Part shown: positions 1 through 11,088 of the stretch, piece by piece
How positions within the stretch are numbered: position 1 is the stretch's first letter
Layout of the letters: every line of letters starts with the position of its first letter
From: an uncultured archaeon
GTDB lineage: Archaea > Iainarchaeota > Iainarchaeia > Iainarchaeales > 0-14-0-20-30-16
Assembly (NCBI GenBank): GCA_964565725.1
Contig: CAZMGA010000019.1
Span: forward strand, 1-11,088
Length of the DNA: 11,088 nt
Reading direction: 5' to 3'
The notes under the pieces: generated by a model
The model's database searches: none
Seen by the model: the letters and a program-made list of their open reading frames with translations, nothing else
Told to the model about the DNA's origin: nothing
Program-made: the position numbers and the translations under genes

Positions 1-1
1 G

Positions 2-124
2 AAAAAGGATAAAAAAGATGAAAAGAAAAAAGATAATTTAAATTTGGATTTAGATTTAGATTCAGGATCAAATCAAAATGAAACTACAGATGATGATTTT
101 GAATTAAATTTGGACTTAAAATAA
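2..124 (+). CDS. 3' end of an unidentified CDS whose 5' part lies outside the window; Lys/Asp-rich low-complexity C-terminal tail
   Basis: Only + frame 2 is open across 1-124. It gives 40 sense codons (KKDKKDEKKKDNLNLDLDLDSGSNQNETTDDDFELNLDLK) followed by TAA at 122-124. The other two + frames hit stops within the first ~40 nt. A 40-codon open run is unlikely by chance in sequence this AT-rich. The ORF is too short for the supplied track, and I recognise no domain. Confidence 0.45.
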   Translation, partial: KKDKKDEKKKDNLNLDLDLDSGSNQNETTDDDFELNLDLK

Positions 125-1669
125 TTAAACTAAATATGAATTTACCGCATTCGAATAAATAGTATATGACTCGGGGTTATGAACATTTTGATTAGTATAA
201 GAACCATTAAAAACAGTATTTAATATATTATCATACACATCAATATATTCATCAATTAAATTACCTTTTTGAGATTTAACCCAATCATTTATTGCTTTTC
301 TAGTAGATATATTTTTGCCAGGAGTTATAGACAAAGCAATAACTTTTGTATTATTTTTTTTTGCTAAATTATATATTGCTGTTAAATTTTTTTTAACGCC
401 AGATATATTTATAGAAGTTGATCCAATATCATTTGCACCACCCATAACAAAAATATAATCATATTTTTTTCCTGAATTATATTCAGCAGTTAATTTATCT
501 AACATCCATTTAGTGCTTTTTCCAGATTCTGCAATTTTAGTAATTTCGTATTTAGATTTATCATAAATATTATTTAATTTAGGGTAATAACCAACAGTGA
601 TAGAATCTCCTAATAAAAGTATTTTAGTTTTTTCATTAGTCGTTTTTACTGTTTTTGTTTTATTTAAGAAAAAAAAATCATATATAGAATTATAAAATTT
701 AGGCCAATTAAAATTACTAGAACTAGAAGATGATTTTTTCCACACATTGTAATCATTATTAGAAATTTCTGCTAATCTTGTTTCATTATTTATATTAAAT
801 TCAATATATTTAGAATCTAAAGATGCTTCACAAAATAATTTATCCCAACCATCTACTTCAATATAAACAAAAAAATCATTTACTTTATTTATTTTATAAC
901 TGGAAGAAGTATCCCCAACTCTTTCATTATATTTTTTATTTAAAATGATTTTATCATCATATTCAGAAGGTTTAAGTAAATAAGTTTTACATTGAGTTGT
1001 AGTACCTATTGTACCTTTAATATATGTAGAATAGTTATCTAAATCATCTAATTTAATTAAATCCTCATCAGTAATTTTCAAAATTTTTCCTTGTGAAAAA
1101 CCAGTTTGACAAACAGCTTTACCATATTCATTAACAATTACTATTTTTCTGTCATCTTCAGAAATATTAGCTTTATAGGGTTTTACAGATTGATTATACC
1201 CATATGTTCCTTTAAAATTAAAACCTGATAAATCATTATTAATATTACATTCTTGAATATTTAGAGGATCAAATCTATAAATATAAAATCCTTCTTTATT
1301 ACTTTGTGTTTCAAATTTTATACATCTATAATGTATTTCTAAATTATTTTTAATTTTAAAACACATATAATTATTATTTAATTTATTAGATTGACTTGCA
1401 CTACAAACTTCATTATTAGAATTCCAAGGATAAATTACAGTATAATTATTATTAGTATTATTTATTTTATACAAAACATATGGCGGACCAACATTTTCAT
1501 TAAAATTTTTAAAATTTTTAAATTCTCTAGTAACTATAAAGTCAGATATATCTAAATCATTTCTATAATTACAGTCCCAAATATCTAAAGAGAATACAAA
1601 AGAAAATGACAATATTGTTAACAAAACTAAAAAAATATAATTTAATTTATTAAAACTCATAAATATCAA
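125..1669 (-). CDS. Secreted SGNH/GDSL-family hydrolase (esterase type) with an N-terminal region of three Cys-bracketed repeats
   Basis: 514-codon ORF ending in TAA (125-127). There are two candidate starts: TTG 1667-1669, which overlaps the upstream TGA as TTGA, and ATG 1658-1660, which lies 5 nt after that stop. The N-terminus has a signal-peptide-like h-region (NYIFLVLLTILSFSFVFS). The C-terminal third carries the SGNH blocks: I ILLLGDSITVG (Ser356, codon 602-604), II ESGKS, III FVMGGANDIG (Asn413) and V NVHNP (His497, codon 179-181). A poly-Ser linker (res 313-318) separates the two halves. Confidence 0.9.
   Translation of the reverse strand: MIFMSFNKLNYIFLVLLTILSFSFVFSLDIWDCNYRNDLDISDFIVTREFKNFKNFNENVGPPYVLYKINNTNNNYTVIYPWNSNNEVCSASQSNKLNNNYMCFKIKNNLEIHYRCIKFETQSNKEGFYIYRFDPLNIQECNINNDLSGFNFKGTYGYNQSVKPYKANISEDDRKIVIVNEYGKAVCQTGFSQGKILKITDEDLIKLDDLDNYSTYIKGTIGTTTQCKTYLLKPSEYDDKIILNKKYNERVGDTSSSYKINKVNDFFVYIEVDGWDKLFCEASLDSKYIEFNINNETRLAEISNNDYNVWKKSSSSSSNFNWPKFYNSIYDFFFLNKTKTVKTTNEKTKILLLGDSITVGYYPKLNNIYDKSKYEITKIAESGKSTKWMLDKLTAEYNSGKKYDYIFVMGGANDIGSTSINISGVKKNLTAIYNLAKKNNTKVIALSITPGKNISTRKAINDWVKSQKGNLIDEYIDVYDNILNTVFNGSYTNQNVHNPESYTIYSNAVNSYLV
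128..628 (-). other. Segment encoding the SGNH catalytic domain of the downstream hydrolase (res ~348-514)
   Basis: The GDS, G, GxND and H blocks occur in canonical order and spacing (see the CDS entry). Confidence 0.85.
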
Positions 1670-4600
1670 CTTAATCCCGTAGATTTCAAATCATTATTAT
1701 ATGCTAAAATAAATGGAGAATTATTTTTTAATGTTCTATGATCACTTAAACCAATATAACCCCAATCAAAACCACTTCTAGGATCACCTTTTGCAGCTAA
1801 TTCAAAATGTGCAATAACAGCAGTATCTGAAATATCTTTTATTAATCCTCTATCTTTTATATCTTTTAATAATTTCTTTAAAGATTCATGTTGTTTTAAT
1901 GTGTAAGGATAGCCTCCAAAATTTATACAATGTCTTAAATCTATAGCTATTGAAAGAGTATTTATAAGAATATCTTTACAACTTTTATCATTTGTTTTAC
2001 AACCCGCATGATTTGCACCATAATCTTCAGAAACTAATTTAAAAATTTCTCCAGAACAACCTATATAATAATGACTTGAAGTTTTTCTTGCGTCCCAATC
2101 ATGAATACAATTATTTACCGCAACATCATCAGTATAAGTAGATTTTTCCCAACCACCATCGTGTAAAACTACAAAACCATATGCTGCTCTTTTAGTAGTG
2201 TTTTTAGCAATTCTTTTATCATCAAAATATTTAGTATTAACCTTAATATAATTAGTTTGTAAAGGCATTACAGAATCTATAGATATTAAATTTTTAGATA
2301 ATTCAGGTCCTAATTTTGTTGTTATAGGTTTAGGTAATGCAGAATAACTTAAACATTTTTCTGATTCATTATTTAAATAATTTAAATACTCAGTCCAATA
2401 CAAATCAATAGATTGATTTTTACTTTGATTTCCTTTACATTTATTAGTATCTGGTATATTTCCAGAACTATCTACACAACCAGGGCCCACAACATAAGAT
2501 TTTACTGTTAATTCTAAATCTTTTTTGTTAGTATAAATAGAATATAATAAAGAAGCTTGATACATAATAGATAGTTCTGCTTTTGTTCTAGGATCTTTGT
2601 TTAATATCCCTTTACCATCATATAATAAACCACCTTCTTTTTGATACATTTTTCCAGTGTTACAAGTTAAGTCATACAATTCATTAAAATTTTTAATATT
2701 TAATTCTTTAAAATCATCACTATTAAAATTAAATACACTTGAAAATTCAGAATATTTTCCTTTAATAATATTTTTAGTAAGATCACAAAAAGTTTCAGGC
2801 TTAAGTTGTCCCAAACCAACAGCATAACTTTGAGAAACAATCATAGGATTAAATCTAGATTCTTTATATGTTTGTGCAATTAAATTTTTTGCATCCATTT
2901 TACCATTAGTTTTTTGTTTTAATATATCTCCATATTTAATAAATAAATCTTTATAATGAGTACAACCTATAAGTGGCTGTGTTGCGTTTGTTGAATTGGA
3001 AGATGAAGTACTTGTAGGAATTGGAGCCAAAGTATTAGCCCCACTATTGTCAATTAAACCATCTGAAATATATCCTTTAGTTATATTTTCAGTATTACAA
3101 AAGTTTTGTAATATTTTGTTAGATTCTAATTCTTTAACAGTACCAATATATTTATTTTCATTATTTGGATCTACAGTTAAAATCATAGTATAATAATGAT
3201 TTCTAACAAAATTATCTGGCAATATAAATTCAATACTTTTTGCAGAATTAAAACTTTCTTTAGTCATAAGTTTAGATGTTCCTTTATATGCTAAATCTGC
3301 TAATACTCCTGCAACTGCACCTCTTAACATACCTTTTGCAAAATTCCATATTTTTGTTCTTGTCAATGTTTTTGATTCTACATCTTTAATCAAAGCTTTT
3401 AAAGCATCATCATCTATATCGTCTACAACAGTAGCTGGTGGTGTATTAGGTAAATTTTTAATTTTTAATTTTAAAACATCTCTTTCGGCTTGTATTTTTT
3501 TAATTTCAGTATCAATTTTTAAAAAATCATCATTTAATTGTTTAAGATTAGGACAAGGTGGTGTTTTTCCCATACAAGCTTTTATTTGGTTTGTTAATTG
3601 ACCTTTCTTTGGACCTAATTTTGTTGTTAATTCTTTATTTATTTCATTAATTCTTTTTACATCTGAAGGATCTGGTGTTGATGCAGTTCCTGGAGTAGTA
3701 ATTGTTTTAGGATTTCCAATTCTATCCCAAGTATCCTTATTAGTTAAATTTATTTTTTCATCTATAATTTTAATAAGATCATCCAAACTGCTTTTATATT
3801 GTTTATTATGTTTGTTTATTACTTCTGCAAATTTTGGATCTGTATTATAAAACTTTTTCAATAATTCATTTTTACTTGTTACATTATTAATTATATCTTT
3901 ATTTGCAGGATCGGATAATTTTTTAACAAACATGTCTATAAATTCATCTGCAAGTTTATTTTGTGAATAAGTGCCATTAGCTAAATTTTTTACACTTGTA
4001 TAACCTACTTCTGCACCTCTTACACCTGCATTTACTGTTGCACCTGTTGCAGCTGCCTCTAATTCATTTAAATAGGAAATATCTGTACTATCTTTTAAAG
4101 CTTTTTGAGCATCAGCAGAATCTTCATAATCTTCAAACATCCAATCAGTCAATATAAAATCATTTAATGAATCATGAACTTTATCTAAAGCATTTCTACT
4201 AGAATTTCCAGCATATACATTTAATCTATGATTTGCATAAAGTGTGGAACCTGCAAAAGATCCAACTATTACGCCACATTCAATACCTGCTTCAACCCAT
4301 AATGCAGGACTCATAGCTTTTCCTTTAAAAGCTAATTCTGCAAGCATACAAACCCCTGCAGATACTCCACTAGATACTCCTACTCTCAATCCCAAACCTT
4401 TATTTAAAGTTTCTACTACTGCTTTAGTATTATTTGCAGCACAATAATTATTAGAAACTTTACCACTAAAAGAAATATTTTTATTTTGTGCTAATTTATT
4501 TAAAACTTCACAACTGTTTATTCCTTCTTTTTCTCCTTCCCAATAAATTAAAGCTGAATAATTCTTATTACTTAAATCTGAATTTAATATACCTCCTAAA

Positions 4601-7600
4601 TAGGCTTCAGGAGATACTCCACAAGGTTTAAATTTAACAATTAATTGTTTTTCTTCACCATTTGTAGGTGTAAAAATAATTTTCAAAGGTAAGTTTTCCG
4701 AGTATGAAATTGCTTTATTAGGATCAGTAAAATTAACTCTTAAAACATATTCTTTAGTAGAAGCATTTACAAATGAAACATCATTTACTTCATTACCTAT
4801 ACTATCAATTATTTTTGCAGAATAGCCTTCCATTTGTGCAGGATAAAATGAAAATGAACCATAACCTGTTTTTGTCCCAGATATTGTAAAAGTACAATCT
4901 ATATCACCATAATCTACATTTAAAACATTACATCCTTTTAATTCATATTGTCCAGTAGTAGAATCTGATGGAGATACTACTTCAAATTCATTATTTTTTG
5001 CATTATAACAACCAGTAAAATTTCCTTGTAATGCAGATTTAATTACATTAACTAAATCCTTTTTATCTTTATCTTGTTCTAAATTGAAATTTTCATTAAT
5101 TACTACTACTACATTATTATTATCAAATTTTAATTTGATTAGATTTTTTCCAACATCCCCTTTGGTTAAAAATAAAGTATTATCTCTATCATCCAATACT
5201 CTTTCTGTACCAAATAATTCTTTTGAAACAAAATCAGATAAAGGTTTAAAAGTATATTTTGTATCATAATAGACAAATGCAGGTTTAAAACCAAAAGCAC
5301 TATCTGCTAAAATTGTAGTATCTAAAGGCAAAAATAAAGCAGCATTGTTTACAGTTCTTTTACATTCTTCTGTATTTTCCTTTTCAAATTTAACTATTAT
5401 ACTATAATTATCTGATTGTGCTATGTTATCAACCACATTAAAAAAACCATTTAATGTTACAGTATATTTTCCACAACCTTTAAAATTTGGTTCAATAAAT
5501 AATACATTATAATTTGAAGTAGATTTCATATTTTCAAAAGAATAATTATTAGGCAAAATATTTACTGTTTTTAAATTAGTTTTTATTTTTTCTAATAAAA
5601 CATTATTAAAATATTCATTACTCAAATTATCTTCCATTAAATATACTACAAATGTAGAATCTTCTACCCCTATATTTCCAAATTCACATTTTGATTCAGC
5701 ACAAGTCTTTATATCTTTAGAATTCACAGCCAATTTATTTTTATATTCTTTAACATAACCATTTACTTTTTGAGATATAAATTCAGATGCTAATTTTCCA
5801 TCACAATAAGCATTACTACAATCCATAGATTTTGCAACTTTAGGATATAACAAAGATGTATCTTCGGAAGTATCACAATCTTTAATTGTTTTTTTAGTTG
5901 TAGGTTCTTGTGAACTACTTACTGCACTATCTCCAAATTTAAATTCGTAATTTATTTTTTTAGCATATGTTTTGTTTGTAGATAAGCCTCTTGCAAAAAC
6001 ATCTATAACTGAAGAATCATCTTGTTTTTCTTTAACAGCTACAACAGATTTTATTTCTGTTCTTTGCCCTGGTGTTAAAACTAAATTATTAGAACTTAAT
6101 GTCAAAATATTTTGTGTAGATACATTTTTAACAGATGGTAAATTTAATCTAACAGATTCTGCACAATTATTTATTACTACAATGTTTGAAGTAGTAGCAT
6201 TTATATTTAATTTTGTACTTTTAAATTTTAATATATTTTGAGTACCATTAGCATAAAATTCAACACATGTTGATGAGGATATTTGTGCAAATAAAGGTAC
6301 ATACTTAACTATTTGTGAATTATCTGCAACACTTGTTCCTTTTACTACCAAAACATATTCTGCAAAAGCACTATCAAAACTTAAACCTTCAACACCAAAA
6401 GATATTATTGAATTCATTCTTTGTTGTGGCCCCAATATTTGCAAATTAGTAGGTCTTGGTAAAATTTTCATTGCTACATTAGTTTTTTTAATTTGTGTTG
6501 TTCCATCCCAATTAGTAAATGGATAATCATTACCTAAAATAAAACTATCAGGATTATAAAAATTAGAAACTGTTGAATTTCCAATATTACTTAAACCCAT
6601 AGCATTTCCACTAGTCATAGTTTGATCTATATAATTATTATATTGCTGTGCGGATATTGTAATATTTTTTAAATTAGTAGTGCCATTATTAAAAATTGAT
6701 AATACAACTGAATTTAATTGACCAGTAGTAATATTATGTAATTGACTTGGTGAAACACTAATTATTAAATCTCCAAAACTATGAACTAAATTTAAAGTAA
6801 CAGGTAATTGTTTTTGGAAATATTCTGTATTAAAATTAATAAATGCTTCTACATTTACATTTGAAGAAATTAATGATTTTAAAGAGAAAGTATATTTTAC
6901 TAATTTAGTATCTCCTTTTTTTATAGAAGTTGTTGGTATTTGTAAATCAATTATTTCTGCTAAATTTACGTTTGATCTTAAAACTAATTCTGGATTTAAA
7001 TTAGAAATGTCAACTTCACAATTATTTTGTATTTGAATTTCACCAGCCACTTTTTGATTTACTCCATCATACAAAATCAAAGGCAATTTTGAAGGGTTTA
7101 TAGCCAAACAAGATGCATCCAAATTACTATTTGCAACGTAATTTATATGAATTACTTGTCTTACTATTTCTCCACCATCTATAATACCGGTCAAAGCAAT
7201 ATCTTGATCTCCATAAGCCAAATCATTTTCATCATAACTTACATTTACTATAATTTTAGAAGTTTTACTAGACATCAAATTAGTAGTAGAAATTCTATAA
7301 TCTATATTAAAATTAGTAGCATCATCTCTCATTATTTCTAAACCAATGTTCTTTAAATTAAATTTAGAAATATTTTTAAAAGGAATTTCATAACTTCTTG
7401 TTTTCATACCAACAGGTATTTTTATTTCAATTTCTGTATCAACATCAAATACACCAGTTCTAGTAATTAAAAATTGACCACTTGTAGAATTATGTCCTGT
7501 AGCCGAAACTTTATAATTATATATTCCGGATGGTAATTCATTAATCACATATTTTCCGTTTAATCCTAAATTATTTGTATTATTACCTTCTATATATTGT

Positions 7601-10410
7601 ATTACAGCATTATCTGAACTTACAAGATTTATTTTAGCATTAGAAATTTTGTTAGAACTATCAGAAATATCAAAAATAATTTGTTGACCTATATTGAAAG
7701 TATTTGCATTTAATTTTACTGTTAAAGGTTTTTGATTTTCAATATTAAAATTAAATTCTTTATTCATATTTAGTTCTTTAGAACTCATCAATATATTTCC
7801 TACACCCACATCATTAGTTCTAAAATATAATCTATATTTTTTATGTTCTCCTTTTAAGATTGACAAAGGAATATTCAAAGTGTTAAAGTTTAAATCTAAT
7901 GGTGAAAAATTAACTACATCATTACTAATATTATTTAATAATAATTTGTTAGTATTGTTATTTGTATTAAAATCAATATTAACATTTAAAGTTTCCAAAG
8001 CATAAAAATCAAAATCTAAAGCGTAAGTTTCATTTTTTATTGCTGAAAATGAATCATATTTTTTAAAACTATCAGAATATGAATAAGAATAACATAAATT
8101 TTGATTACAAGCAAACAAATCAGAAAAAACATTTATTGTTTCTTTTTTTGTTAAAGAATATAATCTTAACAATTTATTAGAATTTATTTCTGTATTTGGT
8201 TCACTATGATAAAGACCATCAAAAGAATTTACTCTATAATCTATATTGATATTTTCTAAATCTTTTGCATCATCTAATTTAATTTTTACTTTAATTTCAC
8301 TTAAACCTTTAGGATTATTAAAATACAAATTAACCCATTTATTTTTTATCCCGGGTCTTCCAAAAACTTTCAAATCTTTTACATTTGATTCTGTTGAATT
8401 TGGATTATAATGTAAACCATATTCTTTTATAGAATTAGATGAAATTACAGAATTAATACTATAAGGCAAGGAAATTATAGGAGTATCTTCTCCAACTCTA
8501 ATATGTACTTCCCCTTTATCTTGATTTCCAGGCCAAATTACAGTAAATTTTAAAAAATAATAATTACCTAATTTAACTCCATTAAGTTGATTTCCTTCTA
8601 AATCATAAACACCATCAAAACTTATTTTTGGATTTTTAGAACGTTCAAATTCATTTAATAAAACTTCCATTTCTTTTTCAACAGTCATTATTTTAGAATA
8701 AGATTCGTCATCATAAATTACATTTATTTCTACTTCTTTTGAACCGTTAGGATAAAATTCTATATTTCCTTCTAAAGTATTTCCATCAAATAATTTTGTA
8801 TTTCCTGACAATATTTGAACTTGTGCATTTTTTAATGGGTCTCCCAAAACATCATAAAAATAAACTTTACTCACATCTTCATTAGGAGTCATAACTAAAG
8901 AATAATTAGTTTCACCAGCGTTTAAGTCTAAATAATCTGACCCATATAATTTTTCACTTTGTGCACTAACCAATATTTTTTTATTAGCTTCTAAATTAAA
9001 AAATAAAGCGCCAGAAATAGATGTTTGTGTTTTTGTTAAATAAATAGGCAATGGAACATCATCTTCCATATAATATGCACTCACTTGAGATTGTACTGGT
9101 TTATTATCTATATCTACAGTAAATAATTGTAATCTTGCAATATTGTTAGGAGCCATTTTAGTTAAAACAATTGTTAATTGTTCTGTATTTGGGGTAATAG
9201 TTTTTACAGATGGAAAATAATTTCCAAATTCAGCAGTAGAAACATAACCACTTCTTTTTACATCTAAACCATTAAAATCTACAATTCCAAAAGCGTTAGT
9301 TATTTGTGTTGAAATTAATAACCCATTATCAGAATATAATGCAACATTTACACCTACTAATTCTTTATCTGTTTCATCTTTAACAATAACTTTTAAAGAG
9401 GTCCCACCAATACTTAAATTAATATTTATTGATTCTGCATCAGAAGTTAATTTTAAATTTCTACCATAATCTTCTGAATCCCATGTGATATATCCAGTTT
9501 TACTAACAACATATCTTACTATTGTTCCTTTCGGTATATTTTCTAATGCTTTTCCTTCATTATCAGTATAAATTTCAGAAAGTTTTTGTTGTGTTTTTGA
9601 ATTATATATTGTTATTAGCACATCTTTCAAAGGTTGATTATTAGAAGAAATATTAAAATTAATTGTTCCGGATTCTCCATTAGAAATTTCTTTTGGTTCT
9701 AAACCTAAATCTTTTAAGCCATTACCCGAAACACTTATTTGGTCATATAAATGATATCCATCTTTACTGATTATTACTTTTAAAGGTTGATTTAAAGGCA
9801 CATCTGTTAAATTTACATTACCAGATTCATCAGAAACACCAGAAAATAATAATGTGCCATCATCAGAAAAAATATTTATATCCGCATTAGGTACAAAGGT
9901 ATTATCTTTATTATCTAATAATCTAAAAGTCATTGAACCAGTTTCCAAATCTTTGCTTAAAACAAAAATTTGAGTTAGTTCTTTTGAAGAAATAACTATT
10001 TCTTCAGGTCCTACTAAATAATAATCTTCTAAATAAACATTAACTGTTAAAACATTTCCAATTTTTGTTTTAAATTTTATATTTTCAGAGCTCACTATTC
10101 CATTATAAACTACTTCTTCGCCAGATTTTAAAGTCAAAGTTATATTTGAAAGGGGATTTTGATCTTCATCTACAAAACTTAAAGACATATTTATTGTGCT
10201 ATTTACTGAGAAAAATAAAATTAAAAGAACGATTGCTACAATTAAAATTAAAATTATTAAATTAAACCACATTGGTGGAATTCCATGATTTTCTAAAAAA
10301 TCATTATATCTGTCAATAGGCAATCCTTTTTCTGATAAAAAGTCGCTCATAGCGTAATATTTTTCTTCTAATTTCGAATTAATATTTCTAAAAAAATCTC
10401 CAATCCCCAT
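1666..10410 (-). CDS. Giant (2,914 aa) N-terminally membrane-anchored surface protein: CarboxypepD_reg-like beta-sandwich repeats, unknown central domains, glycine-zipper hydrophobic pair, C-terminal lytic transglycosylase (SLT) + N-acetylmuramoyl-L-alanine amidase (Amidase_2)
   Basis: Uninterrupted ORF from ATG 10408-10410 to TGA 1666-1668, with an SD-like GAAAGGTG 7 nt upstream. Residues 1-47 are polar and residues 48-69 form a hydrophobic helix (WFNLIILILIVAIVLLILFFSV). Six ~80-aa repeats span res 74-585 and a seventh spans res 895-984, with signatures such as SDESGNVNLTDVP..KDGY, TDNEGKALENIPKGT..KTGY and NGKYVINELPSGIYNYKVSATGH. Glycine zippers lie at res 2005-2058. SLT motifs are present: E2517-S, GLGQL 2532-2536 and SYVVGPG 2638-2644. 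Amidase_2 motifs are present: FVVLH2750, SSHYYIGCSGEIFKLV, NTLSIAIDL and AH2868FELAAKGD2876P. My residue numbering was cross-checked by counting from both ends of the protein and against codons in the DNA. Confidence 0.95.
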   Translation of the reverse strand: MGIGDFFRNINSKLEEKYYAMSDFLSEKGLPIDRYNDFLENHGIPPMWFNLIILILIVAIVLLILFFSVNSTINMSLSFVDEDQNPLSNITLTLKSGEEVVYNGIVSSENIKFKTKIGNVLTVNVYLEDYYLVGPEEIVISSKELTQIFVLSKDLETGSMTFRLLDNKDNTFVPNADINIFSDDGTLLFSGVSDESGNVNLTDVPLNQPLKVIISKDGYHLYDQISVSGNGLKDLGLEPKEISNGESGTINFNISSNNQPLKDVLITIYNSKTQQKLSEIYTDNEGKALENIPKGTIVRYVVSKTGYITWDSEDYGRNLKLTSDAESININLSIGGTSLKVIVKDETDKELVGVNVALYSDNGLLISTQITNAFGIVDFNGLDVKRSGYVSTAEFGNYFPSVKTITPNTEQLTIVLTKMAPNNIARLQLFTVDIDNKPVQSQVSAYYMEDDVPLPIYLTKTQTSISGALFFNLEANKKILVSAQSEKLYGSDYLDLNAGETNYSLVMTPNEDVSKVYFYDVLGDPLKNAQVQILSGNTKLFDGNTLEGNIEFYPNGSKEVEINVIYDDESYSKIMTVEKEMEVLLNEFERSKNPKISFDGVYDLEGNQLNGVKLGNYYFLKFTVIWPGNQDKGEVHIRVGEDTPIISLPYSINSVISSNSIKEYGLHYNPNSTESNVKDLKVFGRPGIKNKWVNLYFNNPKGLSEIKVKIKLDDAKDLENINIDYRVNSFDGLYHSEPNTEINSNKLLRLYSLTKKETINVFSDLFACNQNLCYSYSYSDSFKKYDSFSAIKNETYALDFDFYALETLNVNIDFNTNNNTNKLLLNNISNDVVNFSPLDLNFNTLNIPLSILKGEHKKYRLYFRTNDVGVGNILMSSKELNMNKEFNFNIENQKPLTVKLNANTFNIGQQIIFDISDSSNKISNAKINLVSSDNAVIQYIEGNNTNNLGLNGKYVINELPSGIYNYKVSATGHNSTSGQFLITRTGVFDVDTEIEIKIPVGMKTRSYEIPFKNISKFNLKNIGLEIMRDDATNFNIDYRISTTNLMSSKTSKIIVNVSYDENDLAYGDQDIALTGIIDGGEIVRQVIHINYVANSNLDASCLAINPSKLPLILYDGVNQKVAGEIQIQNNCEVDISNLNPELVLRSNVNLAEIIDLQIPTTSIKKGDTKLVKYTFSLKSLISSNVNVEAFINFNTEYFQKQLPVTLNLVHSFGDLIISVSPSQLHNITTGQLNSVVLSIFNNGTTNLKNITISAQQYNNYIDQTMTSGNAMGLSNIGNSTVSNFYNPDSFILGNDYPFTNWDGTTQIKKTNVAMKILPRPTNLQILGPQQRMNSIISFGVEGLSFDSAFAEYVLVVKGTSVADNSQIVKYVPLFAQISSSTCVEFYANGTQNILKFKSTKLNINATTSNIVVINNCAESVRLNLPSVKNVSTQNILTLSSNNLVLTPGQRTEIKSVVAVKEKQDDSSVIDVFARGLSTNKTYAKKINYEFKFGDSAVSSSQEPTTKKTIKDCDTSEDTSLLYPKVAKSMDCSNAYCDGKLASEFISQKVNGYVKEYKNKLAVNSKDIKTCAESKCEFGNIGVEDSTFVVYLMEDNLSNEYFNNVLLEKIKTNLKTVNILPNNYSFENMKSTSNYNVLFIEPNFKGCGKYTVTLNGFFNVVDNIAQSDNYSIIVKFEKENTEECKRTVNNAALFLPLDTTILADSAFGFKPAFVYYDTKYTFKPLSDFVSKELFGTERVLDDRDNTLFLTKGDVGKNLIKLKFDNNNVVVVINENFNLEQDKDKKDLVNVIKSALQGNFTGCYNAKNNEFEVVSPSDSTTGQYELKGCNVLNVDYGDIDCTFTISGTKTGYGSFSFYPAQMEGYSAKIIDSIGNEVNDVSFVNASTKEYVLRVNFTDPNKAISYSENLPLKIIFTPTNGEEKQLIVKFKPCGVSPEAYLGGILNSDLSNKNYSALIYWEGEKEGINSCEVLNKLAQNKNISFSGKVSNNYCAANNTKAVVETLNKGLGLRVGVSSGVSAGVCMLAELAFKGKAMSPALWVEAGIECGVIVGSFAGSTLYANHRLNVYAGNSSRNALDKVHDSLNDFILTDWMFEDYEDSADAQKALKDSTDISYLNELEAAATGATVNAGVRGAEVGYTSVKNLANGTYSQNKLADEFIDMFVKKLSDPANKDIINNVTSKNELLKKFYNTDPKFAEVINKHNKQYKSSLDDLIKIIDEKINLTNKDTWDRIGNPKTITTPGTASTPDPSDVKRINEINKELTTKLGPKKGQLTNQIKACMGKTPPCPNLKQLNDDFLKIDTEIKKIQAERDVLKLKIKNLPNTPPATVVDDIDDDALKALIKDVESKTLTRTKIWNFAKGMLRGAVAGVLADLAYKGTSKLMTKESFNSAKSIEFILPDNFVRNHYYTMILTVDPNNENKYIGTVKELESNKILQNFCNTENITKGYISDGLIDNSGANTLAPIPTSTSSSNSTNATQPLIGCTHYKDLFIKYGDILKQKTNGKMDAKNLIAQTYKESRFNPMIVSQSYAVGLGQLKPETFCDLTKNIIKGKYSEFSSVFNFNSDDFKELNIKNFNELYDLTCNTGKMYQKEGGLLYDGKGILNKDPRTKAELSIMYQASLLYSIYTNKKDLELTVKSYVVGPGCVDSSGNIPDTNKCKGNQSKNQSIDLYWTEYLNYLNNESEKCLSYSALPKPITTKLGPELSKNLISIDSVMPLQTNYIKVNTKYFDDKRIAKNTTKRAAYGFVVLHDGGWEKSTYTDDVAVNNCIHDWDARKTSSHYYIGCSGEIFKLVSEDYGANHAGCKTNDKSCKDILINTLSIAIDLRHCINFGGYPYTLKQHESLKKLLKDIKDRGLIKDISDTAVIAHFELAAKGDPRSGFDWGYIGLSDHRTLKNNSPFILAYNNDLKSTGLS
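1741..2208 (-). other. Segment encoding the Amidase_2 (T7-lysozyme/PGRP-type N-acetylmuramoyl-L-alanine amidase) domain (res ~2735-2890)
   Basis: The putative Zn ligands are H2750 (codon 2161-2163), H2868 (1807-1809) and D2876 (1783-1785). The H-to-D/C spacing is 8, as in T7 lysozyme His122/Cys130. The conserved SSHYYIG..G.I..LV and N..SIAIDL blocks are also present. Confidence 0.85.
2476..2964 (-). other. Segment encoding the SLT (family-1 lytic transglycosylase) domain (res ~2483-2645)
   Basis: NLIAQTYKE2517SRFNP contains the catalytic Glu-Ser (Glu codon 2860-2862). AVGLGQLKPETF matches the GLMQ motif, and SYVVGPG matches the AYNxGxG motif. Confidence 0.85.
4237..4398 (-). other. Segment encoding paired glycine-zipper hydrophobic helices (res 2005-2058)
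   Basis: The sequence is GLGLRVGVSSGVSAGVCMLAELAF-KGKAMSP-ALWVEAGIECGVIVGSFAGSTLY. Helix 1 contains G2011xxxG2015xxxG2019 and helix 2 contains G2042xxxG2046xxxG2050xxxG2054. This region is a visibly GC-richer island in the DNA. Confidence 0.7.
8656..10191 (-). other. Segment encoding six tandem ~80-aa CarboxypepD_reg/PEGA-like beta-sandwich repeats (res 74-585)
   Basis: Each unit opens with an alternating hydrophobic strand plus D/N..P[LV]..[AV].[VI].[LI], for example LSFVDEDQNPLSNITLTL, LKVIVKDETDKELVGVNVALY and VYFYDVLGDPLKNAQVQIL. Most units contain a (T/S)DxxGxxx[FL] turn and a [KT]xGY strand. The repeats are diverged at the DNA level. Confidence 0.75.
10204..10269 (-). other. Segment encoding the single N-terminal transmembrane anchor of the giant protein (res 48-69)
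   Basis: A 22-residue uncharged hydrophobic run, WFNLIILILIVAIVLLILFFSV. It is preceded by a 47-aa charged tail and is the only such run in the first 2,000 residues. No signal-peptidase-like site follows it. Confidence 0.8.
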
Positions 10411-10417
10411 AAATATG

Positions 10418-10425
10418 CACCTTTC
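10418..10425 (-). promoter_or_regulatory. Shine-Dalgarno-like ribosome-binding site of the giant gene
   Basis: The minus strand reads GAAAGGTG-CATATTT-ATG. GAAAGG and GGTG are both complementary to the conserved 3' end of 16S rRNA, and the 7-nt spacing to the ATG is appropriate. Confidence 0.55.
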
Positions 10426-10461
10426 TAAATAATATTATATATATAAACATTTATAAAAACA
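10426..10461 (-). promoter_or_regulatory. Possible promoter in the 51-nt cls-giant gene spacer (TATA-like / -10-like A+T tract)
   Basis: The minus strand reads TGTTTTTATAAATGTTTATATATATAATATTATTTA. It contains TTTATATA (archaeal TATA-box-like) and TATAAT (bacterial -10-like). In a genome this AT-rich such strings are weak evidence. The giant gene may equally be co-transcribed with cls. Confidence 0.25.
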
Positions 10462-11088
10462 TTACAATAAAGGAGACAATAACCTAGCAAATGATTGCTT
10501 AAATTTAGTAAAAAAACTTTGTTTTCTCAAATCTACAATTTTTTGTTCTATTGTTTCATTTAAATCGTTTAAATAAATTTTTGTACAATTATCAGAAAAT
10601 TTTGAATTAAAAACAAAAGCTGTAACTTCAAAATCTAAATCTAAACTTCTAGAATCTAAATTTGTAGAACCTATAGCAACTACATCATCAGAAATAACTA
10701 ACTTATTGTGTAAAAAACCTTTTTGATATAAATAAATTTTAATTCCTGAAGACATTAACTCACTAAAATAAGTTTTAGTAGCCAAATCTACCCACAAACT
10801 ATCTGATTTTTGAGGCAAAATAATTTTTACATCTACGCCTTTCAAAGATGCAGATTTTAATGCAAACAACAAAGTTTCATCGGGTATAAAATAAGGTGTT
10901 TGAATATACAACTTTTTTTCTGAATTAGTAATTAACGAAAATAAAACAAATTTATTATTTGACCATTTTAAATCTGGCCCAGATGGAGTAATGTGAATTA
11001 CTGAATCTCCAAAATTATTTATTTTTGGATATAACTCTTTTGAATATATATTTTCCTTTTTAACAAAAGCCCAATCTTTAACAAATAT
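10462..11088 (-). CDS. cls: Cardiolipin synthase / phospholipase D-family phosphatidyltransferase, C-terminal part (5' end outside window)
   Basis: The supplied ORF begins at an internal TTG (10909-10911). My hand translation shows the same frame stays open for 59 more codons to the window edge (IFVKDWAFVKKENIYSKELYPKINNFGDSVIHITPSGPDLKWSNNKFVLFSLITNSEKK-LYIQTPYFIPD). The SGPD and TPYFIPD blocks are typical of Cls enzymes. An HKD motif is present, HNKLVISDDVVAIGSTNLDSRS (His codon 10708-10710), which would be the second of the two PLD motifs. The stop is TAA at 10462-10464. Confidence 0.85.
   Translation of the reverse strand: MFVKDWAFVKKENIYSKELYPKINNFGDSVIHITPSGPDLKWSNNKFVLFSLITNSEKKLYIQTPYFIPDETLLFALKSASLKGVDVKIILPQKSDSLWVDLATKTYFSELMSSGIKIYLYQKGFLHNKLVISDDVVAIGSTNLDSRSLDLDFEVTAFVFNSKFSDNCTKIYLNDLNETIEQKIVDLRKQSFFTKFKQSFARLLSPLL

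Follow-up and report, generated by a model that had tools for sequence, protein, structure and literature searches.

Do any DPANN archaea live on bacteria, and not on archaea? According to PMC11291902, the hosts of the cultivated DPANN archaea are all archaeal. The question is raised here by a single open reading frame of 2,914 aa, which takes up 78.9% of an 11,088-nt stretch of DNA (the window; one whole 11-kb contig without a phylogenetic marker) and whose product ends in two predicted murein-cleaving enzymes. We consider the family of giant proteins to which it belongs the most concrete molecular lead on this question, because a murein-free organism keeps a syntenic gene of ~9 kb whose exchangeable tip is always murein-specific. 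A first-pass annotation, made from the sequence alone, had assigned 79% of the window to this one frame, without stating that it lies on the minus strand. The frame is real: homologues exist, and at the base composition of the window the chance of an equally long stop-free run is ~1e-130. The order of domains given earlier holds as well: a tail, a transmembrane (TM) helix, ~1,930 aa of beta-rich or unassigned sequence, a hairpin, a helical spacer, an SLT domain and an Amidase_2 domain (Table 1).

Table 1. Features of the window, with positions in nt of the whole stretch and residues (aa) of the giant protein
Feature	Position	Strand	Basis
Downstream co-directional gene, secreted 511-aa protein (P0027)	125..1660	minus	Translation, Pfam, head-profile match
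Giant ORF, predicted murein-hydrolase fibre anchored at the surface	1666..10410	minus	ORF list, translation, full-length homologues; P0001 identical (NCBI contig)
Amidase_2, AmpD/AmiD-type zinc N-acetylmuramoyl-L-alanine amidase, aa 2746-2877	1780..2175	minus	Pfam, family alignment
SLT, GH23 family-1-type lytic transglycosylase, aa ~2485-2690	2341..2958	minus	Pfam, profile alignment, motifs
Small conserved beta domain between spacer and enzymes, aa ~2390-2430	3121..3243	minus	AF2 and invariant residues
Third small-residue amphipathic helix, aa 2357-2375	3286..3342	minus	Kyte-Doolittle (KD) 1.0
Lys-rich helical spacer, aa 2060-2356	3343..4233	minus	AF2 DSSP, heptad scan
Gly-zipper helical hairpin, aa 2005-2059	4234..4398	minus	GxxxGxxxG read from sequence
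Cys-rich module, aa 1400-1960	4531..6213	minus	AF2 mean pLDDT 74.7; invariant Cys
Conserved central region, aa 601-1400	6211..8610	minus	Homologue identity, tile searches
Array of ~5-6 prealbumin/CarboxypepD_reg/Ig-like beta-sandwich domains, aa 69-600	8611..10206	minus	Pfam, whole protein and tiles
Single strong TM helix, signal anchor, aa ~48-68	10207..10269	minus	Hydropathy and Hessa-type dG
Conserved N-terminal tail, 47 aa, predicted cytoplasmic	10270..10410	minus	Invariant columns in six homologues
Spacer 5' of the giant gene, 51 nt	10411..10461	minus	Sequence read directly
Upstream co-directional gene fragment, bacterial-type cardiolipin synthase, C-terminal 208 aa	10462..11088	minus	TIGR04265, 7e-59

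The two C-terminal enzymes named by the first-pass annotation both score above their Pfam cut-offs and have kept their catalytic residues. The SLT domain reaches 33.3 bits against a cut-off of 21.3, with its best stretch at aa 2499-2554. Its catalytic E2517, within K-E-S, and the GLGQL at aa 2532 are kept in the five SLT-bearing homologues, its profile aligns with the 'ESSFNP...GLMQ' of MltC, and a third motif (SYVVGPG at aa 2638) loosely matches the AYNxG type. Within the AF2 model no other part folds as well (pLDDT 60-90); Foldseek matches it weakly to the lytic transglycosylase Cj0843 (E 0.2, prob 0.98). The domain is predicted to yield 1,6-anhydro-MurNAc ends from murein. The Amidase_2 domain (48.9 bits against a cut-off of 26) covers positions 7-129 of the 131 of the profile, and its closest solved relatives, according to a family profile, are AmpDh2, AmiD, AmpDh3 and AmpD (E 4e-11 to 2e-8). 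Among six family members the zinc ligands and catalytic residues H2750, H2868, D2876, K2874 and Y2781 do not vary; three of them, H2868, K2874 and D2876, coincide with the 'GH...K.DP' of AmpDh2 in the alignment, and H2750 falls outside the PDB alignment, inside the Pfam envelope. At the position where AmpDh2 has its general-base Glu (SIGIE motif) the family has an invariant Asp, D2824 ('IAIDL' or 'IGIDL'). T7 lysozyme lacks an AmpD-type general-base Glu and is still active, so that D2824 is compatible with amidase activity. Judged by these residues, the active sites of both hydrolases appear intact.

A third enzyme is encoded next to the giant gene, in a reading frame that starts 5 nt past its stop codon. 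The product, P0027, consists of an N-terminal signal sequence, three weak Cys-containing repeats of ~105 aa and, at its C-terminus, an SGNH/GDSL esterase (nt ~224-613; 35.4 bits with Lipase_GDSL_2, whose cut-off is 32.9), in which GDSIT and GGAND are present, as is the His of block V, the acid of that block not being at its canonical position ('QNVH'). By a head profile with GDSIT and GGxND blocks, this domain is homologous to an SGNH head that is fused onto the giant protein itself in other lineages. The solved structures nearest to it belong to Bacteroidales GDSL proteins and to a sialate O-acetylesterase, and not to lipases. Since the SGNH domain is fused or adjacent to murein hydrolases and has carbohydrate-esterase-like GDSL relatives, we take it for a putative O-acetyl-peptidoglycan esterase (Ape-type).

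The head thus found in trans in the window, beside SLT and Amidase_2 fused on the giant protein, is combined differently elsewhere. SLT and SGNH form the heads of P0002-5 and P0259, a GH73-like domain and Amidase_2 those of P0006/P0016, and P0020 is a fragment with SGNH and Amidase_2. Stand-alone secreted copies occur for the amidase (P0022) as well as for the esterase (P0027). From their sequences, the heads appear to be modular and always directed at murein.

About seven full-length homologues were found, at 35-38% identity. The first-pass annotation had proposed a search for such homologues as a check, and they turned out to lie on archaeal contigs with conserved synteny and not to be bacterial autolysins. 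The chromosomal loci share genes for ProRS, adenylosuccinate synthase, RelA/SpoT, cardiolipin synthase, PAC2, Alba and CysRS. A thermosome gene (751 bits) is present on the syntenic contigs, together with those for Alba and an archaeal-type ProRS. The labels of relatives read 'Candidatus Diapherotrites archaeon' for one that is at least 90% identical to P0259, 'Candidatus Micrarchaeota archaeon' for distant ones, and 'uncultured archaeon' for others. These genes and labels support the archaeal, DPANN-type producer that had been suspected earlier. The gene for cardiolipin synthase adjoins the giant gene in every homologue locus (the full-length copy at L002 reaches 413.8 bits, the cut-off being 290). 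In the window the 51 nt between the two genes contain A/T-rich TATA-like boxes (TTTTTATAAA and TTTATATATATAA) and a GGTG located 7 nt ahead of the ATG, which are a putative promoter and ribosome-binding site of the giant gene's own; a sigma-70 promoter scan gave nothing above chance.

The succession of a hydrophobic Gly-rich segment, a helical region, a lytic transglycosylase and a second hydrolase resembles phage tape-measure proteins and tail lysins, and also the hydrolases of Gram-positive type IV secretion systems (T4SS). This resemblance speaks for a gene of viral or mobile descent, tape-measure/tail-lysin-like or related to conjugation hydrolases of the VirB1/PrgK type, as do weak PHROG matches to a 'lytic tail protein' (1.8e-4) and to endolysins. 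The PHROG matches are, however, confined to the enzyme domains, no relative was found among 2.9 million viral contigs, and the housekeeping synteny is kept in lineages that are only 35-38% identical. Neither murein-synthesis nor T4SS or viral genes were detected within the 20-30 kb flanks of four homologues, and the examined flanks contain no capsid or tail genes. A viral or mobile descent is therefore hardly credible. The candidate assignment as a phage tape-measure protein or tail lysin was rejected on the PHROG distribution, the lack of viral relatives and the synteny, and that as a T4SS wall hydrolase (VirB1/PrgK/TraG) because VirB4, VirD4 and relaxase families are missing among the genes called in the 20-30 kb around four homologues.

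Since archaea are without murein, the substrate of the enzymes is presumably the bacterial cell wall. The alternative would be an archaeal polymer: if the host is a methanogen, its pseudomurein, or else the envelope of the producer itself. An association of Woesearchaeota with methanogens has been proposed (as cited in PMC9723730), and the SLT-like domains of giant Omnitrophota proteins have been speculated to be active on pseudomurein (bioRxiv 10.1101/2023.11.21.568195). Against this, the alternative heads (GH73-like, SGNH, AmpD-type amidase) are all murein-directed, and wall-synthesis genes are absent from the syntenic 20-30 kb flanks. Pseudomurein contains beta-1,3-linked N-acetyltalosaminuronic acid and has no MurNAc-L-Ala amide bond, a chemistry that offers no substrate to GH23 lytic transglycosylases or to Amidase_2. 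As archaeal PGH homologues are in addition rare in pseudomurein-making lineages (PMC12352652), we regard an archaeal substrate as very improbable, and retain bacterial murein as the target.

How are the enzymes presented to such a target? The tail, which matches no Pfam family, has the motif FF..IN....KY...SDFL.EKGIP...YNDFLE.HGIP., which can still be discerned in the Micrarchaeota-type relatives P0007 and P0008. It precedes the only strong TM helix of the protein (KD 3.63, Hessa-type dG ~-7.5 kcal/mol, likewise strong across all homologues), in line with the 47-aa tail and one TM helix described in the first-pass annotation. The charges that flank this helix do not by themselves fix its orientation. 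The protein has 35 Cys, many of them invariant and every one beyond aa 768, a distribution that matches the expectation for an exported protein. Most of the protein is best interpreted as lying outside the cell, which is also where its C-terminal part had been placed before. A Pfam-type search (E<=0.1) of the giant protein found no LPXTG, PGF-CTERM, SLH, LysM or autotransporter family, and the absence of sorting signals, wall-binding repeats and an autotransporter barrel noted earlier thus stands.

The exported part begins with matches to CarboxypepD_reg, bMG3, Big_1, SpaA and MG4-like families at aa 69-600, most of which remain under the curated cut-off in single tiles. Weak to moderate CarboxypepD_reg/prealbumin/Ig-like matches were located at aa 155-430, 515-600 and 900-1000, and the tiles searched over the remainder, up to aa 2000, matched no Pfam family. 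The identity among homologues peaks at aa 600-800, in the central region, whose most conserved block is GEVHIRLGED...GIKNKWVN; a further CarboxypepD_reg-like domain lies at aa ~920-990, the other tiles of this region being without a family. In the Cys-rich module the AF2 model suggests the order of a beta-sandwich, a long helix with an alpha/beta domain (motifs YCDG, GCGKY and LFLPxD) and two further beta-sandwiches. Foldseek against PDB and BFVD matched only its Ig-like parts (TM ~0.15), and a profile of the module gave no match among PDB sequences. The Asn-X-Ser/Thr sequons of the giant protein are not enriched (46 observed against 44+/-6 in shuffled sequences), which corrects the earlier picture of this protein.

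The stalk is followed by two helices (aa 2005-2030 and 2031-2059), each of which bears a GxxxGxxxG motif and one invariant Cys (C2021 and C2045, respectively), connected by a Lys-rich turn with Gly-Pro. The first-pass annotation called this hairpin hydrophobic and "membrane-insertion-like"; the Gly-zipper helices are indeed present, but their hydrophobicity is merely marginal (KD 1.57/1.36, dG +4.9/+6.0). The spacer of ~300 aa behind the hairpin is helical at low confidence in the AF2 model, with clear heptads only at aa ~2286-2326. It is the least conserved portion of the protein (10-17% identity) and varies in length from 267 to about 620 aa among homologues. A third helix resembles the first one of the hairpin (AGV..LA[DE]LA[FY]KG), with G2360, G2364 and Y2375 conserved. 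The small beta domain ahead of the enzymes has the motif LPDxFV...Y.G.VKE, three strands (AF2 pLDDT about 70) and the invariant residues P2398, D2399, F2401, Y2407, Y2421 and E2427. The Micrarchaeota-type relatives share the hairpin and spacer and are without wall enzymes. The Gly-zipper hairpin and its variable spacer are presumably the older platform, common to the giant proteins and these enzyme-free relatives, and its candidate roles are oligomerisation, a second anchor or an interaction with a membrane.

Because of the Lys-rich turn, a hairpin whose turn faces the cytoplasm across the producer's membrane fits as well as insertion into a target membrane, and the hairpin could equally be a second anchor of the producer. 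The ~1,930 aa of the beta region would in that case form a giant extracellular loop, with the enzymes near the producer's surface on the spacer. Small-xxx-small motifs typically occur where TM hairpins pack tightly, and the short turn, which in each of the six homologues contains 1-3 Lys and the conserved Gly-Pro, fits the positive-inside rule; as such a hairpin crosses the membrane twice, the enzymes at the C-terminus would remain outside. The helices nevertheless fall below insertion thresholds (dG +2 to +6 kcal/mol in all homologues, against -7 to -8 for the first TM helix) and contain Glu and Arg, and the clearly amphipathic third helix suggests a soluble bundle of three helices. A doubly anchored loop is in our opinion unlikely, though it keeps a real chance. 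As the hairpin may anchor in the producer's membrane, we infer only conditionally that the enzymes are located at the distal free tip; AF2 modelled the C-terminal 985 aa poorly (pLDDT 47.6), with too little confidence to fix the distality of the head or its geometry relative to the hairpin.

It is moderately probable, in our view, that the giant gene encodes a DPANN-type cell-surface fibre that carries a kit for the degradation of bacterial murein. There is good support for an N-terminal signal anchor that keeps the 47-aa tail inside and for export of the other ~2,850 aa, with the beta-sandwich and Cys-rich modules first and the GH23-type lytic transglycosylase and the AmpD/AmiD-type zinc amidase last. 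Lytic transglycosylases are blocked by O-acetyl groups, which the esterase would strip; the present transglycosylase would cut the glycan to 1,6-anhydro-MurNAc ends, and the amidase would take off the stem peptides; the three activities probably make up one coherent pathway. The long stalk may keep the head away from the archaeal surface, and the sacculus of a contacting bacterium could then be opened locally, which would let the archaeon attach, reach the membrane of the bacterium or feed. Contact-dependent breaching of a bacterial partner is a plausible reading of the sequence. In diderm bacteria the sacculus lies beneath the outer membrane, which the fibre would first have to cross, and this counts against such breaching. 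If the contact model is true, it would document a parasitic or predatory interface between domains of life, together with new archaeal wall-lytic enzymes. The dissection supplies parts that can be tested, namely the catalytic residues, the soluble head (aa ~2440-2914), the partner esterase with its predicted order of action, the epitope-rich stalk and a hairpin with assayable membrane behaviour.

The same enzymes would also be of use without a living target. Lytic transglycosylases and AmpD/AmiD-type amidases are established to release free peptides and anhydro-muropeptides, both useful nutrients, and a tethered head might simply serve to obtain amino sugars and stem peptides by digesting dead bacteria and loose fragments of peptidoglycan. 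The peptidoglycan of dead bacteria has been suggested as a source of amino acids for Pacearchaeota (PMC11537232), and the stand-alone secreted amidase P0022 and esterase P0027 suggest diffusible enzymes. However, a small genome pays heavily for a stalk of 1,900 aa, a conserved tail and a conserved hairpin/spacer platform where digestion alone would suffice. Moreover, the enzyme-free platform of the Micrarchaeota-type relatives points to a scaffold for cell-cell interaction, and genes for muropeptide transport and catabolism are absent from the conserved neighbourhood. We therefore expect scavenging to be an unlikely explanation of the fibre.

Killing without symbiosis or feeding, by a contact-dependent or shed bacteriolysin directed at competitors, is more doubtful. 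Other archaeal peptidoglycan hydrolases have been found experimentally to kill bacteria, and their homologues are prominent in Nanoarchaeota (PMC12352652). The C-terminal heads are swapped on a conserved scaffold, as in polymorphic toxin systems, and an immunity gene would be unnecessary because the producer is without murein. On the other hand, genome-reduced DPANN archaea are thought to depend on partners, and a gene of ~9 kb seems expensive for competition alone; it also lies in conserved housekeeping synteny and not in a variable island. Such a weapon overlaps with the favoured fibre that breaches a bacterial partner, as predation is killing plus feeding, and sequence cannot separate the two.

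A bolder extension of the favoured fibre, and a rather improbable one, is that the scaffold as a whole (tail, anchor, stalk, hairpin and adjustable spacer) serves as a cross-domain breaching machine, in which the head would remove the wall of the partner and the fusion-peptide-like hairpin would insert into the partner's membrane as a pore or fusion bridge. If so, the archaeon would gain direct access to the bacterial cytoplasm. The kind of wall to be removed first would depend on the partner, being murein where a lineage lives on bacteria.

The claim of the first-pass annotation that this architecture matches no described system was too strong, as large proteins with a lytic transglycosylase domain were published between 2013 and 2022. 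Such extracellular proteins, of up to 3,000 aa, have been described as specific to Pacearchaeota and Woesearchaeota and proposed to attach to the walls of bacteria or break them down (2021, PMC8204110; Vigneron 2022, PMC9723730; Zhang 2024, PMC10936187), and were also reported by Rinke 2013 and Castelle 2015, as cited in PMC8204110. The giant protein resembles those of fam00969 (PMC8204110) in its size of 2,914 aa, its single N-terminal anchor, its predicted extracellular location and its SLT domain. The papers give the transglycosylase domain and the size only, whereas the tail and anchor, hairpin, spacer, Amidase_2, SGNH and head swapping are additional here. Those proteins are from Pacearchaeota and Woesearchaeota; the present context is archaeal and DPANN-like, with relatives labelled Diapherotrites, Micrarchaeota and 'uncultured archaeon'. 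The comparison with fam00969 is one of descriptions. We file the giant protein under this known, uncharacterised kind, the anatomy of which is now better resolved.

The SPEARE proteins of Nanohaloarchaeota (Hamm et al. 2019, PMC6642349) are likewise giant DPANN surface proteins, mostly extracytoplasmic with a single anchor and a cytoplasmic part, which combine adhesion-type with degradative or toxin-like domains and have been proposed to breach the envelope of the host. They have serine protease, laminin-G, BC-toxin-like and restriction-endonuclease domains, a mostly C-terminal anchor and archaeal hosts, whereas the giant protein, which has no sequence relationship to them, carries murein hydrolases and an N-terminal anchor. 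Membership of the SPEARE proteins was rejected, as no serine protease, laminin-G or type III restriction-endonuclease family was matched at E<=0.1 by the whole protein or its tiles.

Contact-dependent, CdiA-like polymorphic toxin fibres follow a similar logic, in that a long surface filament combines a constant scaffold with C-terminal effectors that can be swapped. The giant protein differs in having no TPS, FHA, VENN or Rhs domains and a TM anchor instead of an outer-membrane partner; its effectors are wall hydrolases, which work on the target from outside, and an immunity gene is absent. Two murein-cleaving domains on one polypeptide are also found in staphylococcal Atl and in the SLT+CHAP proteins of the PrgK/TraG type, the latter with an N-terminal anchor. 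Atl combines an amidase with a glucosaminidase, the same pair as in the head of P0006/P0016. Those hydrolases act on the wall of the producer itself, have 300-1,300 aa and come with wall-binding repeats or in conjugation operons, whereas the giant protein has a producer without murein, a stalk of 1,900 aa, no wall-binding repeats and no T4SS genes nearby. Finally, the closest solved relatives of the two enzyme domains, with the same catalytic motifs, are the periplasmic amidases AmpDh2, AmpDh3 and AmiD and the MltC-type transglycosylases of Gram-negative bacteria, a natural pairing in which the anhydro-muropeptides produced by the transglycosylase lose their peptide to the amidase. From these the giant protein is set apart by low identity, by the Asp in place of the general-base Glu of AmpD, and by the fusion of both domains on an archaeal scaffold.

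A single ORF fills 78.9% of the window, which is one complete NCBI contig with a G+C content of about 0.24 over its 11,088 nt; the first-pass annotation had put the ORF at 79%. At the base composition of the window such a long stop-free run has a chance of about 1e-130, and full-length homologues of the encoded protein were found at 35-38% identity, so the giant gene is real and under selection. The domain order proposed earlier for its product proved essentially correct when judged by Pfam, hydrophobicity, AF2 modelling and homologue alignment. The protein contains exactly one strongly hydrophobic helix, TM1 (aa ~48-68; Kyte-Doolittle 3.6; dG about -7.5 kcal/mol on a simple Hessa-type scale). 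The tail that precedes it carries the motif FF..IN....KY...SDFL.EKGIP...YNDFLE.HGIP, which is among the best conserved parts of the protein and is still discernible in the relatives P0007 and P0008, just 19-24% identical overall. No known family was found for the tail; a cytoplasmic partner might dock on it, or it might serve giant DPANN surface proteins as an export/insertion signal. In the Pfam scan of the giant protein neither a sorting signal nor wall-binding repeats nor an autotransporter family were reported, in line with the earlier statement that sorting signal, wall-binding repeats and autotransporter barrel are all lacking, and N-glycosylation sequons are not enriched. A sigma-70 promoter scan did not rise above chance and is in any case irrelevant for an archaeon.

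Features of the giant protein, its locus and its homologues (nucleotide positions unless marked aa)
Feature	Location	Strand	Comment
Giant gene	window 1666-10410	-	2,914 aa
47-aa N-terminal tail	window 10270-10410	-	aa 1-47, ahead of TM1
Third small-residue amphipathic helix	aa 2357-2375		after the spacer
Small conserved beta domain	aa ~2390-2430		after the third helix
Secreted protein P0027, 511 aa	window 125-1660	-	C-terminal SGNH/GDSL esterase; starts 5 nt past the giant stop codon, co-directional
Bacterial-type cardiolipin synthase, C-terminal part	window 10462-11088	-	TIGR04265, 7e-59; lies upstream, co-directional
Cardiolipin synthase in homologue loci	L002 8520-9953; L003 2347-3744; L008 5566-7008
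~1,460-aa conserved protein in homologue loci	L001 20647-25062; L003 15674-20053; L008 21260-25627		two genes downstream of the giant gene
SLT+Amidase_2 head			giant protein of the window
SLT+SGNH esterase head			homologues P0002-P0005, P0259
GH73-like glucosaminidase+Amidase_2 head			homologues P0006, P0016
SGNH-Amidase_2			P0020, fragment
Tandem SGNH			P0019, fragment
Secreted Amidase_2 standing alone			P0022

The protein ends, as had been claimed, in an SLT and an Amidase_2 domain, both of which score over their Pfam cut-offs (33.3 bits against 21.3, and 48.9 against 26, respectively). The SLT family profile aligns with MltC at 'ESSFNP...GLMQ', and the catalytic Glu E2517 (in K-E-S) and the GLGQL block are kept in all five SLT-bearing homologues. 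In the Amidase_2 domain the residues H2750, Y2781, H2868, K2874 and D2876 are invariant in six family members. A profile search gave AmpDh2, AmiD, AmpDh3 and AmpD as the nearest solved relatives (E 4e-11 to 2e-8), with which the zinc-site motif 'H...K.DP' was aligned. The one departure is an invariant Asp (D2824) in place of the AmpD-type general-base Glu, a residue that is missing in T7 lysozyme too. Judging from these conserved catalytic residues and motif alignments, both enzyme domains look active. A phmmer search with the last 484 aa found no match among PDB sequences; the solved relatives emerged through the family profiles instead.

Whereas the scaffold is conserved end to end, the C-terminal head varies among the homologues (Table), and this modularity of the heads is the most informative result of the analysis. 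Every head variant is predicted to act on murein. Lytic transglycosylases (LTs) require a free C6-OH on MurNAc, which SGNH-fold O-acetyl-peptidoglycan esterases supply, and LT products are in turn the substrates of AmpD/AmiD-type amidases; esterase, SLT and amidase therefore make up one coherent pathway. The fused SGNH domains of other lineages are homologous to the SGNH protein encoded downstream in the window, the GDSIT and GG(A/T)ND blocks being common to both, and the occurrence of the domain in fused and in separately encoded form points to a fusion/fission ("Rosetta-stone") link. The partner esterase lies in the same apparent operon as the giant gene. Among solved structures, Bacteroidales GDSL proteins and a sialate O-acetylesterase come nearest to the SGNH domain, not lipases.

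The N-terminal two thirds of the downstream SGNH protein (aa 25-340) consist of three weakly similar Cys-containing repeats of ~105 aa, which align about 4 sd above shuffles. No Pfam family was found for these repeats, which may be a binding or docking module. An N-terminal carrier domain common to this ORF and the stand-alone amidase P0022 was also considered, and no similarity was found.

To our knowledge archaea, the producer included, have no murein, and we therefore infer that the substrate is the bacterial wall. The giant protein is signal-anchored and its exported part ends in predicted-intact murein hydrolases; the stalk would hold the head out past the archaeal surface. The sacculus of a touching bacterium would then be de-O-acetylated, cut and stripped of its peptides, which would help the archaeon to adhere, to reach the bacterial membrane, or to feed. 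We lean, if only slightly, towards such a contact-dependent action on the bacterial wall, and the interpretation offered in the first-pass annotation is, as a whole, partly supported. There are two main functional rivals. In one, the same enzymes would belong to a surface-tethered scavenger of wall debris (compare PMC11537232), which we regard as unlikely. Archaeal peptidoglycan hydrolases do kill bacteria (PMC12352652), which speaks for a pure antibacterial weapon; even so, we hold that role to be quite improbable.

Scans of the whole protein and of tiles with Pfam gave beta-sandwich matches (CarboxypepD_reg, prealbumin, Big_1 and macroglobulin-like) at aa 155-430, 515-600 and 900-1000, and reported no families across most of aa 600-2000. 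In the AF2 model of aa 1400-1960 (pLDDT 74.7), beta-sandwiches lie on both sides of a long helix and an alpha/beta module, the latter containing the invariant motifs YCDG and GCGKY. A Foldseek search of this mid-region model against PDB and viral structures matched generic Ig-like sandwiches alone (TM about 0.15) and gave no counterpart for the alpha/beta module, and a profile of the region found no match in the PDB. Stretched out, a stalk of ~18-20 domains of ~100 aa could reach several tens of nanometres.

The stalk is followed by a hairpin (aa 2005-2059) of two GxxxGxxxG helices, each with an invariant Cys, and a short, Lys-rich turn with a conserved Gly-Pro. This segment had been described as membrane-insertion-like. 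The two glycine-zipper helices are indeed present, but hydrophobicity does not bear out a transmembrane assignment: the helices are marginally hydrophobic (KD 1.57 and 1.36; dG +4.9 and +6.0 kcal/mol) and lie far from the insertion threshold in every homologue, whereas TM1 is far past it. The hairpin is the weakest part of the earlier model. It may be a soluble helical core of small residues in which the similar third helix takes part. Alternatively, it may be a genuine membrane hairpin of the producer itself, an arrangement that would be favoured by the Lys-rich turn, with the beta-rich region as a giant loop and the enzymes near the producer. Thirdly, it may be a latent membrane-active element aimed at the target cell. 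Since the hairpin contributes an even number of helices, the enzymes remain outside the cell under both of the latter readings. The AF2 model of aa 1930-2914, built from a six-sequence alignment, has a mean pLDDT of 47.6 and is unreliable for hairpin, spacer and amidase; with a pLDDT of 30-45 in the hairpin region it cannot discriminate between the three readings or bear on a buried hairpin or colicin-like bundle, and a Foldseek search with it was uninformative.

The spacer of ~300 aa past the hairpin is Lys-rich, predicted to be helical at low confidence, and has one clear heptad stretch (aa ~2286-2326). It is the least conserved segment of the protein, and its length changes from about 300-350 aa in the window to 267 aa in P0004, the shortest, and ~620 aa in P0259 (L008 10001-19543), while the rest of the protein holds its length. 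This suggests that the spacer is a helical linker that sets length, with reach or spacing under selection. When 1.84 billion representatives were searched exhaustively by HMMER with a hairpin-to-end profile, no hairpin/spacer module emerged outside the small family; the remaining matches were confined to the SGNH part.

The scaffold (N-terminal motif, stalk and Gly-rich hydrophobic helices) is also present in P0007 and P0008, where no enzymes are recognisable. It therefore serves a purpose independent of the wall enzymes, which are add-ons; the simplest such purpose is cell-cell interaction.

No marker genes lie inside the window. The homologue contigs (17-63 kb) share one conserved neighbourhood, which runs from ProRS, (adenylosuccinate synthase), RelA/SpoT and cardiolipin synthase to the giant gene, and continues with a ~380-aa gene on the other strand, a ~165-aa gene, the ~1,460-aa surface protein, PAC2, Alba and CysRS. 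Of the six homologue contigs examined, five have cardiolipin synthase upstream and co-directional (L001 lacks it); in the window, L002 and L006 it directly precedes the giant gene. The nearest named relatives of the synthase belong to bacteria (Omnitrophica, Phycisphaerales, Syntrophales) and share about 40% identity with it. A functional link of this lipid enzyme to the fibre, for instance in handling bacterial phospholipids, would be speculative. The RelA/SpoT gene just past the synthase is likewise of bacterial type. The ~1,460-aa gene falls beyond the end of the window contig and is known from the homologue loci; its product, with an N-terminal signal peptide, a C-terminal TM helix and a basic tail, has a layout typical of archaeal S-layer/surface proteins and no Pfam family.

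The homologue contigs carry an archaeal thermosome (751 bits), Alba and a type-I ProRS (NCBIfam). P0017, a member of the same 90%-identity cluster as P0259, is labelled 'Candidatus Diapherotrites archaeon', other relatives are labelled 'uncultured archaeon', and the distant enzyme-less P0008 and P0013 'Candidatus Micrarchaeota archaeon'. No relatives were found in viral contigs. From this synteny, the archaeal genes, the labels and the lack of viral relatives or genes it follows that the producer is a low-G+C DPANN-type archaeon, where the first-pass annotation had spoken of an episymbiont of DPANN/CPR type, and that the gene is chromosomal and vertically inherited. The search for homologues, taxonomy and synteny that the annotation had proposed returned archaeal, chromosomal genes. 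The flanks of the homologue loci are free of viral, T4SS and wall-synthesis genes. A T4SS reading was rejected on these flanks. An action on pseudomurein was rejected too; it is poorly supported and very improbable. A viral (tape-measure) or mobile origin is poorly supported as well and scarcely credible: PHROG matches are restricted to the enzyme domains.

The claim that the full architecture matches no described system is too strong, the general finding being already in PMC8204110, PMC9723730 and PMC10936187. Castelle et al. (2021; PMC8204110) describe fam00969, a family specific to Pacearchaeota/Woesearchaeota whose proteins reach 3,000 aa and carry a murein-like LT domain; they propose a function in attachment to bacterial walls or in their degradation, and cite earlier sightings (Rinke 2013, Castelle 2015). 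Vigneron et al. (2022; PMC9723730) use the name 'large lytic murein transglycosylase' and make such proteins the basis of a predatory, 'vampiristic' hypothesis, and Zhang et al. (2024; PMC10936187) make the same observation again. The giant protein agrees with the published description of fam00969. In the searched passages of the three papers we found no account of the conserved cytoplasmic tail and N-terminal anchor, of the hairpin/spacer/beta-domain platform, of a second and a third enzyme activity that are swapped between heads, or of a RelA/SpoT gene and a bacterial-type cardiolipin synthase in conserved synteny. Conceptual neighbours are the Nanohaloarchaeota SPEARE proteins (PMC6642349), giant proteins from predatory Omnitrophota and polymorphic contact-dependent toxin fibres, all of them unrelated in sequence and domain content. 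The giant protein will be no surprise to DPANN specialists; with its resolved anatomy and the head-swapping argument, the long-standing question whether some DPANN archaea live on bacteria becomes directly testable.

Relatives were found at one locus among genomes at one per GTDB species and at two in JGI metagenomes. At the only GTDB-representative locus (L005, CAZQQS010000017.1, 'uncultured archaeon') the giant gene appears split just before the hairpin into ORFs of 1,978 and 1,023 aa, which is due to a scaffold gap of Ns (~9900-10030). At window 1-122 (+) a convergent ORF is cut by the contig start, and its final ~40 codons specify a low-complexity acidic/basic tail (KKDKKDEKKKDNLNLDLDLDSGSNQNETTDDDFELNLDLK*).

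Follow-up and report, generated by a model that had tools for sequence, protein, structure and literature searches.

The C6-OH of MurNAc must be free for lytic transglycosylases to act (PMC5077204). In Neisseria, the esterase Ape1 takes off the acetyl group and complexes with the lytic transglycosylase LtgA, with mutual enhancement of both enzymes (PMC7083599); their coupling in this organism is documented as both physical and functional (PMC7083599, PMC5077204). Ape1, of Neisseria and of Campylobacter, and the esterase analysed below are alike in being exported SGNH esterases of the GDSL_2 type paired with a family-1 lytic transglycosylase. The Ape1 enzymes are devoted to own-wall turnover, belong to the patA/patB cluster of a murein-producing bacterium, hold a CBM35-type domain inside the SGNH fold (NmApe1, CjApe1) and possess a full Ser-His-Asp triad. 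Ser-His dyads are known in the CE2 family, and PatB and the C-terminal domain of OatA likewise adopt the SGNH fold (PMC9487903). Many CE2 enzymes run on such a dyad, dispensing with the block V Asp; both these and the acetyl-xylan esterases 7TOG/7TOJ combine a beta-rich N-terminal module with a C-terminal SGNH domain, the CE2-type setting being a polysaccharide-utilisation locus.

Membrane-anchored two-enzyme wall-breaching proteins are known from PrgK and from TraG of pIP501, VirB1-like components of the monoderm/Patescibacteria T4SS, which pair SLT with CHAP or other peptidases; the source on PrgK and TraG describes no SGNH partner. Finally, large extracellular SLT proteins that reach ~3,000 aa, and for which binding or degradation of bacterial walls has been proposed, have been described in Pacearchaeota and Woesearchaeota, in a paper whose main text does not use the words esterase, GDSL or SGNH (PMC8204110).

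Here we analyse a stretch of 11,088 nucleotides (the window) from a very small archaeon of the symbiotic (DPANN) type with a 0.59-Mb genome of 24% GC that is 86% complete, and whose nearest relatives are Iainarchaeota/Diapherotrites MAGs. The window encodes a giant protein resembling those of Pacearchaeota and Woesearchaeota in its size, extracellular location and SLT domain, in a different, Iainarchaeota/Diapherotrites-like lineage and with esterase and amidase partners.

Gene arrangement at the locus

The giant gene (1666..10410, minus strand) codes for a membrane-anchored surface protein of 2,914 aa and would be the first gene of a two-gene unit. A TATA-like TTTATATATATAA and an AGGTG lie within the 51-nt gap upstream of it. 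A PLD-like gene (PLDc_2) is its direct upstream neighbour. The giant protein bears an SLT lytic transglycosylase domain with the E-S catalytic motif (residues 2499-2554; 2749..2916, minus strand; Pfam PF01464, 33.3 bits) and a C-terminal Amidase_2 domain (residues 2746-2877; 1780..2175, minus strand; Pfam PF01510, 48.9 bits). The trio of esterase, transglycosylase and amidase envisaged by the initial annotation occurs in one polypeptide of the unclassified archaeal MAG L023, in the order SGNH-SLT-Amidase_2.

The giant ORF ends in AGT-TGA on the minus strand, and the esterase ORF follows directly downstream. At the junction (1658..1669, minus strand), the sequence reads exactly as first annotated: a TTG (1669-1667) overlaps the TGA of the giant gene (1668-1666) in a TTGA arrangement, with the first ATG (1660-1658) after a 5-nt spacer. 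The span of 125-1669 originally given for the esterase gene holds as an ORF opened by this alternative in-frame TTG, but probably not in its start. Shine-Dalgarno motifs of the GTGAT type are most frequent at -8 or -9 across 327 long ORFs of the same genome, and an SD-like TTGAT, overlapping the stop codon of the giant gene, stands at -9 of the esterase ATG. Because this placement fits the genome-wide peak, and the public gene call agrees in placing an ATG start for a product of 511 aa, the ATG at 1658-1660 is the likely start and the overlapping TTG probably is not. The ORF list, the translation and the public call hence give an esterase gene at 125..1660 (minus strand), with a TAA stop at 125-127 and a predicted product of 511 aa. 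From the 5-nt spacing and the SD-like element on the stop codon of the giant gene, we infer that the two genes form a co-transcribed and translationally coupled unit. In close relatives, a metagenome scan for the split SGNH/giant arrangement yielded only two weak 42-residue matches, and a protein search for relatives with the same arrangement returned only the esterase protein itself.

No Mur ligase, MBOAT or AT3 genes were found in the genome, absences that are provisional because it is just 86% complete. As they stand, they imply that any murein substrate would be foreign and that the SGNH domain would lie outside any PatA/PatB or OatA acetylation system.

The esterase: catalytic domain and orphan N-terminal region

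The esterase begins with a predicted Sec-type signal peptide (residues 1-24, MSFNKLNYIFLVLLTILSFSFVFS; 1589..1660, minus strand), followed by LD; its n-region is basic, its hydrophobic core spans 17 residues and V-x-S serves as a cleavage-type motif, while residues 5-23 form a single helix in the AF2 model. The n/h/c-region features and this helix bear out the signal-peptide-like N-terminus recognised in the initial annotation. Only the last ~170 residues are SGNH, and the ~315 residues that precede them are something else.

The SGNH/GDSL_2 hydrolase domain (residues 341-511; 128..640, minus strand) is supported by Pfam, AF2 and Foldseek. Pfam Lipase_GDSL_2 (PF13472) scores 35.4 bits over residues 353-482, above its threshold of 32.9 (E 1.9e-8), and a genome-wide profile search scores the same domain at 38.3 bits. 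The predicted model (pLDDT 85-98 over residues 341-511) displays the three-layer alpha/beta/alpha SGNH fold and matches the SGNH esterases 8ik1, 7e16, 7ddy, 3p94 and 5b5s with Foldseek probability 1.0 and TM (target) of 0.58-0.76. Its structural neighbours also include the lysophospholipase/thioesterase TesA and generic GDSL esterases, with PDB 8gr2 (Cj0610c of C. jejuni), which we leave out of the argument, at rank 49. Thus, the model predicts the SGNH fold confidently, with the Ser, Gly, Asn and His residues intact.

Block I, LLLGDSITVG, has G351, D352 and S353 invariant in a 34-row alignment, and the GDS nucleophile Ser353 (codon TCT, 602..604, minus strand) is invariant in alignments A1 and A3. 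The oxyanion-hole residues are Gly380 of block II, ESGKST (521..523, minus strand), nearly invariant in A3 and replaced in the G002 and G003 orthologues, and Asn410 of the GGAND in block III, MGGANDIG (431..433, minus strand), invariant in A1 and A3; the key residues of these two blocks are invariant or nearly so. In block V (Q491-N-V-H494; 179..190, minus strand) the His is kept, and the usual Asp at H-3 is Gln491 (QNVH, in the numbering from the ATG), so that the D-x-x-H pattern is lacking. Hence, the description of blocks I-III and V as canonical stands for the first three and for the block V His, but block V as a whole is non-canonical. The Asp is missing too in six relatives (L015, L016, L017, L018, L020 and L021), and is kept by only some of the closest ones, the G002 orthologue among these. 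By analogy with accepted members in CE2, its loss would not bar membership of the SGNH superfamily, though the esterase activity may be lower.

The orphan N-terminal region (residues 25-340, ~315 aa; 641..1588, minus strand) is rich in beta structure and contains 8 Cys and 7 N-x-S/T sequons; its AF2 pLDDT is below 50, too low for a fold search to be informative. Pfam matched it to no known family; when 1.84 billion representatives were searched exhaustively by HMMER with the esterase, the best 150 of 229 matches cover residues ~330-510 only; a search restricted to the N-terminal part recovered only its own sequence, and tblastn of this part against its own genome found no paralogue. The region may contain two or three weakly similar modules, as internal-repeat z-scores reach ~4.4-4.5 for two segment pairs out of three and 1.8 for the remaining one, a weak signal on which no argument here depends. 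A linker motif shared by both SGNH domains of the genome, SNFN[WF]xKFYN preceding each, was a marginal match (E 0.011) and was dropped as evidence.

Relatives of the SGNH domain and their domain partners

Synteny of the gene pair in relatives had been set beforehand as a test, and the linkage of SGNH and SLT proved to be conserved more tightly than by synteny: in 6/6 further Iainarchaeota genomes that possess this type of SGNH, the domain closest to that of the esterase follows SLT on its C-terminal side within one large ORF. These comprise a giant of ~3,000 aa (G002), an ORF that runs off its contig end (G003), and ORFs of 1,941 aa (G004), 3,459 aa (G005), 961 aa (G041) and 1,600 aa (G042), the last with a weak SLT match. 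The G002 giant appears as two ORFs only through a 100-N scaffold gap, and we accordingly rejected this 'split giant' as a natural two-gene parallel. The two domains also occur together in two Woesearchaeota MAGs, as Polysacc_deac_1-SGNH-SLT-Lysozyme_like and as SGNH-SLT, and in CPR bacteria with a pilin-SLT-SGNH architecture. Among the 115 nearest cluster representatives the partners are SLT (16), a T4SS_pilin anchor (14) and PG_binding_1 (5), and more rarely Phage_lysozyme2, Peptidase_M15_4 and CHAP (2 each) and Amidase_2 (1). The named members, from Ca. Magasanikbacteria and Peregrinibacteria, are 'transglycosylase SLT domain-containing' proteins, and the DPANN and CPR fusions are annotated solely as such.

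In trees of 143 SGNH domains, the esterase falls in a clade of 75 rows with FastTree (support 97) and of 76 tips with IQ-TREE (SH-aLRT 91). All 26 SLT-fused copies lie inside this clade and none among the 67-68 rows outside it, and the SLT-SGNH giants from G002 and G003 form the sister rows of the esterase domain. A clustering with lipases or thioesterases, named at the outset as the outcome that would speak against the annotation, was not seen; with neither of the two refuting outcomes encountered, the initial interpretation is supported. The DPANN and CPR fusions, with the same presumed target, belong to the same SGNH clade as the esterase at up to 48% identity. In the esterase itself SGNH and SLT are not in one polypeptide: they belong to adjacent genes, with the stop codon of the first, 5 nt and the signal peptide of the second in between. 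The esterase is therefore a detached variant within this SLT-associated SGNH clade, an operational group defined in the present analysis.

The giant protein is collinear with its G002 counterpart, at 36-39% identity, as far as residue 2688; beyond this point the G002 protein runs straight into an SGNH domain 42% identical to that of the esterase. On this alignment, Amidase_2 stands in the place of SGNH at the end of the giant, the esterase now being a separate gene. Within the same genome, C13 has another large ORF that ends in SGNH-Amidase_2, with an amidase 46% identical to that of the giant. Thus, whereas the orthologous giant of the same genus ends in SLT-SGNH, here the SGNH domain has a separate gene, its own signal peptide and the ~315-aa orphan region.

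Among the characterised relatives with solved structures, those nearest by sequence are acetyl-specific, namely the acetyl-xylan esterases 7tog/7toj, the CE3 acetyl esterase 5b5s, PAF acetylhydrolases and a sialate O-acetylesterase. When all PDB sequences were searched with a profile built from six clade members, 38 matches up to E = 10 were obtained, with no entry named Ape1 or O-acetylpeptidoglycan esterase and none of the N. meningitidis Ape1 entries among them. The SGNH domain is contiguous over ~170 residues and aligns end to end with single-domain esterases of ~200 residues; unlike in Ape1, there is no CBM35-type insertion, the extra region being N-terminal, and the triad Asp is absent. 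Nor is the gene encoded with a patA/patB cluster: in contrast to the own-wall turnover of Ape1, the setting is an archaeon in whose 86%-complete genome no Mur ligase, MBOAT or AT3 genes were found. By sequence the esterase is not a member of the Ape1 family. The domain order resembles that of CE2 and the acetyl-xylan esterases, as does the Ser-His pair; however, the N-terminal module has no detected similarity to any CBM or other protein, and the context is one of murein hydrolases rather than of polysaccharide utilisation.

Proposed function and its implications

To our knowledge, the substrate range of SGNH enzymes is not readable from sequence. Nevertheless, we consider it somewhat probable that the esterase is a secreted acetyl-esterase, a putative peptidoglycan de-O-acetylase that represents the detached module of a recurrent SLT and SGNH wall-breaching cassette of ultrasmall symbionts. 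The best explanation is that it would work like Ape1, by the same logic of freeing the MurNAc C6-OH for the transglycosylase, without belonging to the Ape1 family. As we infer its substrate, its co-translation and the role of its N-terminal region, the esterase would be transcribed jointly with the giant surface protein and exported via its own signal peptide, and outside the cell would strip O-acetyl groups from the MurNAc C6-OH in the peptidoglycan of bacteria that serve as host or prey. Since O-acetylation blocks lytic transglycosylases, this removal would enable SLT, at the giant's tip, to cleave the glycan strand, and Amidase_2 beside it would strip the peptide stems. The ~315-aa orphan region would most likely target the esterase, either to its substrate, as do the N-terminal CBMs of CE2, or to the giant. 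Murein de-O-acetylation is supported only indirectly, by the fusion of the relatives to SLT and other murein hydrolases. The anchored pilin-like-SLT-SGNH proteins of CPR bacteria offer a parallel to PrgK and TraG; the esterase here, unlike these CPR relatives, has no pilin-like anchor, and no T4SS genes occur in the window.

SGNH esterases are documented on phage tail fibres, and by analogy the esterase might act on another bacterial envelope glycopolymer (such as capsule, O-antigen, teichoic acid or exopolysaccharide) instead of on MurNAc itself, and so open the way to the wall. An enzyme that is separate, can diffuse and brings its own binding region would suit such a pre-wall layer, the nearest characterised relatives deacetylate non-murein carbohydrates (xylan, sialic acid), and domains typical of polysaccharide-acting proteins (Beta_helix, Laminin_G_3 or Ig_Rha78A_N) occur in a small number of clade members. 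However, the main fusion partners (SLT, Amidase_2, M15 peptidases, CHAP and PG_binding_1) are murein-specific and not polysaccharide depolymerases, and the partner transglycosylase has no known chemical block other than O-acetylation, so that we regard a glycopolymer substrate as unlikely.

We hold it more improbable still that the esterase is a lipase or (lyso)phospholipase that attacks lipoproteins or the ester-linked lipids of bacterial membranes after the wall has been opened, in aid of the breach or of lipid harvest by a lipid-auxotrophic symbiont. DPANN archaea commonly lack lipid synthesis, TesA/lysophospholipase L1 belongs to the SGNH superfamily and is among the structural neighbours, and the PLDc_2 gene just upstream of the giant would fit this function. 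On the other side, the domain joins the SLT-fused copies, away from the group of short, stand-alone GDSL proteins, its sequence-level neighbours are acetyl esterases, it has no evident lipid-binding or membrane-insertion element, and fusion to a glycan-strand cutter would be hard to rationalise.

The change of the block V Asp, retained at H-3 in G002, to Gln491, the Pfam score barely over threshold (35.4 against 32.9 bits) and the absence of the block II Gly from the G002 and G003 orthologues could also point to a weakened or non-enzymatic remnant, which lost its Asp after detachment and now either is decaying or mainly provides binding or structure. This we find quite doubtful, as Ser353, Gly380, Asn410 and His494 are all kept, the ORF is intact with a signal peptide and a confidently predicted fold, and several SLT-fused relatives have lost the Asp as well, an argument that a dyad is tolerated, as in CE2. 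Lastly, an O-acetyltransferase of the PatB/OatA type that adds acetyl to a glycan, suggested by the SGNH fold of PatB and the OatA C-terminal domain (PMC9487903) and by DUF459/PatB-family matches in 5/115 neighbours, is very improbable and was rejected, as neither an MBOAT nor an AT3 acetyl-donor partner was found in the 86%-complete genome and murein acetylation would inhibit the adjacent or fused SLT.

Returning to peptidoglycan de-O-acetylation, we tentatively propose, though the proposal taken as a whole has well under an even chance of being right, that SLT-SGNH is a self-licensing cassette exchanged between CPR bacteria and DPANN archaea, which marks lineages living on O-acetylated, lysozyme-resistant peptidoglycan, and that here the esterase was freed and acquired a newly evolved targeting domain. 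The detached form of the esterase and its orphan domain would be the new detail. If the proposal is true, the free esterase could prepare the host wall from afar, with the giant staying tethered and gaining an amidase, the locus would be a snapshot of how an archaeal weapon against bacteria evolves module by module, and the cassette could provide a sequence marker predicting bacterial rather than archaeal hosts.

The hosts of few DPANN archaea are known, and those known are archaea. That esterase, lytic transglycosylase and amidase form a conserved toolkit directed at murein argues for an interaction of this lineage with bacteria and for O-acetylation of the relevant walls. The natural SLT-SGNH fusions also lend independent evolutionary support to the pathogen-derived model in which lytic transglycosylases depend on de-O-acetylation. 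Moreover, the clade offers a source of compact esterases and esterase-transglycosylase pairs that may act on lysozyme-resistant peptidoglycan, and the detached form points to the swapping and splitting of modules in giant surface proteins.

Gene junction and expression of the giant and the esterase

The window comprises the entire contig C19 (11,088 bp) of the archaeal genome G000 (0.59 Mb in 34 contigs, ~24% G+C). On its minus strand, the ORF list places the gene for the giant surface protein at 1666-10410 (2,914 aa), followed by the esterase ORF at 125-1669 (514 codons). The junction reads ...GGA TTA AGT TGA TAT TTA TGA GT..., in which, just as the initial annotation had claimed, a TTG (1669-1667) overlaps the stop codon of the giant (TGA, 1668-1666), and the first ATG of the esterase (1660-1658) follows five bases past that stop. 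A survey of ribosome-binding motifs in 327 long ORFs of G000 revealed a 14- to 23-fold enrichment over background of GTGAT, AGTGA and AGGTG upstream of starts, with GTGAT sharply peaked at -8 and -9. These Shine-Dalgarno-like motifs, fixed at -8 to -10 across the genome, help in the choice of start codons in this lineage. Since TTGAT, overlapping the giant's stop codon, lies at -9 of the esterase ATG, and the public gene call (511 aa) begins at the same ATG, we take ATG 1660 as the start and number residues from it. The junction is too short to hold a promoter outside the coding sequence, so the two genes are very likely co-transcribed, and their translation may be coupled.

The 51-nt gap upstream of the giant, with a TATA-like TTTATATATATAA plus AGGTG, separates it from a PLD-like gene (10462-11088, minus strand; PLDc_2, E 6e-29) that lies directly upstream and runs off the contig end. 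This phospholipase-D- or nuclease-type enzyme, encoded beside the wall-breaching giant, might be part of the same equipment for attacking a host. At the other end (1-115, plus strand), a convergent gene truncated by the contig start is represented by its tail alone; this gene closes with a low-complexity stretch rich in acidic residues and Lys, KKDKKDEKKKDNLNLDLDLDSGSNQNETTDDDFELNLDLK, and lies just 9 nt from the stop of the esterase gene.

Domain architecture of the esterase

Residues 341-511 constitute an SGNH domain (35.4 bits to Pfam Lipase_GDSL_2, cut-off 32.9), which is predicted by AF2 with a pLDDT of 85-98 and matched to solved SGNH esterases by Foldseek with a probability of 1.0. A 34-row alignment shows conservation of Ser353 (GDS), Gly380, Asn410 (GGAND) and His494. 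Fold, profile score and blocks I-III, the last as previously described, thus all mark the protein as a member of the SGNH superfamily. The description of block V as canonical was incorrect, because it reads Q-N-V-H, with Gln491 instead of the usual Asp at H-3. The signal-peptide-like N-terminus noted earlier is borne out by the Sec features of residues 1-24 (MSFNKLNYIFLVLLTILSFSFVFS) and a predicted AF2 helix at 5-23.

The intervening residues 25-340, rich in Asn, Lys, Ile and Tyr and in beta structure, with eight cysteines and seven N-x-S/T sequons, are a new region, which AF2 did not model (pLDDT <50). The best 150 of 229 HMMER matches among 1.84 billion cluster representatives align to residues ~330-510 only, with no relative of this region among them; a search limited to it recovered only the esterase itself from 5.8 billion proteins, and no paralogue was found in G000.

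The esterase falls outside the Ape1 family of O-acetylpeptidoglycan esterases: no Ape1 was retrieved among the profile-search matches, and, unlike Ape1, it lacks the inserted CBM35-like domain, the block V Asp and a pat gene context. In placing its SGNH domain at the C-terminus, after an N-terminal region that is not catalytic, it resembles CE2 and acetyl-xylan esterases.

Linkage of the SGNH domain to murein hydrolases

The giant displays an N-terminal TM helix, CarboxypepD_reg/bMG3-like beta domains and, at its C-terminal tip, an SLT (lytic transglycosylase) domain (residues 2499-2554) and an Amidase_2 domain (2746-2877). Giant extracellular SLT proteins are known from Pacearchaeota and Woesearchaeota (Castelle et al. 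2021, PMC8204110), in a paper whose main text lacks the words esterase, GDSL and SGNH. The orthologous giant of the same-genus genome G002 is collinear from residue 1 to 2688 (36-39% identity) and then, past a ~14-residue linker, continues directly into an SGNH domain 42% identical to that of the window. Compared with G002, the window therefore holds ~1.7 kb more between SLT and SGNH, made up of the Amidase_2 module, a stop codon, a second start followed by a signal peptide, and the orphan region. We rejected a two-gene reading of the G002 giant (1,978-aa and 1,023-aa ORFs), as the split is due only to a 100-N scaffold gap (L012:3130-3229, contig C17); synteny comparisons that rely on automated gene calls at this locus will be misled.

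Of 215 genomes of the phylum examined by profile search, only 7, belonging to 3 genera, yielded this SGNH type. The suggested check on conservation of the gene pair showed a linkage tighter than synteny in all six besides G000, where the SGNH domain lies behind SLT at the C-terminal end of one large ORF: G002 (~3,000 aa, disregarding the gap), G003 (running off the contig end), G004 (1,941 aa), G005 (3,459 aa), G041 (961 aa) and G042 (1,600 aa, with a weak SLT match of 18 bits and also a Metallophos domain). Overall, the SGNH domains closest to that of the window are nearly always joined to murein hydrolases, chiefly SLT. Outside the phylum, two Woesearchaeota MAGs encode Polysacc_deac_1-SGNH-SLT-Lysozyme_like (L019) and SGNH-SLT (L022), and an unclassified archaeal MAG encodes SGNH-SLT-Amidase_2 as a single polypeptide (L023). 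Pfam partners in the 115 nearest cluster representatives include SLT (16), a T4SS_pilin-like anchor (14), PG_binding_1 (5), Phage_lysozyme2, Peptidase_M15_4 and CHAP (2 each) and Amidase_2 (1). Trees of 143 SGNH domains unite all 26 SLT-fused copies and the esterase in a single clade of 75-76 tips (FastTree 97, IQ-TREE SH-aLRT 91), with none among the 67-68 domains outside it, the relatives in these counts and trees being non-independent samples. The SLT-SGNH proteins of G002 and G003 are nearest to the esterase; other long members of the clade include more M15 peptidases and one Amidase_2, and the members with names come from CPR bacteria (Ca. Magasanikbacteria, Peregrinibacteria). The association recurs in three different domain orders and two domains of life. 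Within the literature library searched, no paper describing an SLT-SGNH pairing was found. Specific to the window are the detachment of the esterase into a separate gene whose secreted product bears an orphan domain, the substitution of Amidase_2 at the giant's tip, and the occurrence in an Iainarchaeota-like lineage.

The same SGNH type also occurs in SGNH-DUF218-Metallophos proteins (~1,000 aa; calcineurin-like phosphoesterase) of DPANN archaea (L015:9887-12919, L018:9887-13078, L064:5-4804). It is N-terminal in mobile-element 'polyvalent' proteins with ArdC, zincin metallopeptidase and LPD domains (P0008, P0025), a hint that conjugative or phage-like elements carry the esterase along.

A second SGNH domain of G000 is more canonical, with DDLH as its block V; it is joined to Amidase_2 where another large ORF ends (C13:1-1724, L049), and this amidase module, taken together with its linker, shares 46% identity with the one at the giant's tip. 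Near an A-run (C13:351-390) the reading frame of this ORF shifts, through what may be a homopolymer sequencing error or a genuine frameshift. Both SGNH domains of G000 are preceded, at a distance of about 25 residues, by a short motif, SNFN[WF]xKFYN (window 641-720; L049:300-350); the match is marginal (E 0.011, single comparison) and may have arisen by chance or through past exchange of modules.

Predicted function against foreign murein

The SSU rRNA of G000 scores 1,358 bits with the archaeal model versus 1,057 with the bacterial one, and the names of related genomes (Ca. Diapherotrites, Ca. Iainarchaeum) place it among the DPANN archaea. Searches of this 86%-complete genome turned up no Mur ligase, MBOAT or AT3 acyltransferase; hence, any murein substrate should be foreign. 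Two smaller SLT-domain proteins (346 and 420 aa; C3:33665-34021, minus strand, and C5:7026-7343, plus strand) bring its complement to at least three lytic transglycosylases, two amidases and two SGNH esterases, with murein synthesis genes not found.

Domains fused in wall-lytic proteins normally target one polymer. The esterase is quite probably a wall-directed accessory enzyme functionally tied to the giant's hydrolases, and, on the sequence evidence, we lean toward its being a secreted peptidoglycan de-O-acetylase, co-expressed with the giant and licensing its SLT domain on O-acetylated bacterial walls. This narrower proposal draws on the SLT fusions together with three further lines of evidence. 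First, lytic transglycosylases require a free C6-OH on MurNAc, so that 6-O-acetylation of this sugar blocks them, the only chemical modification known to do so (PMC5077204). Second, the Neisseria SGNH esterase Ape1 removes this very group, and forms a complex with the lytic transglycosylase LtgA, each enzyme enhancing the other (PMC7083599). Third, the nearest characterised solved relatives by sequence are acetyl-specific, namely acetyl-xylan esterases (7TOG/7TOJ), a CE3 acetyl esterase, PAF acetylhydrolases and sialate O-acetylesterase. These relatives would also suit a deacetylase of another envelope glycopolymer, a less likely reading beside the recurrent SLT fusions, and their acetyl specificity leaves a lipase or phospholipase rather improbable. 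That Gln491 signals a weakened or non-catalytic remnant is more doubtful still: the H-3 Asp is also absent from several of the closest relatives in the alignments, and many CE2 esterases are active with Ser-His dyads (PMC9487903). A PatB-like transferase is very improbable, since the 86%-complete genome yielded no MBOAT or AT3 partner with which the domain could act as the transferase component of a PatA/PatB- or OatA-type system. As a de-O-acetylase, the protein would be secreted and co-expressed with the giant, would strip O-acetyl groups from the peptidoglycan of bacterial walls and would thereby open O-acetylated walls to the giant's SLT domain, working like Ape1 while not being a member of its family.

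Follow-up and report, generated by a model that had tools for sequence, protein, structure and literature searches.

The window, meaning the whole stretch of DNA analysed here, is one complete contig of 11,088 nt with a GC content of 22-30%, and it contains only three genes. These are the end of a phospholipid-related gene, a giant ORF (P0006), and a gene for a secreted esterase-like protein. The features are as follows, with residue numbers referring to the giant protein:

10465..11088, (-): 3' part of a cardiolipin synthase (PLD) gene of bacterial type, truncated where the contig stops; a synteny marker
1666..10410, (-): giant ORF P0006, 2,914 aa, with the tandem enzymes at its C-terminus
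10204..10410, (-): N-terminal signal anchor, a cytoplasmic tail of ~50 aa plus a single TM segment (residues 51-69), from hydropathy
8611..10188, (-): array of prealbumin/Ig-like beta-sandwich domains (CarboxypepD_reg x3, SpaA, bMG3/Big_1), a predicted extracellular stalk, from Pfam
4231..4404, (-): conserved, moderately hydrophobic Gly/Ala/Ser-rich hairpin with two conserved Cys (residues ~2003-2060), from hydropathy and alignment
3046..3258, (-): conserved pre-cassette module, an amphipathic segment plus a small domain (residues ~2385-2455), from alignment
2974..3024, (-): Ser/Thr-rich linker PIPTSTSSSNSTNATQP (residues 2463-2479), from the sequence
2341..2964, (-): divergent GH23/SLT lytic transglycosylase domain (residues ~2483-2690), from Pfam, profile comparison with the PDB, AF2 and Foldseek
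2599..2793, (-): family-specific insertion in the SLT domain after motif II (residues ~2540-2604), from alignment, profile and AF2
1669..2325, (-): Amidase_2 domain (residues 2696-2914; Pfam core 2746-2877, nt 1780-2175), from Pfam, profile, AF2 and Foldseek
125..1660, (-): SGNH gene (511 aa, ATG at 1660), encoding a signal peptide, a Cys-containing N-terminal half and a C-terminal SGNH/GDSL esterase domain (~nt 128-640)

A sequence-only reading of this DNA had concentrated on nt 1741-2964 (-), which corresponds to residues 2483-2890 of the 2,914-aa ORF. It missed the giant anchored protein, which appears to belong to a published family, and the adjoining SGNH esterase gene.

The translated giant ORF matches an NCBI protein at 100%. 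The full-length homologues of the giant protein (P0007-P0011) share 35-38% sequence identity with it over 71-92% of the length, and the homologues are ~2,800-2,950 aa in size. Residues 1-100 are among the best-conserved parts of the family alignment, with a mean identity of 0.53. The TM segment in this region has a Kyte-Doolittle 19-mer mean of 3.6; it occupies the same position (51-69) in five other family giants, and lies at 48-66 in the more distant P0012. The beta-sandwich array is followed by ~1,800 residues with no Pfam match, and the giant protein contains no recognised cell-wall-binding domain. The pre-cassette module carries the motif 'ILPDxFV...Y...G.Y.G.VKE...FC..EN..KGYI'. The family cassettes diverge downstream of this module, and the fragment P0001 begins with it too. 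The TM segment found in every family member, the Ig-like domains and the conserved Cys in both enzymes fit an extracellular location. We infer that the C-terminus lies outside; there is some doubt on this topology, because the hairpin at 2003-2060 is moderately hydrophobic.

The first enzyme of the cassette is an SLT domain, which matched the Pfam model SLT (PF01464) with 33.3 bits (cut-off 21.3; E 3.8e-8); the match spans residues 2499-2554 and covers positions 6-61 of the 117 in the profile. Its motifs are E2517-S2518 (nt 2857-2862), GLGQL at 2532-2536 (nt 2803-2817), and SYVVGPG at 2638-2644 (nt 2479-2499). The family profile searched against the PDB identified MltC (1e-11 to 1e-12), Slt70 (1e-8) and also MltE/EmtA, and it aligned the ES motif to E217-S218 of MltC and E478 of Slt70. 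The segment 'YKESRFNP' corresponds to 'MQTESSFNP' in MltC and 'ARQESAWNP' in Slt70. The MltC crystal structure 4cfo is the E217Q variant, and the catalytic-Glu column reads Q in that entry. The catalytic E and S are invariant in all six SLT relatives compared, as is G-L-x-Q. In motif III, the Tyr and Gly of the canonical AYNxG are kept and the Asn is replaced; the alignment of SYVVGPG to 'AYNGGAG' of MltC is weak (domain 3) and not significant on its own.

The distance between motifs II and III is unusually long, and an insertion had been suspected there. From the G of GLGQ to the S of SYVVG there are 106 residues, compared with 64 in the canonical SLT of P0005, and the family profile has ~47 extra positions relative to MltC, which bears the suspicion out. 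The insertion is mostly helical, with conserved Cys2542 and Cys2583; the AF2 model places helices at 2538-2584 and strands at 2589-2605. It accounts for the Pfam match being restricted to the first half of the model. The AF2 model of the domain has a pLDDT of 83.8. The Foldseek search with it identified MltE, Slt70, P. aeruginosa Slt, MltC and phage LT_GEWL proteins, and the top matches in the PDB and BFVD are all lytic transglycosylases or GEWL-like proteins (probability 1.00, E ~1e-3), with TM scores of only 0.4-0.5 due to the insertion. The SLT part matches only a handful of 1.84 billion cluster representatives at E<=1e-3. The domain thus shares with MltC, MltE/EmtA and Slt70 the Glu-Ser ending the first conserved helix, the GLxQ motif, the goose-lysozyme-like fold and, apparently, the aromatic-xx-G motif; it differs from them in the ~40-60-residue insertion with conserved Cys after motif II, and in having SYVVGPG in place of AYNxG. 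Phage virion-associated transglycosylases also occur among the profile and fold matches. The phage T7 gp16 and the tape-measure or tail lysins similarly carry an SLT domain in a very large protein that breaches the bacterial wall from outside; however, no homology to the phage transglycosylases was detectable beyond the SLT fold, and there is no phage context.

The second enzyme is an Amidase_2 domain, matching PF01510 with 48.9 bits (cut-off 26; E 1e-12; profile positions 7-129 of 131), and preceded by a clade-specific N-terminal extension of ~50 residues. Its motif residues are H2750, SSHYYIG (2778-2784), GCKTNDKSCKD (2803-2813), SIAIDL (2820-2825), H2868 and D2876. The Zn ligands were assigned as H2750, H2868 and D2876, accompanied by K2874; the profile aligned H2868/K2874/D2876 to H154/K162/D164 of AmpD. 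Among 152 relatives, the H2750 column is H in 78 of the 79 aligned, the H2868 column is H in 143, and the D2876 column is D in 140; K occupies the K2874 column in 112 of 145 aligned relatives. The three ligands are invariant in 7/7 close relatives. D2824 of SIAIDL fills the general-base Glu column of AmpD and AmpDh2 ('SIGIEL'/'SIGIEI'; E116 in AmpD). This column is Asp in all seven close relatives, and in the wider set it is Asp in 35 of 152 and Glu in 104. T7 lysozyme likewise has no Glu in this column. Judged from these alignments, Asp for Glu is a conservative and recurrent variant.

The AF2 model of the amidase (pLDDT 81.7) retrieved AmpD at 1e-7 in the Foldseek search, followed by AmpDh2/3, AmiD, XlyA, PlyL, PGRPs and T7 lysozyme. 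Sequence profile and structure agree on AmpD, AmiD and AmpDh2-3 as the closest PDB entries; these have the same fold, the His/His/Asp zinc triad and the Lys two before the Asp. With the AmpD equivalog model (NCBIfam NF008758) the domain scored 31.7 bits, below the cut-off of 143; it therefore resembles AmpD in fold without being its orthologue. It differs from AmpD and AmiD in the Asp at the general base, four clade-invariant Cys (C2785, C2804, C2811 and C2828) and the N-terminal extension, and in being fused to a transglycosylase and predicted to be extracellular. AmpD, AmpDh2/3 and AmiD are reported to be active on anhydro-muropeptides. The title of the AmiD entry 3d2y names anhydro-MurNAc-L-Ala as the bound substrate.

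These results agree with the central claim of the sequence-only reading, tandem SLT and Amidase_2 domains that both keep their catalytic residues: the Pfam scores exceed the curated cut-offs for both domains, profile-to-PDB and AF2/Foldseek comparisons concur, and the named residues fall in the columns of the MltC/Slt70 Glu and the AmpD Zn ligands. Every motif that it had listed, the linker at 2463-2479 included, is at the residue given. Some details need amendment. The H2750/H2868/D2876 triad is present, but its 8-residue H-to-D spacing, taken to be T7-lysozyme-like, is a one-residue loop variation (9 in close relatives and 10 in AmpD), and the third ligand is Asp as in AmpD and AmiD, whereas T7 lysozyme uses Cys. 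The amidase signature had been called intact; this applies to the ligands and the Lys, while the SIAIDL block is a variant and not textbook, because of the Asp in the general-base column. The proposed Cys-rich insertion is a loop (GCKTNDKSCKD) only ~3 residues longer than its AmpDh2 counterpart and does not qualify as one, although the four invariant Cys are real.

The downstream SGNH gene starts 5 nt past the stop codon of the giant gene, and no terminator-like site was found; the two genes are probably co-transcribed. No recognised fold was assigned to the N-terminal half of the SGNH protein. The SGNH domain of this protein shares homology with the one that follows the SLT in the fusion protein P0010, and with that of P0005. 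It has the GDSIT and GGAND blocks and the C-terminal His, and no conserved Asp in DxxH. In the PDB it is matched best by Bacteroides GDSL-like acylhydrolases, a sialate O-acetylesterase, acetyl esterases and PatB; Ape1 was absent from the PDB matches at E<=0.1. The genetic coupling of an SGNH esterase to a lytic transglycosylase resembles the pairing of such enzymes with the O-acetylpeptidoglycan esterase Ape1 in Gram-negatives. Unlike Ape1, the SGNH domain here lacks a conserved DxxH Asp and is closer to generic GDSL/carbohydrate O-acetylesterases and PatB. Passages in two papers describe MurNAc O-6 acetylation as blocking lytic transglycosylases (PMC1199599, PMC7083599). Based on its recurrent fusion to SLT domains, the esterase probably acts on peptidoglycan O-acetyl groups.

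Comparison of the family members showed three cassette types on homologous scaffolds. Besides the SLT+Amidase_2 tip of the window, the tip is SLT+SGNH esterase in P0007-10 and GH73-like+Amidase_2 in P0011/P0001. P0009 and P0011 share 63% identity over ~2,450 aa, and their tips are non-homologous. Combinations of the SGNH, SLT and Amidase_2 domains, fused or next to each other, also turn up in small secreted proteins (P0005 and P0003/4). One further locus (L010) carries an adjacent gene pair from the same set, on a contig that also bears genes for L35Ae and diphthamide synthase. The polymorphic toxins and contact-dependent inhibition systems include the CdiA, Rhs and MafB types. The present family resembles them in that a very long scaffold and a pre-toxin module, both conserved, precede a C-terminal effector exchanged between close relatives. 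It is different in that their known trafficking domains and repeats are missing, the effectors are solely wall-degrading enzymes, and there is no cognate immunity gene. As had been noted from the letters, no small immunity-like ORF follows the giant gene; the next gene is the one for the 511-aa secreted SGNH esterase. Such an absence would be expected if the producer has no murein.

None of the three window genes is an archaeal marker, and the archaeal assignment therefore rests on orthology and synteny. The loci of the full-length homologues carry genes for thermosome, Alba, PAC2, archaeal-type ProRS and PCNA, and share the order of cardiolipin synthase followed by the giant gene. In L006 and L007 the giant gene is preceded by a PLD with 53% identity to the window PLD, and the same order is found in L009; the named homologues of the window PLD are from bacteria only, at ~40% identity. 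A distant relative, P0013, carries the name Ca. Micrarchaeota. These data indirectly favour the earlier suggestion that the producer is without murein; it is most likely a DPANN archaeon of the Pacearchaeota/Woesearchaeota type.

According to published reports, only Pacearchaeota and Woesearchaeota have the large extracellular murein transglycosylases of up to 3,000 aa (PMC8204110; PMC9723730). The giant SLT family is fam00969 of Castelle et al. 2021, who in one passage refer to earlier reports by Rinke 2013 and Castelle 2015 (PMC8204110), and GH23 proteins were described in Woesearchaeota MAGs by Vigneron 2022 (PMC9723730). The window protein, with its 2,914 aa, TM anchor, Ig-like domains and SLT, fits the description of fam00969: proteins of ~3,000 aa from small-genome archaea, predicted extracellular, with SLT/GH23 and a proposed action on the bacterial wall. 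This likeness is judged from the published size, SLT and location, not from sequence comparison. The portions of these accounts that were searched mention the transglycosylase only, and not an amidase, GDSL, SGNH, esterase or glucosaminidase (PMC8204110, PMC9723730). Compared with the giants as described, the SLT here is followed by Amidase_2, an SGNH gene is appended, and the cassette is swapped among relatives. Thus the giant SLT family is already published, and the added amidase and the swapping of enzyme modules among relatives are new. Strock et al. 2025 described modular, murein-specific, secreted peptidoglycan hydrolases from murein-free archaea, prominent in Nanoarchaeota, two of which, from haloarchaea, were bactericidal in experiment (PMC12352652). 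Those enzymes are small and secreted, whereas the window protein is an anchored scaffold of ~2,900 aa. Their survey demanded a recognised cell-wall-binding domain beside the catalytic domain (PMC12352652), and would have missed the window protein, which has none.

Taking together the identified domains and their catalytic residues, the architecture, the family, the synteny and the variable cassettes, the locus probably encodes a surface-anchored device by which a murein-free archaeon would open bacterial peptidoglycan with an SLT and amidase tip; that the enzymes are active, what the esterase acts on and what purpose the device has are predictions in this proposal. The N-terminal signal-anchor helix would hold the protein in the archaeal membrane, and a stretch of ~2,400 residues, made up of beta-sandwich domains and others without an assignment, would reach outward, presenting the two-enzyme cassette as the tip after the Ser/Thr linker. 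The divergent family-1 lytic transglycosylase may cut the MurNAc-beta-1,4-GlcNAc bond using E2517, leaving 1,6-anhydroMurNAc ends. The AmpD/AmiD-like zinc amidase (H2750/H2868/D2876, K2874 and D2824) may take the stem peptides, and therefore the cross-links too, off MurNAc or anhydroMurNAc. The secreted and probably co-transcribed SGNH esterase would clear the O-acetyl groups that would block the transglycosylase. Acting jointly, these enzymes might perforate the sacculus of a touched bacterium at one spot, and the opening could be used to attach, to penetrate and feed, or to kill. An immunity protein would not be needed, because the producer would have no substrate.

Other explanations were also considered. 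The cassette, or the whole protein after shedding, might be a diffusible, bacteriocin-like antibacterial weapon rather than a contact-dependent device: secreted archaeal peptidoglycan hydrolases kill bacteria (PMC12352652), the same domains occur in small secreted proteins (P0005, P0002-4), the Ser/Thr linker before the cassette could be a cleavage site, and the polymorphism of the C-terminal cassette recalls polymorphic toxins. We consider this unlikely, since a TM anchor and a conserved scaffold of ~2,400 residues in every family member are hard to explain for a simple lysin, and no processing site or release mechanism was identified. The similarity of the amidase to AmpD, AmpDh2/3 and AmiD in sequence and structure also allows a nutritional role, in which an auxotrophic archaeon digests free or dead-cell peptidoglycan and takes up amino sugars and stem-peptide amino acids. 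The order from transglycosylase to AmpD/AmiD-like amidase would then copy the bacterial recycling route, and Pacearchaeota have been proposed to use bacterial wall amino acids (PMC11537232). Bulk digestion needs no anchored scaffold of 2,914 aa, however, and neither the window nor the syntenic loci contain a transporter or downstream catabolic gene. Scavenging as the main purpose is quite improbable, though it is compatible with, and does not exclude, a surface-anchored device.

It is very unlikely that the DNA comes from an ultrasmall bacterium (e.g. CPR), a mobile element or a phage, the protein serving own-wall remodelling or as a virion lysin. The lack of an archaeal marker among the window genes, the bacterial-type PLD, the known SLT domains of phage internal, tail and tape-measure proteins, and weak matches to PHROG endolysin and amidase families could be read in this way. 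Against it stand the orthology and gene order shared with contigs bearing thermosome, Alba, PAC2, archaeal ProRS, PCNA and L35Ae. For a phage in particular, tblastn against 50,697 phage records gave no match, an exact-match scan of IMG/VR found nothing, and phage structural genes are absent from the window and the related loci. The replacement of the general-base Glu by Asp, the divergent SLT with its large insertion, and wording in the literature such as 'bind and degrade' or 'attachment' (PMC8204110) might point to murein-binding adhesion modules with little or no catalysis, like the non-catalytic PGRPs, the protein being purely an adhesin. Within the clade, however, no member deviates at any Zn ligand, at the Lys or at the Glu-Ser of the SLT, while PGRPs without catalysis have lost one of their Zn ligands; Asp in the base column is found in 35/152 relatives that otherwise keep the site; and the recurrent pairing with an SGNH esterase with intact GDS and ND blocks argues for chemistry. 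We regard a pure adhesin as extremely improbable.

The proposed surface-anchored device might also be the organ by which a DPANN archaeon makes contact with bacteria that it lives on, in a cross-domain episymbiosis or as a predator, an extension that we hold to be doubtful. Exchangeable tips of LT+amidase, LT+esterase or glucosaminidase+amidase would suit the wall chemistry of the host. After opening of the wall, the hairpin (~2003-2060) and the amphipathic pre-cassette segment would enter the bacterial membrane and form a conduit, for which the SLT-bearing ejection protein gp16 of phage T7 is a proposed analogue. If so, the cassette type would predict the host range.

The locus appears to be a modular toolkit and not a lone transglycosylase; the activities predicted for it are cleavage of the glycan, amidase action on the stem peptide and an esterase function of the O-acetyl type. 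On a conserved scaffold of 2,400 residues these modules occur in changing combinations, and they are found in small secreted proteins too. Such enzymes could supply antibacterial lysins free of the self-toxicity constraint. The chief genomic reason to suppose that DPANN archaea might live by parasitism or predation on bacteria, beyond archaeal hosts, lies in these giant murein-cutting proteins, and the cassette type may be a read-out of the wall chemistry of the target.

The window is an entire contig with a length of 11,088 nt and a G+C content of 22-30%. It contains a giant ORF and two neighbouring genes on the minus strand.

Features of the window and of the giant protein (nucleotide positions are those of the window; residues are those of the giant protein)
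1666..10410, minus strand: giant ORF, 2,914 residues
First 50 residues: conserved N-terminal tail
Residues 51-69: single, very hydrophobic transmembrane (TM) helix
After the TM helix: several prealbumin/Ig-like beta-sandwich domains
After the beta-sandwich domains: no Pfam match over ~1,800 residues
Residues ~2003-2060 (4231-4404, minus strand): conserved, moderately hydrophobic Gly/Ala/Ser-rich hairpin
After the hairpin: stretch of low conservation without domain matches, followed by the conserved pre-cassette module
Between the pre-cassette module and the cassette: Ser/Thr linker
Residues 2499-2554: SLT (PF01464), Pfam E 3.8e-8, score 33.3 bits (gathering score 21.3)
Residues 2746-2877: Amidase_2 (PF01510), Pfam E 1e-12, score 48.9 bits (gathering score 26)
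125-1660, minus strand: ORF2, secreted 511-aa SGNH protein, ATG at 1660, 5 nt past the giant stop codon
10465-11088, minus strand: PLD, bacterial-type cardiolipin synthase gene (TIGR04265, 200 bits), incomplete because the contig ends within it

The C-terminal enzyme tip (the cassette) had been read as tandem SLT and Amidase_2 domains with intact catalytic signatures, encoded at nt 1741-2964, which correspond to residues 2483-2890. The numbering of this sequence-only reading is that of the giant ORF, and all of its motifs were found at their residues. The tandem arrangement holds, since both Pfam models exceed their gathering scores, well beyond chance, and the enzymatic interpretation is supported, with the corrections given below. 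A single-sequence phmmer search of the cassette against the PDB sequences gave no match; therefore, family alignments (A1 and A2) were built from the few available homologues, and their profiles were compared with the PDB.

The SLT family profile matched MltC (1e-11 to 1e-12), Slt70 (1e-8), and MltE/EmtA (5e-6). The segment 'YKESRFNP' was aligned with 'MQTESSFNP' of MltC, whose Glu is the residue changed in the E217Q crystal entry, and with 'ARQESAWNP' of Slt70. This alignment places the ES motif, proposed earlier to hold the catalytic Glu, on the catalytic column of both enzymes. The AlphaFold2 model of the domain (mean pLDDT 83.8) was matched by Foldseek to lytic transglycosylases only (MltE, Slt70, P. 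aeruginosa Slt, MltC, MltD, and phage LT_GEWL proteins). The insertion suspected in this domain was also borne out: GLGQ and SYVVG are 106 residues apart, versus 64 in P0005, a small secreted protein with a canonical SLT, and the family profile has ~47 positions more than MltC. A mainly helical structure is predicted for this added segment, which contains two cysteines and is conserved in all giant homologues. Because of this insertion, the Pfam match covers only the first half of the SLT model.

The amidase family profile matched AmpDh2, AmpD, and AmiD at about 1e-10, and H2868, K2874, and D2876 were aligned with H154, K162, and D164 of AmpD. An exhaustive HMMER search collected 152 amidase relatives, in which these three columns contain H in 143, K in 112, and D in 140 sequences; the first-His column contains H in 78 of the 79 aligned sequences. 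Thus H2750, H2868, and D2876 do occupy the Zn-ligand columns, but the signature deviates at one position, as D2824 of 'SIAIDL' lies in the general-base Glu column of AmpD and AmpDh2. Asp is found here in 7/7 close relatives, and in 35 of the 152 wider relatives, with Glu in 104. D2824 is a conservative, recurring variant at the general-base position.

The amidase had also been likened to T7 lysozyme by its 8-residue spacing between H and D. This spacing is a one-residue loop variation, and the third ligand is Asp. Foldseek searches with the AlphaFold2 model (mean pLDDT 81.7) found Amidase_2 enzymes only, with AmpD, AmpDh2/3, and AmiD ranking above phage endolysins, PGRPs, and T7 lysozyme. Both the family profile and Foldseek therefore favour an AmpD/AmiD-like enzyme, and the T7-lysozyme-like assignment was rejected. 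The described Cys-rich insertion is a loop just ~3 residues longer than that of AmpDh2; the genuine feature of the amidase is a set of four clade-invariant cysteines. Several conserved cysteines are also present in the SLT domain. Such clade-invariant cysteines in the two domains fit an extracellular, disulfide-stabilised enzyme.

A word-index search identified six full-length relatives of the giant protein (P0007-P0012; 2,805-2,943 aa), which share 35-38% (P0007-P0011) and 24% (P0012) sequence identity with it. The TM helix lies at exactly 51-69 in the window protein and in P0007-P0011, and at 48-66 in P0012. The mean identity of residues 1-100 (window 10111-10410, minus strand) is 0.53, second to residues 601-700 at 0.55. 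This conservation hints that the short, predicted cytoplasmic tail, with the TM anchor, interacts with a cytoplasmic or export partner. The hairpin at ~2003-2060 consists of two adjacent segments; two of its cysteines and its 'S.YANHR.NV' tail are conserved, and its character is kept in all the giants. It may insert into a membrane or else be a buried core, which leaves some doubt on the topology. The tandem repeats in the window are trivial.

The tips carried by these scaffolds are different. In P0007-P0010, the insertion-bearing SLT seen in the window precedes an SGNH/GDSL esterase; in P0011 and in the fragment P0001, a GH73-like glucosaminidase precedes an amidase of the window's clade; and the tip of P0012 is something other than these two combinations. 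P0009 and P0011 (loci L009 and L008) are 63% identical over ~2,450 residues, whereas their tips (SLT+SGNH and GH73-like+Amidase_2) are non-homologous. The pair clearly exemplifies recent replacement of the cassette, at a point just past the conserved pre-cassette module. The amidases of the window and P0011 share 47% identity, versus 38% for the scaffolds. Unrelated tips on similar scaffolds, together with an amidase that is closer than its scaffold, indicate that the tip is an exchangeable module. The SLT+Amidase_2 tandem is also present in P0029, so this architecture is not unique to the window. The cassette clade is rare: among 1.84 billion cluster representatives, 162 were matched at E<=1e-3 and 10 at E<=1e-30, and the SLT part was matched by only a handful. 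In the wider amidase clade (P0017, P0018, P0023, and P0029), the amidase is joined to further wall-active domains, namely N-acetylmuramidase, Peptidase_M74, canonical SLT, and calcineurin-like phosphoesterase domains.

The ORF2 product has a signal peptide and, at its C-terminus, an SGNH domain. In the alignment, this domain shows invariant GDS(I/L)T and GxND blocks; a C-terminal His is also present. The N-terminal half of the protein (~340 residues, with Cys) found no match, and does not resemble the corresponding half of P0002. The SGNH domain is homologous to the one that follows the SLT in P0010 and also to that of P0005, a secreted protein of 722 residues with SGNH, SLT, and Amidase_2 in one chain. 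P0003 and P0004 are SGNH-amidase fusions, and in L010 the amidase gene P0002 is immediately preceded by an SGNH gene. According to PMC1199599 and PMC7083599, MurNAc O-acetylation inhibits lytic transglycosylases; Ape-type SGNH esterases are proposed in the former to remove the O-acetyl groups, and Ape1 is described in the latter as the characterised example. The recurrent SGNH-SLT pairing is therefore mechanistically sensible. However, the matches of the window SGNH are to generic carbohydrate acetylesterases and to PatB, and not to Ape1. We infer that the ORF2 esterase acts on O-acetylated MurNAc.

A second large, conserved ORF (~1,440-1,470 aa) is found a few genes downstream of the giant gene in L005 (20647-25062), L006 (15674-20053), and L008 (10550-14866), at a distance of three genes in L005 and L006 and of two in L008. 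It has a C-terminal TM anchor, no Pfam match, and no amidase similarity, and is missing from the window because the contig ends. As P0017 is also 1,459 aa, this ~1,460-aa ORF was considered as the carrier of the missing amidase in the related loci. This candidate was rejected, since the ORFs of L006 and L005 are distinct from P0017 and do not resemble an amidase; thus the SLT, SGNH, and amidase trio is not always in one locus. At the contig start of the window, an ORF end (2-121, plus strand; ...KKDKKDEKKKDNLNLDLDLDSGSNQNETTDDDFELNLDLK*) runs off the contig. It is highly charged, of low complexity, and convergent with the SGNH gene.

No archaeal marker gene was found in the window. The loci of the homologous giants have the conserved order archaeal-type ProRS, RelA_SpoT/TGS, PLD, giant gene, several unassigned ORFs, PAC2, and Alba, and one of their contigs also carries a thermosome gene. 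P0004 adjoins two PCNA genes, and the contig of P0002 carries L35Ae and diphthamide synthase. Between the window PLD and the one that precedes P0007 the identity is 53%, and the PLD-then-giant order is shared. These archaeal genes at the homologous loci, along with the PLD identity and shared order, strongly indicate an archaeal, murein-free producer. The named relatives of the window PLD are all bacterial (about 40% identity) and lend no weight to an archaeal assignment; its closest match is still the PLD of the syntenic archaeal loci. The PLD may be a lipid gene of bacterial type in a DPANN genome. Neither a back-translated pattern scan of genome contigs nor exact 41-mer scans of contig collections (genomes, metagenomes, and viruses) yielded a relative or the source genome. 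No support was found for a phage or prophage origin: tblastn against 50,697 phage genomes found no relative, and PHROG gave only weak endolysin and amidase matches. In the window, sigma-70 promoter sites were fewer than in shuffled controls, no terminators were found, and the Rfam search gave no matches.

Giant murein transglycosylase proteins are widespread in Pacearchaeota and Woesearchaeota, and have been proposed to bind and degrade bacterial walls (Castelle et al., PMC8204110); according to the same paper, such archaeal proteins were seen earlier, in 2013 and 2015. Large GH23 proteins were found in Woesearchaeota MAGs, with predation suggested (Vigneron et al. 2022, PMC9723730), and archaeal peptidoglycan hydrolases kill bacteria (Strock et al. 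2025, PMC12352652). The latter survey demanded a cell-wall-binding domain, whereas the window giant has none. An amidase in giant archaeal transglycosylase proteins is not mentioned in these three papers, nor are GDSL, SGNH, esterase, or glucosaminidase in PMC8204110. Giant DPANN surface proteins have thus already been described; the SLT+Amidase_2 tip with a separate SGNH partner is, by its predicted domains, a new architecture among them.

The most likely mechanism would be a local opening of bacterial peptidoglycan at the tip of a long anchored stalk. The transglycosylase would cut the glycan strands of the bacterial wall, the amidase would strip stem peptides and cross-links, and the SGNH esterase would unblock O-acetylated MurNAc. 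It may serve the archaeon to attach to a bacterial host and feed on it, to kill competitors, or to scavenge wall material. The outline of such systems has already been published, and this locus is a good experimental handle on whether DPANN archaea parasitise or prey on bacteria.

What the first reader, a model, noticed from the sequence alone, without database searches (positions are those of the whole stretch)
4237..4398. Paired glycine-zipper (GxxxGxxxG) hydrophobic helices buried 2,000 residues into an otherwise hydrophilic extracellular protein
Helix 1 is GLGLRVGVSSGVSAGVCMLAELAF and helix 2 is ALWVEAGIECGVIVGSFAGSTLY, joined by a 7-residue basic loop (KGKAMSP). They carry perfect in-register glycine zippers: G2011/2015/2019 in helix 1 and G2042/2046/2050/2054 in helix 2. 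Each helix also holds one or two charged residues (R2009 and E2025; E2040 and E2044). At the DNA level this is the most GC-rich patch of the gene, and that composition created the spurious + strand ORF 4244-4447. Glycine zippers are established packing motifs of membrane channels and pore-forming toxins, and they occur in the TM segments of phage tape-measure proteins. Two readings are possible. In the first, the hairpin is a second anchor in the producer membrane, which makes res 70-2004 a giant extracellular loop and still leaves the hydrolases outside. In the second, it is a conditionally exposed segment that inserts into the target cell's membrane. Either reading would be unusual.
Basis: partly seen in the sequence, partly recalled or inferred. 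Interest (0 to 1): 0.72.

Follow-up and report, generated by a model that had tools for sequence, protein, structure and literature searches.

The report
Conserved hydrophobic hairpin in archaeal giant
Two weakly hydrophobic helices rich in small residues, each with an invariant cysteine, sit near the outer end of a 2,914-residue surface protein of a tiny symbiotic (DPANN) archaeon, beside enzymes that cut bacterial cell walls; they are more likely a device for engaging a host membrane, or a tightly packed structural core, than a second anchor in the archaeon's own membrane.

Summary
Residues 2005-2058 of the 2,914-aa ORF (1666..10410, minus strand) form a helix-loop-helix with four in-register Gly in each helix. 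It is the most hydrophobic stretch outside the N-terminal anchor and the GC-richest patch of the gene. The protein belongs to a small DPANN-archaeal giant family already noted in the literature for its murein lytic-transglycosylase domain; that paper's passages on the family do not mention the hairpin. All 10 family members recovered (down to 24% identity) keep a hairpin at the same place. The perfect Gly register is specific to this sequence: H1's is not conserved, and H2's G2046/2050/2054 is only partly conserved. The only residues invariant across all ten are one Cys per helix (C2021, C2045), placed to form a disulfide across the hairpin. Estimated insertion energy is +3 to +6 kcal/mol per helix, against -7.5 to -8.5 for the N-terminal anchors of the close relatives, so a Sec stop-transfer anchor is unlikely. 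A third small-residue helix (2357-2378) carries the family's only invariant GxxxG and cannot be transmembrane. AlphaFold was uninformative (pLDDT about 50). Best reading (about 0.4): an extracellular, stapled hairpin acting as a latent host-membrane-insertion element. Rivals: purely structural core (0.3), producer-membrane anchor (0.12).

The parts
10273..10410 (-). Residues 1-46, N-terminal cytoplasmic tail of the giant protein
   Evidence: It precedes the only strongly hydrophobic segment. About 20 positions are invariant among the 6 full-length homologues, the densest conservation in the protein.
10204..10272 (-). Residues 47-69, N-terminal signal-anchor TM helix
   Evidence: KD 3.63. Simplified insertion energy is -7.5 here and -7.8 to -8.5 in the close homologues.
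4639..10203 (-). Residues 70-1924, extracellular stalk of Ig-like/CarboxypepD_reg-type beta domains with paired conserved cysteines
   Evidence: Pfam CarboxypepD_reg, bMG3, Big_1 and SdrD_B hits. Conserved Cys fall in apparent pairs.
4399..4638 (-). Residues 1925-2004, small Cys-containing alpha/beta domain directly before the hairpin (C1930, C1967, C1990)
   Evidence: Conserved in close relatives, and its 'CG[VI]xP ... YxxLxWxG' motif is also present in distant ones. AF2 pLDDT is 60-80 in the first run.
4327..4398 (-). H1, residues 2005-2028, first hairpin helix (G2007/2011/2015/2019; invariant C2021; E2025 invariant in the 7 close relatives)
   Evidence: AF2 predicts a helix at 2006-2029.
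4306..4326 (-). Loop KGKAMSP, residues 2029-2035 (basic; P2035 present in 9 of 10 members)
   Evidence: Alignments. The loop carries +1 to +2 charge and no acidic residue in the 7 close homologues.
4237..4305 (-). H2, residues 2036-2058, second hairpin helix (W2038, invariant C2045, G2046/2050/2054 stripe mostly conserved, Y2058)
   Evidence: AF2 predicts a helix at 2035-2066.
3355..4236 (-). Residues 2059-2352, alpha-helical linker with coiled-coil-like composition and variable length (about 295 aa here, about 590 aa in P0011)
   Evidence: AF2 secondary structure is almost all helix. Length variation is seen. The only PDB profile hits are coiled-coil noise.
3244..3354 (-). H3, residues 2353-2389, third small-residue helix (core FAKGMLRGAVAGVLADLAYKGT; G2360, G2364 and Y2375 invariant in the six full-length close relatives)
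   Evidence: In distant relatives H3 carries a Cys.
3091..3243 (-). Residues 2390-2440, small conserved beta domain (ILPDxFV...Y...Y...FC)
   Evidence: Invariant P2398, D2399, F2401, Y2407, Y2421, F2437, C2438. AF2 predicts strands with pLDDT 70-83.
2749..2916 (-). SLT lytic transglycosylase domain, residues 2499-2554, with the catalytic-type E-S motif (K2516-E2517-S2518)
   Evidence: Pfam PF01464, E=3.8e-8. Motif seen.
1780..2175 (-). Amidase_2 (N-acetylmuramoyl-L-alanine amidase) domain, residues 2746-2877
   Evidence: Pfam PF01510, E=1e-12. PHROG amidase/endolysin hits.
125..1660 (-). Downstream gene: N-terminal hydrophobic segment plus GDSL/SGNH hydrolase. The same domain is fused to the C-terminus of the giant protein in P0002, P0003, P0006 and P0011.
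4244..4447 (+). Antisense 67-aa ORF over the hairpin, judged spurious
   Evidence: Listed. Antisense open stretches in homologous loci differ in frame and length.

Best explanation
The segment is an extracellular helix-loop-helix hairpin near the distal end of an N-terminally anchored giant surface protein of a DPANN archaeon.

Shown:
- It is helical by prediction and uniformly apolar and small-residue-rich, with no amphipathic face.
- It is conserved in position across a family down to 24% identity.
- It is far too weakly hydrophobic to behave like the protein's own anchor.
- It carries one invariant Cys per helix at matching distance from the turn.

Inferred:
- The two Cys form a disulfide that staples the hairpin after export.
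- The hairpin, the variable coiled-coil linker and the third small-residue helix H3 fold into a helical bundle that shields the hairpin in the resting state.
- On contact with a host cell, after the adjacent lytic transglycosylase, amidase and SGNH esterase have opened the murein, the hairpin is exposed and partitions into the host membrane. It then either fastens the symbiont or perturbs or perforates the membrane.

The logic is that of phage T5 tape-measure protein pb2 and of colicin-type toxins: a hydrophobic helical hairpin next to a wall-cutting or toxic domain.
For: (1) Hydrophobicity. The hairpin is the most hydrophobic stretch outside the anchor in the window protein and among the most hydrophobic in every family member. 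It is nevertheless +3.1 to +6.1 kcal/mol per 19-mer on a simplified Hessa sum. The N-terminal anchors score -7.5 to -8.5 in the close relatives and -2.1 to -3.4 in the distant ones, and real TM helices of a neighbouring PLD protein score -2 to -4. This marginal range is like that of secreted membrane-active segments (HIV fusion peptide +2.2 on the same sum).

(2) No polar face: hydrophobic moment 0.09 and 0.13. The helices therefore cannot sit on a protein surface. They must be fully shielded or in lipid.

(3) C2021 and C2045 are the only hairpin residues invariant in all 10 members. They lie 11-12 residues either side of the turn. Conserved Cys occur in apparent pairs all along the ectodomain.

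(4) In the distant branch H1 has two Cys 7 residues apart, H2 has one and H3 has one. Pairing all of them within the module would require an H3-hairpin link, which suggests the three helices are bundled.

(5) H3 resembles H1 in composition. It cannot be transmembrane, because that would put the hydrolases and the conserved C2438/C2483 pair in the cytoplasm.

(6) Gly and Ala codons are selected against a 25% GC background in every locus: hairpin GC is 0.37-0.48 against locus GC 0.25-0.42.

(7) The module sits immediately upstream of interchangeable wall-degrading heads: SLT+amidase, SLT+GDSL, glucosaminidase-like+amidase.

(8) Precedents. T5 pb2 has a 46-residue hydrophobic stretch 'compatible with two transmembrane helices' next to a muralytic metallopeptidase motif, and that stretch is proposed to insert into the host membrane (PMC10038345). 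A glycine zipper in the T6SS effector Tde1 is required for prey-membrane permeabilisation (PMC10240207).

(9) The family was already proposed to attach to bacterial cell walls (PMC8204110).
Against: - No experiment bears on this, and no homologue has a known function.
- AlphaFold2 gave only low-confidence models (mean pLDDT 52.5 and 50.5; hairpin 45-63), so neither shielding nor exposure is shown.
- The positive insertion energy, the Glu in H1 (invariant in the close relatives) and a frequent Asp in H2 also penalise spontaneous insertion into a target membrane.
- A transmembrane hairpin entering from outside would have to carry the basic loop across the bilayer.
- Three distant members keep the module but have no detectable murein hydrolase, so the link to wall breaching is not obligatory.
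- The glycine register, the usual hallmark of channel-forming zippers, is not conserved in H1.
- A bacterial host is inferred, not demonstrated.
No DeepTMHMM or TOPCONS was available.
Confidence: 0.4

Rival explanations
1. Purely structural packing core. The hairpin and H3 are Ala/Gly/Ser-rich helices that pack very closely (GxxxG/AxxxA or Alacoil-type contacts), are locked by a disulfide, and form the permanent core or oligomerisation nucleus at the base of the coiled-coil linker. They never meet a membrane.
For: - GxxxG/AxxxA contacts are common in soluble proteins. FliH is one example (PMC2674601), and a 2025 survey covers membrane and soluble contexts (PMC12470825).
- Insertion energy is positive in all members.
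- E2025 is invariant in the close relatives, Asp is frequent in H2, and there are many Ser and Thr.
- The invariant Cys pair and the H3 Cys in distant relatives argue for folding in an oxidising extracellular space.
- The module persists where no hydrolase domain is detectable.
- The conserved small stripe in H1 (-12/-8/-4/Cys/+4 Glu) looks like a helix-helix interface.
Against: - Both helices lack any polar face over about 23 residues. They would therefore have to be wrapped completely by other helices. To my knowledge (memory), the known soluble folds with a fully buried hydrophobic helical hairpin, such as colicins, the diphtheria toxin T domain and the Bcl-2 family, are membrane-insertion domains.
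- AlphaFold did not place the hairpin in a confident core.
Confidence: 0.3
2. Second anchor in the producer's membrane. H1 and H2 form a transmembrane hairpin with the basic loop in the archaeal cytoplasm. Residues 70-2004 would then be a giant extracellular loop, and the hydrolases would be tethered close to the archaeal surface.
For: - Helix lengths of 23-24 residues and a short loop with 1-2 Lys/Arg and no acidic residue in the close homologues fit the positive-inside rule.
- Both flanks carry conserved Cys pairs and extracellular-type domains, which is consistent with an out-in-out hairpin.
- Ala/Gly-rich TM hairpins with a buried carboxylate do exist. The ATP synthase c subunit gives -0.5 and +3.3 on the same crude scale (sequence from memory).
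Against: - Insertion energy is +3 to +6 kcal/mol per helix in all 10 members, against -2 to -8.5 for bona fide TM helices in the same loci.
- After translocation of about 1,935 residues, H1 would have to stop transfer and H2 would have to re-initiate export of about 856 residues.
- The invariant Cys pair would lie 8-9 residues from the cytoplasmic face, where a disulfide is implausible.
- The compositionally similar H3 cannot be TM.
- Tethering the wall-cutting enzymes to the archaeon's own membrane, after building a stalk of about 1,900 residues, makes little functional sense.
Confidence: 0.12
3. Chance or compositional artefact. A locally GC-rich patch happens to encode Gly/Ala/Val, and the zipper has no function.
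For: The perfect Gly register occurs only in this sequence.
Against: - The hairpin is kept at the same position in all 10 members down to 24% identity, with invariant Cys and conserved Pro, Trp and Tyr.
- GC enrichment over the hairpin recurs in seven loci of differing base composition. The composition therefore follows from selection on the protein.
Confidence: 0.02

Closest known systems
DPANN giant 'murein-like lytic transglycosylase' proteins (fam00969 of Castelle et al. 2021, PMC8204110)
   Same: Archaeal (DPANN) origin, about 3,000 aa, extracellular, SLT domain, proposed to bind or degrade bacterial walls. The window protein fits this description. A homologue is annotated as coming from a 'Candidatus Diapherotrites archaeon' MAG.
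   Different: The passages of that paper that describe the family mention the SLT domain only. They do not mention the hairpin, H3, the Cys pair, the amidase or GDSL heads, or the conserved cytoplasmic tail. I did not read the whole paper. Membership in fam00969 itself could not be checked against their HMM.
Phage T5 tape-measure protein pb2 (Boulanger et al. 2008; Linares et al. 2023, PMC10038345)
   Same: A long fibrous or coiled-coil protein in which a hydrophobic stretch of about 46 residues, compatible with two TM helices, lies next to a muralytic domain. That stretch is proposed to insert into the host membrane while the enzyme digests peptidoglycan.
   Different: No sequence similarity: PHROGs, Pfam and phage tblastn were all negative for this region. 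The domain order differs: here the hairpin precedes the coiled coil. This protein is anchored in a cell membrane rather than housed in a tail tube. The enzymes also differ (SLT and amidase against a metallopeptidase).
Hydrophobic helical hairpin of pore-forming colicins and pyocin S5, and alpha-pore-forming toxins with coiled coils (ClyA, XaxAB/YaxAB, AhlB)
   Same: An Ala/Gly-rich hairpin without a polar face is carried in a soluble, secreted helical protein and becomes the membrane-inserted element. Long coiled coils are adjacent.
   Different: No significant sequence or fold match. XaxA, YaxB and AhlB appear only at E>1. Those hairpins are not known (from memory) to carry an invariant disulfide pair. 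Shielding by surrounding helices is not demonstrated here.
Glycine-zipper membrane-permeabilising segments of bacterial effectors (T6SS Tde1; VacA; Tse4; CdzC/D), PMC10240207
   Same: Consecutive GxxxG repeats in a secreted antibacterial protein. In Tde1 the G39xxxG43 motif is required for prey-membrane permeabilisation and translocation.
   Different: In the present family the Gly register is not conserved in H1 and only partly in H2. There is no homology, and here the hairpin is internal to a cell-anchored giant protein.
Pfam glycine-zipper families (Gly-zipper_OmpA PF13436 and relatives; glycine-zipper 2TM type)
   Same: Composition. H3 of homologue P0005 gives a weak sub-threshold hit to Gly-zipper_OmpA (E=0.036, 14.3 bits against a 27-bit cutoff).
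   Different: Neither the hairpin nor H3 of the window protein hits any Pfam family, even at E<=10.
Soluble GxxxG repeat helices (e.g. FliH/YscL, PMC2674601)
   Same: Long in-register GxxxG runs that mediate helix-helix packing outside any membrane.
   Different: From general knowledge, FliH repeats are more polar between the glycines. Here the intervening residues are V/L/I/A/S and the helices have no polar face.

Membership tests
DPANN giant SLT-domain surface proteins (Castelle 2021 fam00969) | Encoded by DPANN archaea | tested here: met
   Homologues lie on contigs titled 'Candidatus Diapherotrites archaeon', 'Candidatus Iainarchaeum' or 'uncultured archaeon'. Contig L001 carries Alba, PAC2 and an archaeal-type ProRS C-domain.
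DPANN giant SLT-domain surface proteins (Castelle 2021 fam00969) | [quoted passage not shown] | tested here: met
   2,914 aa; N-terminal anchor; SLT PF01464 E=3.8e-8 with an E-S motif.
DPANN giant SLT-domain surface proteins (Castelle 2021 fam00969) | Match to the family's own HMM or cluster | not testable with these tools
   The fam00969 model is not available here.
Glycine zipper (GxxxGxxxG-type) membrane-channel motif | Pattern (G,A,S)xxxGxxxG / GxxxGxxx(G,S,T) present | tested here: met
   Four in-register Gly in H1 and four in H2; P=0.005 and 0.001 given local composition.
Glycine zipper (GxxxGxxxG-type) membrane-channel motif | Motif lies in a transmembrane helix | tested here: inconclusive
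   The simplified insertion energy of +4.9/+6.0 (family +3.1 to +6.1) argues against a translocon-inserted TM. Insertion into a target membrane cannot be judged in silico. No DeepTMHMM was available.
Glycine zipper (GxxxGxxxG-type) membrane-channel motif | Gly register conserved among homologues | tested here: not met
   H1 zipper positions are Gly in 2/7, 3/7, 3/7 and 4/7 sequences. H2 +1/+5/+9 are Gly in 5/7, 5/7 and 4/7, so they are partly kept. G2042 is Gly in 2/7.
Pfam glycine-zipper domains (PF13436, PF13441, PF13488, PF05433) | HMM match above the gathering score | tested here: not met
   No hit at E<=10 for the hairpin or H3 segments. Only a sub-threshold hit in a homologue's H3.
Phage tape-measure proteins with TM hairpin and lytic domain | Sequence or profile similarity to TMP families; phage context | tested here: not met
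   PHROGs hit only the amidase and SLT parts. Phage tblastn and the IMG/VR scan were negative. The flanking genes are cellular.
Colicin-type or alpha-PFT pore-forming domains | Fold with the hydrophobic hairpin shielded by amphipathic helices | tested here: inconclusive
   AF2 models are low-confidence. Foldseek and PDB profile searches found nothing significant.
Conventional Sec stop-transfer TM anchor | Hydrophobicity comparable to bona fide TM helices of the same organisms | tested here: not met
   KD 1.57 and 1.36 against 3.63. Insertion energy is +3 to +6, against -7.5 to -8.5 for the close relatives' N-terminal anchors, -2.1 to -3.4 for the distant relatives' anchors, and -4.4/-2.1 for the PLD protein TMs.

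The most novel reading that the evidence does not exclude
The giant protein is a cell-anchored 'harpoon' of a DPANN archaeon. A stalk of about 1,900 residues presents a distal module consisting of a disulfide-stapled hydrophobic hairpin, a variable coiled coil and H3. After the interchangeable murein-cutting heads open a bacterial wall, the hairpin inserts into the bacterial membrane. This would be the first molecular device described for cross-domain (archaeon-to-bacterium) membrane engagement. Its conserved delivery module with swappable C-terminal enzymes would parallel polymorphic toxins and phage tape-measure proteins, without homology to either.
Probability: 0.3. Interest if true: 0.8.

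Novelty: new variant of a known kind. Interest (0 to 1): 0.5.

Why it matters
How ultrasmall DPANN archaea physically engage their hosts is an open question, especially the Woese-/Pacearchaeota-like lineages suspected of living on bacteria. The giant SLT proteins are the main genomic hint of a bacterial host, but only the enzyme domain had been discussed.

This analysis finds three things:
- a conserved hairpin/coil/H3 module that is more widely kept than the hydrolases themselves;
- an invariant Cys pair in the hairpin;
- interchangeable enzyme heads downstream of the module.

Together these give a concrete, testable candidate for the membrane-contact step. A 60-500-residue fragment can be made and tested on liposomes or in the E. 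coli periplasm.

If the module instead proves to be a soluble packing core, it is a caution against reading GxxxG runs in giant surface proteins as transmembrane segments. Such calls are already known to be unreliable in giant proteins (bioRxiv 10.1101/2023.11.21.568195).

Tried and rejected
- The word-indexed homologue search failed twice. It returned nothing, not even the query's own cluster, probably because low-complexity words swamped the candidates. Only the exhaustive phmmer run found relatives.
- Exact-sequence contig look-up of the window protein found nothing on record.
- A GTDB scan with the hairpin fragment alone found nothing. It succeeded only with the full-length alignment.
- No relatives were found by phage tblastn, IMG/VR scan, PHROGs or NCBIfam. 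A phage or tape-measure origin is therefore not supported.
- Pfam at E<=10 on the hairpin gave only a 21-residue Phage_holin_8 match at E=0.069, dismissed as noise.
- Two AlphaFold2 runs were done (546 aa and 161 aa, 7-sequence alignments). Both had pLDDT of about 50 and gave no usable tertiary information.
- Foldseek against the PDB found nothing below E=0.3. PDB sequence and profile searches found only coiled-coil noise.
- The idea that the C-terminal module is a separate gene in L008 (P0006, 1,023 aa) was rejected. The 'split' is a run of N with duplicated flanks.
- The idea that H1 and H3 are ancient repeats was rejected. Their similarity is significant only in the window protein.
- The downstream 514-aa gene is not homologous to the downstream genes of the distant relatives.
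- The antisense ORF 4244..4447 was rejected as a gene.
Full report
**What is in the window.** The window (25% GC) is dominated by one minus-strand ORF, 1666..10410, of 2,914 aa.
- Upstream lies the 3' part of a PLD/cardiolipin-synthase-like gene that runs off the window end.
- Six bases downstream of the stop begins a 511-aa gene with an N-terminal hydrophobic segment and a GDSL/SGNH hydrolase domain.
- The giant protein has a 46-residue N-terminal tail followed by one very hydrophobic helix (residues 47-69).
- About 1,850 residues follow that give CarboxypepD_reg/Ig-like hits.
- Near the C-terminus are an SLT lytic transglycosylase domain (2499-2554, with a K-E2517-S motif) and an Amidase_2 domain (2746-2877).

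**Checking the observation.** Residue n maps to window 10410-3(n-1), so 4237-4398 is residues 2005-2058, exactly the sequence quoted.
- Both helices carry four Gly at i, i+4, i+8, i+12.
- Shuffling residues within each helix gives such a run with P=0.005 and 0.001. Shuffling the whole protein gives any 4-Gly run with P=0.037.
- The helices are the second and third most hydrophobic 19-mers of the protein, at KD 1.57 and 1.36 against 3.63 for the anchor.
- Their DNA is the GC-richest patch of the gene, 0.414 against a mean of 0.254, rank 3 of 2,861 windows.
- The + strand ORF 4244..4447 exists. Comparable antisense open stretches in related loci differ in frame and length, so it is a by-product of local GC richness.

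**Relatives and origin.** The fast word-indexed search found nothing. An exhaustive phmmer search of 1.84 billion representatives with residues 1900-2459 found only six relatives besides the protein itself.
- Cluster look-ups and contig scans added full-length versions and three distant members. In total there are 10 distinct proteins of 2,495-3,180 aa.
- Records are titled 'Candidatus Diapherotrites archaeon', 'Candidatus Iainarchaeum archaeon' or 'uncultured archaeon'.
- One 63-kb contig carries Alba, PAC2 and an archaeal-type ProRS C-domain next to the gene, and a PLD gene upstream as in the window.
- This matches the family described by Castelle et al. [quoted passage not shown] The passages found in those papers do not mention the hairpin.

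**What is conserved.** All 10 members have a moderately hydrophobic helix-loop-helix at the same relative position, about residues 2026-2090.
- The better conserved small-residue stripe in H1 is offset by two residues. It runs -12/-8/-4, then the invariant Cys, then Glu at +4, which is invariant in the seven close relatives.
- In H2 the stripe +1/+5/+9 after the Cys (G2046/G2050/G2054) is Gly in 5, 5 and 4 of 7 and small in 7, 6 and 5 of 7. G2042 is not conserved.
- Across all 10 members the only invariant hairpin residues are C2021 and C2045, and P2035 in the loop is nearly invariant.
- Within the six full-length close relatives, E2025, W2038 and Y2058 are also invariant.
- The two Cys lie 11-12 residues on either side of the turn, the geometry expected for a disulfide across the hairpin.
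- Conserved Cys elsewhere in the ectodomain also come in apparent pairs.
- In the distant branch H1 has two Cys seven residues apart, H2 has one and H3 has one. I infer that pairing all of these within the module would need a bond between H3 and the hairpin, which suggests the three helices pack together. L012 has a further Cys just after H3, so the count there is less clean.
- The close similarity of H1 and H3 is peculiar to the window protein: score 46 against 19±4 for shuffles, and not significant in the other six.

**Is it a transmembrane hairpin of the producer?** I could not run DeepTMHMM or TOPCONS. As a substitute I summed the Hessa biological hydrophobicity values over 19-mers.

| Segment | Simplified insertion energy (kcal/mol) |
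|---|---|
| N-terminal anchors, window and close relatives | -7.5 to -8.5 |
| N-terminal anchors, distant relatives | -2.1 to -3.4 |
| Two TM helices of the neighbouring PLD protein | -4.4, -2.1 |
| Hairpin helices, window protein | +4.9, +6.0 |
| Hairpin helices, rest of family | +3.1 to +6.1 (one overlapping 19-mer at +2.3 in L012) |
| H3 | about +5 to +9 |
| E. coli c subunit (sequence from memory) | -0.5, +3.3 |
| HIV fusion peptide (sequence from memory) | +2.2 |

- A stop-transfer role after export of about 1,935 residues, with H2 then re-initiating export of about 856 residues, is therefore unlikely.
- H3 cannot be transmembrane, because that would place the hydrolases and the conserved C2438/C2483 pair in the cytoplasm.
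- In the anchor topology the Cys pair would lie in the cytoplasmic-leaflet half of the bilayer, a poor place for a disulfide.
- In favour of the anchor reading, the loop is consistently basic and never acidic in the close relatives.

**Is it a buried core of a soluble domain?** Two AlphaFold2 runs, on residues 1925-2470 and 1925-2085 with 7-sequence alignments, predict helices at 2006-2029 and 2035-2066.
- Confidence was low: mean pLDDT 52.5 and 50.5, and 45-63 over the hairpin.
- Foldseek and PDB sequence or profile searches gave nothing significant.
- GxxxG packing is well known in soluble proteins (PMC2674601, PMC12470825).
- Both helices have almost no hydrophobic moment (0.09 and 0.13). 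They cannot lie on a surface and must be completely wrapped or in lipid.

**Surroundings that bear on function.** Downstream of H2 comes a helical linker with coiled-coil-like composition. Its length varies from about 295 to about 590 residues.
- The linker is followed by H3 and then a small conserved beta domain.
- Enzyme heads come last, and they differ among members: SLT+Amidase_2 (window), SLT+GDSL (P0002, P0011; P0003 and P0006 look the same by sequence), and glucosaminidase-like+Amidase_2 (P0005; P0014 by sequence).
- Nothing is detectable in the distant members scanned, L010, L011 and L012.
- In the window the GDSL domain is a separate downstream gene.
- The hairpin/coil/H3 module is therefore the constant part and the wall-cutting enzymes are interchangeable. 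I infer that the module has a general role such as contact, insertion or oligomerisation, rather than a role specific to one enzyme.

**Most likely mechanism.** My ranking is as follows.
- **(a) Confidence 0.4.** An extracellular, disulfide-stapled hairpin, shielded at rest by the linker and H3, is exposed on host contact and partitions into the host membrane after the murein is cut.
- **(b) Confidence 0.3.** The same structural unit is a permanent packing or oligomerisation core.
- **(c) Confidence 0.12.** It is a second anchor in the archaeal membrane.
- **(d) Confidence 0.02.** It is a compositional accident.
- The remaining weight is for mechanisms I have not thought of.
- Shown: position, composition, conservation, weak hydrophobicity, invariant Cys, adjacency to murein hydrolases.
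- Inferred: the disulfide, the bundle with H3, the shielding, and any membrane activity.

**Comparison with known systems.** The nearest functional analogue is phage T5 tape-measure protein pb2. Its 46-residue hydrophobic stretch, 'compatible with two transmembrane helices', lies next to a muralytic motif and is proposed to insert into the host membrane (PMC10038345).
- Glycine zippers that permeabilise prey membranes are documented for the T6SS effector Tde1 (PMC10240207).
- Colicin-type and alpha-PFT hairpins share the 'apolar hairpin in a secreted helical protein' logic.
- Membership in any of these families is not supported. There is no sequence, profile or fold match, and the defining conserved Gly register fails for H1.
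- The protein itself fits the DPANN giant SLT family by description.

**Verdict.**
- The glycine zipper as such is a lineage-specific elaboration.
- The durable feature is a conserved, Cys-paired, marginally hydrophobic hairpin that belongs to a three-helix module.
- I rate it a new variant of a known kind. It is interesting mainly because it gives a testable handle on how these archaea might engage bacterial hosts.
- Every functional statement remains inference.

Noticed in passing
window 10273-10410 (residues 1-46): The short N-terminal cytoplasmic tail is the most densely conserved stretch of the whole giant protein, with about 20 invariant positions among six homologues that are otherwise about 36% identical. 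This suggests a conserved cytoplasmic partner for export, positioning or signalling.
   Followed up: partly
window 3244-3354 (residues 2353-2389): A third small-residue helix (H3) carries the only GxxxG invariant in the close relatives (G2360/G2364) plus invariant Y2375. In distant relatives it holds a Cys. In the window protein alone it is significantly similar to H1 (score 46 against 19±4 for shuffles).
   Followed up: yes
window 125-1660 (-) and C-termini of P0002, P0003, P0006, P0011: The GDSL/SGNH hydrolase is a separate downstream gene here, six bases after the giant ORF's stop. In other family members it is fused to the giant protein's C-terminus in place of the amidase. The enzyme heads are shuffled downstream of a constant module, as in polymorphic toxins. 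A possible role as an O-acetyl-peptidoglycan esterase was not tested.
   Followed up: partly
L010 9998-18040, L011 9992-18040, L012 6753-14240: Distant relatives (about 24% identity, GC 32-42%) keep the stalk, the hairpin, the coiled-coil linker and H3, but have no detectable murein hydrolase domain. L012 ends shortly after H3.
   Followed up: partly
window 10462-11088 (-); L001 5566-7008: A PLD/cardiolipin-synthase-like gene lies directly upstream of the giant gene in the window and a few genes upstream of it in L001. This could be a conserved link to membrane-lipid remodelling.
   Followed up: no
window 10411-10461 (- strand): The 51-bp upstream region contains an AT-rich TATA-like run (TTTATATATATAATA) and AGGTG 8 nt before the ATG. 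This is consistent with an own promoter and ribosome-binding site for the giant gene.
   Followed up: no
L008 9931-10031: The apparent split of the giant gene into 1,978-aa and 1,023-aa ORFs (database protein P0006) is a scaffold gap of Ns with duplicated flanks, not a real gene fission.
   Followed up: yes
whole giant ORF (residues 768-2483): 21 Cys positions are conserved in at least 5 of the 6 full-length homologues. They fall mostly into apparent nearby pairs (768/773, 1101/1131, 1382/1416, 1570/1575, 1646/1683, 1967/1990, 2021/2045, 2438/2483). This implies a disulfide-rich ectodomain in an anaerobic-lineage archaeon.
   Followed up: partly
L012, antisense of the giant gene around its hairpin: A 309-codon stop-free antisense stretch overlaps the hairpin and coiled-coil region. 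It is probably a codon-composition artefact and was not examined further.
   Followed up: no
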